Source of the DNA: Candidatus Lustribacter sp.
GTDB lineage: Bacteria; Vulcanimicrobiota; Vulcanimicrobiia; Vulcanimicrobiales; Vulcanimicrobiaceae
Length of the DNA: 64,000 nucleotides
NCBI GenBank assembly: GCA_965277805.1
Contig: OZ255842.1
Span: 1,408,001-1,472,000, forward strand
Direction of reading: 5' to 3'
The notes beneath the pieces were generated by a model, which searched no databases, had not been told where the DNA came from, and saw nothing but the letters and a program-made list of their open reading frames with translations. Both the position numbers and the translations under genes were made by a program. Positions 1 through 64,000 of the stretch are shown here, piece by piece. Within the stretch, counting starts at the first letter, position 1. Each line of letters begins with the position of its first letter.

Positions 1-550
1 GCGCTACGTGTTGCACCGCCACGGCATCGATCCCGAGAAAGACGCGCATCTCGTGCCGGTCGGCAACAACGTCAGCCAGTACCAGGCGTTGCAATCGAAC
101 CGCACGCAAGTTGCGATGATCTCGGCGCCGGCCTCGTGGCAAGCGCAGGCCGCCGGCTACACGCTGCTGGGAACGCAGACGCGTGAGGTCGCCCCCGCCT
201 GGCCCGAGCATATCTATTCGGTGAAGACGAAGTTCCTGGCCGCGAACCGCAATACGCTGGCAGCGCTGCTGCGGGGCCACGTCGCTGCTCTGCGGCTCGC
301 GAAGGCCAACCGCGCGGCCGCGGTCCAGATCTTCATCGACCGGCTGAAGTACACGCCGGAATACGCATCGCGCTCGTACGACGAGCTGATGCCGACCTAC
401 GATGAACGCGGCCGTCTCCCGGACCGTTCGATGAAAGTATTCTGGGATATCCTCGTGCACAACGGCGACGTCAAAGCGCCGATGCCGGACAGCGCAATCC
501 TCGACCGTCAGTTCGTCGACTCGTTCGCGCAGTGGGCGCCGCCGGCGTAG
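1..550 (+). CDS. ABC transporter substrate-binding protein, SsuA/NMT1/THI5 family (5'-truncated by window edge)
   Basis: C-terminal half resembles the in-window paralog 3664-4653 (DPEKD, APxWPxH, LRGHVAALRLA, SMxVFWDI). Confidence 0.8.
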   Translation, partial: RYVLHRHGIDPEKDAHLVPVGNNVSQYQALQSNRTQVAMISAPASWQAQAAGYTLLGTQTREVAPAWPEHIYSVKTKFLAANRNTLAALLRGHVAALRLAKANRAAAVQIFIDRLKYTPEYASRSYDELMPTYDERGRLPDRSMKVFWDILVHNGDVKAPMPDSAILDRQFVDSFAQWAPPA

Positions 551-1372
551 GTGATCGCGAAACCGCTACCGGAGCGCGATCCGGCCGACGAAGGACCGAT
601 CGGGACGCTGGCGCGAGGATTACACGTTCTCTCGCGCGTTGCCGCAGCCCGTGGGCCGATCGGCGTGACCGAGCTCGCGCAGCGCTCGCAACTTGACAAG
701 GCCACCACCTATCGCCTTGCGTGCAAGCTCGTCACGCTCGGCTATCTCGAGCGCGACGAAGACGGCAAATTTCACCTCAGCCTGCACGTGCTCGACCTCG
801 GCTTCGCCTATTTGGCCTCGCTCGATCTGCGCACCCAAGCGCTGCCCGAAATGCGGCGGCTGCACGACGAGTATGACGGCGCGATCACGCTCTCGGTGCT
901 CGACCAGACCGACATCGTCTACGTCGAACGCATCTCGCCGAAGGGCCTGCAGGCGAGCATGCCCGTCGGCGTCGGGGCGCGGCTGCCAGTGCACTGCACC
1001 GCAATGGGCAAGGTGATCCTTGCGAATATCGCTCCCGAGCGGCTGGCGCCGTTGCTCGAGCGCATGGAGTTCACGCAGTGGACGCAGCGCACGATCGGAA
1101 CGCGGGCCGCGTTCGAAGCCGAATTGGAGCGCACGCGCGCGCGCGGCTTCGGCCTGATCGATCAAGAGATGATCGAAGGGCTGCGCGCGGTGGCGAGCCC
1201 GATTTTCGACCGGCACGGTACGCCGATTGCGGCGCTCTCGGTTGCGTTGCCGGTCCAAGCCTGTAGTCTCGACCACCTCCTGGGTAGCGTTGGTCCGCGC
1301 GTCGTAACAGCCGGAAAGATCGTTTCATCTCATCTCGGCGCCGAAGGGGTTCGGCCGCCGGGGTTTCACTGA
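551..1372 (+). CDS. IclR family transcriptional regulator
   Basis: N-terminal HTH (LARGLHVL...ELAQRSQLDKATTYRL) and C-terminal signature GARLPVHCTAMGKVILA ... GLRAVASPI. Confidence 0.93.
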   Translation: MIAKPLPERDPADEGPIGTLARGLHVLSRVAAARGPIGVTELAQRSQLDKATTYRLACKLVTLGYLERDEDGKFHLSLHVLDLGFAYLASLDLRTQALPEMRRLHDEYDGAITLSVLDQTDIVYVERISPKGLQASMPVGVGARLPVHCTAMGKVILANIAPERLAPLLERMEFTQWTQRTIGTRAAFEAELERTRARGFGLIDQEMIEGLRAVASPIFDRHGTPIAALSVALPVQACSLDHLLGSVGPRVVTAGKIVSSHLGAEGVRPPGFH

Positions 1373-1383
1373 CGGAGCACGGT

Positions 1384-2514
1384 ATGGTTGATCTCGCGGC
1401 CGATCTCGAATTACGTCTGACGCGGGTGCAGAGCGCCATGCGCGCGGCCGCGCTCGACGGGCTCGTCATCTATTACGGCGGGCAGCACAACATGCTGCGC
1501 ATGGATCAGATCGCATACCTGACGGATTATCGCACTCTGGGGCCGGCGGTACTCGCCGTGCCGCGCGAGGGCATTCCGGAACTGATCATGTCGCCGGTGT
1601 GGGATGCCGAACGCGCTGAGGAAACCAAAGCGCGCGTGCGCGTCACCGCGGTTACGCCCGACCGCTTGCTCCAAACCGGCGCCGCCGTGGCGAAGACGCT
1701 GCCCGGACGCATCGGTCTCTCCGGCCGTCCGGTCATGCCGATTGCCGCGTTCGACGAGTTTTCGCGCGCGTACGGCGGCGAGCTGCTCGACGGCGAGACG
1801 ATCGTGACCACGGTCGGCGCGACGCGCACGCCGGGCGAACTCGAACGGGTCGAGCACGCCGCGAAGATCGCCGATCAGGGCTTCGAAGCGCTGCGCGAAA
1901 CGGTGCACGTCGGCATGCGCGAGTACGAATTGGCGGCCGAGATCGAGGCCGTGATGCACGCCGCGGGCGCCGAGGACAACTTCGGCTTGATCGCTGCCGG
2001 TTCGCACAACGTGGCCATCCGGCCGCCGACCGATCGCCGGCTCGAAGAAGGCGACGTAATCATCGGCGAGATCACGCCCTGCTATCGCGGCTATCTGGCG
2101 CAACTTTGCCGCACGTATATTTTGGGCGAACCGACCGACATCCAGCGTTCGACCTACGACATGCTGCTGGCCGCGCTGGTCGAGGGAAAAACCGCCGCGA
2201 AGCCGGGCCGGCCGAGTGCCGAGATCGCGCGCGCGATCAACGGCGTGATCGGCGCTGCCGGTTACGAAGAGTATTGCAAGCCGCCGTACATGCGCACGCG
2301 CGGTCACGGCCTGGGCCTCGGGGGTGTTGTTCCCTACGATATCACCGACGGCGCGAGCCCGAAGCTCGAGTGCAACATGACGATGGTGATCCATCCCAAC
2401 CAGTACGTTCCGGAAACCGGCTACATGATGTGCGGCGATACGGTCGTCATCGAAGAGAACGGCCCGCGCGCGCTCACCAAAACGCCGCTCAAGCTATACT
2501 GGAAAGAAGCGTAG
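1384..2514 (+). CDS. M24 (creatinase/prolidase-fold) protein with non-canonical metal ligands
   Basis: Creatinase-N domain plus pita-bread domain (GMREYELAAE, GYLAQLCRT, GHGLGL, VIHPN). Confidence 0.8.
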   Translation: MVDLAADLELRLTRVQSAMRAAALDGLVIYYGGQHNMLRMDQIAYLTDYRTLGPAVLAVPREGIPELIMSPVWDAERAEETKARVRVTAVTPDRLLQTGAAVAKTLPGRIGLSGRPVMPIAAFDEFSRAYGGELLDGETIVTTVGATRTPGELERVEHAAKIADQGFEALRETVHVGMREYELAAEIEAVMHAAGAEDNFGLIAAGSHNVAIRPPTDRRLEEGDVIIGEITPCYRGYLAQLCRTYILGEPTDIQRSTYDMLLAALVEGKTAAKPGRPSAEIARAINGVIGAAGYEEYCKPPYMRTRGHGLGLGGVVPYDITDGASPKLECNMTMVIHPNQYVPETGYMMCGDTVVIEENGPRALTKTPLKLYWKEA

Positions 2515-2518
2515 CTTC

Positions 2519-3667
2519 GTGCAAACCCTGCATACCGTACTCAAGCACGGCGGCTTGTTTTCGGATTGGGACCTGCTGCCGCGGCCGATGTTCGAAGGAC
2601 GCTACGCACGCATCCAAGCGGCCATCGCGGCCAGCGGCGACGATGCGTGGGTGATCTACGGCGATGCGCAGCGCTATGGCGACATCGCCTATGCGAGCCA
2701 TTTCGTGCCCCGTTTACGTTCCGTGCTCGTGCTGATTCCGAAGACCGGCAAGCCCGATCTGCTGGCGAGCATCGGTTCGCGCGACATCCCCGCATCGAAG
2801 ATCCTGACCTGGTTCGAGGAGATGCGACCGTACACGCGGTTGCCGGGCGAAGCCGTGAAGCTGATCAACGACCGGAATCTCAGCGCGGCGCGCATCGGGC
2901 TCGTCGGCACGCGCGTGTCGCTGCCGATCGCCGAATGGGACGCGATCGCGGCGGAGTTGCCCAACGTCACGTGGACGGAGCGCGATGCGGAGTTCGCCGA
3001 ACTGCGCCGCACGAAAGATGCGGCGGAAGATCTCGCCTTGCGCCGCACGGCCGAAGCCGTCGCCGCCGGGATGCGGGTTGCCGAGCACGCGCTGCGGCCG
3101 GGCCGCACCGTGCGCGAAGCGACGGCCGAGATCGATCGCGAACTGCGTTTCGCGGCCGCCGAAGACATCCGGATCATGATTGCGAGCGGCGCCGCCGCCG
3201 GCGTCGGCCTGCGGCCACCCGACGAACGCATGCTGCACGAAGGCGACACGGTGTTGCTGCACATTCAGCTCGAAGTGCAGCGCTACTGGTCGCAGGCCTC
3301 GCGCACGTTCGTGCTCGGAGATGCCTCGGGTTTGCAATCCAGCTTGACGGCGCATGCGGACGCGGCGCTGGCGGCAATGATCGCGCACGTCGCCGGCGGC
3401 GTTGCTGCGTCGGTCGTGGCGGCCGCCGCAAAGACGGCGCTCGGCGATGAGCTCTTTGCCGTAGCCCACGAATACGGTCTGGGTTCGGGGATCGGGCTCG
3501 ACGCGCACGAACCGCCCACGATCGCCATCGATTCAAACGAGGCGATCCCGAACGACGGCGCGCTCTCGCTGCACGTCGTGCTGCACGAAGACGGCTACGG
3601 CGCCATCGCCGGCAACACCGTACTGATTCGCAAAGGCGTTGCCACCGTGTTAGGAGCATCCGCATGA
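2519..3667 (+). CDS. M24-fold protein, degenerate paralog
   Basis: Same architecture (LRRTKDAAE, RYWSQASRT, GSGIGLDAHE) but most canonical metal ligands are missing; GTG start. Confidence 0.72.
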   Translation: MQTLHTVLKHGGLFSDWDLLPRPMFEGRYARIQAAIAASGDDAWVIYGDAQRYGDIAYASHFVPRLRSVLVLIPKTGKPDLLASIGSRDIPASKILTWFEEMRPYTRLPGEAVKLINDRNLSAARIGLVGTRVSLPIAEWDAIAAELPNVTWTERDAEFAELRRTKDAAEDLALRRTAEAVAAGMRVAEHALRPGRTVREATAEIDRELRFAAAEDIRIMIASGAAAGVGLRPPDERMLHEGDTVLLHIQLEVQRYWSQASRTFVLGDASGLQSSLTAHADAALAAMIAHVAGGVAASVVAAAAKTALGDELFAVAHEYGLGSGIGLDAHEPPTIAIDSNEAIPNDGALSLHVVLHEDGYGAIAGNTVLIRKGVATVLGASA

Positions 3668-4653
3668 TCACACGCCGCGAGCTCATCGCTGCCGGGTTGT
3701 CCGCCGGCGCGCTGGGCGCGCTGGGCCGTCCGGCCGCGGCTGCATTCCCGCCGCCCGAACAGTCCAGCATCAAGGTCGGCACCGCGGTGACGGCGATGTC
3801 GTTTCTGCCGGTGTACGTCGCTTATGCGCGGACGTGGAAAGCGCAGGGGCTCGACGTGCAGCTCTTCCAGTTCCGCGGCGATGCGGAAGTTGCGCAAGCG
3901 CTGGTCGGCGGATCGATCGACGTGAGCTTCGGCTCGCTCAACGGCGTGATCAACATGATCTCATCGAACCAGCCGGTGATCGGGTTTTACGGCGGCTTCC
4001 AGCAAGCCGATTTCTCGTGGCTCGCGCAGCCGAGCGTCAAGCACTGGGGTGACATGAAGGGCAAGTCGGTCGGCATCTCGACCTACGGCTCGCTGACCGA
4101 CGCGCTCACCCGTTATGCGATTCGCCACAACAAACTCGATCCGGAGAAGGACGTGCAGGTCGCGCAGGTCGGCACGACCGCAAATACCTATCAGGCGCTG
4201 AAGTCGGGCCGCATCGGTGCCGGCATCCTTTCGCCGCCGTTCAGCTGGCAAGCGCAAGACGAAGGCTTCACGCTGATCGGCACGCAGAAGACCGACGTCG
4301 CGCCGAAATGGCCGAAGCATCTGATCAGCGCGAAGACCGCGTTCATCAACGCCAACCCGCACACGTGCGAAGCCGTGCTCCGCGGACACGTCGCCGCATT
4401 GCGTCTCGCGCACAAAGATCGCGAAGGCACGGCCCAAATCATGGTGGACCAGCTCAAGATCACGAAAGAGTTCGCCCTGCGCGCGGTCGACGTGGAGCTG
4501 CCGGATTACGACGAGCACGGCCTCATGCCGGAGAAGTCGATGCCGGTGTTCTGGGATATCACGAAGCAGCTGGGCGATGTGACGAGCGCGTGGGATGAGA
4601 ACAAGTACCTCGATCACCGGTTTATGAACTCGTTCAAGACGTGGGCCCCCTGA
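3664..4653 (+). CDS. ABC substrate-binding protein, SsuA/NMT1 family, Tat-type signal
   Basis: TRRELI twin-arginine signal; GLDVQL...ALVGGSID...DMKGKSVG pattern; directly upstream of ATPase and permeases. Confidence 0.88.
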   Translation: MITRRELIAAGLSAGALGALGRPAAAAFPPPEQSSIKVGTAVTAMSFLPVYVAYARTWKAQGLDVQLFQFRGDAEVAQALVGGSIDVSFGSLNGVINMISSNQPVIGFYGGFQQADFSWLAQPSVKHWGDMKGKSVGISTYGSLTDALTRYAIRHNKLDPEKDVQVAQVGTTANTYQALKSGRIGAGILSPPFSWQAQDEGFTLIGTQKTDVAPKWPKHLISAKTAFINANPHTCEAVLRGHVAALRLAHKDREGTAQIMVDQLKITKEFALRAVDVELPDYDEHGLMPEKSMPVFWDITKQLGDVTSAWDENKYLDHRFMNSFKTWAP

Positions 4654-4662
4654 GGAGCATCC

Positions 4663-5484
4663 GTGGCGCATCTTGAGATCGATGGGGTCAGTCTCGCGTA
4701 TCCGAATGCGCGCGAGCACTCGACTTTTCTCGCGCTCGATTCCATCGGTCTCGGCGTCGAACGCGGCGAATTCATAACGATCGTCGGTCCGAGCGGCTGC
4801 GGCAAGAGCAGCCTGTTGATGCTCATCGCCGCGCTGCTGCAGCCGACCAGCGGCAGCATCCGGCTCAACGGGCAGCCCGTGGTCACGCCCGGATCGGATC
4901 GCGCGCTGGTCTTTCAAGACTTCGCGCTGCTGCCGTGGCGCACCGTGCTCAAGAACGTGGAGCTGGGACTCGAACTCAACGGCACGCCCGCGGCCGAACG
5001 GAAAGCGATTGCGCAAAAGTACATCGCAATGGTCGGTTTGCGCGAGTTCGAAAGTCACTTTCCGCATCAGCTCTCGGGCGGGATGCGCCAGCGCGTCGGC
5101 ATCGCGCGCGCGCTCAGCGTCGGCCCGGAAGTGCTCTTGATGGACGAGCCGTTCGGCGCGCTCGATGCGCAGATCCGTCAAGTGATGGCGGTCGAGCTGC
5201 TGAAGATCTGGGAGCGCGACCGTAAGACGATCGTGTTCATCACGCACGACATCGATGAGGCCGTGTTCCTGGCCGATCGCGTGATCGTGATGAGCGCTTC
5301 GCCGGGCCGCGTGATCGAGACGATACCGGTCGACCTGCCGCGTCCGCGACCGCTGACGCTGCGTAACCATCCCGATTTCGTGGCGTACCGCCAACGCATC
5401 TGGGATCTGCTCGAAGAGCAGGTCCGCTCTTCGCTCAACTGGCAGGCGAGCGATGAGGCGCCGCCTCTGGCTCCGGTGACGTGA
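4663..5484 (+). CDS. ABC transporter ATP-binding protein (TauB/SsuB/NrtD-like)
   Basis: Walker A GPSGCGKS, signature LSGGMRQR, Walker B LLMDEPFGALD, H-loop ITHD. Confidence 0.96.
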   Translation: MAHLEIDGVSLAYPNAREHSTFLALDSIGLGVERGEFITIVGPSGCGKSSLLMLIAALLQPTSGSIRLNGQPVVTPGSDRALVFQDFALLPWRTVLKNVELGLELNGTPAAERKAIAQKYIAMVGLREFESHFPHQLSGGMRQRVGIARALSVGPEVLLMDEPFGALDAQIRQVMAVELLKIWERDRKTIVFITHDIDEAVFLADRVIVMSASPGRVIETIPVDLPRPRPLTLRNHPDFVAYRQRIWDLLEEQVRSSLNWQASDEAPPLAPVT

Positions 5485-6242
5485 GGCTCTCGCGCCGGCT
5501 GGTGGTCGGCTCGATCTCGGTGCTCGCGTTCCTCGCGCTGTGGCAGTTTGTCGGCCAGCGCGAGATCGTGCGTTCCGACTTGATCTCTTACCCGACCGAA
5601 GTGCTGGCCACGTTCGTTCACCTTACCTCGACGGGCGAGCTCGGGACGAACGCCGCGGTCACGTTGCAAGAGTTCATCGAAGGCTTCGTTCCGTCGGTCG
5701 TTATCGGCATCATATTCGGCGTCGCGCTGGCGTTGATCCGCCCGCTGCGCGAGTTGCTCGATCCGCTGCTGACCGCGATCTACAACGCGCCGGTGATCGC
5801 TTTCATTCCGATCCTCGTCGTGTGGTTCGGCGTCGGGACGTACTCCAAGATCGTGATCGTCTTTATCAGCGCGATCTTCCCGGTCATCATCAATACGCGC
5901 CTCGGCGTCTCGGAGATCGCCGAGCCGTGGCTGCGCGCGGTGCGCTCCTTCGGCGCCGGCCAGCTGCAGATCGTCACGAAGGTGATTCTGCCGGGTTCGA
6001 TGCCGGCGATCATGGCCGGTATTCGCCTCGGGCTCGGTCGCGCGATCGTCGGCTTAATCGCCGGCGAGATGTACGTTTCGCTCAGCGGCATCGGACGGAT
6101 GATTCAGGTCTACAGCAGCGCCGCGCGGTCTTCCGAGATCATCGTTTTGGTCGTCGTGATCGCCGTGTTCGGCTACGCGTGCGTCGCGCTCTTGCGGAGC
6201 GCGGAGAATCGATTGGGGACGTGGCGGTCGGATCTGGAGTAG
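5481..6242 (+). CDS. ABC transporter permease (TauC/SsuC-like)
   Basis: Multiple TM helices, EAA-like loop AVRSFGA...KVILPGSMP, AGEM. Confidence 0.92.
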   Translation: MRLSRRLVVGSISVLAFLALWQFVGQREIVRSDLISYPTEVLATFVHLTSTGELGTNAAVTLQEFIEGFVPSVVIGIIFGVALALIRPLRELLDPLLTAIYNAPVIAFIPILVVWFGVGTYSKIVIVFISAIFPVIINTRLGVSEIAEPWLRAVRSFGAGQLQIVTKVILPGSMPAIMAGIRLGLGRAIVGLIAGEMYVSLSGIGRMIQVYSSAARSSEIIVLVVVIAVFGYACVALLRSAENRLGTWRSDLE

Positions 6243-7027
6243 CGTCGCTACGGCCGATCGCGCTGCCGGCGTTCCGCTCGAAGAATCGCGCGACGCTGCT
6301 GGGCATTCTCGGCGTCGTCCTGTTCGTCGGCTTATGGGAGCTTGCGGCGCAGGTCGGCTGGCTCAATCCGGTCATCCTGAGCAGTCCGAGCCGCATCGCC
6401 GTGGCGTTTGCCGCGCAGTGGCAATCCGGGCAGTTCATCGCCGATCTGGGCGTGAGCCTCTCCGAACTCGTGATCGGCTTCGCGCTCTCGGCGGTGGTCG
6501 GCGTCGGCGTGGGCATCGCGATGGGCCTCAACCGCACGACCGAGTACGCGTTCGATCCGTTCGTCTGGTTTCTCTACTCGACGCCGCTGGTCGCGCTCTA
6601 TCCGCTGATCGTCGTGTGGCTCGGCTTCGGGTTCTGGACCGTCATTGCCATCACGTTTATGCTGACGGTCATTCCGATCGCGGTCAACACGCTCTCCGGC
6701 GTGCGCTCGGTCGATCCGTCACTCGTCGCCGCGGTGCGGGTGTTCGGCGGCACGCGAACCGATGTGGTTTTAAAGGCGGTGCTGCCGGCATCGTTGCCGC
6801 ACGTGATGGCGGGCTTCCGGATCGGGCTCAGCCGCGCGCTGATCGGCGTCGTCCTCGGTGAGATGTTCAGCTCCAACGCCGGCCTCGGTTTCCGGATGAC
6901 GGTCTACGCCGCCCACTTGAAAACGGCCGACGTGTTCGTGCCGCTGGTTGCTTTCGTCGCGATCGGGCTCGTGACGACCCAGTTGGCGCTGTTGCTCGAA
7001 GGGCGGCTGCAGAGTTGGAAGAGCTGA
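6221..7027 (+). CDS. ABC transporter permease (TauC/SsuC-like), second subunit; start approximate
   Basis: 3' part of ORF 5540-7027: TM helices, AVRVFGG...VLPASLP, LGEMF...GLG; GTG at 6221. Confidence 0.88.
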   Translation: MAVGSGVASLRPIALPAFRSKNRATLLGILGVVLFVGLWELAAQVGWLNPVILSSPSRIAVAFAAQWQSGQFIADLGVSLSELVIGFALSAVVGVGVGIAMGLNRTTEYAFDPFVWFLYSTPLVALYPLIVVWLGFGFWTVIAITFMLTVIPIAVNTLSGVRSVDPSLVAAVRVFGGTRTDVVLKAVLPASLPHVMAGFRIGLSRALIGVVLGEMFSSNAGLGFRMTVYAAHLKTADVFVPLVAFVAIGLVTTQLALLLEGRLQSWKS

Positions 7028-7052
7028 TACCGGGCCTGCCGAACCTATCCAC

Positions 7053-8375
7053 GTGTTAACTCAGCAAGCTGAACCGCTCAGCGCTCCCGGTAGTTGGGCC
7101 AGCCAATACATCCGGGGCGACCAGGTCAATTCGGAGATCTACACGAGCCCCGAAATCTTCGAGCGCGAAGTTCAGAAGATCTTTCACGCCACATGGAATT
7201 ACGTCGCGCATGAAAGCGAGATTCCCAATCACGGCGACTTCGTCACCCGCGTGATCGGCCGCCAGCCGGTGGTCGTCGTCCGCGGCGACGACGGCGTTGC
7301 CCGCGTCGTGATGAACCGCTGCCGCCACCGCGGCGCCCTCATTTGCGAAGTGCAGCGCGGCAGCCAATCGCACTTCCGGTGCTTCTATCACGGCTGGACG
7401 TACGACAACACCGGCAAACTGATCCACATTCCGAAAGACGACGGCTATCCGCCGGACTTCGATCTTGCCGCGTATAGCTTGACGCCGGCGCCGCGCGTCG
7501 ACACCTATCGCGGGTTTATCTTCGCCAGCGTCAACCCGTCCGTCGGCTCGTTGAAAGAATTCCTGGGGCTCTCGGCCGCCAAGATCGACCTGATGATCGA
7601 TGCGTCGCCCACCGGCGAGCTCTTTCTCGACGCCGGCATTCACAAGACGACGTATCGCGGCAATTGGAAATTCGTCGGCATGGACGGCTATCATCCGCCG
7701 GTGGTCCATCAGTCCGCCTTCGAGATCTTCCGGCGCAAGGCTGTCGCCGAACACGGCGGTGAAGACTCCGCCGCAGCGCAAGCCCCGCGCAAGACGATGA
7801 ACGAGTCGCCGCTCGCGGTTTCGCGCGATCTCGGCGGCGGGCACGTGATGCTTGACGTCGTGCCGCACCGCATCTCCGAGAAAGACCATCACCTCGCGTC
7901 GATGCGCCGCCAGCAAGACGGCGAAGCCTACATCGCTGCGATGACGGCGGCGTACGGCGCCGAGCGCGGCAGCGAGCTGATCGCCATCGGCGGCGACCCG
8001 CACCTCGGCATCTTTCCGAACCTGCAACTGATCAACCAGCACGTTCGCGTCACCGTGCCGATCGCCGCCGACCGCACCGATGTCTTCCTTTATCCGGTGC
8101 GCTTGGGCGGCGTCAGCGATGCCATGAACGAGAAACGTCTGCGCAAGCACGAAGAGTTCTACGGCGCCGCCGGTATGGGCCAACCCGACGACACCGAGAT
8201 CTTCGAACGCAACACCGACGGGCTGCAAGCGACCGTGAACCCGTGGATCGAACTCTCGCGCGGGCGCAACCGGGAATACGTCGATACCGACGGCTCGATC
8301 GTCGGCAAGATCAGCGACGAGGTCACGCAGCGCGGGCAGATGCGCGAATGGGCGCGCCTGATGAGCGCATCGTGA
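7053..8375 (+). CDS. Aromatic ring-hydroxylating (Rieske) oxygenase, alpha subunit
   Basis: Rieske motif CRHRG...CFYHGW; mononuclear Fe motif DGYHPPVVH ... DDTE. Confidence 0.95.
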   Translation: MLTQQAEPLSAPGSWASQYIRGDQVNSEIYTSPEIFEREVQKIFHATWNYVAHESEIPNHGDFVTRVIGRQPVVVVRGDDGVARVVMNRCRHRGALICEVQRGSQSHFRCFYHGWTYDNTGKLIHIPKDDGYPPDFDLAAYSLTPAPRVDTYRGFIFASVNPSVGSLKEFLGLSAAKIDLMIDASPTGELFLDAGIHKTTYRGNWKFVGMDGYHPPVVHQSAFEIFRRKAVAEHGGEDSAAAQAPRKTMNESPLAVSRDLGGGHVMLDVVPHRISEKDHHLASMRRQQDGEAYIAAMTAAYGAERGSELIAIGGDPHLGIFPNLQLINQHVRVTVPIAADRTDVFLYPVRLGGVSDAMNEKRLRKHEEFYGAAGMGQPDDTEIFERNTDGLQATVNPWIELSRGRNREYVDTDGSIVGKISDEVTQRGQMREWARLMSAS

Positions 8376-8854
8376 CCGTCATCGACGTCGACTTGCAGCG
8401 GGCGGTCGAGCAGTTCTTGTATCGCGAGGCGCGCGTCATCGACGCCAACGATTACAAGACCTGGATGACGATGTGGGCCGATGAGTGCATATACTGGGTG
8501 CCTAGCAACGACGACGATTCCGACCCGCAGAAGAAGGTCGCGCTGATCTACGACGATCACAAACAGATCGAGGATCGCGTGTGGCGTCTTTCCGGCATGC
8601 ACGCTCACGCGCAACGGCCCAAGTCGCGCCTTTCGCGCGTCATCTCGAACATCGAAATCGAGCAAAAGGGCGATGAGATCGTGGTCAACTCGGCCTTCGT
8701 GCTGTGCGAAGTTCGCAAGAACGAAACGCGGTTCTGGGCCGGACGCAATCTGCACGTGCTCGAGCAGACGGACGACAGCTTCGTGATGAAGTTGAAGAAG
8801 GTCATGCTCGCCAACAACGACACTGTCGTTTCGAACCTGACGTTCATCATCTAG
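8372..8854 (+). CDS. Aromatic ring-hydroxylating oxygenase, beta subunit
   Basis: EQFLYREARVID...W...YWVP...RVWRL...SRVISN...LKKVMLAN; GTG start overlaps the alpha stop. Confidence 0.93.
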   Translation: MTVIDVDLQRAVEQFLYREARVIDANDYKTWMTMWADECIYWVPSNDDDSDPQKKVALIYDDHKQIEDRVWRLSGMHAHAQRPKSRLSRVISNIEIEQKGDEIVVNSAFVLCEVRKNETRFWAGRNLHVLEQTDDSFVMKLKKVMLANNDTVVSNLTFII

Positions 8855-10030
8855 ATGCTACGTCAGGCTCTCGCCGCCGCGCTGCTCGCGTGTTTGACCG
8901 GGTGGTCCCTTCCGGCCGCAGCGCAGCCGGCGCCGGTCAAGATCGACGTCATCGCATCGCAGAGCGGCAGCTTCGCCTTCGTCGGTTCGCGCGTCATCGA
9001 CACGTTGAACGTCTTGCAGAAGGTCGTCAACGACGGCGGCGGCATCAACGGCAAGCCGGTGCAGTTCGTCTACTCGGACGATCAGTCGAATGCGGTGGTG
9101 GCGGTACAACTCGCCAACGCCGCGATCGCGCGCGGCGATCAGGTGCTGCTCGGACCGGTGTCGGCCGCCGCGTGCGCCGCCGTGATTCCGCTGACCGCGG
9201 CGAGCGGTCCGGTGAACTATTGCTTCTCGCCGGTGACGGTCGGGCCGCCGGGCGGTTACGTTTTTACCTCGGGTGCCGGAACCGCTTCGAACAACGTCGT
9301 GATGGTCCGGTTCTTTCGGAACAAGGGCTGGAAGCGGGTCGCGATCTTGGCTGCGACCGACGCGAGCTGCCGGGACGGGGAGCATTTCATCGACGATGCG
9401 CTGCGCATGCCCGAGAACCGCGAGATGCTGGTCGTCGCGCGCGAGCACTTCGCGCCGGCTGATTTGAGCGTTGCCGCGCAGGTCGCGCATCTCAAGGCCG
9501 CCGGGCCGCAGGCGATTTTGACGTGCGCGAGCGGCACGATCTTCGGGACCGTGCTGCACGGGCTCCACGACGCGGGCCTCGATCTTCCTACCGCGGCTTC
9601 GTCGGCCAACATGGTGTACGCGCAGTTGGCGGACTACGCATCGATCGTTCCGCGCGAACTCTATTTCGCCGCAACGCGCGGCATCGTACCCGACACGACG
9701 CTCGGAAAAGGCCCGGTCAAAGACGCGCAGGACCGCTATTTTGCCGCATTCCGCGCGGCTAAGGTGCGGCCGGAGTTTCAGGCGACGTTGGCTTGGGATC
9801 AAGGCATGATCGTGATCGCGGCGCTGCGCCATGCCGGCGGGCAGCCGACGGCGGCCAAGATCCATAGCTACATCGAAGACATTCACGACTACCCCGGCAT
9901 CTCGGGGATCTATTACTTCCGCGACAACAGCCAGCGCGGAATCGGGGAGAACGCGTTGCAAGTCTATCGTTGGGACGGACCAAAGGCGACCTTCGCGGTC
10001 GTAAGCCGTCCGGCGGGCCGGTTGAAGTGA
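8855..10030 (+). CDS. LivJ/LivK-type (PBP1) ABC substrate-binding protein
   Basis: Signal peptide; VNDGGGINGKPV..DDQS; paralog of 36741-37937. Confidence 0.85.
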   Translation: MLRQALAAALLACLTGWSLPAAAQPAPVKIDVIASQSGSFAFVGSRVIDTLNVLQKVVNDGGGINGKPVQFVYSDDQSNAVVAVQLANAAIARGDQVLLGPVSAAACAAVIPLTAASGPVNYCFSPVTVGPPGGYVFTSGAGTASNNVVMVRFFRNKGWKRVAILAATDASCRDGEHFIDDALRMPENREMLVVAREHFAPADLSVAAQVAHLKAAGPQAILTCASGTIFGTVLHGLHDAGLDLPTAASSANMVYAQLADYASIVPRELYFAATRGIVPDTTLGKGPVKDAQDRYFAAFRAAKVRPEFQATLAWDQGMIVIAALRHAGGQPTAAKIHSYIEDIHDYPGISGIYYFRDNSQRGIGENALQVYRWDGPKATFAVVSRPAGRLK

Positions 10031-11439
10031 TGCGGACGACGACCGATATCGCGAGCGCCAAACAGCGGGCTTCAACGGCGCTGGAAATTGCCAAGGGCCT
10101 TGCGCTCAGTAACGACCGCCGTTTTTGGCAAGTCAAACTGGAGATTGCCGGCGCGGCCGGCGACGGCAAGGCGCTGGCGCTCTTCGCGAGCGACAATCCG
10201 GAGGGGATCGACGACGTCGTCGAGGGCCGCGCTGCGATGGCGCTCATCAACCCCTCGGTCGTGCTGACGCTGGCCTATCGCGGCACGGGTCCGTTCCGCA
10301 CACCGCAACCCGTTCGCGCGATCGCGGTCAACCCGTCCTATGATCTCTTTGCGTTCGTCGTGACGGCGGACACCGGCTTGACGAGCCTCGAAGACGCACG
10401 CGACAAGCGCTTTCCTCTGCGCATTTCGCTGCGCGGTCAGCGCAGCCACTCGATCCACTCCGTGCTCGACTGCGTCTTGGCTGCGGCCGGGTTTTCGGTG
10501 AAAGAACTCGAGAGCTGGGGCGGTTCGATCCATTACGAAACGGGTTTTGATTCGCCCACGAAATCGGGCTTCGATTCGCCGGCGCGATTGGAGATGGCCA
10601 AGGACGCCACGATCAATGCGATCTTCGATGAGGCCATCTGCCGCTGGCTCGACCCGGCGCTCGAGATGGGCATGAAAGCGCTGCCCCTCGGTTCGGCGAC
10701 CGTGCGCAACCTGGAAAAGATCGGCTTTCGCCGCAGCGTCCTCGATAAGGCGACGTATCCGCTGCTGGCCGGCGATGTCGAAACGATCGACTTCAGCGGC
10801 TTCGCGATCTTCGTTCGAGCCGATGCACCGGACGTGCTGGTGACCAGCATCTGCGCCGGCCTGGATCTGCGCCGCGCCGGCATTCCGTGGGAAGGCGCGG
10901 GCCCGCTCCCGATCGCGGACATGTGCCGCGATACGCCCGACGGCCCGCTCGACGTGCCGCTGCATCGGGCGGCGGAGCGCTACTGGCACGAGCACGGCTA
11001 CACGACCGAACCCCTGGATGCGAAGGGTCAAATTCATCCGCGCCGGGAGCCACCCGAACGTCCGCCCCGCATTCGCTCGATGTTGACGCTCGAGATCGCA
11101 TCGGAAATCCTAGCGCGCGCCGAGAGCGTTGCGACCGATGCGTTCTCGACGCGCATCCAGTTGCGGCAGCAAACGCAAGACTTCGACGTGTGGTTTGCGA
11201 CGATTCTGGCGGGCGAACCGCAGGCGTCGCTCGCCGCCGTCGCGGAAGGACGCGCCGATCTTGCAATCGTCGCCAAACCGTTTGCATCGGCGCTGCCCGT
11301 CCGCAGCATTGCGACGCTGGGCGATTGCGAACTGGTTTGCCGCTCGGAAACACCGGCCGACATCGTCGCGGCGTTCCGCGCGGCGGCGGAGGCCCGGAAA
11401 GCGCAACTCGACGTTCTTTGGAGAAACACGACGGCATGA
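10030..11439 (+). CDS. TAXI-like (PBP2-fold) protein, no signal peptide, with extra C-terminal partial repeat domain
   Basis: FVVTADTGLTSLED, IFVRADAPDVLV and the C-terminal TAXI-like VPLHRAAERYW motif. Confidence 0.6.
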   Translation: MRTTTDIASAKQRASTALEIAKGLALSNDRRFWQVKLEIAGAAGDGKALALFASDNPEGIDDVVEGRAAMALINPSVVLTLAYRGTGPFRTPQPVRAIAVNPSYDLFAFVVTADTGLTSLEDARDKRFPLRISLRGQRSHSIHSVLDCVLAAAGFSVKELESWGGSIHYETGFDSPTKSGFDSPARLEMAKDATINAIFDEAICRWLDPALEMGMKALPLGSATVRNLEKIGFRRSVLDKATYPLLAGDVETIDFSGFAIFVRADAPDVLVTSICAGLDLRRAGIPWEGAGPLPIADMCRDTPDGPLDVPLHRAAERYWHEHGYTTEPLDAKGQIHPRREPPERPPRIRSMLTLEIASEILARAESVATDAFSTRIQLRQQTQDFDVWFATILAGEPQASLAAVAEGRADLAIVAKPFASALPVRSIATLGDCELVCRSETPADIVAAFRAAAEARKAQLDVLWRNTTA

Positions 11440-12419
11440 GCACAGGAAACCTCGATCGCGGCAACTTCATCAAGCTCGGCGCGCTGGCGTCGCTGGGTGG
11501 GGTCGTCTCGGCATCGGGAGCGGCTGCGGCGCAAGATCTCAAGACGGTCAACGTGCTGGCGGTGCCGACCGACGGCGCTAAATCGCTTTTGTACGCACAG
11601 AAAGCCGGCATCTTCCGCAAACACGGAATCAACGCCAGCGTCGTCTCGATGGGCAGCGGCGCATCGATCTTTGCGGCCCTGGTGGGTGGGGCCGCCGACA
11701 TCGGGTCGGGCAGTTTGTTTCCGGTCTTTGCCGCGTACGCGCGCAATTTGCCGTTGCGGATCATCGCACCGGCGTCGTTATACACGAGCGGCAACGCCGA
11801 CGCGCTGCTGCTGGTGCAAAAGGATTCGCCGATCCGCTCGGGCCGCGACCTCAATGGCAAGACGATCGGAGTCGATGCGATCAAGGATCTGTATTCCGTC
11901 GCGACGCGCGCCTGGGTCGATCAGCACGGCGGTGACGGCAGTTCGATCAAGCCGGTCGAGCTGAAGCCGTCGGAGCAAGCCGGTGCGCTGGAGTCCGGAC
12001 GCATCGACGCGGCGGTGTTCAAGACGCCGTTCGTTACGATTGCGATGGATTCGGGAAAATTTCGTCTGTTGGGCAAGCCGCTCGACGCGATCGGCTCGCG
12101 CTTCCTCGTCTCGGGCTGGGTGGCATCGGTCGATTTCATCAACAAGAACCCGGCGGTCGTGAACGGCTTCGCGCAAGCGATGGCGGAAGCGGCGAAGTAT
12201 ACGAACGCGCATCAATCCGAAACGACCGACCTCGTCGCCGCATTCACCGGGCAAGACGCGGCCCAAATCGGTCACGGCGTGCGCTCGCTGACGGCCGAGT
12301 CGATCACGCTCGCCGACCTTCAACGGCCGATGGACTTCGCGGTGAAGTACGGCATCATGGACAAGAGCTTCGACGTGGAGGGACTGCTGGCGCCGAGCGT
12401 CCCGCTCGGCAAGCGCTAG
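11436..12419 (+). CDS. ABC substrate-binding protein, SsuA/NMT1 family
   Basis: Tat-like DRGNFIK leader; YAQKAGIF, DLNGKTIG, WVDQHGGD, GRIDAA. Confidence 0.85.
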   Translation: MSTGNLDRGNFIKLGALASLGGVVSASGAAAAQDLKTVNVLAVPTDGAKSLLYAQKAGIFRKHGINASVVSMGSGASIFAALVGGAADIGSGSLFPVFAAYARNLPLRIIAPASLYTSGNADALLLVQKDSPIRSGRDLNGKTIGVDAIKDLYSVATRAWVDQHGGDGSSIKPVELKPSEQAGALESGRIDAAVFKTPFVTIAMDSGKFRLLGKPLDAIGSRFLVSGWVASVDFINKNPAVVNGFAQAMAEAAKYTNAHQSETTDLVAAFTGQDAAQIGHGVRSLTAESITLADLQRPMDFAVKYGIMDKSFDVEGLLAPSVPLGKR

Positions 12420-12428
12420 GAGCGCGTT

Positions 12429-13238
12429 ATGGCCGCCAAGCTGAACCACATCGCGATCATCAGCGAGAACTATGCGGTCTCGGCGCTGTTCTATGAGTCG
12501 CTGTTCGGGTTGCGCACGGCGGCCGGGGCACCGGTGCAGCGCGCGGTCACGGTCGGTGACGGTTATGTCGGTCTCAACATCAATCCGCGCAAAGCGGGCC
12601 GGCCCGCGCGGCTGGACCACTTCGGCATCGAGGTCGACGACATCGAGACCGTGCTCGACCGGATGCGCGCGGCGTATCCCGAAGTCGAATGGCTCAAGCG
12701 GCCGCCGACGCGGCCGTTCGCCGCAACGACCACCCACGACCCGGCCGGCAACGTGTTCGACCTCTCACAGCGCCGCGGCGGCGCGCAAAAGTATCTCTAT
12801 GCGGAAGACAATCCGCTCACGAAGCGCCACATCACGCATCTCGGCTTGCGCACGCTCCACGCCGAGGCGACGGCGAACTTTTACGTGCAGATGTTCGACT
12901 TCTCGCTCGAACAGCGGCCGGACGATCCCAACTTCTACGTTTCCGACGGTCACGTGACGATCGTGCTCATGCCGTGGCACATCGGCGATTACGACGGCAC
13001 GGGCATCGTCTCGCCCGCACCCGATCACATCGGCTTTACCGTCGAGAACCTGGACACGTTCCGCAGCGATCTTGGCCGGATCGTCGGCGACAATCCGCGG
13101 CTGGCGCCGATTCCGTTCGGGCAAGGAAGCGAAGGCCGTGCGCGCCTCGATCTGGCGCAGCGCAGCTGTCCACTCTGCACCGAACACCTCACCGACGTCG
13201 ACGGGATCATCCTCTCTGTCGCAACGGCGGTTGCATGA
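12429..13238 (+). CDS. Two-domain VOC (glyoxalase/bleomycin resistance/dioxygenase) family protein
   Basis: LNHIAI, LDHFGIEVDD, DPAGNVFDL, ITHLGL, PDHIGFTV. Confidence 0.8.
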   Translation: MAAKLNHIAIISENYAVSALFYESLFGLRTAAGAPVQRAVTVGDGYVGLNINPRKAGRPARLDHFGIEVDDIETVLDRMRAAYPEVEWLKRPPTRPFAATTTHDPAGNVFDLSQRRGGAQKYLYAEDNPLTKRHITHLGLRTLHAEATANFYVQMFDFSLEQRPDDPNFYVSDGHVTIVLMPWHIGDYDGTGIVSPAPDHIGFTVENLDTFRSDLGRIVGDNPRLAPIPFGQGSEGRARLDLAQRSCPLCTEHLTDVDGIILSVATAVA

Positions 13239-14179
13239 TCGTGCGATGGCTCGGCTGTTCGCTGTTATCGCTCGTGCTGCTGACGGCCGGCGCAGCGCCC
13301 GGCACCGCGCAATCGCCGCTCGTGCTCCGTGTCGGACTCGTTGCCAACGACGATGCGGCGACACCGCTGCTCTATGCGCAAAGCGCGGGCCTGTTCGCAA
13401 AGGCCGGGCTCGACGTGCAGTTGCAGCTCCAGTCGAGCGGCGCCGCGGTGACGGCTGCGGTCATGGCGGGAACGTTCGACGTCGGCAAATCGAGCATCGT
13501 GCCGTTGATCAACGCGCATGCGCACGATCTGCCCGTTACGATCGTCGCGCCGGCCTCGGTTTGGAACGGTAAGGATAAGTTTGCGGCGCTGCTCGTTCGC
13601 GCCGATTCGCCGGTCAAGACGGGAAAAGATCTCGAAGGCAAGCTGATCGGCGTGCAATCGCTCAACGACATGAACCAGGTCGCGACCGACGCGTGGGTGA
13701 GCGCGCACGGCGGCGATCCCGCCACGCTGAAGTTCGTCGAGCTGCCGATGACCGCCGGCGTTGCGGCGCTGAAGAGCCGCCGGATCGATGCGGCCGCGTT
13801 CGTGGCGCCCGTCGTCGACGACGCGCTGGCCGACGGTCAGCTGCGGGCGCTGCCCGGCGCGTACGATGCGATCGCTCCGCAGTACTTGTTTGCTGCGTGG
13901 TTTTCTACCAAGGCGTGGGTGCACGAGCATCCCGACGCGGCGCGGCAGTTCGCGCGCATCCTGGCGGAAGCCGCGCAGTATACGAACACGCACCACGCGC
14001 AGACCGCGGCGATGGTGTCGCAGTTCACGTCGATCCCGCTCGATGTGATCGAGCACATGACGCGAACGCCGTCGGGAACGACGCTGAACGCATCGCTGCT
14101 TCAGCCCATCATCGATTCGGCGGTGAAATACAAGGTGCTCAGCCGCGGCTTTCCCGCGAGCGAGATGATCGGGGGCTAG
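13235..14179 (+). CDS. ABC substrate-binding protein, SsuA/NMT1 family
   Basis: Signal peptide; GLFAKAGLDV, DLEGKLIG, WVSAHGGD, RRIDAA. Confidence 0.87.
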   Translation: MIVRWLGCSLLSLVLLTAGAAPGTAQSPLVLRVGLVANDDAATPLLYAQSAGLFAKAGLDVQLQLQSSGAAVTAAVMAGTFDVGKSSIVPLINAHAHDLPVTIVAPASVWNGKDKFAALLVRADSPVKTGKDLEGKLIGVQSLNDMNQVATDAWVSAHGGDPATLKFVELPMTAGVAALKSRRIDAAAFVAPVVDDALADGQLRALPGAYDAIAPQYLFAAWFSTKAWVHEHPDAARQFARILAEAAQYTNTHHAQTAAMVSQFTSIPLDVIEHMTRTPSGTTLNASLLQPIIDSAVKYKVLSRGFPASEMIGG

Positions 14180-14721
14180 GCGTCCGGTACCGGCCGGCGC
14201 GAGCCCTGAATCGCCGGCCGCTTCCAGGTGTCGTAGCGGATCGCATCGATGTCGACGGCCGTTCCGTGGCCGGCCGCCGGGCCGCGCGGGAACGTGGCGG
14301 CATCGGGAAATCCCTCCGGGCAATAGAGTTCGAACACGTTGCCCGACGGATCGCGAAAGAACATCAGCGCTTCGACGCCGTAGCGCGTCCAGTAATTCGA
14401 CGACGGGACCCCGCACTGCGCGAGCCACGCTTTCATGCGCGCGAGTTCGTCCGGTCCGACTTTGAAACCGATGTGCGGATACTCCGTGCTTGGCTCCATG
14501 AACGTGGTGCCTTGCGCACCGAATCCGATTAGCGTGCCGCCGAGTCGCACTTCGGCGAAGATCGGCGTCTTGACGCGCAGCTCGCCGCCCAGCACGTCGA
14601 TGAAGAAGCAGAGTGCCTCGTCGAGATCGCGGCACGGGACGCTCACGTGATCGCAGGTCCGCAGCGGAACCGGCCCGAGCGGTGCGGCATCCGGCGAGCG
14701 TTGATCGAGTGCTGAGTTCAC
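14176..14721 (-). CDS. VOC family protein
   Basis: CDHVSVPCRDLDEA..FFIDVLG, YPHIGF, MFFRDPSGNVFEL; GTG start preceded by GGAGG. Confidence 0.82.
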   Translation of the reverse strand: MNSALDQRSPDAAPLGPVPLRTCDHVSVPCRDLDEALCFFIDVLGGELRVKTPIFAEVRLGGTLIGFGAQGTTFMEPSTEYPHIGFKVGPDELARMKAWLAQCGVPSSNYWTRYGVEALMFFRDPSGNVFELYCPEGFPDAATFPRGPAAGHGTAVDIDAIRYDTWKRPAIQGSRRPVPDA

Positions 14722-14827
14722 GGCATTTCCTCCGGCAGGCTGTCTCATCGATTGGCGTCCGCCGCGGAACACCCCTGGATTCGCCGAGGACAGGGGTTGG
14801 CGGCGCGCCGGAGCAAGTCCGCCGATC

Positions 14828-15778
14828 ATGATGATGACTCGCGCTCAGGCCTCGATCGCGCTCCTCGGCGCCGCATCACTGCTCGCGTTCCCGGCTCGCG
14901 CCCGCGCGCAAACGCTCGTTCCGATCCGTATCGCAACGCTGCCGATCGAATCGGCCGCCGAGGTCTTCTACGCCAAGGACATGGGGTTCTTCGCGAAAGC
15001 CGGACTCGACGCCGACATCCAGACGATGCAAGCCAGCGCAGCCATGGTGGCTGCGGCGGCATCGAACTCGATCGACATCGGCTACAGTCCGGTCGACTCG
15101 CTTGCCACGATCCATCAAAAGAATGTTCCCGTTGTGATGATTGCGCCGGCGAACGAATACGTCTCTCCATCGCGCAATGCAGGCCTCGTGTTGGCAGTGA
15201 ATTCAACGGTGAAGCAAGCCAAAGACCTCAACGGAAAGATCATCGCGGTCTCTAACCTGCACAGTATTTCGGAGACGACGGCGCGCGCTTGGATGGACAA
15301 GAACGGCGGCGATTCCTCGACGGCCAAGTTTGTCGAAATCCCGTTTCCGGCGATGCTTCCGGCTCTGCAAACCGGACACGTTGACGCCGCCTGGGATGCG
15401 GAGCCGTTCCTTACCGCTGCGACGAAGGACAGCCGTGCGATCGAATACGGTTTCGACGCGATCGCAAAGCGGTTTTTGATCGGCGGGTGGTTCACGACGC
15501 CCCAATGGGCGAACGAGCATCGGGATACGGTCGCGCGTTTTGCGGCAGCCATGCACGAAACCGCGACCTGGGCGAATAAGAACGCCGCGCAGAGCGCACC
15601 GATCGTCGCAAAATACACGAAGATGGATCCGGCCATCCTCGCGACGATGACGCGTTCCGTTTACGGTGAGTCACTCACCGCGGCCTCGATGCAGCCGTTG
15701 ATCGATATCTCGGCCAAGTACAACGGGTACGCGACCTTTCCGGCGCAAGAACTGATTTACACCGTGCCCAAAGCATGA
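14828..15778 (+). CDS. ABC substrate-binding protein, SsuA/NMT1 family
   Basis: Signal peptide; GFFAKAGLD, DLNGKII, WMDKNGGD; close paralog of 24759-25706. Confidence 0.87.
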   Translation: MMMTRAQASIALLGAASLLAFPARARAQTLVPIRIATLPIESAAEVFYAKDMGFFAKAGLDADIQTMQASAAMVAAAASNSIDIGYSPVDSLATIHQKNVPVVMIAPANEYVSPSRNAGLVLAVNSTVKQAKDLNGKIIAVSNLHSISETTARAWMDKNGGDSSTAKFVEIPFPAMLPALQTGHVDAAWDAEPFLTAATKDSRAIEYGFDAIAKRFLIGGWFTTPQWANEHRDTVARFAAAMHETATWANKNAAQSAPIVAKYTKMDPAILATMTRSVYGESLTAASMQPLIDISAKYNGYATFPAQELIYTVPKA

Positions 15779-16959
15779 CGACGCGTACAGTTGCCGTCGT
15801 CGGGGCCGGCCTCGGCGGTTTAACGGCTGCTCTGGCGCTGATCGGCCGCGGATTCGACGTGACGGTCTTCGAACAGTCGAGCGAGTTGCGTGAAGTCGGC
15901 GCGGGCGTGCAGCTCGGTCCCAACGCAATGCGCGTTTATGCGGCACTGGGCTTGGATCGCGCCATTGCCGATCTCTCGTTCGTTCCCGAAGCACACGTGG
16001 TGCGCAACGGCAAGACCGGCGCCACCATCGCGACGACGCAGATGAAGGGCGTGTACGAGGCGCAGTACGGAATCGGCTACCATACCCTGTTGCGCGCCGA
16101 CCTGCAGAGCTTGCTCGCTTCGCGGCTGCCGGCCGGCGTCTTGCAGCTCGGGAAGAAGACGAGCAGCGTCGCCGGCGGCGCCGCGGAGGCCACGCTGCAT
16201 TTCGAGGACGGTTCCTCCATCGAGAGCGATGTCGTGGTGGGTGCGGACGGCATCCATTCCGCGATTCGCGAGCATTTGCTGGGCAAGGATTCGCCGCGCT
16301 TCACCGGCACGGTCGCGTATCGCGGTGTCGCCAGGGCCGAAGCGCTGCCGAAAGGTCTGCTCACCGGCGACGTTTCGGTCTACATCGGTCCGCACGCGAG
16401 CTTCGTGTACTATTTCATCCGCCGAGGCGAACTCGTGAATTGGGTTGCGCTGGCGGAGGAGACGTCGTGGCAGCAAGAGTCATGGAGCGCGGAGGCCGAT
16501 GAGACCGACGTCTTGCGACTCTACGAGGGCTGGTGTCCGGTCGTCGCCGAGCTCGTGTCGAAAACGGACCGCTGTTATAAATGGGCTCTCTTCGATCGTG
16601 ACCCGCTCGCGCGCTGGGTCGATGGCCGCATCGCGCTGCTCGGCGACGCGGCGCACCCCATGATGCCCTATCTCGCGCAGGGCGGCTGCATGGCGATCGA
16701 AGACGGCTACGTCTTGGCGAACGAACTGGCGAAAGGGCGTGATGACCCGGCGCGAGCGCTGCGCCGCTATCAGACCCTGCGGTTACCCCGGGCGTCGCGC
16801 GTTCAACTGATGTCGCGCAAAGTCGCCCGCGTCAACCAGACCCCATCGCTCGCGGCGCGGATTGCGCGCGATCTTCGTCTGGCGCTGCAAAAGATGCTCA
16901 ATCCGCGGCAGCACGCCTACAAGATCGAATGGATCTACGGCTTCGACGTCACGCGGTGA
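15775..16959 (+). CDS. FAD-dependent monooxygenase (salicylate hydroxylase / 6-hydroxynicotinate 3-monooxygenase-like, group A)
   Basis: GAGLGG Rossmann motif, VGADGIHSAIR (DG motif), LLGDAAHPMMPYLAQGGCMAIED (GD motif). Confidence 0.92.
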   Translation: MTTRTVAVVGAGLGGLTAALALIGRGFDVTVFEQSSELREVGAGVQLGPNAMRVYAALGLDRAIADLSFVPEAHVVRNGKTGATIATTQMKGVYEAQYGIGYHTLLRADLQSLLASRLPAGVLQLGKKTSSVAGGAAEATLHFEDGSSIESDVVVGADGIHSAIREHLLGKDSPRFTGTVAYRGVARAEALPKGLLTGDVSVYIGPHASFVYYFIRRGELVNWVALAEETSWQQESWSAEADETDVLRLYEGWCPVVAELVSKTDRCYKWALFDRDPLARWVDGRIALLGDAAHPMMPYLAQGGCMAIEDGYVLANELAKGRDDPARALRRYQTLRLPRASRVQLMSRKVARVNQTPSLAARIARDLRLALQKMLNPRQHAYKIEWIYGFDVTR

Positions 16960-17033
16960 CCGGCGTCATGCCAGGAAAGCGCTGCTTTCTCGACGATGTG
17001 ACCATGTAGGTTTCTTACGGGGAGGTGGGCTTC

Positions 17034-17465
17034 GTGAAGTGCTCGCACGCGCTGCCGATGGCGGCGATCCTGGTGGTTGCTATCGCAGCAGGCCTACGTC
17101 CGCTGCAGGCGCAGACGGCCGATCCGCGTTCCGCGCCGGGGGGCTACACCGTCGCGCAAGCCGCCGCCGGTGCGAAGCTCTACGATGCCAATTGCAGTGC
17201 CTGCCATGGGGCGAACATGCACGGCCCCGCGGGGCCGGCGCTCATCGGCGATGCGTTTACCTCGCAGTTTACGAACGAGCCCGTGAGCGACATGTACGGC
17301 TTGATGTCGAAAAACATGCCGCTCGGCAGTCCCGGCAGTCTGAAGCCGGCCGAATACCTGGCAATAACCGCCTATATTTTGCAACGCAACAAGTATCCGG
17401 CCGGTTCGGCGCCGCTGACGCAAGCGAAGCTGAAGACCATCAAGATCCTCGCGCCCTCGAGCTAG
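17034..17465 (+). CDS. Monoheme cytochrome c, exported; start approximate (17025/17034)
   Basis: Signal peptide, CSACH heme motif, distal Met in KNMP. Confidence 0.88.
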   Translation: MKCSHALPMAAILVVAIAAGLRPLQAQTADPRSAPGGYTVAQAAAGAKLYDANCSACHGANMHGPAGPALIGDAFTSQFTNEPVSDMYGLMSKNMPLGSPGSLKPAEYLAITAYILQRNKYPAGSAPLTQAKLKTIKILAPSS

Positions 17466-17482
17466 CGCGCGGCGGTCCAGCG

Positions 17483-18496
17483 ATGGAATTATCGTCCGGC
17501 GATCGGATCCTCGTGACCGGCGGAACCGGGGTGATCGGCGCATGGGTGGTGCGCGAAGCGATCGACGCCGGCTTCGAGCCGATCGTGTTGACGCGCGGCG
17601 TTACGAAGGCCGGCGTGCCGCTGTTCGCTGACCGGCTCGACCGCATCACGTTCGTCGAAGGGGACATCACCGAACCGTGGACGATCGTCGGGGCCATGCA
17701 GCGTTTCGCGCCGGCCGGAATCATCCATATGGCGAGCGCAAAGCCGTGGCAGATCGAGCCCGAAAGCACGCCCTTTCCGAATCCGGTGCGCGGCTTGAAC
17801 AACATCGTCATGGGCACGGCCAACGTGCTCGAGGCGGCGAAGCAATTCCGCGTCAAGCGAGTCGTCTTTGCGGGTTCGAAGGCCTCCTACGACGCGTTCA
17901 GCGGCGAATACGGCTTTCCGACCTATCGCGCGGTGAGCGAACGCTATCCGAGCAATCCGGCCTCGATGTACGGTATCGGGAAGCGCGCGGCCGAACTCAC
18001 CGGGCAACTCTATCGGGACAAGCTGGGCGTCGATTTTGTCGGCGCGCGTTTCGCAAGCACGTACGGGCCGTTCAAACGCGGGGCCGGCGATCATCCGGCG
18101 GTGTGGCTGCGCCGCGCAGCAGAAGGCGAAAACTTCACGCTCACGTTCACGCCCGACGGCTACTCACGGCGCCGCGATGAGTATGTGTTCAACCAAGACG
18201 TCGCGCGGGGCATGATAAAGCTCTGCACGGCCGGGCATCCCGGCGAGTTGTTCTACAACCTGGGCACCGGCGTCGGCCATTCGCCCGAAGAACTGATCGA
18301 TTTGATCGCAACGCTCACCGGTACGCGTATCCCGGTGAAGATCGCCGAATCGCACGTACCACCCGCGTCAGGGATCGAAGCCTACGCGGGCGTCTATGAC
18401 GTCTCGGCGGCGCGCCGCGATCTGCAGTGGACGGCCGAGTACGATCTTACGGCCGGGTTCGCAAAGACGCTCGAAATGGAACGGGCCGGCAAATGA
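17483..18496 (+). CDS. NAD-dependent epimerase/dehydratase (extended SDR)
   Basis: ILVTGGTGVIG and catalytic YGIGK. Confidence 0.9.
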   Translation: MELSSGDRILVTGGTGVIGAWVVREAIDAGFEPIVLTRGVTKAGVPLFADRLDRITFVEGDITEPWTIVGAMQRFAPAGIIHMASAKPWQIEPESTPFPNPVRGLNNIVMGTANVLEAAKQFRVKRVVFAGSKASYDAFSGEYGFPTYRAVSERYPSNPASMYGIGKRAAELTGQLYRDKLGVDFVGARFASTYGPFKRGAGDHPAVWLRRAAEGENFTLTFTPDGYSRRRDEYVFNQDVARGMIKLCTAGHPGELFYNLGTGVGHSPEELIDLIATLTGTRIPVKIAESHVPPASGIEAYAGVYDVSAARRDLQWTAEYDLTAGFAKTLEMERAGK

Positions 18497-20109
18497 AGGT
18501 CGCACGCGTCGTCATGGAAACGATCCGCGATCTGGGCGCCAAACGGTTCTTTTGCCTGCCCGGCCGTGCGGTGTACCCGCTGCTTAACGAAATGGCGCGC
18601 ATCCCGGAACTGCGCTACGTCAATGCCCTGCACGAGTTTTCCCTGACGGCCGCCGCCGACGGGTACGCTCGCGCATCGGGTGAGGTCGCGTTTCTCGGTT
18701 TGTACATGAGCACCGGTGTGATGAACGCGAGCAGCGCGCTCTTCATGGCGCATCGTGACAAGATTCCGATGGTGGTCATCGCGACGCAGACGGAAAGCTG
18801 GGCTGTGAGCGCAAACGCGCGCGCTGAGTCGGCGGGCATCCTCGATCTCGTTCGTCCGGTAACGAAGTGGGCGTGGCAAGCCCCCACTGCCGAACGCGTC
18901 CAGGAAGCGCTCGTGCGCGCGTACGCCATCGCCACGACGCCGCCGTGTGGCCCCGCCTTCGTGGCGCTGCCGGTGGACTTCTTCGACGTCGACGTTCCGC
19001 ACGTGCCGGTTCCCGCCGGCGCGCGCGTTCGCGCCGCGACGATCGCCGGCGGCGGTCTCGAGGCACTGGCCGGCTGGCTCGCGGACGCGCAGCAGCCGGT
19101 GTTCATCATCGGCGGCGAGGCCGTGACGAGCGGCGCTGCCCCGGCCGCGCTGGAACTGGCCGAGCGACTGGACGCGAGCGTGGTCTCGGAGCCCGAACCG
19201 TCCTTCCTTCCGGCCGATACGCTGCATCCGAATTATTGCGGCGAGCTGACGCCGCGCTCGACCGTGTTCGCGGATGCGGATCTGGTTCTGCACATCGGCG
19301 TCAACACGCTCGAGCGCGAACACGCTCCGGTGCTGACGCAGGGACGCGCGAAGCGCCACGTCTACATCGGCACCGACGAGAAAAAGATTCATGAAGCGAT
19401 CACGTACGATGCCGCCGTGGTCGGCAGCATTCCGGCCACGGTTGCGGCCCTCGCCCTGACCGCCGGCACGCGTCCGGCCTCGTCTGCGGCCCGGCCGACA
19501 TGGAAGGCCGAGCGCGATCGCCTCGTGGTCGCTTCGGATGACGCGCTGCCGTTGACGATCCCGGTCATCGCGACGGCCTTGCGCGAGCAGCTGCCGGCCG
19601 AGGCCGTGATCGTCGAACACGCGACGACCGCGGCCAACCTCTTTCGCCGGACGTTTCACGTACCGTCGTCGCGGCACTACATCGCGGCGTCGGGCAGTAA
19701 TCAGGGCTGGGGTGGTGCCGCCGCGCCCGGCGTGAAGATGGCGCTATCCGACGTTCCGGTGGTGGCCGTCATCGGCGACGGCGGGTTCATGTTTTCACCG
19801 CAGACCATATACATGGCCGGTCAGTTCGACGCGCCGGTGATCTACGTGGTGCTCGACAACGGCGGCTGGGCGTCGATGGATTCGAGCGTGCGCAGCGGTG
19901 CGCCGGCGATCGGCGAACGCGGGATCGATCTCGGCTATAGCTGGTCGATCGACGTTGCTGGCGTAGCCGCCGCTCTCGGTGCCGAGACGGCCCGGGCGAC
20001 CACGCGAGCCGAATTCATCGCGGCGCTCCAGGCGGCGCTTGCAAGCGGCCGGACGACGTTCATCGGCGTTGCGTCGCGCCGCATCGGAGCCGGCCCCGCG
20101 CCGGCGTAA
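18493..20109 (+). CDS. Thiamine diphosphate-dependent enzyme (benzoylformate decarboxylase/acetolactate synthase-like)
   Basis: LHE...AADGYAR at N-terminus; ThDP motif GDGGFMF...VVLDNGG. Confidence 0.9.
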   Translation: MKVARVVMETIRDLGAKRFFCLPGRAVYPLLNEMARIPELRYVNALHEFSLTAAADGYARASGEVAFLGLYMSTGVMNASSALFMAHRDKIPMVVIATQTESWAVSANARAESAGILDLVRPVTKWAWQAPTAERVQEALVRAYAIATTPPCGPAFVALPVDFFDVDVPHVPVPAGARVRAATIAGGGLEALAGWLADAQQPVFIIGGEAVTSGAAPAALELAERLDASVVSEPEPSFLPADTLHPNYCGELTPRSTVFADADLVLHIGVNTLEREHAPVLTQGRAKRHVYIGTDEKKIHEAITYDAAVVGSIPATVAALALTAGTRPASSAARPTWKAERDRLVVASDDALPLTIPVIATALREQLPAEAVIVEHATTAANLFRRTFHVPSSRHYIAASGSNQGWGGAAAPGVKMALSDVPVVAVIGDGGFMFSPQTIYMAGQFDAPVIYVVLDNGGWASMDSSVRSGAPAIGERGIDLGYSWSIDVAGVAAALGAETARATTRAEFIAALQAALASGRTTFIGVASRRIGAGPAPA

Positions 20110-20128
20110 TCGCATCGATTCACGAAGG

Positions 20129-21179
20129 ATGGCACACGTGCGGGAACTCGGTCTCAAACTACGAGCGTTCGCGTTTTGGCTGGCGGCGGCCGTACTGATT
20201 GCCGGGTCGCTGCCCGGCGCTTCGCAGGCTGCCGACGCGAACGATGTCGTGCGCATCATCATCAATCCCGGCATTTACGATGAGCTGCCGCTGTACTGGG
20301 CGGTCGACAAAGGCTATTTCACCGACGCCCACATCGACTTGCACATTACGAAGGTCACCACGTCGGCCGGCACGCTCGTGCCGTTCCTTGCCCGCGGCGA
20401 CGTCGACGTTGCACCGATGGTCATGGTCCCGGCATTTTTCAACCAATTCGATCAGGGCTTCGGCTCGAAAATCGTCGCCACGATGGACGAGTCGCACAAG
20501 GGGTGGAGCGATACTACAGCCTTCTTGGTGCGCCAAGACCTGTGGGATTCGAAGGCGATTCGCAAGCCTTCAGACTTGCGCGGGAAGAAGCTGGTCAAGC
20601 CGATCGGTGCGCCCAACGATTTTCTCACGCTGGAGATCATGGCCAAGGCCGGCTTGACGATGGCCAACGTGGAGATGCATACGTCGCTCAACGGGCAGAC
20701 GACCTACTTGCCCTCGCTGATGAATCACCAATACGACGCGCTCAGCGCGCCGGAACCGATCGCTTCGCAATTGGAAAAAGCGGGCGTGGCGCACAAGTGG
20801 CTGAGTTTGCAGGACGTCATCCCGTACTATCAGGCGACGTACCTCGCGTACTCCGAAGCGTTTGCCCGCGATCATCGCGAGGTCGCCCAGCGCTTCATGA
20901 CCGCGTATCTTCGCGTGCAAAGACGTCGCGACGAGCAACGGCAAGTGGACGCCGCAACTCGTTGACGAAGTGGCGAACTGGTCGGGGCAGAGCCGCGACG
21001 TCGTGTTGGCCCTCCCGGGACCGGCATACCCGGGCATAAGCCGGATCTCGCGGGAGTCAATTACGCGTCAGGAAGCGATGTGGTACCAGCTCGGCATGAT
21101 GAAGAAAATGGTTCCGATCGAGCAGTTCATCGACGAATCGTTTGCGGAGAACGCGCGCAAGGAACTCCGCATCAAGTAA
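20129..21179 (+). pseudogene. SsuA/NMT1-family substrate-binding protein interrupted by a frameshift near 20915
   Basis: Paralog of 28632-29657; similarity continues in another frame (CKDVATSNGKWTPQLVDEVANWS vs AHEIEVTKGAWTPELVRTVAKWS). Confidence 0.75.
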
Positions 21180-22371
21180 AGCCGGCTAGACTCGCAACCT
21201 GCATGATGACGGCCGATAGCACGACGATGAGCCATGGCGGCCATTTCCAGACGGTGAGCGCTGCGAACGCGAGTACCGCGAGGGCGGCGTCGGCCGGAGC
21301 GTGGATCGCGCTCACCCAGACCGGTTGATAGAATGCGGCCAAGAGCACGCCGACGACCGCGGCGTTCACGCCCTGGAGGGCGCCAACGATGGCCGCGTTG
21401 CCGATCATGCCGTTCCAGTACGGCAACACCGCCGCGATGAGCAAGAACGACGGCAGGTAGATTGCGAACAGCGCGATCGCTGCACCGCCGGCCCCGCTTA
21501 CCGGTCCGTGCATCGCTGCACCGAGGTAGGACGCGAACGTGAACAACGGTCCGGGCATCGCTTGTGCGGCTCCGTAGCCCGCGAGGAACGCATCCTGACC
21601 GATCCAACCCGGCGGCACGACGCGCGCTTGTAACAGCGGCAACACGACGTGACCGCCGCCGAAGACGAGCGCTCCGGATTCATAGAACGCGGTCACGACA
21701 TGCAGGATGCCGTTCGTCGCGAAACGGTCGATCAGCGGCAGACCGAGGAGGAGCGCGAGAAACGCTGCACCGGCAACAGCGCCCGTCGTACGATTCCCGG
21801 CCGTTGGGATCGGGCGCGTGCCGGCCGGCGTTGCGGCGATGAAGAAGCGGCCGTACACTGCACCGGCGACGATGACGAACAGCTGCACGAAGCCGGTCGC
21901 CGGCAAAATCGTGATGAGCGCGGCGCTAATAAGTGCGAGGCTCTTGCGCGGCACATCCGGACAGAGCGAGCGGTACATGCTCGCCACGGCGGCGGCCACG
22001 ACCGCGACAGCCGCAACGAGCAGGCCGTGGATCCACGGCGCGTCCGCTACTCCGGGAATGCGTGCGATGCCCAGCGCGAACGCCGCCATCAGGATTGCGG
22101 AGGGCAGCGTGAACGCGATCCAGGCGAGCGCGCCGCCGGGCACGCCCGCCCGGCTGAGACCGATGATGATGCACACCTGACTGCTGGCCGGCCCGGGCAG
22201 AAACTGACATAACGCGACGATCTGCGCGAACGTGTCCGCGTCGAGCCATTTGCGGCGCTCGACGAACTCGGTATTGAAGTAGCCGAGATGCGCGACCGGA
22301 CCGCCGAATGCGCTCAATCCAAGCCGAAGGAAGGCGCCGAACACCTCGCCGGGTCCGCGCGATGCCGGCAA
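21172..22371 (-). CDS. chrA: Chromate ion transporter (CHR family, long-chain)
   Basis: LGLSAFGGP...CQFLPGPASSQ and second half GALVFGGGHVVLP...AQAMPGPLF. Confidence 0.92.
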   Translation of the reverse strand: MPASRGPGEVFGAFLRLGLSAFGGPVAHLGYFNTEFVERRKWLDADTFAQIVALCQFLPGPASSQVCIIIGLSRAGVPGGALAWIAFTLPSAILMAAFALGIARIPGVADAPWIHGLLVAAVAVVAAAVASMYRSLCPDVPRKSLALISAALITILPATGFVQLFVIVAGAVYGRFFIAATPAGTRPIPTAGNRTTGAVAGAAFLALLLGLPLIDRFATNGILHVVTAFYESGALVFGGGHVVLPLLQARVVPPGWIGQDAFLAGYGAAQAMPGPLFTFASYLGAAMHGPVSGAGGAAIALFAIYLPSFLLIAAVLPYWNGMIGNAAIVGALQGVNAAVVGVLLAAFYQPVWVSAIHAPADAALAVLAFAALTVWKWPPWLIVVLSAVIMQVASLAGFT

Positions 22372-23472
22372 CTAGTGTCCTTGCATGATGATTGCGGTGA
22401 TCTCGCGATTGAAGTCCGCGAACTGCGGATAGCGCTCGTCGAGACCGGTGCCTTGCGGTCCCTCCATGATGTTCACGTGCGAGCGTCGCAGGTCCGCGAT
22501 GACCTTTGACATGTGCGAGCCGCGCATGATGTCGCTATCCTGTCCGGTGAGATTCCATAAGTCATCCTGGCCTTCGCGCGTGAGAAGATAAGTGAGAAAG
22601 AGTCGCGCGGCGGCCGGGTGAGCCGCGGTGAGCGGGATGCCGGGCGAGATGTAGTTCACTTCGGTCGCCTCGCGCGGATAGATCGAGGCGATCGCTTCGC
22701 CTTTACGCTGGCGCAGGCGCACCTCATGATCGCCGCAGTCGAGTCCGAAGATCAGGAACTCGCCCGAGACGACGCGGTCGACGTCACCGCAGGTCATGAT
22801 GCCGTCGACCTGACCGTTGAAGCGCTTGACGAAATCGAGCATCCGTTGCGGTCCGAAAGCGTTCGGCAGACCCAGCACGGCCATGAACGTTCCTTGATAG
22901 GGCGAGGTGGCGATCTTGCCTTTCCACTGCGGTTTCAACAAGTCGGCGTACGAGCGCGGGACGTCGCTCGGCGCAATCAGCTTCGTATTGTACGAAAAGC
23001 CGACGAGTTCGGTCATGAGCTTGACGGCGCGATGGTCGTACACTTCCGCCGCGGCCGGCAAATCGGGCACGTATTTGTGCCATTCGACGCGCTGCATCAC
23101 CGGCGGCAACGAGCGGTCGTTCGCGGTGAAGAGAATGTCCGAACTGGACGTCTGGCCGGCGCGCACCTCCTGCGCTAACTGCCGTAAGAACGCTCCGCCT
23201 CCGCCCACCGGCGAATAATGGATCTCGTACTTGATGTGATACTTCTGCTCGATGTGCTGCTGGATGAGCGCAGCGCCCGCGAGGCCGCCGAAGGTGTCGC
23301 TCGCGCCGAGGGTGAGGGACCCTTCCTTCGCCGCGGCGGCAACCAGGGCAGCAAGGTTTGACGGCTCGGCGTATCCCGCGGGAGCACTCTGTCCCGCGGC
23401 CGGGTTCAGGGCAGCCAGCCATAACAGCGTTGCCGCGCCGATCCATCGTGTTGCTTTCAGGTTACGCCACAC
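22372..23472 (-). CDS. ABC substrate-binding protein (Fe3+/thiamine/polyamine-type PBP2)
   Basis: Signal peptide; AAAAKEGSL, YNTKLI..PRSYADLLKPQWKGKI, HPAAARLFLTYLLTREGQ. Confidence 0.85.
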   Translation of the reverse strand: MWRNLKATRWIGAATLLWLAALNPAAGQSAPAGYAEPSNLAALVAAAAKEGSLTLGASDTFGGLAGAALIQQHIEQKYHIKYEIHYSPVGGGGAFLRQLAQEVRAGQTSSSDILFTANDRSLPPVMQRVEWHKYVPDLPAAAEVYDHRAVKLMTELVGFSYNTKLIAPSDVPRSYADLLKPQWKGKIATSPYQGTFMAVLGLPNAFGPQRMLDFVKRFNGQVDGIMTCGDVDRVVSGEFLIFGLDCGDHEVRLRQRKGEAIASIYPREATEVNYISPGIPLTAAHPAAARLFLTYLLTREGQDDLWNLTGQDSDIMRGSHMSKVIADLRRSHVNIMEGPQGTGLDERYPQFADFNREITAIIMQGH

Positions 23473-23550
23473 TGCGCCAAGCCTTATACGTTTTAAGGCA
23501 CGAGAACCTGCGCGCTGAGTGGAGGAGAGCCGCCGCAGTTCAGACTAGAG

Positions 23551-24753
23551 ATGCTGGTGATGCTGATGACGATCGAGCCCGGCGAGCTCGTGGCGCGCGC
23601 TCGGGCAATGGTTCCGTATCTGCGCGAACGCGCGCTCGAGGCCGAACGGCAGCGGCGAATCTCCGCCGAAACGATCTCGCGCTTTAGCGAGGCGGGATTT
23701 TTCCGTACGCTGGCGCCGGTGCGCTTCGGCGGGTTCGAATACGGCTTCGGCACGATGATGGACATCCTCGCCGAAGTCGGGCGCGGTTGCGGCTCGTCGG
23801 CGTGGCTCTGCGGCCTCGGCATCATTCATCGCTGGCTGCTCTCGCTGTTTCCGCTTGAAGCGCAGATCGACGTTTGGGACGATGATCCGGACGGCATCAT
23901 CACCGGTTCCTACGCGCCGCAAGGCGTTGCGCAACCGGAGGCCGGCGGCTACCGCATTCCGGCCGGCAAGTGGTCGTTCTCGAGCGGCGTCGATCACTCG
24001 AGATGGTCGGTCATCGGCGTGATGTTTCCGCCCGGCAAGGACGAAACGGCGCCGTCTCGCGGCCTCTTGCTCGTTCCATCGTCGGATTACACCATCGAGG
24101 ACGACTGGTATGCGAGCGGGTTGTGCGGCACCGGCAGTAAGACGATCGTCATCGACGACGTGTTCGTGCCGGCACATCGCAAGCTCACCTTTCCTCAGGC
24201 GGTTTCAGGCAGCGCACCCGGCAGCCTCGTCCACGAGAACCCGCTCTACAAGGTGTCGTTCATGGCCGGCATGCCGTGCGCGCTCGCCTCGCCCGCGTTC
24301 GGCATGGTCCAGGGTGCGATCGACGACGCTCTGGCATCGATCAGCAAGCAACTCACGCGAGGTGCGGCCGGCGGTGCCGGCAACCGAGTCGCCGATTACG
24401 CGGCCGTCCAATCGCGCATGGCGGAAGCCACAGCCGCGCTCGACGCCGCGCAGCTCTTGCTGCATCGCGACTGTGATGAGTTGCTCGCCGCGGTGCGCGC
24501 GGGTGAACGTGTCAGCGTCGACATGCGTATCCGCAACCGGCGCAACCACGCCTTCGCCGTGCGCTTGGCGGTGCAGGCGGTGGACGCGCTCTACGAATCC
24601 TCGGGCGGCCGCGGCCTCTACCTCGACAACACCGTTCAGCGGGCGTGGCGCGACGTCCACGCGGTTTCGAAGCACATCGCGCTCAATTGGGATGCCGTCA
24701 GCACGATGACCGGCCAGCACTTACTGGGTCTGGAACCGAAGGGAACCTATTGA
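23551..24753 (+). CDS. Acyl-CoA dehydrogenase-fold flavin-dependent monooxygenase (HsaA/C2-HpaH-like, group D); start may be a few codons downstream
   Basis: AERQRRIS...PVRFGG, GCGSSAW, GKWSFSSGVDH, DDWYASGLCGTGS, QRAWRDVHA. Confidence 0.88.
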   Translation: MLVMLMTIEPGELVARARAMVPYLRERALEAERQRRISAETISRFSEAGFFRTLAPVRFGGFEYGFGTMMDILAEVGRGCGSSAWLCGLGIIHRWLLSLFPLEAQIDVWDDDPDGIITGSYAPQGVAQPEAGGYRIPAGKWSFSSGVDHSRWSVIGVMFPPGKDETAPSRGLLLVPSSDYTIEDDWYASGLCGTGSKTIVIDDVFVPAHRKLTFPQAVSGSAPGSLVHENPLYKVSFMAGMPCALASPAFGMVQGAIDDALASISKQLTRGAAGGAGNRVADYAAVQSRMAEATAALDAAQLLLHRDCDELLAAVRAGERVSVDMRIRNRRNHAFAVRLAVQAVDALYESSGGRGLYLDNTVQRAWRDVHAVSKHIALNWDAVSTMTGQHLLGLEPKGTY

Positions 24754-24758
24754 AGAAG

Positions 24759-25706
24759 ATGACTCGCGGCGCCGCGTCGGCGTTGCTTTTCGGCGGGGCC
24801 GCGTTTGGCTTCGCCGCAGCGCACGGCGGCGCACAAACGCCGGCGCAGGTGCGGATTGCCACGATCCCGATCGAGCCCGGCGCCGAGGTCTACTTTGCAA
24901 AGGAGCGCGGCTTCTTTGCTAAGGCCGGCCTCGATGCCGATATTCAGCCGATGCAGGGCGGCTCTGCAATTGCGGCGGCGCTGGTTTCGGGAGCGATCGA
25001 TATCGGCTTTCTCGCGATCGACGCGCTGGCGGCGATTCATCGCAAAGGCGTTCCCCTGGTCGCGCTTGCGCCTGGGACGGAGTACCTTTCTCCGTTCACC
25101 ACCCAAAATGCGGCGTTGATGGTACCGGCGAACTCGACGGTTCAGAAAGCGCCGGACCTCAACGGGAGAACCGTTGCGGTCATCTCGCTCAACAGCCTCA
25201 CGCATACCGCGGTGCGGACGTGGATGGATAAGAACGGCGGCGATGCATCGACGGTCAAGTTCGTGGAACTGCCGTCGTCTGCGATGGCGACCGCGCTGGG
25301 CGGCAACCGCGTGGATGCCGCCGAGGTGGCCGAGCCGTTCATCGGGGAAGCGAAGAAATCGGCCCGCGTTCTGGCGTACGGATTCGATAGCATCGCGAAG
25401 CGCTTCATCACGACGGGATGGTGCAGCACGCCGCAATGGGCGAAGGATCACGCGCCGCTCGCGAACCGCTTTGCCGCCGCGATGCGCGAGACGGCGGCTT
25501 GGGCGAACGGTAACCCGCAAGAGAGCGGGGCCATTCTCGCGAGTTCGCTGAAGCTCGATCCGGCGCTGGTCGCGGCCATGACCCGCGTGCGTTACACCGA
25601 CCAGCTTCTGCCCGCGCTGATGCAACCGTTGATCGATGCGACGGCGCACTACAACGGTTTCAGCACCTTTCCGGCACAGGAACTCATCTACACGCCCGCG
25701 CGCTGA
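24759..25706 (+). CDS. ABC substrate-binding protein, SsuA/NMT1 family
   Basis: Close paralog of 14828-15778 (shared C-terminus TFPAQELIYT). Confidence 0.87.
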   Translation: MTRGAASALLFGGAAFGFAAAHGGAQTPAQVRIATIPIEPGAEVYFAKERGFFAKAGLDADIQPMQGGSAIAAALVSGAIDIGFLAIDALAAIHRKGVPLVALAPGTEYLSPFTTQNAALMVPANSTVQKAPDLNGRTVAVISLNSLTHTAVRTWMDKNGGDASTVKFVELPSSAMATALGGNRVDAAEVAEPFIGEAKKSARVLAYGFDSIAKRFITTGWCSTPQWAKDHAPLANRFAAAMRETAAWANGNPQESGAILASSLKLDPALVAAMTRVRYTDQLLPALMQPLIDATAHYNGFSTFPAQELIYTPAR

Positions 25707-25719
25707 ACGTCGCCGGCAG

Positions 25720-26694
25720 TTACGACGGGTTGGTGATCAGCGCTGCCGCATCGATGGGTTTAGGGACCAGTTTATACTTCACCGCCACATCGATGACGGG
25801 CTGTACGAGCTGCGGCGTGAGCACGGTCGAATAGTCCGCGCGCCGGATGCCGCGCATTTGATCCGGATCGACCTTGAGGTACTTCACCAGGATCGGCAGC
25901 GACGCATCGTGGTGGGTGTTCGCCCAGCGGGCTGTGTCGTAAATTGCGGCGGTGAGACGCTTGGCGCCGGCGGCGTTATTGGCAAGCCACGAGCGCGTGG
26001 TGATCCACTGCGAGATCAAAAACCGGTTCGCGACCGCATCGTAGGGTTTTCCGAAGACGCGGATATCGGCTTTTGCGTTGCTGAAGAACGGTTCCGAGAT
26101 CGTGGCCGCGGCAACCGTCCCCCGGCGCAGCGCTGCGCGCATCTCCGGCTGCGGCATCTCGATGATTTTGATCGTGCTGATGTCGGCGCCGTTGTTCGAA
26201 AGCCATGCGCGCGTGGATGCCGCGGATAAACCGACCAGCGTGACGACGGCAACGGTTTTGCCGTTGAGCTCCTGGGCCGTCTTTAGCGGCGAATCTTTAT
26301 CCACGCAGAGCAGCGTCGCCGGGTTGCTGCTCATATAGAGGCCGCCGCCGGCAAAGACGACCAGTGGGATGCCGTTGCCGATCGCATCGGCGATGCCGAC
26401 GATATCGCCGAGGCCGACATCGATCGTTCCCCCGGCGACGGCAGCCACGACGGCACCGGCGTTATTCAGAACGGAGATCTGCGGTTCGAAGCCCGCTTTC
26501 GCAAAGAAACCGTTGTCGGTACCAAAGAACGGTTCGGCAAATGCATCGCCGCCGGGCGTGCCCATCGTGATCGGTGCGAGGGTGCTCTGCGCGCGCAATG
26601 GCGCCGCCGTAGCAATTCCGGCCGCGAACAATGAGAGCGCCGCCGACCGTGAGAGGGTCGAATGGCCGGCGCGTGATCCGGATGGTGTGCTCAA
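25720..26694 (-). CDS. ABC substrate-binding protein, SsuA/NMT1 family
   Basis: Signal peptide; GFFAKAG, GGTIDVG, ELNGKTVAV, SEPF. Confidence 0.86.
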   Translation of the reverse strand: MSTPSGSRAGHSTLSRSAALSLFAAGIATAAPLRAQSTLAPITMGTPGGDAFAEPFFGTDNGFFAKAGFEPQISVLNNAGAVVAAVAGGTIDVGLGDIVGIADAIGNGIPLVVFAGGGLYMSSNPATLLCVDKDSPLKTAQELNGKTVAVVTLVGLSAASTRAWLSNNGADISTIKIIEMPQPEMRAALRRGTVAAATISEPFFSNAKADIRVFGKPYDAVANRFLISQWITTRSWLANNAAGAKRLTAAIYDTARWANTHHDASLPILVKYLKVDPDQMRGIRRADYSTVLTPQLVQPVIDVAVKYKLVPKPIDAAALITNPS

Positions 26695-26924
26695 ATGAGT
26701 CCCTCCGACTATGAGTTCCGTTTTCCGACGTCATCGCGACGATGAGGAAAAGTCCCTGCGCGAGGATGCGTATTTTCGCCCGGTGAGCCGCCAAGAACGA
26801 AAAGTTTCTTCTAATGTTCGGCGTTACTGTTTTGCGTTTGGCACGATTTAACGCGGGTACGCAATTCGCGTCGGTCCGTCTCTGCGGCCGGCATCTTTCT
26901 CGAAAAGCAATGAGGTATTCCACT

Positions 26925-27095
26925 GTGAAAAAGCTACCCAAAGCGGCATTCCTCGCCGCGTCGCTCGTCGTTGCCGGTGCGGCCTTTGCAGTCGCCGGGC
27001 AAGCGGGTGCTGCTGTAACCAGCGCACTACCGAGCGTGACGAGTGTGCATCCGCAACAAGCGAGTTCTCCCACTCCTAGTCCGCTGCCGACCTAG
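26925..27095 (+). CDS. Small secreted Ser/Pro/Thr-rich peptide (about 56 aa)
   Basis: GTG preceded by GAGG; KKLPK + hydrophobic stretch + AGA signal peptide followed by a short mature tail. Confidence 0.45.
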   Translation: MKKLPKAAFLAASLVVAGAAFAVAGQAGAAVTSALPSVTSVHPQQASSPTPSPLPT

Positions 27096-27112
27096 CAGAT
27101 CGGCATCACTGG

Positions 27113-27943
27113 GTGCGGTGGCTCAGTGCCGCGGCAATCGGATGCTGCGCCATCGCCCTGCTCGCTCCGGCGCACGTGCGTCCGAGCGCAACGCCACATC
27201 CGCACCCGTATGTTTCGGGTGCGCCGCCGAAGCCGCCCGGCAATCTGCGCCGGCGCAATTCGATCGTCGTCGACGTCGATTTCGAAGAGTCGGCCGCGGC
27301 GATCAACAGCGACGTTATCGATATCGCGGGGACGATTCAGCTGATCCTCGATCGTATCGCTGCCGAGACCGCGCCCGCGAACGATTTTGGGGAGCCGCGC
27401 CCGATCGTCTGGGTTTCGCTGACGTCGGATAAGGAGTGCCACGACAGCACGGATGCAGCGATTCTCGAAATACGCGTCGCGCGCTTCGTCGGCCGCACCT
27501 TTAATTACGTTGTCGTCGGACGCCAAGTCGAAGAGGCGGATCTGGGCTTTCGGCTCTACGATTGCTCGGGTCGCGAAATTTTGCACTACCCGCTCGATGA
27601 ATCGTCGCCGTACGGCGAGGGCCGCTTCGCGCCGTACTATCTGTCGATCACCGGCACCGTTGCGACCGTGGCGCTCGCCAACGCACATTCCAACAACAGC
27701 AGTATCGCCGCGGTCCTCGGCATCTTCAACGGCTACTATCCGCTCCAAGCGAACGTCGGCGCGCACGACCCCAACGCGTTGCGCCTACTGGCGCTCTATC
27801 GCCTGATGGGCAATATCCCGGGATCGAACGTCCCGCCACCCGCCGCAGGCAGCGTGTCGGCGCTGCTTCAAACGTGTGCGTTCGGGGCCGATTCCGACGG
27901 CGTTATCCGGCTGCATTGTGCCCAGAGCGACGGGCATGGTTGA
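27113..27943 (+). CDS. Hypothetical exported protein
   Basis: Signal peptide-like N-terminus, Pro-rich linker, globular domain; no recognised motif. Confidence 0.55.
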   Translation: MRWLSAAAIGCCAIALLAPAHVRPSATPHPHPYVSGAPPKPPGNLRRRNSIVVDVDFEESAAAINSDVIDIAGTIQLILDRIAAETAPANDFGEPRPIVWVSLTSDKECHDSTDAAILEIRVARFVGRTFNYVVVGRQVEEADLGFRLYDCSGREILHYPLDESSPYGEGRFAPYYLSITGTVATVALANAHSNNSSIAAVLGIFNGYYPLQANVGAHDPNALRLLALYRLMGNIPGSNVPPPAAGSVSALLQTCAFGADSDGVIRLHCAQSDGHG

Positions 27944-28553
27944 GCTCCGGTCGAATATAGGTAAGTAACACGACGCTGACCAAGGCGAACCCAAGCCACG
28001 GAAGTTTGAGCGATAACAGCATCGCCGCGGTGAACAGTCCAATACTCACATACGATCGGGTCAGTGCCCGGCGGCGAAACGCCGAGGCATCGGGCTCGCG
28101 TCCGTCTCGAGGCAACGTTGCCAAAGCGAGTGCGTGATAACCCAAGTTCACCATGAGGATGACGGCCGCATAGACGAACGCGGGAACTGCCGCAATGCGC
28201 GTTTCGGCGAGCCATGCTGTCGAGAACGGGACCAGCGACGCCGGAAACATGTGAGCGAAGTTGCATAAAATCAAACGCAGCGTCGAGATGCGCGCGAACC
28301 GCAACAGGAAGTGGTGGTTCATCCACATGATGGTTATCAAGAGATAGCTCACGGCGTAGCTGATCGCCGTCGGCCACAATTCCAGCAGCGCGCTAAACGT
28401 CGGCTGCGTCGGCAAGCGTAGTTGCAGCACCATGATGGTGATGATCACCGCGAACACGCCGTCGGAGAATGTCGCGAGCCGCTCCGGGGTGATGCTGCGG
28501 ACCAGGTGCCGGTCCCGCTCGTTTAGATGAGCCGTCTCGTCGTCATCGGACAT
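27903..28553 (-). CDS. TMEM175 family potassium channel
   Basis: ERLATFSDGVFAVIITIMVL signature, WMNHH, about 6 TM helices. Confidence 0.88.
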   Translation of the reverse strand: MSDDDETAHLNERDRHLVRSITPERLATFSDGVFAVIITIMVLQLRLPTQPTFSALLELWPTAISYAVSYLLITIMWMNHHFLLRFARISTLRLILCNFAHMFPASLVPFSTAWLAETRIAAVPAFVYAAVILMVNLGYHALALATLPRDGREPDASAFRRRALTRSYVSIGLFTAAMLLSLKLPWLGFALVSVVLLTYIRPELNHARRSGHNAAG

Positions 28554-28631
28554 GGGGCTGAATTTGCCGCCGCGAGGATGGCCACCCGGTCGCCCAAGGA
28601 TCGGGTATCGCTCGAGAGCAACCGTCTCGGG

Positions 28632-29657
28632 GTGAATCGGCAGCGTTTCGCACTCGCCGCGCTGGCCGCGGCGCTTGCCGGCGGTCCGTCGCGGGCAAGT
28701 GCGCAAGAGTCCGCACCCGACAAGGTTCGTATCGCGCTCAATTTCACGACGTATACGTACCTGCCGATTTTTCTGGCGATCGACAAGGGCTACTTCACCG
28801 AGCAGCATCTCGATGTCGAGGTCACCCAATATCAGGGCTCGTCGGTCGTGAACGTTCCGCGCCTCGCGCGCGGCGATCTCGACCTCTCGCCGATGGTCCT
28901 CAGTCCCGGATTCTTCAATCAGGGGAGCCAAGGCTTCAGCGTGCAGCTTATTGCTGCGTTGACGGAAGCGCACCAGGGCTGGAACGATGCCACCTGGATC
29001 GTCGTGCGCCAAGACCTCTGGGATAGCAAAGCCCTGCGCACGCTCGACGATCTGCGCGGCAAGCGCATCGACGGCGTCTCATCCGGCTCGCTGGTCGATT
29101 ACCTCGTGCGGATCGCGCTGGCCAAAGGCCGCATTCCGCTGAGTGCGGTGACGTACACGAACAAGATCAACGACAGCGCGTCGGTCTTCGCCGCGCTGCA
29201 CAACCGGGCGATCGACGTACTCGGCAACACGGAGGTAACCGTCACGGCGCTCGAGCAGCAGAAGCTCGCGCACAAGTGGCTTACGACCAACGACATCGCG
29301 CCCGGACTCCAAGAGAGCTTCCTCGCCGCGTCGCCGCAGTTTCTCAAGGGCCATCGCGATGCGGCAAAGCGCTTCCTCATGGGTTATCTCAAGGCAGCCC
29401 ACGAGATCGAAGTCACCAAGGGTGCCTGGACACCCGAACTCGTGCGCACCGTCGCGAAGTGGTCGCAGCTTTCAGAAGAGGTGATCCGCAGCGTTCCCGG
29501 ACCGGCCTACAACAGTCTCGGACTCAAGCTCGAATCGATCGATCGCCAGCAGAAGTTCTGGACCGCGCTCGGCCTCGTGCAAACGCCGGCCGCGTTGAGC
29601 TCGCTTGTCGATCCCACGATCCTCGCCGACGCGCGCCGCGCATTGGGCATGCGGTAG
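28632..29657 (+). CDS. ABC substrate-binding protein, SsuA/NMT1 family
   Basis: Signal peptide from GTG 28632; AIDKGYFTEQHLDV, LARGDLD, DLRGKRI. Confidence 0.85.
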   Translation: MNRQRFALAALAAALAGGPSRASAQESAPDKVRIALNFTTYTYLPIFLAIDKGYFTEQHLDVEVTQYQGSSVVNVPRLARGDLDLSPMVLSPGFFNQGSQGFSVQLIAALTEAHQGWNDATWIVVRQDLWDSKALRTLDDLRGKRIDGVSSGSLVDYLVRIALAKGRIPLSAVTYTNKINDSASVFAALHNRAIDVLGNTEVTVTALEQQKLAHKWLTTNDIAPGLQESFLAASPQFLKGHRDAAKRFLMGYLKAAHEIEVTKGAWTPELVRTVAKWSQLSEEVIRSVPGPAYNSLGLKLESIDRQQKFWTALGLVQTPAALSSLVDPTILADARRALGMR

Positions 29658-29665
29658 TTGCGATA

Positions 29666-31192
29666 ATGTTTCACCTTTCCCGCGTCCTGGTGCGTGCGGC
29701 CTCTCTTTTTGCCGGCCGGATTGCGGTGGAAGACGGCGCCGTAGCGCTGACGTACGGGGCGCTGGCTGCGCGCGTCGCCGCGCTGACCGCTGGGCTCGCC
29801 CGGCGTGGGGTCAAACCGGGTGATCGTATCGCGCTTCTGGACCGCAACAGCTTCCGCACGATGGAGGTGCATTTCGCATGCGCAGCGCTCGGGGCTGTTC
29901 TCGTGCCGCTCAACGTGCGGCTGGCCCGGCTCGAGATCGACCGTGTCCTCACACAGACGGAACCCGTGCTCGTGTTCGCACCCGCGAGCTTCACGGCGTC
30001 GATCGGCGACGGTTTCAGCACGGTATCGTGGAACGACGGTGATCCGGTCCAAATGCCCAGCGACTACGAGAGCTTGCTTGCCGAACCGGCGCCGCTGAGT
30101 GAACGCACGGCGCCGGCCGGCGATCTGGCGCAGATTTTCTACACCAGCGGTACGAACGGCGAGCCCAAGGGCGTGTGCCTCACGCACGGCAACCTCGCTG
30201 CCAGCGCGCTGGATTCGATCGTGGCGCTGGAACTCAACGCCGGTGATGTGTGGCTGCACGTTGCGCCGATGTTCCATCTCGTCGATGCCTTCGCAATTTG
30301 GGCCGTTACGCTGGTCGGAGGACGGCACGTGGTCCGGCACTTCGTCGCCGAAACGTTTGCCGACGAGATCTCCGAATACGGCGTAACGAAGACCAGCATG
30401 CCGCCGACGCTGATCGCCCTTGCCGCCGAGCGTGCGGAGGACAGCGATCCGCGCTTCGCCTCCCTCGTGCGCGTGAGCTATGGCGGCTCGCCGATGGCCG
30501 AGGCGGTCCATCACCGCGCGTCGCGCGTCATGGACGCGGCTTTCGTTCAGGCGTACGGGATCACCGAAACGTCGGGTCTGGTCACGCAGCAGGTCCCGGG
30601 AGATTATCGTCCAGACGGCGATGACATGCAACGCGCGCGCATCGTCTCGGCCGGCGGTCCGGTCGTCAGCATCGATCTGCGCATCGTCGACGACGCGGGC
30701 GCAGACGTCGCTCAAGGAAGCGTCGGCGAAATACTCGTTGCGGGCCCGCGGGTTATGGATGGGTACTGGCACAACCAGGAAGCGACGCGCGCTGCAATCT
30801 GCGACGGCTGGTATCGCACCGGTGATCTCGGCCGGCGCGACGCGGGGGGCCATCTCTTCATCGTTGGACGAAAGAAAGACATGATCATCACCGGTGGGGA
30901 AAACGTGTATCCGAACGAGGTCGAAAACGCCCTCGCGCTCCATCCCGCGGTTCTCGAGGTCGCCGTGTTCGGCATCCCGAGCGTTCGCTGGGGAGAAGAG
31001 GTCCGCGCGGCGATCGTCTTTCGCGACGGTTCGAGCGCCGAGCCCGACGAGTTGATCGCGTTTTGCCGCGAGCGGATCGGCGGTTACAAAATTCCCAAAT
31101 CGTTCGAGTTCCGGTCCGAACCGTTGCCGAAGACCGGACCCGGGAAGGTGGCCAAGAACATCTTGCGCGATCCCCACTGGAGTTCAGTATGA
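29666..31192 (+). CDS. Acyl/aryl-CoA ligase (AMP-binding, FadD-like)
   Basis: YTSGTNGEPKG, QAYGITE, WYRTGDLG, GRKKDMIITGGENVYP, LPKTGPGK. Confidence 0.94.
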   Translation: MFHLSRVLVRAASLFAGRIAVEDGAVALTYGALAARVAALTAGLARRGVKPGDRIALLDRNSFRTMEVHFACAALGAVLVPLNVRLARLEIDRVLTQTEPVLVFAPASFTASIGDGFSTVSWNDGDPVQMPSDYESLLAEPAPLSERTAPAGDLAQIFYTSGTNGEPKGVCLTHGNLAASALDSIVALELNAGDVWLHVAPMFHLVDAFAIWAVTLVGGRHVVRHFVAETFADEISEYGVTKTSMPPTLIALAAERAEDSDPRFASLVRVSYGGSPMAEAVHHRASRVMDAAFVQAYGITETSGLVTQQVPGDYRPDGDDMQRARIVSAGGPVVSIDLRIVDDAGADVAQGSVGEILVAGPRVMDGYWHNQEATRAAICDGWYRTGDLGRRDAGGHLFIVGRKKDMIITGGENVYPNEVENALALHPAVLEVAVFGIPSVRWGEEVRAAIVFRDGSSAEPDELIAFCRERIGGYKIPKSFEFRSEPLPKTGPGKVAKNILRDPHWSSV

Positions 31193-32760
31193 GCGCGCTG
31201 CGCGACGTTGCCGTTCCGGTCGACCTCGAGCGCTTCCGTTTACGGCGCTTCGTCGAATCGCTGGTCGAAGCCGGCGAATGCGAAGTCGTCGATGGGCACA
31301 CCGAACTGGTCGACGTTGCCAAGCGCCTCGATGGGAATCTCAAGGCCGTCTGGCTGCGCGACGCGGGCGGCGCGGAATTAGTCGGTAACGTGATGGGGTC
31401 GCGGCGCCGGCTTGCGCTGGCGCTCGGCACCACGGAAGCGGAACTCTCGATCGTGATGCAAGCGCGGCTGAGCCGGCCCGTCGCGCCGATCGAAGTCGAC
31501 TCCGCCGATGCTCCCGTGCACGAAGTCGTGCGCACGGGTCGTGAAGCGACCTTGCTCACGCTGCCGGTGCATTTGCAGCACACCCTCGACGGCGCGCCGT
31601 ATATATCGGCCTCAATCGACTACGCCGTCGACCCGCGGTCCGGATGGACGAACGTCGGCTGCCGGCGGATCATGCTGCGCACGGCGACGACGGCCGGGAT
31701 CGACCTGAACGCGCCGAGCGATTTGCGCGCGCTGTACGCCGAATACGTCGCGCGCGGCGAGATGCTGCCGATCGCCTACACCGTCGGTTCGCACCCACTC
31801 GATTTTCTGGGCGCGATGGCCGCCGCACCGGCGTGCGATGAGTTGACGCTGCTCGGCGCATTGCGCGAAGCGCCCGTTCCGGTCGTCAAATGCATCACTA
31901 ACGACGTGCGCGTCCCGGCCGATGCCGAGATCGTGCTCGAAGGCTATCTCGACGCGCGCGGTCTGGTCGAACCGGAGGGTCCGTACGGCGAGTACATCGG
32001 CTACTACGGCGTGATGAAGCGCAATCCGGTGTTCCACCTCACCGCGGTCACATCGCGGCGCGATGCACTTTTTCAGACGGTGTCGATCGGCGGCCGGTGG
32101 CTGGCGCGTACGGATACGGCCCAACTCGGTTCGATCAAGACCGAAGCCACAATCTGGTCGATCTTGCGTCAAGCCGTGCGCGAGCCGTTGGCCGTCTACG
32201 CGCCGGCGTCGACGGGCGGTATGTACAACGTGCGGGTCTCGCTACGGCAGCGGTATCCGGGCGAGGCGCGCAATGCGCTGGCGGCGGTGTTCGCCTCGAC
32301 GGCCGACGTCAAGCATGCCTTCGTCGTCGATCCCGACGTCGACGTGTTCGATTCGGAACAAATGGACTGGGCGCTGGCCACGCGCTTTCAAGGTGACCGC
32401 GACCTCTTGCTCGGTTCCGGCTTTCGCGCCGTGCCGCTCGACCCGTCGCTCGAGGGCCAGCGCGTCGGCGCAAAGGCGGGCTTCGATCTGACGCGCCCGT
32501 TCGGCAAAGGCGATGCGCTCGAATTCACTATTCCGGAGCCCCCGCTGTGGCACGAGGGTGTACGAAATTCGGTGCTCGATGCGCTGACGAACGGACCGTG
32601 CACTTTTTTTGAATTGATGCAGATGCTCGGTACGCGTGACGGCCGCGACGTCGTCGCAGCGCTCGGCGAACTCTACGACGCAAACCGGCTCGGTCGGACC
32701 GACGACGGCCGCTACATCCTCATCGCGCAAGAAACCACGGAAGGACCGTCAGCATCATGA
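31189..32760 (+). CDS. UbiD family (prenylated-FMN) decarboxylase with C-terminal extension
   Basis: VPADAEIVLEG, EGPYGEYIGYY, VVDPDVDVFD..QMDWALATRFQ, LDPS. Confidence 0.92.
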   Translation: MSALRDVAVPVDLERFRLRRFVESLVEAGECEVVDGHTELVDVAKRLDGNLKAVWLRDAGGAELVGNVMGSRRRLALALGTTEAELSIVMQARLSRPVAPIEVDSADAPVHEVVRTGREATLLTLPVHLQHTLDGAPYISASIDYAVDPRSGWTNVGCRRIMLRTATTAGIDLNAPSDLRALYAEYVARGEMLPIAYTVGSHPLDFLGAMAAAPACDELTLLGALREAPVPVVKCITNDVRVPADAEIVLEGYLDARGLVEPEGPYGEYIGYYGVMKRNPVFHLTAVTSRRDALFQTVSIGGRWLARTDTAQLGSIKTEATIWSILRQAVREPLAVYAPASTGGMYNVRVSLRQRYPGEARNALAAVFASTADVKHAFVVDPDVDVFDSEQMDWALATRFQGDRDLLLGSGFRAVPLDPSLEGQRVGAKAGFDLTRPFGKGDALEFTIPEPPLWHEGVRNSVLDALTNGPCTFFELMQMLGTRDGRDVVAALGELYDANRLGRTDDGRYILIAQETTEGPSAS

Positions 32761-33632
32761 CCGACTCGTCGAAGACTTCATCCGCGACAACCGTCAAGCT
32801 GACGGCCGACGGAAAGCCGCAGGGGTTTCTGCAACCGCTTGCCGAGCGCACGGTCACGCGCTACGAGCGGCGCGATGACGGCATCGCGGTCCTCACGCTG
32901 GACCGGCCGAACAAGCTCAACGCGTTCGACGAATTGATGATACGCGAAATCCGCGCCACGATCTGGGAGGCGAACTTCGATCAGCGCGTCAAGGTCGTCG
33001 TCATCACGGGAGCGGGCCGCGCGTTCTGCTCCGGCCGCGATATCAACGGGCTCGACTACGAGAACAATCTCTCGACCCCCGAATACCGGGCCTACGTTCG
33101 CGCCAATCACGAAATGCTCGACGATATTGAGGCGATCGAGAAGCCGGTGATCGCCGCGATCAACGGCATCGCGGCCGGCGGCGGGACCGAGATCGCTATC
33201 GCGTGCGATTTCCGTATCGTTTCCGATCGCGCGTCGTTTCTGCTGCCGGAGAACCAGCTCGGCGTGATCCCGGCATCCGGCGCGTGCTCGCGTCTCACCC
33301 AGATGATCGGCCTGGGCCGCTTGAAGGAGATGGTGATCGCGGCGCTACCGATCGAGGCGCAACGTGCTTACGATATCGGTCTTGCGACGCGCGTGGTCCC
33401 GCACGACGTTTTCATGGATGGTGTATTCGATTTCGCCCGCATCCTGTTGGCGCGTGCGCCGCTGGCGATGGGCATGGCGAAGCACATCATCAACACGTGC
33501 CAAAACGTCGACACCGAAACCGGTCGTATTCTCGAGCGGCTCGGTCAATCGATCCTCATCCAAACCCGCGACAACACCGAAGGCATGGCGGCGTTCATCG
33601 AAAAGAGGCCGGCGCGTTTCGAGGGACGCTGA
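32757..33632 (+). CDS. Enoyl-CoA hydratase/isomerase (crotonase) family
   Basis: LDRPNKLNA, TGAGRAFCSGRD, KPVIAAINGIAAGGGTE, PENQLG, AFIEKRPARF. Confidence 0.93.
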   Translation: MTDSSKTSSATTVKLTADGKPQGFLQPLAERTVTRYERRDDGIAVLTLDRPNKLNAFDELMIREIRATIWEANFDQRVKVVVITGAGRAFCSGRDINGLDYENNLSTPEYRAYVRANHEMLDDIEAIEKPVIAAINGIAAGGGTEIAIACDFRIVSDRASFLLPENQLGVIPASGACSRLTQMIGLGRLKEMVIAALPIEAQRAYDIGLATRVVPHDVFMDGVFDFARILLARAPLAMGMAKHIINTCQNVDTETGRILERLGQSILIQTRDNTEGMAAFIEKRPARFEGR

Positions 33633-33633
33633 G

Positions 33634-34383
33634 GTGGAACTCGCCGTCGACCGCTATGGCGCCGGCGGACCGGTACTGCTCCTGCTCCACGGCGTTGGCG
33701 CCAACGGTGCGGTGTGGGCGCCCGTGCTCGAGCGCTTGCAAGATCTGTGGCCGGCAAGCATTATCGTGCCCGACCTGCGCGGTCACGGGCGCTCTCCGCG
33801 AGCTGACGCTTACGGCCTCGGGCTGCATGCGGCCGACGTGACCGAACTGCTCATGCCCGGCGACGAAATCTACGTCTGCGGACACTCGATGGGTGGAGCG
33901 ATCGCGCTCATCCTCGCCGGCGGCTGGTTCGGCATTTCGGTCTCCGGAACGCTGGCGTTCAGCATGAAGACGGCGTTCGATGCAGCGGAATTGGAGAAAG
34001 CGCGCTCGTTTGCACAAACCCCGGCGCGGCGGTTCGCCACACGCGACGAGGCGCTGGAGCGTTACCTGCGGGTGGCCGGGCTTTCGGGACTGGTGCCGCT
34101 CGATTCGGCCATTGCGCAGGCCGGCGTCCTCGAGCGCGACGGCAGCTGGGAACTCGCTGCCGATCCGGCGACGGTCCTCGCCGGCGGCCCGGATATCGGC
34201 CCAATGTTTGCCGCCGCGCGCGGCCCGCTCATCGTCGCGACCGGGGAACGCGATCCGATCGCATCGCCGGCCGGGTTGCTCGCGTACGCAAAGCAGTTGC
34301 GCGTCGTTGCCGGTGCGGCCCATAACGTTCACGTAGAAAACCCCGCCGCGATCGCGGCGCTCATCGCGGAGCTGCGGGCCTGA
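33634..34383 (+). CDS. Alpha/beta hydrolase
   Basis: LLHG, PDLRGHGRS, nucleophile GHSMGG, AAHNVHVENP. Confidence 0.88.
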   Translation: MELAVDRYGAGGPVLLLLHGVGANGAVWAPVLERLQDLWPASIIVPDLRGHGRSPRADAYGLGLHAADVTELLMPGDEIYVCGHSMGGAIALILAGGWFGISVSGTLAFSMKTAFDAAELEKARSFAQTPARRFATRDEALERYLRVAGLSGLVPLDSAIAQAGVLERDGSWELAADPATVLAGGPDIGPMFAAARGPLIVATGERDPIASPAGLLAYAKQLRVVAGAAHNVHVENPAAIAALIAELRA

Positions 34384-35564
34384 TGGCCGCCGCCGCGGTT
34401 TGGGATCGCGTCCCGATCATCATCTCGTTTGCGGAGCAACTGCAGATGACGGAGACCTACGGCTTCGTAGGCAGTCAGGGCACGACCGTACTCGAAGGCC
34501 AGCTCTTGCGGCCGCGCGACGCGCTGTCCGAGACCGTGTTCCTGTTCATGCATCCGGCCTCGACGCTGCAGTTGCTGCCGATGCCGGCCGCGCTTGCCGA
34601 TCGCGGCTTGCACGTGCTCTGTGCCGGCAGCCGCTACGCAAAGAACGATAGCGCGCTAATCATGGAAAAAGTCGTCGCCGATCTGGGCGCGTACGTTCGC
34701 TATGCGCGGGAAGAACTCGGCTACCGGTACGTCGTGCTCGTCGGCTGGTCCGGCGGCGGTTCGCTTTCGCTGTTCTATCAGGCGCAGGCAGAGCGGCCGA
34801 CGATCGCGGCCACGCCGGCCGGCGACCCCTACGACCTCACGCAGGCGCAGCTCTCCGCCGCCGACGGGATCGTCTTCATCGCCGCGCACCTCAGCCGAGC
34901 GGAAACGCTGACGGAATGGCTCGACCCATCGGTGCGCAACGAACGCGATCCCGACGACCGCGACCTCACTTATGACATCTACGCCGCGACGTGTCCGAAC
35001 GTTCCGCCGTTCAGTGCGGATTTCGTCACGGCGTTTCGTGCGCGTCAGGTCGAGCGCAATCAGAAGATCACGAACTGGGCGCTCGACATGCTCGCGACGC
35101 TCAAGCGGAAGGATGACGGCGAGCGCGAGCGTGCGTTTGTGGTCCACCGGACGATGTGCGACGTGCGCTGGATCGACACCACGATCGATCCGAACGGACG
35201 CCGGCCGAACTGGTGTTACCTCGGCGATCCCCGCATCGTAAATTGCGGTCCCGTCGGGCTCGCGCGCTTCACGACGTTGCGTTCGTGGCTCTCACAGTGG
35301 TCGCTCACAACCTCGAACGCAAAGGGGCGCGACAACGCGGCTCGGATTCACGCGACGCCCGTCCTGCAAATCGAAAACGGCGCAGACGACGCGGTTCCGG
35401 CCACGCACAATCCTGCGATTTTCGCCGCGTTGGCAACGCCCGACAAGCAACTCGTGCACATCGACGGCGCCACCCACTACTACCTCGGTCAACCCGAACA
35501 GCTCGAGCAGTGCATCTCGACCGTCGTCGCGTGGTGCCGCGAACGCTCGCTGCTGCCGGCGTAA
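34383..35564 (+). CDS. Alpha/beta hydrolase
   Basis: GWSGGG nucleophile elbow, ADDAV, GATHYY. Confidence 0.8.
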   Translation: MAAAAVWDRVPIIISFAEQLQMTETYGFVGSQGTTVLEGQLLRPRDALSETVFLFMHPASTLQLLPMPAALADRGLHVLCAGSRYAKNDSALIMEKVVADLGAYVRYAREELGYRYVVLVGWSGGGSLSLFYQAQAERPTIAATPAGDPYDLTQAQLSAADGIVFIAAHLSRAETLTEWLDPSVRNERDPDDRDLTYDIYAATCPNVPPFSADFVTAFRARQVERNQKITNWALDMLATLKRKDDGERERAFVVHRTMCDVRWIDTTIDPNGRRPNWCYLGDPRIVNCGPVGLARFTTLRSWLSQWSLTTSNAKGRDNAARIHATPVLQIENGADDAVPATHNPAIFAALATPDKQLVHIDGATHYYLGQPEQLEQCISTVVAWCRERSLLPA

Positions 35565-35565
35565 G

Positions 35566-36090
35566 TCAGCCGTGATGTGCGCCGAGGCCGCCGACCGGGG
35601 TGTGTTGTTCCGTCGTCCCGACTAGCTTCCAGCGATCGTAAATATCTCGCGCCTTTCGCGCTTCCTCGTCGTCGAAAGCGATCAGATTGGTCGATAACTC
35701 GAGCCGGATTTCGTTGGGGTCGAAGAAGTAGATCGACATCACGGCGCCGTGATCGATTTCCCCGACAACCGGGACGCCGCAGACGCGGAAGTGTTCCTTC
35801 CACGCGCGCAGCATCTCAACGTTGCGCACTTCGAAGGCAAAGTGCCGCAACGGATGCAGCCGTTGCACCTCGTCGGGTGCTTCGTCATAGAACGTGTAGG
35901 CCAACGTGCTGCCGTCGGCGAGCGCGTACTGTGTCTCGAGGTACTCGTGTCCGCGCTCGTCGCTCCCCGTTCGCGCATCGACGAGCGGCAAGCGCAGCAC
36001 CTCGGTACAGAAGCGATGCGTTTTCTCGGCGTCGTAGCCGATGAACGATACCCGTTCGGTCGCCGTTAGGCCGGACGGCGCGTCAGGCAT
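35566..36090 (-). CDS. VOC/glyoxalase family protein (retains C-terminal module ligands)
   Basis: LRHFAFEV ... IDHG..SIYFFDPNEIRLEL. Confidence 0.8.
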   Translation of the reverse strand: MPDAPSGLTATERVSFIGYDAEKTHRFCTEVLRLPLVDARTGSDERGHEYLETQYALADGSTLAYTFYDEAPDEVQRLHPLRHFAFEVRNVEMLRAWKEHFRVCGVPVVGEIDHGAVMSIYFFDPNEIRLELSTNLIAFDDEEARKARDIYDRWKLVGTTEQHTPVGGLGAHHG

Positions 36091-36598
36091 GCGCGGGCGT
36101 GCGCTTCGCAACCCAGGCGGCGAGCGTCGCTTGTGCGCGTTCGGCTGCTGCCGGCGTGCGCGCGGGTAATGGTCCGGCAATCTTCCAGCGCAGGCCTTCG
36201 GGATCGCGGAAAGCGATGACGAGGTGACCGTCGGAATCGCGTTCGTCGTCGACCGCAACGCCGGCCGCGATGAGATGCTCGCGCCAGCGCCCGACCGCAT
36301 CGTGCGAGGGCGCCTGCAGCGAGCAATAGCGGGCCGCGTTGTCGGCCCAACCGGGCCCCGGATCGAGCGTCGCGCGGTCGATCGCGAAATACGCGACGTT
36401 GCCTTGCCGGCCCAACTCGTAGAAGACGTGCATGTGCGGGCTATAGAGCCCGGTGCTGGGAACGTGCAGGTTCGTTACCGCCCACGAGAAGCGCAAGCCG
36501 ACGACGTCGGTCCAGAAGCGATGTGTGTCCTCGATCGCATCGGCGATGAAGGCGAGATGATGGGCTCCTTCGATTCGAAGCTCGTCGCTCGGTATCAT
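36083..36598 (-). CDS. VOC/glyoxalase family protein (retains N-terminal module ligands)
   Basis: GAHHLAF..ED THRFWTDVVGL ... HMHVFY ... FRDPEG. Confidence 0.78.
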   Translation of the reverse strand: MIPSDELRIEGAHHLAFIADAIEDTHRFWTDVVGLRFSWAVTNLHVPSTGLYSPHMHVFYELGRQGNVAYFAIDRATLDPGPGWADNAARYCSLQAPSHDAVGRWREHLIAAGVAVDDERDSDGHLVIAFRDPEGLRWKIAGPLPARTPAAAERAQATLAAWVAKRTPAHA

Positions 36599-36740
36599 GG
36601 ACCGGTCCTTCCGCGCTGGGGCAGTTTGCCGAAAGTGTACGCCCGCGCGGGACGCCCGTCAACTTTTCGAAGGTGCCGCGAGGCAGTCCGTTGACGATAT
36701 CATTGACGTCGTTGACCTGCCATTGCTTTTGGAGGTACTG

Positions 36741-37937
36741 ATGCTTGGTTCTTTCCGTTCCGGCGGCCGCACGCTACTCGCGGCGCTCCTACTCGCCGCC
36801 CTGGCCGGCGCCACGGCGCCGGTGCGTGCGGCCGATACCACGCCGTTCGAGATCTATTCGATCGCGTCGCTGACCGGTTTCGGTGCGTTTCTCGGGCAGG
36901 CGCAGCAAGACACGCTGCAGCGTCTGGCTGTCAGCATCAACAGGAACGGCGGCATCAAAGGGCGGCCGATTCATTTCACGATTTATGACGATCAGACGAA
37001 TCCGCAAGTCGACGTGCAACTGGTGAATCAGATTCTGGCTAAGAATGCGAGCGTGCTCGTGGGTCCCGGGCTGACCGCACCGTGCTTAGCCGTCATGCCG
37101 CTCGTTCAAGGCAAGATGGTGTCGTGGTGCGCGTCGCCGGGGATTCATCCCAACAAAGATTCGTATTCGTTTTCTTCGAGCGTCAGCACGACGGATCTGG
37201 TCAAGACATTCGTGCGGTACTTTCGCGGCCGCGGCATGACGCGGTTGGCGGCGTTGGTCCCGACCGACGCCACCGGCCAAGACGCCGACAAGAACCTGGC
37301 CGAAGTGCTCGCGCTGCCGGAAAACAAAGACATCAAGCTCGTCGCGCATGAGTATATGAACAACACGGATCTCTCGGTGTCGGCGCAGATCGCGAAAATC
37401 AAGGCGGCGAATCCGCAAGCGCTGATCGCCTGGACGATCGGAACGCCCACCGCGACCGTCCTTCACGGCGTCAGCGACGGCGGCCTCGATATTCCTGTCG
37501 CGCTTTCGAACGGCAACATGACGTTTGCCGCGATGAAACAGTGGGCGGCGTTCTTGCCGAAGGATCTCTATTTTCCCGGCGCACCGTTTCTGGCGGGCTC
37601 GATGGGCTCGGCGCAGCAGCGAGTCGCGATCCAGCAATTCTTCGACGTAACCAAAGGACAGGGCGTTCAGCCGGATTTTCAGACCGGACTGATCTGGGAT
37701 CCGGCCGTGCTCCTCATCACAGCTTTACGCTCGCTCGGCACCGATGCGACCGCAACCCAAGTGCGCGATTACATCGACAAGATTCATGACTTTGCCGGCA
37801 TTGCCGGCGTCTACGATTTTCGCGACGGCAGTCATCGCGGGCTCTCGCAGAAGGACGTGTTGATCATGCGCTGGGATGTCGCCAAAAACACATGGGTCGC
37901 CGTAAGCAAACTCGGTGGGGCACCGGAGACGCCCTAA
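36741..37937 (+). CDS. LivJ/LivK-type ABC substrate-binding protein
   Basis: GGAGG RBS, signal peptide, INRNGGIKGRPI...DDQTNP. Confidence 0.87.
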   Translation: MLGSFRSGGRTLLAALLLAALAGATAPVRAADTTPFEIYSIASLTGFGAFLGQAQQDTLQRLAVSINRNGGIKGRPIHFTIYDDQTNPQVDVQLVNQILAKNASVLVGPGLTAPCLAVMPLVQGKMVSWCASPGIHPNKDSYSFSSSVSTTDLVKTFVRYFRGRGMTRLAALVPTDATGQDADKNLAEVLALPENKDIKLVAHEYMNNTDLSVSAQIAKIKAANPQALIAWTIGTPTATVLHGVSDGGLDIPVALSNGNMTFAAMKQWAAFLPKDLYFPGAPFLAGSMGSAQQRVAIQQFFDVTKGQGVQPDFQTGLIWDPAVLLITALRSLGTDATATQVRDYIDKIHDFAGIAGVYDFRDGSHRGLSQKDVLIMRWDVAKNTWVAVSKLGGAPETP

Positions 37938-37986
37938 ACGGACGTCGAGTCGAGGCACAACGGTCGTTGTAGACGAAGGGGCCGCG

Positions 37987-38922
37987 ATGAGAGCTTCGTA
38001 CCGACTACTTGGGATTGCCTTCGCGTTTGCGCTATGCTGCAGCGCCGGCGCTACCGCGCAAACCACGCCCGTGATTCATTTAGGCTTAGCGCCGTTCGAA
38101 GGCCAGGCCGGCCCGTATTATGCGCAGGACCTCGGACTGTTCCAGGCGGCCGGCCTCAACATCGATATCCAACAGTTCAACGGCGGTGCTGCCGTCGTTT
38201 CCGCAATCGCCGGCGGCGCGCTGCAAATCGGCGGCGGGACTCCGCTTCCGCTGGCCCAAGCGCGTGCTCGCGGGATCAAAGTGGTGCTCATCGCTCCCGG
38301 CTACATCTATGACTACAAGGCGCCGACGCCGATCAACGCGCTGGTCGTCGCCGCGAATTCCCCCATCCACGATGCCAAGGACCTGGCGGGCAAGACCGTT
38401 GCGGTGACACAAGTGCGCGGGCTCGACGAGCTCGCCGTTGACGCGTGGCTCGACGGACACGGCGGGGATTCACACAACGTGAAGTACACCGAGTTCCCGC
38501 AGAACGCGATGGCCGACGCGGTCGCGGCGGGACGCGTCGATGCTGCGGAAATCGGCGACCCCGCATTGTCGGGCGCCCTCGAGGCCGGTAAAGTCCGGAT
38601 CCTCGCAAAGGCGTACGACTCGATCGCGAAGCGCCTTTTCGGGTCGGTCTGGTTTGCGAGTGAAGACTGGGCCACACAACACCCCGACGACGTGCGCAAG
38701 TTCGCCGCTGCCATCAATCAAGCCGCGGCCTGGGCGACGCGCAATCCGGTTGCGGCGGCGAAGGTGCTGCAGAAGTACATGAAAGTGACCTATTCCACCG
38801 CGCATGAATACCATGGCCGCACACTCGACCCGTCATTCATCCAGCCCGTCCTCGACGCATCATTCCGCTACAAACTTTTGACGACCCAGATGAGCGCGAA
38901 CGACCTCATCTGGAAGAATTGA
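37987..38922 (+). CDS. ABC substrate-binding protein, SsuA/NMT1 family
   Basis: Signal peptide; YAQDLGLFQAAGL, DLAGKTVAV, GRVDAA. Confidence 0.86.
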   Translation: MRASYRLLGIAFAFALCCSAGATAQTTPVIHLGLAPFEGQAGPYYAQDLGLFQAAGLNIDIQQFNGGAAVVSAIAGGALQIGGGTPLPLAQARARGIKVVLIAPGYIYDYKAPTPINALVVAANSPIHDAKDLAGKTVAVTQVRGLDELAVDAWLDGHGGDSHNVKYTEFPQNAMADAVAAGRVDAAEIGDPALSGALEAGKVRILAKAYDSIAKRLFGSVWFASEDWATQHPDDVRKFAAAINQAAAWATRNPVAAAKVLQKYMKVTYSTAHEYHGRTLDPSFIQPVLDASFRYKLLTTQMSANDLIWKN

Positions 38923-38937
38923 TTTCGGGGTTTGAAG

Positions 38938-39309
38938 CTATCGCGACGGCAATAGTGCTACGGCGAACGCGCACCAGCCGGCCACGAATGCCAATCCGCC
39001 GAGGGGCGTGACGGCGCCGAGGATCCGTTTACCGGTCAGGGCGAGCGCGTACAGGCTTCCGCTGAAGATGAGGATGCCGGCAAAAAGGAGCCAGGCGGCC
39101 GCGGTTGCGGCCGCTCCGCCCACGACGCCCGAGCGGATCGCGAGCCCGAGCGCTAGCAGCCCGAGGGCGTGCGTAACGTGGTAAAACACCGCGCGCTCAT
39201 AAATACCCATCGCGTAAGCGTCGAGCCGTTCGCGCAAGGCGTGCGCGCCGAAGGCTCCGATCATCACGGCCAGCGCCAGTAACACCGCCGACACGACACT
39301 CCACCACAT
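38938..39309 (-). CDS. DUF423 family membrane protein (YgdD/TMEM256-like)
   Basis: GAFGAHAL, YHVTHAL, FSGSLY, TPLGG. Confidence 0.88.
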   Translation of the reverse strand: MWWSVVSAVLLALAVMIGAFGAHALRERLDAYAMGIYERAVFYHVTHALGLLALGLAIRSGVVGGAAATAAAWLLFAGILIFSGSLYALALTGKRILGAVTPLGGLAFVAGWCAFAVALLPSR

Positions 39310-39408
39310 CTTAGCGGCGACCTTATGCGACGCCGCTCAAAAATCCGCGTCCCGCCGGGACCACGCCGACAGGCGAGGAGCATGCCTGCAATCGGAGAAG
39401 GGCGCGCG

Positions 39409-41559
39409 ATGACGACGACGACACTCGGAGTCCTTACCGGCAACGAGCGGCGGGTCGAAGGCCGCGAGAAGGTCAGCGGCGCGGCGCAGTATGCGGCGGA
39501 TATGCGCCGGACCGGGATGCTGTGGGCCGCGTTCGTGATCTCACCGCACCCTCACGCCCGCATCGTACGCATCGACAGCGCGGCTGCCAAAGCGCTGCCG
39601 GGCGTGCACGCGGTGCTGACCGCTGCGGACATCGGCGAAGTCCGGTTCGGATCGGTGCTTGCTGACTGGCCGGTATTGGCGTCGGAACGCGTGCGTTTGA
39701 TCGGTGACTATGTCGCCGCTGTGGCGGCGGAAACGCGCGAGCAAGCCGAGGCAGCGGCGGCGGCGGTCGACGTCGTCTATGAAGAGTTGCCGCCGATCCT
39801 CGACACCGCCGCAGCGATCCGCGACGGCGCGCCGCTGGTCCACGAGAACGACGAGCAGTATGCCTTTACCGCCGGCACGCGCGCGCCGCGGCCCTATCCG
39901 AATCTGCAAGGCCACGATCTGGTCGTGAAGGGCGACCCCGACGAAGCCTTTGCTTCCGCCGAGCACATCTTCGAGCACACGTACCGCACGCCGCGCTATC
40001 ATCCCGGTTACATCGAGCCGCGCGCGGCGATGGTGTGGATCGACGGGAGCGGCGCAGTGCACGTGGTGTGTCCGACCAAGGCGCCCTACTCGCACCGCGA
40101 CATGATCGCGCGCACGATCGGCCTGCCGAAAGACAAAGTAATCGTCGAGCCGAGCTTCATCGGGGGCGACTTTGGACCCAAAGGCACGATGGTCGACGAT
40201 CTGCCGCTCTACTATCTCGCCCGCGTCACCGGCCGCGCCGTCAAGTACGTGCGCTCGTACAATGAGGACCTGCGCTCGGGCACGGTTCGCCACGCCTCGA
40301 CCGTTCACGTGCGGCTCGGCCTCGGGGCCGGCGGAAAAATAACAGCTCTCGATCTGCGCGTGATCTACGACGGCGGCGCATACGCGGCGGTGAAGTCACT
40401 GCCGTGGCTGCTTCCCGGACGCGCACCCAAATTGCCCTACGCGATCCCCAACGCGCGCGTCGAACGCATGGCCGTCTACACGAACACGATCCCGACCGGC
40501 GCCGTGCGGGCTCCGGGCGACGTGCAGATCTTCTTTGCGCTGGAGTCGGCCATGGATGCGATCGCCGCGGAACTTCGGCTCGATCCGTTCGAGTTGCGGC
40601 TGCGCAACGCGGCGGGTCCCGGCGACACCGATCTGGAGGGCGGGCAGATCGCACGCCCGCGTCCGCGCGAAGTGCTCATGACGTTGCGCGAGGCGATCGG
40701 CTGGGACCGGCCGCCCCTTCCGGGGCGCGGCCGCGGCATCGCGCTGACCGCACGACATATCGCCGGCGGCAAATCGAGCCTGGTCGCAACCGCGCATCCC
40801 GACGGCCGCATCGAGGTCGAGACCGGCGCCGTCGAGCCGGGTACCGGCGCCTTCACCGTGATCAGCCGCATTCTCGCGAGCGAGTTGGGCATCGATCCGG
40901 CGCGCATCACCGTATCGCGCGGCGATACGAACAGCGCGCCGCACGATCCCGGCAGCGGCGGCAGCAAAGGGACCGTCATTTTGGGACATGCCGCACTCGA
41001 CGCCGCGCAGAAACTGCGCGCGGCGTTAGCGGAGCATCCCGCAGGGCCCGTGCGCGTCGCCGGGGAGACGCCGCAACTCGGCAAGCCCGGTGATCCGGCG
41101 TGGCTCAACTATTGCGGTTACGGCGTCGAGCTCTCGGTCGACGCGGAGACCGGAGCCATCCGCATCTACGATGTCGCAATGGTCGTCGACGTTGGTGCGA
41201 TCATCAACCCGATCGGGCACCGTGGACAGCTCGAAGGCGCATTCTCAATGGGGCTCGGCCACGCGCTCACGGAGGAACTCTATCTCGAGGGCGGTCGCAT
41301 CACGAACCCGACCCTCGCTGATTATAAACTACCGTGCCAGCGCGACATGCCGCCGCTGCGAATCGTGGAACTCTCGCCCGACGGCGGTCCCGGCCCCTTC
41401 GGAGCGAAGGCCGGCGGCGAATTTAACGTCGCCGGTGTCGCTCCGGCGATTGGAAACGCGATCGCCGCCGCCTGCGGCGTCCGGCTCGACGCGATGTCCT
41501 TCACGGCGGAGCGCATCTATGCGGCCTTGCACGACGGCCGCGGGGTAGCGCCTGCTTGA
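39409..41559 (+). CDS. Xanthine dehydrogenase family molybdopterin-binding (large) subunit
   Basis: RVEGREKVSGAAQYAAD, SPHPHARI, GGDFGPK, DVGAIINP...GQLEG, GPFGAKAGGE. Confidence 0.92.
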   Translation: MTTTTLGVLTGNERRVEGREKVSGAAQYAADMRRTGMLWAAFVISPHPHARIVRIDSAAAKALPGVHAVLTAADIGEVRFGSVLADWPVLASERVRLIGDYVAAVAAETREQAEAAAAAVDVVYEELPPILDTAAAIRDGAPLVHENDEQYAFTAGTRAPRPYPNLQGHDLVVKGDPDEAFASAEHIFEHTYRTPRYHPGYIEPRAAMVWIDGSGAVHVVCPTKAPYSHRDMIARTIGLPKDKVIVEPSFIGGDFGPKGTMVDDLPLYYLARVTGRAVKYVRSYNEDLRSGTVRHASTVHVRLGLGAGGKITALDLRVIYDGGAYAAVKSLPWLLPGRAPKLPYAIPNARVERMAVYTNTIPTGAVRAPGDVQIFFALESAMDAIAAELRLDPFELRLRNAAGPGDTDLEGGQIARPRPREVLMTLREAIGWDRPPLPGRGRGIALTARHIAGGKSSLVATAHPDGRIEVETGAVEPGTGAFTVISRILASELGIDPARITVSRGDTNSAPHDPGSGGSKGTVILGHAALDAAQKLRAALAEHPAGPVRVAGETPQLGKPGDPAWLNYCGYGVELSVDAETGAIRIYDVAMVVDVGAIINPIGHRGQLEGAFSMGLGHALTEELYLEGGRITNPTLADYKLPCQRDMPPLRIVELSPDGGPGPFGAKAGGEFNVAGVAPAIGNAIAAACGVRLDAMSFTAERIYAALHDGRGVAPA

Positions 41560-41590
41560 AATTCCCACAGAACGGGGATAGGGGTGCAGC

Positions 41591-42700
41591 GTGAACACAA
41601 CGACGTCATTTAGCGCGCCCGTCGGCTCCCTGACGGACGCCGAGCTCTGTACCCGTTGCGAGCTACTCCCGAAGCAAGAGTTCGGCGCGGGCCGGCTGCA
41701 TCTGGGCCTGCCGGTTGCGTTTGTCCTTCGCAAGACGCGCGCATTTCTCGACGCGTCAACGTGGTCGTGGCGCGAAGAGCCGAGGTTAATTACGATCGAC
41801 GTCCCCGCCGGCATGCTGGCGAACTATTGCCGCCGGCTGGAAAGCGAATACACGCCGGTCGAGCGCGACGAAATTCGCGCGCTGTTCGTGCCCGCAGGTC
41901 GCGAGCCCAGCTTAGCCGACTTTCTGGAAGCGGATTCTCTGCGCCGCGTCAGCGCACGCGCGAGCACCGGACTGCTCGTCGACACGCTCGGAAACCATCT
42001 CACGTGCCACTTCCAACCGATCGTCGACGCCGACTCGCTCGGCGTGTACGCGTACGAAGGACTGCTACGAACGACACCGGGGGCACCGCTGGCGTCAGTC
42101 GGCGATATCTTTGCCGTTGCCCGAGACGCCGACATGCTGCCGCACACCGATCTCGCCGCACGCAGAACCGTCATCGCACGAGCGGCCGAAACCGGGATCA
42201 CGGCTAAGCTGTTCATCAATTTCTGCCCCTCCGCGATCTACGATCCAAAATCGTGCTTGCGCTCGACGATCGAGGCGCTCGATGCGTTCGGGTTTGCGCA
42301 CGATAACGTCGTCTTCGAGGTCGTCGAGAGCGATGAAGTCGAGGATGCCGGCTACCTTTTGGACATTCTGAAAAGCTACCGGCAAGCGGGGTTCAAGGTC
42401 GCGCTCGACGATCTCGGATCGGGCTTCTCGTCGCTCAACCTGCTGCACGTCCTTCGTCCCGACTACGTCAAGCTCGACATCGCGCTCGTCCGCGACATCG
42501 ACCGCGATCCGTTCAAGGCAATGCTCGGCGGCAAAATCATCGAAGCGGCACGAGCGCTCGACATGTCGGTCGTCGCAGAAGGCATCGAAACGGCGAGCGA
42601 GCTCAAGTGGCTACGAGACAACGGTGCTAATCTTCTGCAAGGCTTCTATCTCGCTCGTCCTGCAGCCGAACCGGTGCGGACGATCACGCTTCCGGCCTGA
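41591..42700 (+). CDS. EAL-domain c-di-GMP phosphodiesterase
   Basis: FQPIV..YEGLLR, FINF, FEVVE, ALDDLGSG, VKLD, AEGIE, QGF. Confidence 0.9.
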   Translation: MNTTTSFSAPVGSLTDAELCTRCELLPKQEFGAGRLHLGLPVAFVLRKTRAFLDASTWSWREEPRLITIDVPAGMLANYCRRLESEYTPVERDEIRALFVPAGREPSLADFLEADSLRRVSARASTGLLVDTLGNHLTCHFQPIVDADSLGVYAYEGLLRTTPGAPLASVGDIFAVARDADMLPHTDLAARRTVIARAAETGITAKLFINFCPSAIYDPKSCLRSTIEALDAFGFAHDNVVFEVVESDEVEDAGYLLDILKSYRQAGFKVALDDLGSGFSSLNLLHVLRPDYVKLDIALVRDIDRDPFKAMLGGKIIEAARALDMSVVAEGIETASELKWLRDNGANLLQGFYLARPAAEPVRTITLPA

Positions 42701-42715
42701 ATTTTGCCGGCGAAA

Positions 42716-43219
42716 TTATTGCGCGGGGATGGTAAAGCGAATCGCGCGGAACGCGGAGTGGGCCCCACACGTCGCACATTGCACGATCAGTTTCGTCGGA
42801 ACGAAATCCTTATCGACCGCGAACGCCTCTGACTGTCGCTCCGATGCGCCTTGTAAGATGTGAAGGTTCGCGTGTTTGAGGGCGTTCGTTGGAATTTCGA
42901 CGGAGATGCCGTCTTTGTCGGCGAGCGTGTACGTCACGAGACTGATGAAGTCGTCGTGCGTGCCGTTGCTGAGTAGCGATTCAAAAAACATCACTTTTTG
43001 ATTTGCCGTCGGACTCGTGTCGGGAATCTCGTCTGCGTTTGCGGAGCGAAATGACGTGATCTTCACGCGCAGCATGCCGTTGAAGACCGTCGTCCCGAGG
43101 TTGGCCGTGACGGCGGAGACGCCGTTTGCGCCTCCCGGAATAGGCGTCGGTGCGGCGCTCGCTTGTGAGAACATGCTGATGAGTAGACCGAGCGCGAGCA
43201 GGTGCGTTTGGGCGTACAT
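42716..43219 (-). CDS. Hypothetical secreted protein (Ig-like/DUF4352-like), C-terminal CxxC
   Basis: GGAG RBS, signal peptide ending ASA-A, beta-rich sequence. Confidence 0.65.
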   Translation of the reverse strand: MYAQTHLLALGLLISMFSQASAAPTPIPGGANGVSAVTANLGTTVFNGMLRVKITSFRSANADEIPDTSPTANQKVMFFESLLSNGTHDDFISLVTYTLADKDGISVEIPTNALKHANLHILQGASERQSEAFAVDKDFVPTKLIVQCATCGAHSAFRAIRFTIPAQ

Positions 43220-43278
43220 GGTGCTTCTCCCAGGCGCAGATTTGTGCGCCGCGGCGATTGTAGGTAAGCGATGGGACG

Positions 43279-43310
43279 ATTTTAATATCGCGACGTGCCG
43301 CGGGCGTGCC
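43279..43310 (-). promoter_or_regulatory. Putative SARP-activated promoter A: GGCACG-N5-GGCACG-N9-TAAAAT
   Basis: Repeats at 43310-43305 and 43299-43294, -10 at 43284-43279 on the minus strand; upstream of 42716-43219. Confidence 0.75.
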
Positions 43311-43340
43311 GAACTTACGTGTCGCGAATACAAGTGATGG

Positions 43341-43553
43341 CTAGTCCGACGTATCGGCCGGCGAATCGGAGGCGCTTGCTTCTGACGAACGTAGCGCGCT
43401 GGCGATGAAATCAACGACCTCCGCCGGCGCGCTCAGGTAGCAACGGCGGCCGGTCTTGACCTCGTAAACGGAGCCGCGCCAGGAGCCTTGGCCGGCAGGG
43501 CCCGCTTCGTGCCACATCCGTACGAGAAAGACACATTCGCGACGACTCGACAT
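43341..43553 (-). CDS. Small hypothetical protein (70 aa; VFLVRMW...WRGSV...GRRCY...VVDFI)
   Basis: Compact beta-beta-beta-alpha-like pattern; divergent from the regulator; preceded by promoter B. Confidence 0.65.
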   Translation of the reverse strand: MSSRRECVFLVRMWHEAGPAGQGSWRGSVYEVKTGRRCYLSAPAEVVDFIASALRSSEASASDSPADTSD

Positions 43554-43579
43554 CACTGCACGCCGGTACTCATGACGGG

Positions 43580-43611
43580 AGCGTAACGCCGCGGCGTGCC
43601 GCACGCGTGCA
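43580..43611 (-). promoter_or_regulatory. Putative SARP-activated promoter B: TGCACG-N5-GGCACG-N9-TACGCT
   Basis: Repeats at 43611-43606 and 43600-43595, -10 at 43585-43580 on the minus strand. Confidence 0.72.
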
Positions 43612-43686
43612 CTCTTCGCGGTGAAGAGGCTCGCCGGGAGCTTGCTCGCCCGGATAGTCGTGCAGCCGAAATGAACGTTTATCGAA

Positions 43687-46600
43687 GTGAACAACGGGCG
43701 GACAGCGATCGCCACCGCGGACGGGCAACTCGATATCCGCTTATTCGGCCAAGCGAGCGTGCGCTTTAACGGTGCCCCGATCAAGTTCGCAAAGCGCGAC
43801 CGCACGATGGCGATGTTGGCTCGGATCATTTTGCAGCGCGGGTCTCCACTTTCGCGCGATGCTCTCGCCTACTCGGTCTTTCCCGACGACGAGGAAGCGA
43901 CGGCCGTAGCCGAGTTGCGGCGCTATTTATACCTCGCCGGCAAGGCGCTGCCCGAACCTTCCGGGGAACCGTGGCTCATCACCGACTCCGAGACGGTGCG
44001 ATGGAATATCGAAGCCGCCGCGACGATAGACGTGATCGCTTTCGAGGAGCTTGCACGCGATCCGAACTCCTACGAGCGCGCGTTCGACCTCTATACGGGT
44101 GACTTGCTCGAAGAGATTTATGATGACTGGATCGTTGCCGAACGCGAGCGGCTGAGAGCGCGGTATCTCACGATTCTCGACGATGCGCTCGCGCGCCATC
44201 GTTCGTCGCGTCGTTATCCAATGGCGATCGAATGCGCCAAGCGTATTCTCGCGATCGACCCGTTGCGCGAGGACACCCTGCGAGCGCTCATGAGTACACG
44301 CTATGCCGCCGGCGACACGGCCGGCGCACTCGCGGAATACGAGCGATTCGCGCGGCAGCTTCGCGACGAACTTTCGATAGGGCCGATGCCGGAAACCGTA
44401 GCGGTGCGACAAACGATCTTGCGAAACGAAGCTCTTCCGGGCGCGATCGCGGACGCTTCCGGCCGCCCCGGCGAGCGAATTCCAGCCACGCTACTGCCCT
44501 TCGCGGGCCGAACGCGCGAGATGGCTTCGCTCCATACGGCCTGGACGAGAGCTGCGCGCGGTACCGGAACATTCGTCCTGATCGAAGGCGAGGCCGGCAT
44601 CGGCAAAACACGTCTAGCCGACGAATTATCTCGCATCGTGCAGTCGGAAGGCGGCCGCGCCTTCGTCGGGACCACGGCAGCGCCGGAATCGAGCTCGTAT
44701 CAAGCGATCGTCGAGGCGCTGCGCTCGGCCATGCCGTTGCTGCTGGCGCGGCCTCCCCTTTCGGCGCGGCGCGCGACGCTCGGGCCACTGTTACCGGAAT
44801 TGCACGATTCCGCAACCCCGAACACCGTGCCGCCTGCGCAATCGGCCGAGCGCGAACTCGCGAGGTTATACGACGCGCTTGCAGATGCTCTTCGGATACT
44901 GGCCTCGCCTCGCCCGGCGCTGGTCGTCCTCGAAGACCTTCATTGGGCGGGGTCGGCGACGATCGAGGCGCTGGGCGCAATCGCAAAAGAATTGATTCGC
45001 GTTCCGATCATGATCGTCGCGACGTGCCGCGAAGAAGAAACGCCGCCGCACCACCCGCTGCGCGCGCTCGTGCGTTCTCTCGGAACGCTCGCAAACGCCA
45101 GTGAACTGCAAGTTTCGCGCTTCAGTGTTGACGAGGTCAGCGATCTCGTGGGGCGAGTCGACGGGCTTCGCGGCCTTCCGCCTGCCTTCGCCCGCGACTT
45201 GCACGCGCAGAGCGAAGGCAATGCGTTGTTTGTGAGCGAGTTCATCAGCGCTGCGCTCGAAGAGAATCACGGAACGCGCACCGACGCCTCGTCGATCGCG
45301 GGCGTCATCACCTCCCGCATCGCGCAGCTCGGCGAAGTTGCGATGACCGTAGCCGAAATTGCGTCGGTGGCGGGGGCGGGCTGCAGCATCGGTCTCGTGC
45401 GCGACGTCGCGAACCTGCCGGCGGCGGAGCTTGCGCGCGGCTTCGACGAGTTGCTCGACCGGCGCATATTGCGCGAGGCCGGCGCGCGCGCCCACTACGA
45501 CTATGTGTTCACCCATCATCTCATCGCCGAAGCGATATACGCGGGAATCGATCCGAATATGCGTGCGCGCCGACATTCGCGGATCGCCCGCAGGCTCGAA
45601 GCCGAGCAGCAGTTGAACGTTTCAACCCAGGAACGTGAGATCGCGCGGCATCACGAGCGCGCCGGCGAATCTGACGCAGCCGCTCACTGGTACGTCAAGG
45701 CGGCTGCTGCGGCGGCGCAAATGCACGCCTACGGTGATGCCGCCGATTTAGCGACCCTGGCGCTGCGTTTGTCGCCAAGGCCGGATGTCGAACGCTCGGC
45801 TCTTGATATTCGGGAACGGGCTTTCGGCCAACGGGGGGAACGCACGCTACAACGCGCGGATATCGATGCTTTAGAGCGGCTCGCCGGGACCGGCGCGCGC
45901 GAGCGGTTTGACGTGCTGATGCGCCGCGTGCTGCTAGCACGAACGCTCGGAGAATCGGACGAGGAAGGCCGCTTAATCGCCGAAATGCGTTCCGAGACAG
46001 GCATGGATGATGGAGCCCAAGCGCTGGCTCTGATCCAAGCCGCCACGCATTTGGGCTTGCGAAGCCGCCCGGCTGATGCTCTGGGTCCCGCTCGCGAAGC
46101 TCTCGCCATTTACGAGCGCATCGGGGACGTGCGCGGACAGCTCGAGTGTCTCTATGTGCTCGTCGACCAAACGGCCAATTTCGGCGATCTTTCCGGCTCG
46201 CGCGCATACTTGATGCAGATGCACAATCGAGCCGGGAACGTAGCAGATAAACTCGTGGAGGCGCGCGCGACGGCAGTGGCTGCACAAGCCGCCCTCTTGA
46301 GCGCCGACTATCGGGCGAGTTACGACCTATCCGTGCAAGCGCTGGCGCTTCAAATCGAGACGAACGATCGCGACGGTGAAGCCCAGTCGCGCGGACGCTG
46401 CGCCGTCTCCGCGGCGTGGCTGGGCGATTTTGCAATCGCGCTTCGCGAATTCGAACGAGCAATAGAAACCTACGCGTCGATCGGCAACAAGCGTGGCCTG
46501 GCGTTGACGTACACCAACCGAACGCTTTTGCTTATGCGGCTCGGCCTCTTCGAGGAGGCGATGCTCTCGATCCAGCAATCGAATGAACTTTTTATTGTCG

Positions 46601-47172
46601 CGCACGAGGAGCGCACCGTCGTCGCCAACCATGTCAACGCGAGCTTCGTCAAACTGCAGCTGGGTGATCCCGTAGCTGCTAAGACGCTAGCCAACGCCGC
46701 TCTCGACAGCGCGCGGGCCATCGCTTTTCCCATCTTCGAGGCGGCCGCGCTCGCAAATCTTGGCAACGCCGAGCGCGCCCTGGGGCAGTTCGATACGGCG
46801 ATCGCGCACATGGAAGCCGGCATTGCGCTGCGCCGTCCCTTACAAGAAGCCCGCGATTTTGTCGACGATCTCGCGGATCTGGCACTGGCCTACGCCGGTG
46901 CCGGGCGCAGCGCGGATGCGCTCGCAATCGCAGATGAACTGTGCGCAATCGACGGCGGCTCGTTTCAGAGTGCTCTCTGGCCTCACTATCCGCGTTGGGC
47001 CGTGGCTCAAAGCTACGCCGCCGCCGGCGAGTTAGATCGGGCCCGGGAGTCCGCGGCCCGCGCGCACGCGGACTTGTATCGATTTGCCGACCGCATCGAC
47101 GACGAGCGCGCACGCGCCGCGTTCTTGGCAGTTCCGATCAACGTTACGATTGCAACCGCAACGTTATTGTAA
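43687..47172 (+). CDS. SARP-family regulator: winged HTH + BTAD + P-loop ATPase + TPR repeats (AfsR-like architecture)
   Basis: IRLFG...LSRDALA...IDVIAFE...LYTGDLLE...DPLRE (wHTH/BTAD); Walker A GEAGIGKT; Walker B VVLEDLHWA; FTHHLI; helical repeats (ALANLGNAERALGQFDTAIAHMEAGIAL). Confidence 0.9.
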   Translation: MNNGRTAIATADGQLDIRLFGQASVRFNGAPIKFAKRDRTMAMLARIILQRGSPLSRDALAYSVFPDDEEATAVAELRRYLYLAGKALPEPSGEPWLITDSETVRWNIEAAATIDVIAFEELARDPNSYERAFDLYTGDLLEEIYDDWIVAERERLRARYLTILDDALARHRSSRRYPMAIECAKRILAIDPLREDTLRALMSTRYAAGDTAGALAEYERFARQLRDELSIGPMPETVAVRQTILRNEALPGAIADASGRPGERIPATLLPFAGRTREMASLHTAWTRAARGTGTFVLIEGEAGIGKTRLADELSRIVQSEGGRAFVGTTAAPESSSYQAIVEALRSAMPLLLARPPLSARRATLGPLLPELHDSATPNTVPPAQSAERELARLYDALADALRILASPRPALVVLEDLHWAGSATIEALGAIAKELIRVPIMIVATCREEETPPHHPLRALVRSLGTLANASELQVSRFSVDEVSDLVGRVDGLRGLPPAFARDLHAQSEGNALFVSEFISAALEENHGTRTDASSIAGVITSRIAQLGEVAMTVAEIASVAGAGCSIGLVRDVANLPAAELARGFDELLDRRILREAGARAHYDYVFTHHLIAEAIYAGIDPNMRARRHSRIARRLEAEQQLNVSTQEREIARHHERAGESDAAAHWYVKAAAAAAQMHAYGDAADLATLALRLSPRPDVERSALDIRERAFGQRGERTLQRADIDALERLAGTGARERFDVLMRRVLLARTLGESDEEGRLIAEMRSETGMDDGAQALALIQAATHLGLRSRPADALGPAREALAIYERIGDVRGQLECLYVLVDQTANFGDLSGSRAYLMQMHNRAGNVADKLVEARATAVAAQAALLSADYRASYDLSVQALALQIETNDRDGEAQSRGRCAVSAAWLGDFAIALREFERAIETYASIGNKRGLALTYTNRTLLLMRLGLFEEAMLSIQQSNELFIVAHEERTVVANHVNASFVKLQLGDPVAAKTLANAALDSARAIAFPIFEAAALANLGNAERALGQFDTAIAHMEAGIALRRPLQEARDFVDDLADLALAYAGAGRSADALAIADELCAIDGGSFQSALWPHYPRWAVAQSYAAAGELDRARESAARAHADLYRFADRIDDERARAAFLAVPINVTIATATLL

Positions 47173-47212
47173 AACAGCCGAACCTACGCTTGCTTGGCAA
47201 CCACCCTCCGTC

Positions 47213-47244
47213 GGCACGCCTGCGGCACGCGCGACGAGTACGCT
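47213..47244 (+). promoter_or_regulatory. Putative SARP-activated promoter C: GGCACG-N5-GGCACG-N9-TACGCT
   Basis: Repeats at 47213-47218 and 47224-47229, -10 at 47239-47244, ATG at 47252. Confidence 0.75.
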
Positions 47245-47251
47245 CAGATCC

Positions 47252-49838
47252 ATGAACGGACTCGGATCGCTGCAGAAAGCTGGGTTGCCAATGATCGTGG
47301 GCAGAAATTGGAGGGCCATCGCGAGCATGATCGCTGTGCTCATCATGGTACCGGCTGCGGCGTCGGCCGACCCCACGCTGACCAAGCCGATATACAAGAA
47401 AATCGTCGTCACGCCGCCGGCGAAAAACGTCATTTGCCTTGACTTCAAGGTTGCGCCGAACGAGGGACTTCCCCCCGACGCTCAAGGGAGGCTGCTCCCT
47501 TGCGGGCGCGACGGCGGTGCACTTCGGCACCGCGGCGGCAGCGTTCAGGGTGCAGTCAGACGGCTCGATCGCAGCGACGCCTCCGGCACTTCCCGCCGGC
47601 AGCAGCGTCCCCGTCACCGTGACGCTACCGGGTGGGCAAATCATCGGCGGGGCAAGCACGCTCTATTCTTATCCGATCGCGGAGATGGATATGGAAGGCC
47701 CGTATTCGTTTCCGCTTGGGGAAGATACCAACTCGTATAACTGGTGGCTCGGTACCGACAGTCACTTTCTGCGCGAGAGCCAACCCGCAACGCTATCGTA
47801 TATAACACTCGGACCGACGCTATATGTCGGCGCGTATTTTAGCAATACGATCTACACCGAGTCGACTCAAGCCCCTTACGTTCTTGGAAATACCGGACTG
47901 TTTACTGCGAAGCTCCAGGTATGCACGGCTTCGAGCCCGTCCGGGGTTCCCGGCCTACCCGGGTTTCTGCCGACACCTGCGCCCGGCGACCCATGCACCA
48001 ATTGGGACAAGACGCCGGGTTATTGGAAAGACGTCACCAGTGCATCGGCATCGGTTCATGCGCCGAACGGAACCCAAACCGCTTCCCAATCGACGATCCC
48101 GCTTTCGACGTCGGGTCTCTTTGTCTCCGGAGACCCGTCGACGATGCAACTGGCGCGGACGTTGCGCATCATCTACGATTATCGTGAAAGCGATGACGAT
48201 CAGCAATTTGCCACGCGGGTCGGACTTGCACGTTTCGATGAGAAAAAGGGCCGACCGTTCAACGCCGTCATCGCGCCGACGGCGTTGTATCAGATGAAGG
48301 CAATCCCGTACACCATTGTCTACCAGCCGCCGGGCGATCAAAGCACGGTATCGTTTGCCGCTGCGACCACCTACGGAACGACGTATACGCTCGGAGCGAG
48401 TACCGAGAACGATACCTCCTCCACCGCCGAGCAGAATGAGACGACGAAGTTCAGCGAATCGTATGCCTTTGGATTGACGGCGGGATTCGGCGATACGAGC
48501 GTCTGGGATCAGACGGTAAAGCAAGGCTTCGGTGCAACGAACGGTACGACCGGCGTGGGCACGGGGTCAACGGCGTTCAGCTTTACTTGGCAGATCCCGG
48601 CGGCGCCCAGCCTTACGCCGGGCACCGGCGCCGTATGTGCGACGCTGACGAGCTGCGGTTCGCAAATCAGCCCGCCCAATGCCTACGCCGCCGAGCCGTT
48701 TTGGCTTGATACGTTCGTCTTGCTCATCCATCCGCAATATGCGTACTGGCAGCTTGCGGCCGGGAATCAGAACTATGTTCTCTACGGTGCCGTCCCCGTG
48801 ACCGCGGACGTCACGGTTGCGGAACTCGACGCATGCGCGCGCGGACAAATGTGGTTTCAACTGAATCCCTGCCAGGTCGAGTATTCCGACAGCGACATAA
48901 CGGCGGCTAACGGTCAGCCGATTTCGTACGCCGGCGTGACGCGGACGTTGACGCTGACGGCCTCGGAAGCCGCTCATCTCTTAGCCCTCGATCCCTTTTA
49001 CGCTCAGGGCCAAAATGCAAACATCCTCACGAGTCGAGCGACGCCGATTGCAAGCGCCAGTTACGGTGCAAGTATCGGCGCGCCCGCCCGTCCCTATGTG
49101 ACCAACCTTACAAATTCCGCTTCGAACCAGCAGACGGGCTCGACTAATTTGCAATACTCGTCGAGCGTGACGACCGTCGTCAGCGACGATCCGAACATGA
49201 CGGGTGGGGCGACGAGCAGCGGTTCGGGCGGGCCGGTGACTTACACCACCACCCTCGCTTACGACGACCTCACCAAGAACACGAATGAGACGGATCTAAA
49301 AACGACATTCAGCAACTCGACCGCCGTTTCAAATCAGCGTGTAACCACGGCAAACGTCGTTCTCAACGACATCGACGACACGAGCACGACGTGCAAAACG
49401 TGTCACAACCCGTTAGCGCACCAGCCGTCGGTGAACATCTATTTCGATCGGGTCTTTGGGACGTTCATGTTTCAAGATCCGGGCGCCGTTCGGTCGACGG
49501 TGTTCACGAAGCCGCTATGCTGTGATGTTCTGCTGCGGGGTCTTCTCGCTCACGAAGCACATCTGCGGCGGTTCAGCGACGTCCCGGCGGGCGACCCCAA
49601 TGCCGCTGTCCTGGGCTTGATGGCCCGAGCCGGACTCATACCGGCCGTGTCGGCGGGCAAGTTTGCGCCCCAAAGCGCCGTGAGCGCGACCCAAGTGTCG
49701 CAAGCGGTTGCCCGGGCGCGGTCGCATGCCGGCCGCCTTGCGGTGCAGCCCTCGGTCACGCTCAAACCCGGTACAACCGAGACGCGAGAACAAGCCGCGG
49801 TGGCGCTCTTCAAATCACTGACGACGCCGCCGCGCTAA
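47252..49838 (+). pseudogene. Large secreted surface protein (signal peptide, IPT/TIG domain, Ser/Thr-rich beta region, C-terminal SLH) split by a frameshift near 47471-47476
   Basis: Signal peptide in frame 47084-47740 (...VPAAASA-DP). IPT-like GATAVHFGTAAAAFRVQSDGSIAATPP and SLH-like FSDVP...AGLI...GKFAPQSAVS lie in frame 47439-49838. Confidence 0.65.
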
Positions 49839-49865
49839 GGACGCCTTGATGCTAACGTTGGCGTA

Positions 49866-52800
49866 TCAACTGCACCCCGATGTGGACCCACACGAGTCGC
49901 ACTTGAGGCACGTGCCGTTGCGGACGAGTGCGAACTGGCCGCACGTTCCGCAGGCGTCGCCGCTGTAACCCTTCGCTAGCGCTTCGCGCACGCGTTCGGC
50001 GATCGGTTGGGCCGTGCCGCGTTGCACCGGAGCGGGAGAAGAAGCCGCAGCGACGCCGGCCATGACCGGAGCGGGAACGGGTGCTTGCACGGGCGCCGGT
50101 TTGGGCAGCGCGGCAGCTGTGGACGGACGCGTCGGTTCGACCGTGCGGTAGGTGGTGCCGCCGTCTTCTTCTCCGGTGTATTCCGGGTCGGGGCCCATCG
50201 CGTCGATCTGTTGCGACGGCTGCACTTGCGCGAGATCGTAGCGGCCGAGATAGCTCACGGCGAGTTCGCGGAAGATGTAGTCGAGGATCGACGTCGCCAT
50301 CTTGATGTTCTCGTGACCTTGCACGGGACCGTTCGGCTCGAAGCGCGTGAACGTGAACGCGTCCACGTATTCTTCGAGCGGAACGCCGTGTTGTAGTCCG
50401 AGCGAGACCGCGATGGCGAAGTTGTTCATCAAGGAGCGGAACGCCGCGCCTTCTTTGTGCATGTCGACGAAGATCTCGCCGATCGTGCCGTCATCGTATT
50501 CACCGGTGCGCACGTAGACTTTGTGCCCGCCGACGACCGCTTTCTGCGTGTAGCCGCCGCGGCGATCCGGCATGCGCCGGCGCTTGGCGATGTAGCGGTA
50601 GACGATCTTCTCGGCGATCTGCACGGGGGTCGTGTAGGCCGCCGTCGGCATGTCGGCTTCCTCGTCGGGCGAGCCGATGTCGTACGATGCAGCCAACGGC
50701 TGCGAGAGCTTCGAACCGTCGCGATAGAGGGCGACGGCTTTGGTCATGCGCTCCCACGAGTAGCGGTAAGCTTCCTTGACGTCGCTGATCGTGGCATCTT
50801 GCGGCAGGTTGATCGTCTTGGAGATCGCGCCGCTGATGAACGGCTGGGCCGCTGCCAGCATGTCGATGTGCGCAAGCGGGCGGATGTAACGCGAACCGTG
50901 CTTGCCGCAGGGCGTCGCGCAATCGAAGATCGCGAGGTGCTCGTCCTTGAGGAATGGCGCGCCTTCGAGCGTCATCCGGCCGCAGATCACATCCGAGGCT
51001 TCGTCGATCTGCTGGCCCGTAAATCCGAGCACGTCGCGCAGGATCGAGATGTTCCAGTCGGCGAGCTGCTCCGGGGTCATGCCGAGTTTGGTCGTGCAGA
51101 ACTCATCGCCCAGCACGAAGTGGTTGAAGACGAAACCGATCTCGAAGGCGCCGAGCAGCTGCGTTTCGATCTTCGCGAGCGTCTCGTCGTCGAAGCCCTT
51201 TGCTTTGAGCGTCGCACGGTTGATGTGCGGCGCGCCCTCGAGTGTGTTGGTGCCCTTGGCGAACGTCTCGATCGCGGCGATTTGCTCGTTGCTGTAGCCG
51301 AGACGGCGGAGTGCCGGCTCAACCGATTGATTGACGATCTTGAAGTAGCCGCCGCCGGCGAGCTTCTTGAACTTCACAAGCGCGAAGTCGGGCTCGATGC
51401 CGGTGGTGTCGCAGTCCATCACGAGACCGATCGTGCCGGTCGGCGCGATGACGGTAACTTGTGCATTGCGGTAGCCCGCGACCTCGCCGATGGCGAGCGC
51501 GTTGTCCCACATGACACGTGCCAGGGCCCACGTCTCCTGCGTGAAGAGCGAGGGTGCATGCGTTACCGGAGTGATCGTAAGGCCTTCGTATTCGTTCTTC
51601 GGTACCGCGTAGGCGGCGCGACGATGATTGCGCAGCACGCGCTCCATTGCTTCACCGTTATGCGAGTACCGCGGGAACGAGCCAAGTTCGCGCGCCATTT
51701 CCGCCGACGTCTTGTACGCCGTAGCGGTCATGAGCGACGTGATGGCCGCGCACCAGCCGAAGCCTTCTTCGGAATCGTACGGCAAACCAATGCGCATCAG
51801 CATCGTGCCGAGGTTCGCATACCCGAGTCCGAGCGTGCGGTAGTCGTACGACCGCTGCGCGATTTCTTTCGACGGGAACTGTGCCATCGTGACGCTGATC
51901 TCGAGCGTCGTCGTCCACACGCGGCAAGCATCCGCGAAGCGTTTGGCTTCAAAATGTCCCGACGCATCGAGGAAATTTACCAGGTTGAGAGACGCCAAGT
52001 TGCAGGCAGTGTCATCGAGGAAGAGATACTCCGAACAATTGTGTACCACTACACCATTTGCGACAAAGTGCGCGGTGTCAGGTTCGGTAAGATCAAAGAC
52101 GTTCTCAATGCCGCGATATTGCAGAGCTGCGAAGCGATCGGTCATCTTGTCGGCATAGACTCCGACGCTTGCGTTTAGTGCAGCGAGCTTCTGAGCTTTC
52201 GCCGAGGCCGGATGGAAGCCGATCTCCTGTTCAAAACGAACGCGCGACGAGCGCGAGATTCGCAGTGAATGCATTTCCTGGACCGGATAAAGTTTTAACC
52301 CACCTTTTCCGTCAGGGCATATCGAGGCGGAGATCCCGCCACGACGATTCTCGTACAGTTTCGCTTTGATACCGAATCCAAGCAGCAATGTCTGTACTTG
52401 GAGCAGCAATTCAAGAGAAGACGAATCCAGCGCCACGTATTGCGTCTTGTCGCCGTAGTGCCCGACGCAGCCGTCGGCGGTGAAGAGGCCGCTTAGCATA
52501 GACGCAATCGCAGCCTTGTCTAGCGAAAATGCTTCTTGGCGAAGTGCCTTCTTGGAGCTGCCTTCGTTGAGAACTGCGAGACGATCGAACGTCTCAATGA
52601 TCGAGCGATTCGATAGCGCAATGCGTGAACCGCCTTTGCTGGGCGCAGTAACGGTCGTGGTGCGGGCACCGCGACCATCGATGGCCGTCCGTGACTTTTC
52701 TGCGTTAAGCGAATTCGCGACATCGTCGAGTATCGCAGACTCATCTGCGCTCATTGTTAGGATGAGGCCACGCTCTGGGCCGAATCCGGATGCATTATTT

Positions 52801-54545
52801 GTGATGCACCCGTCGCCAATGGCAACACCGACCGCGAAAGCGATGCCCTTTTCGAGGTGCTTTGACCCGAAGCCCGAGCCTTGCAGAACTATTTCGTCGT
52901 CCGCAGTAAGGTCGCGCGCTGCAACGTCGCCGCGGTTTGACGTGAAGACCTTATGGTCAGCCGTCACGTTCAGGCGATAGCCCGAGCGGGTGCGAAGCTC
53001 GTACGTTTCTTTTTTGCCAGTCGGAAAGATACGTGAGACGAAATGCGGCTTGCCATCGCCTCCGATAACAAAGGCCGACTTGCCGACGAGATCTTCTATG
53101 CGCTGCATGCCGTCGGCAGTGGCCACCAGCGTATCGCCCGTGACGCACGGGTTACTTGCGTTAATGCGACCATCGCTCGGGCATGTATGCCATTCGTTGA
53201 TCGTCGTATCGAATTGCAGGCCCGGATCGGCGACTTGCCATGCGGCGAGTGCGATTTGTTCCCAGAGATCTGCAGTCGGGATGGATTTCGCAACGCGTCC
53301 GTCGGTACGGCGCGTCGTATCCCAATTCTGACCCGCGTCAAGACGTGCGAAAAATTCGTTCGGGATGCGCACGGAGTTGTTCGAATTCTGACCCGACACC
53401 GTGCCGTACGCCTTGGAGTCCCAATTCGTATCGTAGGTCTCGATCATCAGCTCTTTGTAGCCCTGACGCGCAAAATCGAGCGCGTACTGAATGCTGCCCG
53501 GAGGCACACCCATGTTCATCGCCTGACGCATCGCGGTCTTCAGCGCTGGGTTGAGAGCGGGATCGAGGCGAGCGGCTTCTGGCACGGCTTCGTTGTGCGC
53601 CGCCTTCATGATCAGGTTGAGATACTTTTCGCTAACGATCGAACCGGTAACGAGGTCGGCGACTTTCTGCTCTTCCTTAACTTTCCAGCCAACGAATTCT
53701 TCGATGTCGGGATGATCGAGATCGAGCACGACCATCTTGGCTGCACGTCGCGTCGTTCCACCGGACTTGATCGCTCCGGCAGCACGATCGCCCACGCGCA
53801 AGAACGACATCAATCCGGAGCTCGTGCCGCCACCGGAGAGCTTCTCGCCCTCGCCGCGCAGCATCGAGAAATTGGAACCCGTGCCGCTGCCGTACTTGAA
53901 GATGCGCGCTTCACGAACCCACAGGTCCATAATGCCGCCTTCATTCACCAAATCATCGCTTACTGACTGGATAAAGCAAGCATGGGGAGCCGGGTGCTCG
54001 TATGCGCTCGTTGCGACGGTGAGTTCGCCGGTTTTGGGGTCGACAAAATGGTGGCCTTGCGCCGGGCCCGCAATCCCGTACGCCCAGTGCAGCCCCGTGT
54101 TGAACCACTGCGGTGAGTTGGGCGCGCCGATCTGGCGGGCCAGCATCGCGCACATCTCGTCGTAATACGCCCGCGCGTCGCCCTCGGTATCGAAGTAGCC
54201 GTACTTGTAGCCCCAATAGGTCCACGTGCCGGCGAGCCGGTGGAAGACCTGACGGGCATCCGTTTCGGGCCCGAAGGTCGCATCGTCGGCCGGCTCGGAG
54301 CGCCAGAGCCACTGCGGAATATCCGGTTCCTCGACGCCCTTGAGGGCGCTGGGCACGCCGGCTTTCCGGAAATACTTCTGAGCGATGATATCGGTCGCGA
54401 CCTGACTCCAGCCGGCCGGGATCTGGATATCCTTGGCTTCGAATATCATCGACCCGTTGGGGTTGACGATTCGCGAGGTACGCGGCTCAAACGTTACGCC
54501 GGCGTAGGGTTCACCGGGAGCCGAATAGGTACGGGAGAATTTCAT
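49866..54545 (-). CDS. nrdJ: Class II (adenosylcobalamin-dependent) ribonucleotide reductase, intein-containing
   Basis: [58 protein letters not shown]-terminal CGTC..CDSCG. Confidence 0.96.
52038..53147 (-). mobile_element. Intein (370 aa) with LAGLIDADG homing endonuclease, inserted immediately before the catalytic Cys of NPCSE
   Basis: Begins CVTGDTLV; block B VTADHKV; LAGLIDADG-like GVAIGDGC and [10 protein letters not shown]; ends [18 protein letters not shown] followed by Cys. Confidence 0.95.
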
Positions 54546-54602
54546 GCGGGGCGGTCCTCGTCGAGCGTCATGCAGGTGGCAAAAAACAGGGAAGACCAGT
54601 AT

Positions 54603-54616
54603 CGAACAAGTGTTCG
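54603..54616. promoter_or_regulatory. LexA (SOS/Cheo) box CGAAC-AAGT-GTTCG
   Basis: Exact match to the Gram-positive-type CGAAC-N4-GTTCG palindrome, about 60 bp upstream of the nrdJ start. Confidence 0.8.
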
Positions 54617-54654
54617 ATTCAAGTCAAGACCTAAGTCTTACGAAAACCAGGCGG

Positions 54655-54703
54655 GCACAACATATTGTGTATGGCCGGGCAGACCACCTACTAGATATAC
54701 AAC
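54655..54703. promoter_or_regulatory. NrdR box(es)
   Basis: GCACAACATATTGTGT (54655-54670) fits acaCwAtATaTwGtgt; weaker second copy CTACTAGATATACAAC (54688-54703); upstream of an RNR gene. Confidence 0.75.
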
Positions 54704-54824
54704 CCGGTTCCTTGTGGACCGGTGGCGCACAACTGCACTTTCTTGTTCATGAAACGGCCTGTGCAGCGAATGCCAAGGCGGGCGGAGTGGGCGGGGTGTG
54801 GACGGAACCGGGGATAGCGTGGAT

Positions 54825-55340
54825 ATGCTGCGCCCGGACGGCCATGTGGCGGCCCTCGGCGACATCGCGATCGAGCGCCTCTGGGAGCGCGGCTGGCGCG
54901 GGATCGTGCTCGATCTAGACAACACGTGCTGTGCATACCATCAACCCGAACTAGCCGACGGAGTGGGCGCCTGGGTTGCCGCCGCGCTCGAGCGCGGCTT
55001 CCGGATCGTCATGGTCTCCAACAACTTCAGCGAACGCGTCGGCGCCGCGGGCCTCAAGCTCGGAGTCGCGACGGTCCCCAACGCCCTCAAGCCGCTGCCG
55101 TTCGGCTTCTTGCGCGCGCTGCGGCTGCTGGGGACGCGCCGCCGGGAAACCGTGGTGATCGGCGATCAGGTGTTCACCGACGTGCTCGGCGCAAAGCTGC
55201 TCGGGCTGCACACCGTGCTGACGGAGCCGATCGTACCGCACGACTTCCCGCTCACGCGCGGTCTGCGGTTTCTCGAACGGCTCGTCTACAAGCGGACGCC
55301 GCCGGTTGCCGGGCGCGCCATCTTCGAGTCGGAGGACTGA
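54825..55340 (+). CDS. yqeG: YqeG family HAD subfamily IIIA phosphatase
   Basis: VLDLDNT, VSNN, ALKP, IGDQVFTDVLGA. Confidence 0.85.
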   Translation: MLRPDGHVAALGDIAIERLWERGWRGIVLDLDNTCCAYHQPELADGVGAWVAAALERGFRIVMVSNNFSERVGAAGLKLGVATVPNALKPLPFGFLRALRLLGTRRRETVVIGDQVFTDVLGAKLLGLHTVLTEPIVPHDFPLTRGLRFLERLVYKRTPPVAGRAIFESED

Positions 55341-55342
55341 AC

Positions 55343-55636
55343 GTGGCCGACATTCCGAAGCTCTACGTGTGTCATGCCGATGACGCCGGTCCGAAGCTGC
55401 ACCCGTGCCGGCGCGCGCATGAAGCACTGCGCGATGCAAATGTCGAATACACCACCGTCATCGGCGGCCACGGCAGCCCGTTCCCGTGTTGGCGCGGGAA
55501 CCGGGACGAGATGTTCGGCGAACTCGGGACGCGGGAACTGCCGACGTTGAAGCTTCCCGACGGCACGCTGCTGATCAACCCGAGCGCGATCATCAAGTGG
55601 GCCCGTCAGCAGAAAGCGGCGAAGATCAGCGCGTGA
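55343..55636 (+). CDS. Small thioredoxin-fold (glutaredoxin/GST N-terminal-like) protein
   Basis: HPCRRAHEAL...ELPTLKLPDGT...SAIIKWA; GGAGG upstream of GTG. Confidence 0.65.
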   Translation: MADIPKLYVCHADDAGPKLHPCRRAHEALRDANVEYTTVIGGHGSPFPCWRGNRDEMFGELGTRELPTLKLPDGTLLINPSAIIKWARQQKAAKISA

Positions 55637-57087
55637 AGACGTACGAGCCGCCGCAACCGGCGGCGCACGACAGCGGCACGCCGGCCGAATTGCTGACGTT
55701 CATGACCCAGTTGTGGGAAGTGCCCAGCGGGCCGATTCCCACGCTGGCCGGCCGCGAACGTTTCGCCGCTCGCCGCCGCGCGATCGCGCAGCAGTTTCCG
55801 AACGATGTGCTGGTCATACCGACGGGCCACGAAAAAGTCCGCGCCAACGACACGAACTACCGCTTCCGGCCGGGCACCGACTTCTATTATCTGACCGGCA
55901 TTCACGAACCGGACGCCGTGCTCGTGCTCCTGACCGACGGCGATGAAGCGCGCGCGGTCGTCTTCACCGAACCGAATCCCGGCAAGACGAACGCGACGTT
56001 TTTCACCGATCGCGTCAAGGGTGAGCTGTGGGTCGGACCGCGGCTCGGCGTCGCGGCGACGGCCGCGCGCTTCGGCGTGGAAGCGCAGCCGATCGACGAC
56101 CTCGCGACGTTCGTCAACGTCTCGTTCGGCGCGCGGCCGACGCGGCTCGTGCGCGGGCTCGACGACGACATCGCGCGCTCGATCTACTCCAATCTCGACG
56201 ACGACAACGCATTCTCCGCAGCGCTCTCGGAAATGCGGCTGATCAAGGACGATCTCGAAGTCGCCGAATTGCGCGCCGCGATCGCCGCGACCAAACGCGG
56301 CTTCGATGACGTGGTGCGCGCCTTGCCCAACGCGCTCACCGAACGGGTCGTGGAAGGCGTGTTCAACCTGCGCGCGCGCGTCGAAGGCAACGACGTCGGT
56401 TACTCCACGATCGCGGCCTCCGGTCCGGACGCCTGCATCCTGCACTGGGTGCGCAACGACCGCCGCATCGGCGCGGGCGATCTGCTGCTGCTCGATGCGG
56501 GCGTCGAGGCGGTCTCGCTCTACACGGCGGACGTCACCCGCACGCTGCCGGTCAGCGGATCCTTCAGCACCGAGCAGCGCGAGATCTACACGCTAGTCTG
56601 GGAAGCCCAGCGCGCCGCGTTCGAGGCGTGCAAGCCGGGCAATGATTTCCTCGAGCCCAACGCCGCGGCGATGCGCGTGCTGGCACAGGGGCTCGAGCGG
56701 CTCGGCATCCTGCCCTCAGCAGAAGAAGCGCTGCGCGACGACAAGCTCTTCTATAAACGTTACTCGCTGCACAACGTGAGCCACATGCTCGGGCTCGACG
56801 TCCACGATTGCGCGAAGGCGCGCGCCGAGACATACAAGTTCGGCCGGCTCGAGCCGGGGATGGTGCTCACGGTTGAACCCGGGCTCTACTTCCAGCTCGA
56901 CGACCTGACCGTGCCCGAGCGCTACCGCGGGATCGGCGTGCGGATCGAGGACGACGTCGTGATCACCGCCGACGGCTACGAGAACCTCTCGGCCGCCGTG
57001 CCGAGCGAGCCCGACGCCGTCGAGGCCTGGGTCCGGTCGCTGGCCGGGACCACACCCGAGCCCTGGGTCATCCCGGAGCCCGCATGA
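55633..57087 (+). CDS. pepP: Xaa-Pro aminopeptidase (aminopeptidase P)
   Basis: RANDTNYRFRP.TDFYYLTG; full M24 ligand set LDAG..YTADVTRT, HMLGLDVHD, TVEPG, RIEDD. Confidence 0.92.
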   Translation: MKTYEPPQPAAHDSGTPAELLTFMTQLWEVPSGPIPTLAGRERFAARRRAIAQQFPNDVLVIPTGHEKVRANDTNYRFRPGTDFYYLTGIHEPDAVLVLLTDGDEARAVVFTEPNPGKTNATFFTDRVKGELWVGPRLGVAATAARFGVEAQPIDDLATFVNVSFGARPTRLVRGLDDDIARSIYSNLDDDNAFSAALSEMRLIKDDLEVAELRAAIAATKRGFDDVVRALPNALTERVVEGVFNLRARVEGNDVGYSTIAASGPDACILHWVRNDRRIGAGDLLLLDAGVEAVSLYTADVTRTLPVSGSFSTEQREIYTLVWEAQRAAFEACKPGNDFLEPNAAAMRVLAQGLERLGILPSAEEALRDDKLFYKRYSLHNVSHMLGLDVHDCAKARAETYKFGRLEPGMVLTVEPGLYFQLDDLTVPERYRGIGVRIEDDVVITADGYENLSAAVPSEPDAVEAWVRSLAGTTPEPWVIPEPA

Positions 57088-57263
57088 ACGCCGCGGAAGA
57101 AAAATTCCGGCGGCTGCAAACCTTGGGCACCGGCCTTGGTTAGGTATCGCGTGAAGTTAGATTCTTTGGTGCAATCATAGCGCGCCCGGCGAGACGGCCG
57201 GCCAAGCGCCGCAAACCTGCCGCGCAGCGGGTCGAACGGGTAGACGAGTCGGCGAAGCAGCCG

Positions 57264-57503
57264 ATGATCGAGATGTTCGGCACGATCAAGCAGGTCTATC
57301 CGAGCACGACGTTCGGCGTTGAGCTCGAGAACGGCCATGAAGTGCTGGCACACATCGCCGGCCGCCTGCGCCGCCATCACATCAAACTGCTCTTGGGCGA
57401 CCGGGTCGAACTCGAGATCTCGCCGTACGACCTGACGAAGGGCCGCATCATCTACCGTTATCGTGCGGGTGAAGCGCGCCGTTCGAGCGCCGCCCCAGCA
57501 TAA
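57264..57503 (+). CDS. infA: Translation initiation factor IF-1 (true start probably upstream, near 57174-57177)
   Basis: VELENGHEVLAHIAG...GDRVELEISPYDLTKGRIIYR. Confidence 0.92.
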   Translation: MIEMFGTIKQVYPSTTFGVELENGHEVLAHIAGRLRRHHIKLLLGDRVELEISPYDLTKGRIIYRYRAGEARRSSAAPA

Positions 57504-57512
57504 CGCTCCACC

Positions 57513-60155
57513 ATTCAGGAACTCGCCAAGTCCTACGATCCGGCCGACGTCGAGCCGCGCTTAATCGCGCGCGACCTCGCTAGCGGGGTCTTTCACGCCG
57601 AGGTCGACCGTTCGCGGCCGCCCTTCATCATCTCGATGCCGCCGCCGAACATCACCGGCGCCGCGCACCTCGGGCATGGTTCCACCTACACGCCGATGGA
57701 CGTGCTCACGCGCTACCATCGGATGCGCGGTGATAACGCCGACTGGCTGCCGGGTCAAGATCACGCCGCGATCGCAACCGAAGCCGTGCTCGTGCGTGAG
57801 CTGGCGAAAGAAGGCCTCTCGCGTGACGGTCTCGGCCGTGACGCGTTTCTTGCGCGCGCGTGGAAGTGGCGCGAGCAGTACGGGCATCGCATCAACGAGC
57901 AGTTCAAACGCCTCGGCTTCGGCGCCGATTGGCAGCGCGAACGCTTCACGATGGACCCCGAACTCTCGGCGGCCGTCACGCGCGTGTTCATCGATCTCTA
58001 TAACGATGGGCTGATCTATCGCGGCACGCGGCTGGTCAATTGGGATCCGAAGGCGCAGTCGACGCTCTCGGATGCGGAAGTCGAGAACGAAGCGCACAGC
58101 GGTTCGCTCTGGCATCTGCGCTACCGCGCGGAAGACGGCGGCGAGGGCGTCGTCATCGCAACGACGCGGCCCGAAACGTTTCTCGCCGACGTGGCGGTCG
58201 CGGTGCATCCGGAAGACGAACGCTACAAAGCGCTGATCGGCAAGAACGTCATCCTGCCGCTGGTGAACCGCCCCGTGCCGGTGATCGCCGATGCGGCGGT
58301 GCTGCGCGAATTTGGCACGGGCGCCGTGAAAGTGACGCCCGCGCACGACGCGACCGACTACGAGATCGGCCAACGCCACAACTTGCCGATGCCGACCGTG
58401 ATCGACTACGACGGCCGCATGATCGCGCCGGTTTGGCGCGTCGAACCCGACGCCGCGGTGCGCGCGCAGTTCAACGTCGGGCATGAGGCGCTGGCGAAGT
58501 ACGTGGGTATGGACCGCTTCGCGGCGCGCAAGGTGCTCGTCGCCGACTTGGAAGCGGCCGGCGCGCTCGAACGCGTCGAACCGTACGAGACGACGGTTCC
58601 CGTGTCGTCGCGTTCGGGTGAAATCATCGAGCCGCTGCTCTCGCTGCAGTGGTTCATGGCGATGGAATCGCTGGCCAAACCGGCGCTCGACGCCTATCGC
58701 AACGGCGAAGTCCGGTTCGTCCCCGAGCGCTTCGGCCGCACCTACGAGCACGGGCTCGAGAACCTGCGCGACTGGAACATCTCGCGGCAAGTGTGGTGGG
58801 GCCATCAGCTGCCGGTCTGGTACACACCCGACGGCGATGCGATCGTCGCGCACGATGCCGAAGAAGCGCGCGAGATCGGCCGCGAGAAATACGGCACGAT
58901 CGAATTGCGGCGGGACCCGGATACGCTCGATACGTGGTTCTCGAGCGGGTTGTGGCCGTTCACGATCCTGGGCTGGCCGGCCCAGACGCCCGAGCTCGAA
59001 GCCTGGTATCCCAATCAGGTCATGATCACCGGGCGCGAGATCATCTTTCTGTGGGTCACGCGCATGATGATGCTCGGCCTGCGCTGCGTCGGCCGCCTGC
59101 CGTTCCGCACGGTGTTCATCACGCCGCTCGTGTTCGATCTGCAGGGCCGTAAGATGAGCAAGAGCCTCGGCAACGCCATCGATCCGCTCGAACTGGTCGA
59201 GAAGTACGGCGCCGACGGCTTCCGCTTCGGAATGCTGCGCCAAATGCGGCTCGAGTCGCAAGAACTGCGCTTCGATGAAGAAAAGTGCGACGAGGCGCGG
59301 CGCTTCAACAACAAGCTGTGGAACGCGCTGCGCTTCATCGCCTCGCTCGACGAAGGCTTGCCCGGGAAGATCGAGTTGCCCGAACCGGATCAGCTCACGC
59401 TGGCCGACGCCTGGATTCTCGCCAAGCTGCGCCATACGGTCACCGCCGTCACGCAAGCCCTCGACAACTTCGAGATGGGCGTGGCGGCCGACGTGCTCGT
59501 GCAGTTCGGCTGGTATACGTTCTGCGATTGGTATCTCGAGTCGGCCAAGGCCGATTCGCAGCGCCTCACGCGGGCGCGCGTGCTCACCTACGTGCTCGAC
59601 ACGTTCGTGCGGCTGATGCACCCGATCGCGCCGTTCGTGACCGAAGAGATCGGCTCGGTGCTGCGGCCGTCCGGTCCGTCCGTCGTCGTGTCGGCGTGGC
59701 CCGACCCGGACATGATTCCGCACGACGGAACGGCCGAAGCGGACTACGACCATTTCATGACCGCGGTCGAGCGTTTGCGGAACGCGCGCTCGGAACTCGG
59801 CATCGCACCGAAGGCGAAAGTCATCGCCACCGGCCCCGAGCTCGACGTTGCCGTGGTCGAACAGCTGCGGCTCTTGGCCGGCGTGGATTTCCGCGCCGAC
59901 AATACGATCCCGGGTGAGACCTTCGCGCAGCGGCTCGATGCGCTGCGCATTCAGGCTGATCCGGCAATGCTGCGCGAGCGCTACGAGCGCGAGATCGCCA
60001 AGCTCGACGTCGAGGTCGACCGCTTAGAGAAGAAGCTGGCGAACGAAAAATTCGTCGCGAATGCTAAGCCTGAGGTCGTGGCGGCCGAGCGCGCGAAGCT
60101 CGAAGATTATCTGCGTCAGCGTGACGGCGCGCGTTCGGCGCTCGCCGCCTTGTAG
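57513..60155 (+). CDS. valS: Valine--tRNA ligase (probable ATT start at 57513; first ATG at 57636)
   Basis: PPPNITG..HLGH, GQDHAAIATE, ATTRPET, DWNISRQVWWGH, DTWFSS, KMSKS, C-terminal coiled coil. Confidence 0.95.
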   Translation: MQELAKSYDPADVEPRLIARDLASGVFHAEVDRSRPPFIISMPPPNITGAAHLGHGSTYTPMDVLTRYHRMRGDNADWLPGQDHAAIATEAVLVRELAKEGLSRDGLGRDAFLARAWKWREQYGHRINEQFKRLGFGADWQRERFTMDPELSAAVTRVFIDLYNDGLIYRGTRLVNWDPKAQSTLSDAEVENEAHSGSLWHLRYRAEDGGEGVVIATTRPETFLADVAVAVHPEDERYKALIGKNVILPLVNRPVPVIADAAVLREFGTGAVKVTPAHDATDYEIGQRHNLPMPTVIDYDGRMIAPVWRVEPDAAVRAQFNVGHEALAKYVGMDRFAARKVLVADLEAAGALERVEPYETTVPVSSRSGEIIEPLLSLQWFMAMESLAKPALDAYRNGEVRFVPERFGRTYEHGLENLRDWNISRQVWWGHQLPVWYTPDGDAIVAHDAEEAREIGREKYGTIELRRDPDTLDTWFSSGLWPFTILGWPAQTPELEAWYPNQVMITGREIIFLWVTRMMMLGLRCVGRLPFRTVFITPLVFDLQGRKMSKSLGNAIDPLELVEKYGADGFRFGMLRQMRLESQELRFDEEKCDEARRFNNKLWNALRFIASLDEGLPGKIELPEPDQLTLADAWILAKLRHTVTAVTQALDNFEMGVAADVLVQFGWYTFCDWYLESAKADSQRLTRARVLTYVLDTFVRLMHPIAPFVTEEIGSVLRPSGPSVVVSAWPDPDMIPHDGTAEADYDHFMTAVERLRNARSELGIAPKAKVIATGPELDVAVVEQLRLLAGVDFRADNTIPGETFAQRLDALRIQADPAMLRERYEREIAKLDVEVDRLEKKLANEKFVANAKPEVVAAERAKLEDYLRQRDGARSALAAL

Positions 60156-60161
60156 CGCGTC

Positions 60162-60656
60162 GTGACCGCTCCGCCGCTGGCCGAGTATCATGACTTCTTC
60201 GTGGCCAGCGTCGGTGCGGCGGCCGCGCTTATCGGGCTGCTGTTCGTCGCCGTGAGCATCGCGCCGGAACGAACGTTCGGCGAGAACGCGGACCGCGGAC
60301 GCCGAGCGGATGCCGAACGCACGTTCACCGCACTCGTGAACATCTTTTTCGTGTCGCTTGCAGCGCTACTGCCGCGCTCTTCATTGCCGGCCATCGCGGT
60401 CATCGCGGCACTGGCGCTAGCCGGGGTCGTTCGCTTGGCTATCACGGCTTGGCGCACGCGCGGTGTACGCATGCCGTGGACCGAGATCGGCCTCTTATCA
60501 GTCGCGATCTACGCCTTCGAAGTCTCGCTGGCAGTGCGCATGATCCGGGGCTCCGCTACCGACGGTCTGATCTGGGTCGTGTTCGGGCTCTATTCTTACG
60601 CGATCGGCACCTCGTGGAAACTGCTCGGCGCGGAAAAGAAGCCCGCGTCGCCTTAG
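60162..60656 (+). CDS. Hypothetical membrane protein
   Basis: About five hydrophobic helices (DFFVASVGAAAALIGLLFVAVSI). Confidence 0.7.
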   Translation: MTAPPLAEYHDFFVASVGAAAALIGLLFVAVSIAPERTFGENADRGRRADAERTFTALVNIFFVSLAALLPRSSLPAIAVIAALALAGVVRLAITAWRTRGVRMPWTEIGLLSVAIYAFEVSLAVRMIRGSATDGLIWVVFGLYSYAIGTSWKLLGAEKKPASP

Positions 60657-61180
60657 TTCGGCCGCATCCGCGCGAAGATATATTCGTCGTGGATCATGCC
60701 GCGCCGGTCGCAGATCGCGGCCGTCATCTTGGCTTCGAGCCGGAAGCCCGCTTTCTCGAGCACGCGCGACGAACCGACGTTCGGCGCCATGACGTTCGCC
60801 CACACGCGGCGCACGCGCAGCGTATCGAAGGCCCACTGCGTCGCGACTTGGACCGCTTCGCTCATCACGCCGCGGCCCCAAAAACGCTTGCCGAGCCAGT
60901 AGCCGAGGCTCGCCGTTCCGATCCGTTCGCCCTTACCGAGCAGGAAGCCGATACCGCCCGCGAGTTCGCCATCCACCTCGATCGCGAACTGGGCGATCGT
61001 CTCCGCGTTGCCCTGCTCTTTGAGCCAACGGTCCGCGTCGGCGCGCGTGTACGGTTGCGGGAAAACGTGCGAGAGGTAGCGCGCGATGTAGGGGTCGTTG
61101 GCGAGTGGTACGAGCGATTCGGCATCGCTGCCGAACCACTGACGGAGGCGGCAGGCGCGGCCTGCAATTGAAACGGGCAT
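60653..61180 (-). CDS. GNAT N-acetyltransferase (RimJ/RimL-like)
   Basis: LGYWLGKRFWGRGVMSEA, NVGSSRVLEKAGF. Confidence 0.9.
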   Translation of the reverse strand: MPVSIAGRACRLRQWFGSDAESLVPLANDPYIARYLSHVFPQPYTRADADRWLKEQGNAETIAQFAIEVDGELAGGIGFLLGKGERIGTASLGYWLGKRFWGRGVMSEAVQVATQWAFDTLRVRRVWANVMAPNVGSSRVLEKAGFRLEAKMTAAICDRRGMIHDEYIFARMRPN

Positions 61181-61267
61181 CCAGTCGGGCTTCGACGGGC
61201 GGAAGACTTCCTCCCAAGGACGCAGCGCACAAAGGGCCGGAATTGGGCCCGCCCGAACCGCAATTCG

Positions 61268-61822
61268 ATGCCCGCGCTTGCTCGTCGCCGCGTTCTCATG
61301 TCACCCGCTTCGATCGAGCGGGCGGTCTCCCGCATGGCGCACCAAATCATCGAACCAGAGGAAGCGCAAGGCGGATTGGTCGTCATCGGCATTCGCCGCG
61401 GCGGCGAATCGCTGGCCCGCCGGCTGGTCACCGAGATCACCGCGATCAGCCATGAAGCGCCCGGGTTAGGTTTTCTTAACATCAATTTGTATCGCGATGA
61501 CGACGTTGCGCGCGAGCTGCCGGAATCGGAGATTCGCAGCGAGATCACGGGCAAGACCGTCGTGATCGTCGATGACGTTTTGTATACCGGCCGCACGGTG
61601 CGCGCGGCGCTCGATGCGGTGACCGACCTTGGCCGCCCGCGCGCGATTCGGCTCGCGGTGCTGGTCGATCGCGGGTTGCGCGAACTTCCCGTTCAAGCCG
61701 ACTACGTGGGAAAATTGATTCCGACGAGCCGGCGCGAGCATATCGACGTCGTGGTCGCGCCCCAGCGATCCGACGACGACTGCGTTTCGCTCGTCATCGA
61801 TGAGGAACGTGCCGCAACCTGA
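61268..61822 (+). CDS. pyrR: Pyrimidine operon regulator / uracil phosphoribosyltransferase
   Basis: RMAHQIIE, GIRRGG, LYRDD, VDDVLYTGRTVRAA, VDRGLRELPVQADYVGK; precedes pyrB and pyrC. Confidence 0.93.
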   Translation: MPALARRRVLMSPASIERAVSRMAHQIIEPEEAQGGLVVIGIRRGGESLARRLVTEITAISHEAPGLGFLNINLYRDDDVARELPESEIRSEITGKTVVIVDDVLYTGRTVRAALDAVTDLGRPRAIRLAVLVDRGLRELPVQADYVGKLIPTSRREHIDVVVAPQRSDDDCVSLVIDEERAAT

Positions 61823-61839
61823 ATTGAGGAACGTGCCGC
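61801..61839 (+). repeat. 15-bp direct repeat TGAGGAACGTGCCGC x2 (24-bp period)
   Basis: Exact copies at 61801-61815 and 61825-61839. Confidence 0.85.
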
Positions 61840-62747
61840 CACGTAATTTGATCGACGTCGACGACGTCTCGCCGTCTGAACTGATCGCACTCATCGATCG
61901 AGCCACGGCGTTTAACCAAGCGGTTCCGCCGCGCGACTTGCTCGCCGGCATCCCCGTTCTCAACCTGTTTTTCGAATCGAGCACGCGCACGGCAACGTCG
62001 TTCACGCTCGCCGAGCAGCGGGTGGGAGCGGACGTGATTTCGTTTGCGCCCGGCGCGTCGTCGCTGGGCAAAGGCGAGACCATCGCCGACACCGCGATCA
62101 CGCTGCGCGCTATCGGCGTGCGCGTCATCGTCGTGCGCCATCACGAGTCGGGCTTTCCGCGGCGGCTGGCGGAGTCGTTCGACGGACACGTCATCAACGC
62201 GGGCGACGGCACGCACGCGCATCCGACGCAGGCGCTGCTCGACCTGATGACGTTGCGCGAACACGCCGGCCGCCTCGAAGGCTTGCGCGTCGCCATCGTC
62301 GGCGACATCCAGCACTCGCGCGTCGCGCGTTCGAACATCGTCGGAATGCGCATGCTGGGCGTCGAGGTCACGCTGGTCGGGCCGCGTACGCTGCTGCCCG
62401 ATTCGTTCGAAGGACCGGGCGTGCGCATCGAACGCGATCTCGACGCGGTCCTGCCGCACGTCGATGCGATCATGATGCTGCGCATCCAGCGCGAGCGGAT
62501 CACCTCGGGCCTGTTGCCCTCGCTCGACGACTACATTCGCCGCTTCCAGCTCAACCCGGCGCGTCTGGCGCGCCTGTCAAAGGACGCGATCATCCTGCAT
62601 CCGGGACCGTACAACCGCGGCGTCGAGCTCACCGATGAGGTGCTCGACGATCCGCGCTCGCGCTATGTCGTCCAAGTCCACAACGGCGTGTTCGTGCGCA
62701 TGGCCGTGCTCGAATTCCTCATCAATAGCGCGCGCGTGACGGCGTGA
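61833..62747 (+). CDS. pyrB: Aspartate carbamoyltransferase catalytic subunit (start 61800, 61809 or 61833)
   Basis: FFESSTRT..SF, KGET, INAGDG.HAHPTQALLD, GDIQHSRVARSN, LRIQRER, HPGP. Confidence 0.96.
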   Translation: MPPRNLIDVDDVSPSELIALIDRATAFNQAVPPRDLLAGIPVLNLFFESSTRTATSFTLAEQRVGADVISFAPGASSLGKGETIADTAITLRAIGVRVIVVRHHESGFPRRLAESFDGHVINAGDGTHAHPTQALLDLMTLREHAGRLEGLRVAIVGDIQHSRVARSNIVGMRMLGVEVTLVGPRTLLPDSFEGPGVRIERDLDAVLPHVDAIMMLRIQRERITSGLLPSLDDYIRRFQLNPARLARLSKDAIILHPGPYNRGVELTDEVLDDPRSRYVVQVHNGVFVRMAVLEFLINSARVTA

Positions 62748-64000
62748 AGACCGTCATCCGCGGCGGCCGGGTAATCGATCCCGGTCAGGGGCTCGATGCG
62801 GTGCGCGACGTCGTCATCGAGAACGGCTTCATCTCCGAAATCTGCGAGCATGCCGACACCGCCTACGCGCGCGTGGTCGATGCGACCGGCGCGATCGTTG
62901 CGCCGGGCTTCATTGACATGCACGTGCACTTGCGCGAACCGGGCTTCACGCACAAGGAGACGATCGCCACCGGCGCGGCGGCGGCCGTCGCCGGCGGTTT
63001 CACCGCCGTTGCTTGCATGCCCAACACCGAGCCGGCCCTCGATTCGGCGACGATCGTGGCCGACGTGATGCGCCGCGCCGAAGCGGCCGGCCTCGCGCGC
63101 GTCTATCCGATCGGCGCCGTGACCAAGGCGCGCGCCGGCGTCGAACTCGCACCCTATCATCTCCTCGCCGACGCCGGCTGCGTCGCCTTCAGCGACGACG
63201 GCACGACCGTCGCAAATCCGCTCGTGCTGCGCAACGCCGCGCGGTATGCGAGCGACCTAAACTCGATCTTCGTCTCGCACTGCGAAGATGCGAACCTCAA
63301 GGGCGACGCCGTAATGAACGAGGGCCTGCCGTCGGCGCGGCTGGGTTTGCCCGCGAGCCCGGGCTTGGCCGAAGACATCATCGTCGCGCGCGACCTGCTG
63401 ATCGCGGAGGACACCGGCAAACCGTGGCACATCGCGCACGTCTCGACGGCGACCTCGCTCGATCTGATGCGCTGGGCGCGCAGCCGCGGCGTGCGCGCCA
63501 CCTGCGAGGTGACGCCGCATCACTTGCTGCTGCTCGACGATCGCTTCGACAACTATCGCGCCGATGCGAAGGTCAACCCGCCGCTGCGCGCCGAGCGGGA
63601 TCGCAAGGCGCTGCTCGAAGGCGTGCGCGACGGCACGATCGAGGTCTTCGCCACCGACCACGCGCCGCACGGCCTGGATGAAAAGGCGCAACTGCTCAGC
63701 GAAGCGCCGGTCGGTTTCAGCGGGCTCGAAATCGCGCTCGGCGCTTACGCGGCCGCGCTGCCGGATCTGCCGCTCCGGCGCATGATCGAATTGCATAGCG
63801 TCAATCCCGCGCGCATCCTGGGCGTGCCCGGCGGCTCGCTCACGGTCGGCAGCGTCGGCGACGTGACGGTGTTCGCCGATCGTCAGTGGACGGTCGACGC
63901 GCGGCTGTTCCATTCCAAAGGCAAAAACACGCCGTTCGACGGCGCGACCTTCCCGCGCCGCGCGCTGGCGACGATCGTGGCGGGCGCGGTCGTCTACGAA
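62744..64000 (+). CDS. pyrC: Dihydroorotase (3'-truncated by window edge)
   Basis: Read from DNA at GTG 62744: RGGRVIDP, PGFIDMHVHLREPG, GGFTAVACMPNT, FSDDG, EVTPHH, KVNPPLR, ATDHAPH, SKGKNTPF. Confidence 0.93.
   Translation, partial: MKTVIRGGRVIDPGQGLDAVRDVVIENGFISEICEHADTAYARVVDATGAIVAPGFIDMHVHLREPGFTHKETIATGAAAAVAGGFTAVACMPNTEPALDSATIVADVMRRAEAAGLARVYPIGAVTKARAGVELAPYHLLADAGCVAFSDDGTTVANPLVLRNAARYASDLNSIFVSHCEDANLKGDAVMNEGLPSARLGLPASPGLAEDIIVARDLLIAEDTGKPWHIAHVSTATSLDLMRWARSRGVRATCEVTPHHLLLLDDRFDNYRADAKVNPPLRAERDRKALLEGVRDGTIEVFATDHAPHGLDEKAQLLSEAPVGFSGLEIALGAYAAALPDLPLRRMIELHSVNPARILGVPGGSLTVGSVGDVTVFADRQWTVDARLFHSKGKNTPFDGATFPRRALATIVAGAVVYE

Follow-up and report, generated by a model that had tools for sequence, protein, structure and literature searches.

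A candidate small feedback partner beside a probable AfsR-like activator in a self-contained promoter cassette of Candidatus Lustribacter

A gene cassette of Candidatus Lustribacter sp., found in a 64,000-nucleotide stretch of contig OZ255842.1 (hereafter the window), appears to join an AfsR-like activator to a small feedback partner, a reading to which we give a slightly better than even chance and in which an anti-activator would be the likelier role of the partner. Judging from the comparison of loci, the conserved core of the cassette is the SARP regulator plus a 70-aa gene, and the secreted genes around them are interchangeable cargo.

Layout of the cassette

The regulator, a protein of 1161 aa (43687..47172, plus strand) with wHTH and BTAD domains (SARP), an AAA_16-type STAND ATPase and TPR, is flanked by three genes, and the three promoter elements proposed in the earlier note were found at the coordinates given there, each on the coding strand of its downstream gene. 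Box A (43310-43279, minus strand; GGCACG-N5-GGCACG-N9-TAAAAT) lies 59 nt upstream of the ATG of gene A (42716..43219, minus), which encodes a secreted cargo protein of 167 aa, probably with a DUF4352-like domain. Box B (43611-43580, minus; TGCACG-N5-GGCACG-N9-TACGCT) precedes gene B (43341..43553, minus), whose 70-aa product, a small protein of three strands and one helix, is the proposed SARP partner. Box C (47213-47244, plus; GGCACG-N5-GGCACG-N9-TACGCT) ends 7 nt before the ATG of gene C (47252..49838, plus), a further cargo gene. The three neighbours are thus present as claimed, but gene C, taken to be intact, is interrupted in the window genome, where it is split into ORFs at 47252-47740 and 47439-49838.

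Between box B and gene B lies a mini-ORF of six codons (43553..43573, minus), which starts 6 nt past the -10 of the box and whose stop shares one base with the gene B ATG; a leaderless start coupled translationally to gene B is possible from this arrangement. The same layout, with different codons, is found in genome G003, where the -10 and repeats of box B are identical to those of the window. G003 keeps boxes B and C, and box A (about 61 bp), which in the window overlaps a chance-level sigma-70 match, is missing from it.

The proposal that the cassette stands outside any antibiotic cluster agrees with its surroundings, which comprise an EAL gene, a class II ribonucleotide reductase, a molybdopterin oxidase subunit and binding proteins; no biosynthetic cluster enzyme was found among the 12 proteins scanned in 36.6-55.3 kb.

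Promoter boxes and their recognition

Within the window, GCACG-N5-GGCACG has 4 matches against 0.32 expected from shuffles, the fourth (55665) being without a -10. The complete element, GCACG-N6-GCACG-N9-TAnnnT, occurs 3 times in the 5,533,281 bases of the genome, 3/3 at the cassette, whereas 164 alternative spacer combinations average 0.26 per genome and never exceed 2, as expected of a motif above background. The repeat pair without the -10 showed no genome-wide enrichment (38 at the real spacing; 8-59 at others), and the signal therefore resides in joint geometry and clustering. A genome-wide regulon was considered and rejected, the sole other exact G.ACG sites beyond two cassettes (1702500 and 5485349) falling within ORFs. 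The second cassette belongs to a paralogous regulator, and the boxes of the two paralogs read GCACG and GGACG respectively.

The repeat-box trio is thus real, while its GCACG letters turned out to be specific to one clade, the wider pattern being a G.ACG box. With this pattern, which was broadened only after relatives had been inspected, a box was found upstream of 22/30 homologous small genes of the class, compared with at most 3 for any other spacing and 2/3000 for random genome windows. A motif-free test, requiring an exact 5-mer repeated at period 11 plus a -10, scored 10/31, 43/82 and 15/41 upstream regions and zero in the same regions at periods 8-10 and 12-15. Relatives hence retain boxes beside homologous regulators, as had been predicted.

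The spacing to the start codon carries a further signal, with an ATG located 6-7 nt past the -10 at 18/52 sites against about 1.4 expected, an excess consistent with the transcription starts that the earlier note had placed at that distance. Taking the start at that ATG, simple arithmetic puts the ends of the repeats at -33 and -22, the very positions at which the 8 bp contacted by AfsR end (PMC10936776), so that the suggested resemblance to the AfsR box agrees in both period and distance to the -10.

The repeat letters also covary with the recognition helix of the regulator. Where helix residue 76 is Glu, position 2 of the repeat is a pyrimidine in 45/50 half-sites, and where it is another residue, this position is a purine in 42/48; since the Glu76 group forms one clade in the topology of a quick tree, the covariation represents a few events and not dozens. 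Short SARPs combine a different recognition helix with GTGA repeats.

The regulator

Pfam identified BTAD (E 2.6e-20) and AAA_16 (E 1.2e-23) in the regulator, with TPR_12 at residues 983-1050 (E 3.3e-6) just under the curated cut-off, and both Walker A and Walker B are intact. PF00486 gave no match in the window regulator but did so in the proteins of loci L103 and L092, and NB-ARC (PF00931) gave none at E up to 0.05. The profile of the regulator family aligns to AfsR residues 25-265, recognition helix included, with E 3.6e-23, and to the EmbR structure with E 1.4e-15. Both marks of a SARP, the wHTH plus BTAD order and 11-bp repeats just before the -10, were found, the SARP domain covering about residues 11-258. 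Outside this unit the protein departs from AfsR, scoring 60.9 bits with the NCBIfam AfsR model against a cut-off of 1430, and the best match of its ATPase is a TOMM kinase/cyclase model. The F/Y-HD latch motif is replaced by FTHHL in the window regulator, which keeps the latch His; the Asp is present in 3/37 class proteins in which the pattern was found. The ATPase/TPR part is dispensable in many relatives, the short SARPs. The 1161-aa regulator very probably binds the repeats and activates the A, B and C promoters.

The small protein

Gene B belongs to a family of 4,703 clusters, with invariant Trp and Arg residues and strong conservation across phyla, and its predicted fold of three strands and one helix has a pLDDT of 88.6. 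Pfam matched 0/29 small proteins under E 0.1, PHROGs 0/83, and NCBIfam gave nothing significant (best E 0.024). Nor was a significant match found among PDB sequences (best a phage integrase domain, E 2.1) or folds (Foldseek E 0.8 to MBD6, a methyl-CpG-binding protein; VIA best Z 5.3), and the nearest ESM Atlas clusters are unnamed (0.88-0.89). P0007, the top match in a cluster search, was discarded as an unrelated repeat protein. The family was not found in plasmids or viral contigs with the queries used, and neither it nor the cassette is described in the literature returned by our searches, which covered mainly non-subscription journals. An Anabaena BTAD regulator named CisR was absent from the search results.

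Genomic context ties the small gene to SARPs. In Eremiobacterota, Chloroflexota and Lysobacterales it is found next to SARPs both long and short, in most cases with an 11-bp box upstream; a SARP domain lies at most 6 kb from 32/34 small genes (41 genomes) and nearby at 70/79 GTDB loci. In a wider Chloroflexota sample, where many contigs are short, a SARP was found at 22/40 loci and a SARP or ATPase/TPR gene at 30/40. The accompanying proteins may be SARP-only, SARP-AAA-TPR or SARP-NB-ARC-TPR, and at L211 and L213 the small gene stands beside XRE-HTH-NB-ARC regulators, where the 11-bp box was not found upstream. In six class loci it heads an operon with the regulator. In two genomes, G011 (97% complete, 1 contig) and G023 (96%), the regulators still have boxes next to them while the small gene is not detectable, indicating that the small protein is not needed for activation. 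Distances among small proteins and among regulators correlate within the class (rho 0.58, permutation maximum 0.39), a value inflated by kin.

Structure prediction of the small protein with the SARP domain gave a weak score of 0.39 against 0.01 for the best control; the runs share at least 94% of their contacts, with a partner pLDDT of at least 77 and no interface given. In the calibration of the tool, scores of 0.60 or less that reached the mark comprised 18/157 solved complexes and both of the passing mismatches of 215, and 0.39 lies where the tool is more often wrong than right unless the complex is likely a priori. Taking the linkage and the model together, we lean towards the small protein acting on the SARP. 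That it does so as an inhibitor is a more tentative proposal, to which we would give roughly one chance in three overall; short SARPs, having no ATPase/TPR part, would presumably need some other brake.

Cargo genes

Gene A has a signal-like N-terminus and no Pfam match; its nearest ESM Atlas clusters are DUF4352 (0.90-0.91), which serves as a lead only, and a homolog adjoins the paralogous regulator within the window genome. The gene C ORF is split by a frame change near 47470-47480, and in G003 the gene is an uninterrupted ORF of 875 aa. We discarded an assembly error as the cause because contigs of the probable source sample, which is not an independent sample, match the window. Gene C combines a signal-like start, an IPT/TIG domain, a beta-rich core and an SLH-like end, and SLH is present in many of its 48 homologs. 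A pore-forming role, suggested by two long Ser/Thr-rich low-confidence stretches, was set aside, there being no fold match and only patchy hydrophobicity alternation; the core was barely tested, since the search used the 621-residue model as a whole.

At other loci the cargo varies and is mostly secreted. L102 pairs a short SARP and the small gene with a glycosyltransferase and with sheath and tube genes of a contractile injection system, and in some cases the small gene is fused N-terminally to differing cargo. The search for the loci of globin fusions in 61 and 151 Chloroflexota genomes gave only stand-alone globins.

Discussion

In the mechanism that we propose, two SARP domains of the AfsR-like 1161-aa activator would bind next to each other on the repeat pair, which takes the place of a -35, and would recruit RNA polymerase to the otherwise weak promoters of the three flanking genes. 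The ATPase and TPR, by analogy with AfsR, whose ATPase/TPR part inhibits it (PMC10936776), would hold the activator off until a signal arrives. The small protein, made from a SARP-box promoter, would probably bind the SARP domain and most likely damp it in an anti-activator-like negative feedback, while the remaining targets would be swappable, mostly secreted or surface proteins.

The closest known counterpart is AfsR with the afs box at afsS in Streptomyces coelicolor (PDB 8k60, 8jke, 8hvr), which shares the SARP-ATPase-TPR order, the 11-bp direct repeats over the -35 region, the distance to the -10 and a small neighbour as target. It differs from the present system in the AAA_16-type ATPase, the repeat letters, the phyla and the secreted cargo found here, and AfsS is alike in gene position, whereas our small protein is folded and has no repeats visible by eye. 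Among AfsR-like genes, 58% have been described as "ectopic", and large SARPs of this kind often lie outside biosynthetic clusters, as here; they share the TPR behind the ATPase, but not the NB-ARC or the F/Y-HD latch, with our regulator (bioRxiv 10.64898/2026.09.02.748808). Small SARPs (ActII-ORF4, DnrI, RedD) and EmbR share the wHTH plus BTAD unit, and the short Lysobacterales members are of the same size class as small SARPs, with four phased repeats, although the targets here are not antibiotic genes; no dedicated small partner of small SARPs or EmbR was found in the literature searched. Activator/anti-activator pairs such as TraR-TraM, ExsA-ExsD, PspF-PspA and MalT-MalK keep the inhibitor within the regulon and follow the logic proposed here, in which an activator drives a neighbour whose product binds it; no sequence or fold link between these pairs and the small protein was found. 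BTAD has also been listed as a "shell" domain of extracellular contractile injection system loci (PMC8213781), and that paper, as far as consulted, mentions no such boxes and no such small protein.

Other roles of the small protein were weighed against a feedback inhibitor. It might be a co-activator that binds the SARP in a positive loop and switches costly cargo on in a subpopulation, with which the linkage and the weak complex are equally compatible and which the six loci with the small gene ahead of the regulator would also fit, as would its position before separate cargo in L074 and L095; we consider this unlikely, given the boxes that persist without a detectable small gene in G011 and G023 and the ability of the isolated AfsR SARP domain to activate without a partner (PMC10936776). 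About as unlikely, perhaps a shade less so, is an AfsS-like second-tier regulator that would bind DNA or RNA polymerase and not the SARP. The three-strand plus helix fold, the invariant Trp and Arg, the weak resemblance to methyl-CpG-binding and phage integrase domains and the members beside XRE-type regulators would suit such a protein, but the fold matches are not significant, no shared upstream DNA motif beyond the clade box and the -10 was seen by eye, and the SARP complex prediction exceeds its controls.

A small ORF acting in cis, as a leader that couples cargo translation while its protein has little role, would account for truncated copies before cargo in G041 and for the fusions that place it N-terminally on cargo of unrelated kinds; it is made rather improbable by residues strongly conserved between phyla, by the confident fold, by the many copies that no cargo follows and by the cargo genes on boxes of their own. 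Least credible of all is that the three elements are accidental or serve a different factor, since the unenriched repeat pair and the two further G.ACG sites inside ORFs are outweighed by the clustering, the cross-phylum conservation, the strict period of 11, the ATG excess and the helix covariation. We keep the feedback partner as our preferred reading. In an extended version of it, which we put at a little below an even chance, the 50-residue domain, with its unnamed family of thousands of clusters, would be the first feedback partner dedicated to SARP activators, binding the SARP unit and setting the threshold of a portable switch of SARP, box and partner that soil bacteria from various phyla attach to surface proteins, hydrolases and injection systems; paralogs would be kept apart by a one-residue/one-base code, and the partner would sometimes be fused to a sensor such as a globin.

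Nearly all that is understood of SARP activation comes from the antibiotic clusters of Streptomyces. Here that promoter geometry recurs in self-contained cassettes of Eremiobacterota, Chloroflexota and Lysobacterales, which makes their targets readable from sequence through a simple helix-to-motif code, and a very large unnamed small-protein family gains its first testable role. That role is within experimental reach, because the cassette is present in cultured Lysobacter, Pseudoxanthomonas and Marilutibacter strains, Lysobacter sp. Root76 and Pseudoxanthomonas suwonensis among them. If the small protein inhibits or co-activates the SARP, it would account for the control of short SARPs that have no sensor and, if true, would offer a handle for turning on silent secreted systems.

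Three boxes confined to the regulator locus

The earlier note had placed a shared promoter element, GGCACG-N5-GGCACG-N9-TAnnnT, before three genes flanking a regulator (43687-47172, +) with BTAD, AAA_16 ATPase and TPRs. All three positions were borne out, with box A (43310-43279, -), box B (43611-43580, -) and box C (47213-47244, +) each oriented toward its own gene, namely A (42716-43219, -), the small gene B (43341-43553, -) and C (47252-49838, +). Against 0.32 expected, the window contains 4 matches to the repeat pair. Across the 5.53-Mb genome, the pair plus the 9-nt gap and TAnnnT is seen 3 times, always inside 4.2 kb round the regulator. The genome scan for the note's motif, written as GCACG-N6-GCACG-N9-TAnnnT, found it confined to this locus, 164 alternative spacer combinations giving a mean of 0.26 and a maximum of 2; the repeat pair without the -10 showed no enrichment in the genome. 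All three elements lack a sigma-70 -35 match, and site A is overlapped by one promoter match at chance level (2 found, 1.8 expected). A six-codon ORF (43553-43573, -) is located where transcription from promoter B is predicted to start, and overlaps the ATG of the small gene; the same layout, with different codons, is present in the relative G003.

Conservation and geometry of the box

SARP activation via 11-bp repeats is already established. In 40 loci round the best regulator homologs (the window and its paralog included, genome G036 left out), 22 of 30 small genes have the widened form G.ACG-N6-G.ACG-N9-TAnnnT, with at most 1 mismatch, in the 260 nt before them. Absence of the motif beside orthologous regulators, which would have counted against the note's proposal, was thus not seen for this form. 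Other spacings gave at most 3 matches and the reverse strand, on which divergent boxes occur, 3; of 3000 random windows of the genome, 2 matched. Because the pattern had been broadened only after the relatives were inspected, we ran a motif-free test, which accepted every exact repeat of a 5-mer that has a -10 at 9-10 nt behind it (for GTGA repeats CAnnnT was admitted as well, a rule introduced after those repeats were known). Period 11 was found in 10/31 upstream regions of the class, that is, the set of homologous regulator loci, in 43/82 from GTDB and in 15/41 from Chloroflexota, and periods 8-10 and 12-15 in none.

An ATG follows the -10 by 6-7 nt in 18 of 52 sites, where 3,362 control hexamers would lead one to expect about 1.4; such an excess is what leaderless starts would predict. 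Numbered from a start at that distance, the repeats have their ends at -33 and -22. PMC10936776 places the AfsR box at -40 to -19, with contacts to the first 8 bp in each of the 11-bp repeats; these 8 bp end at the same -33 and -22.

The regulator and its recognition helix

A profile of the N-terminal 250 residues of the regulator and its relatives aligns across the AfsR SARP domain (E 3.6e-23) and EmbR, and both Walker motifs, A and B, are preserved. The protein presumably works in an AfsR-like manner, yet it falls outside the AfsR-like definition of a preprint covering Actinomycetota (bioRxiv 10.64898/2026.09.02.748808), because its latch sequence is FTHHL instead of F/Y-HD and no NB-ARC match was found in it. 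The preprint names no partner protein in the sections consulted. Those relatives that have named records point to Eremiobacterota/Vulcanimicrobiota.

Residue 76 lies within the recognition helix, 3 before the residue aligned to the base-contacting T88 of AfsR, at what we take to be the position of PhoB T194. Where residue 76 is Glu, repeat position 2 is a pyrimidine in 45/50 half-sites, and where it is Asn, Lys, Ala or His, that position is a purine in 42/48, counts that omit 6 half-sites from loci whose helix was not read by the script. Short SARPs, which have no ATPase or TPR, and whose helix is different, have four GTGA repeats. Since the Glu76 proteins form a single clade (12 rows, SH-aLRT 94 in a quick tree), this covariation represents a handful of events. 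The repeat letters of the two cassettes in the window's genome are GCACG and GGACG; the second cassette (C1 4841929-4846136), with a regulator, a small gene, a gene A homolog and GGACG boxes back to back, is apparently insulated from the first. Distant small-protein subfamilies (loci L156, L162-L169 and L198-L201) lie behind 11-bp boxes with TAGCC/TAGGC, TTAAC, GTAAC and CTAAT, so the recognition code is richer than sampled in this analysis.

A small protein family linked to SARPs

The gene B product has 70 aa and is predicted, at pLDDT 88.6, to fold into three strands plus one helix. Its profile matches 4,703 clusters (50% identity), and no described family or fold was found in Pfam, NCBIfam, PHROGs, PDB, fold or ESM Atlas searches. 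The literature search listed no description of the cassette or of the small family, a family that the supplements of PMC8213781 may include unnamed.

A SARP domain lies within 6 kb of 32 of the 34 small-gene matches in 41 genomes (one match being from G036); of the other two, one adjoins a TPR fragment and one is solitary with its own box. Conversely, the small gene is near 23/25 SARPs of at least 300 bits, 6/15 at 250-300, 1/8 at 180-250 and 0/50 below, among 98 matches of at least 60 bits taken from a list of 150 (split genes were counted without their second pieces), the top bins being biased by a profile made from small-gene-linked SARPs. Among 79 GTDB loci, chosen by one peptide motif, 70 have a SARP in the flank, 3 have one 5-11 kb off, 5 meet a contig border and 1 has its SARP on another contig. 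Since the partners range over SARP-AAA-TPR, SARP-NB-ARC-TPR and SARP alone, the SARP is the unit common to them. Two results count against this linkage: in a Chloroflexota sample of 40 loci (all 36 non-centre search matches plus 6/12 from G041) 22 loci contain a SARP, and 30 contain either a SARP or an ATPase/TPR gene; and two near-identical loci without a box adjoin XRE-HTH-NB-ARC regulators.

The small domain is also fused to a globin in five longer proteins or clusters (P0204-P0208), possibly a gas-sensing version, whose genomic loci were not found among 61 and 151 Chloroflexota genomes. Further fusions involve a sulfurtransferase and secreted proteins.

Predicted complex and proposed sign of feedback

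The predicted complex of the small protein with regulator residues 11-258 scored 0.39 versus 0.01 for the best control, which argues weakly for binding and gives no interface; the runs agreed in at least 94% of contacts, with partner pLDDT of at least 77. The mark for such complexes was attained by 116/157 solved complexes and 2/215 mismatches, and at scores of 0.60 or under by just 18 solved complexes and both mismatches. No similar complex is known from the PDB search. Genomes G011 and G023 retain boxes beside regulators with no detectable small gene, and in 11 loci without one a broad profile gave a best E of 0.11.

Such a partner could inhibit the SARP or co-activate it, and the six loci in which the small gene comes first in an operon containing the regulator are compatible with either. 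In PMC10936776, the isolated AfsR SARP domain activates by itself and is restrained by the ATPase and TPR. Short SARPs would consequently need a different brake. Inhibitors encoded within their own activator's regulon include TraM, ExsD, PspA and MalK. On these precedents inhibition is favoured, and the small protein would be an inhibitor at about twice the odds of a co-activator.

Cargo genes and possible role

Gene A encodes a secreted, DUF4352-like protein (a lead from Atlas). The gene C product opens with a signal-like stretch and ends in an SLH-like one, with an IPT/TIG domain and a core of no assigned family between them; the gene is broken near 47470-47480, where contigs of the source sample match the window, and uninterrupted in G003 and in a contig about 95% alike from another study. 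Its family has 48 homologs with conserved cysteines. In the gene C model (47676-49538, +) an Ig-like domain is accompanied by a beta-rich core bearing two long low-confidence Ser/Thr-rich inserts, and a fold search with the whole model gave no match. Gene C adjoins a class II ribonucleotide reductase gene (49866-54545, -) containing an intein with a LAGLIDADG domain. Upstream (36597-38922 and 39325-41559, +) lie a gene for a molybdopterin oxidase subunit and genes for binding proteins (Peripla_BP_6, NMT1), at which no box was found and which are outside the cassette.

Elsewhere in the class, box-driven genes mostly encode products with signal-like starts, the cargo comprising multicopper oxidases, NHL propellers, DUF3558-like and unassigned proteins, subtilase and AIM24. 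Outside it, neighbours include SLH, DUF4352 and FG-GAP proteins, DUF2589 with a metalloprotease, a contractile injection system and, in Lysobacterales, amidase/trypsin/C70 polyproteins. In that order (L103 7322-14133, L141, L105, L113 and others) a conserved operon downstream of the small gene begins with a gene for a product of 1,100-1,900 aa in which amidase, trypsin, C70 and C92 peptidase domains are shuffled, continues with unassigned genes, and looks like a polymorphic system not previously described. At locus L102 (5842-14149), a short SARP and the small gene lie immediately upstream of glycosyltransferase and injection-system sheath, tube and baseplate genes; BTAD is recorded as a neighbour of contractile injection systems in PMC8213781. 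We infer, as a plausible role for the cassette, surface remodelling or conflict.
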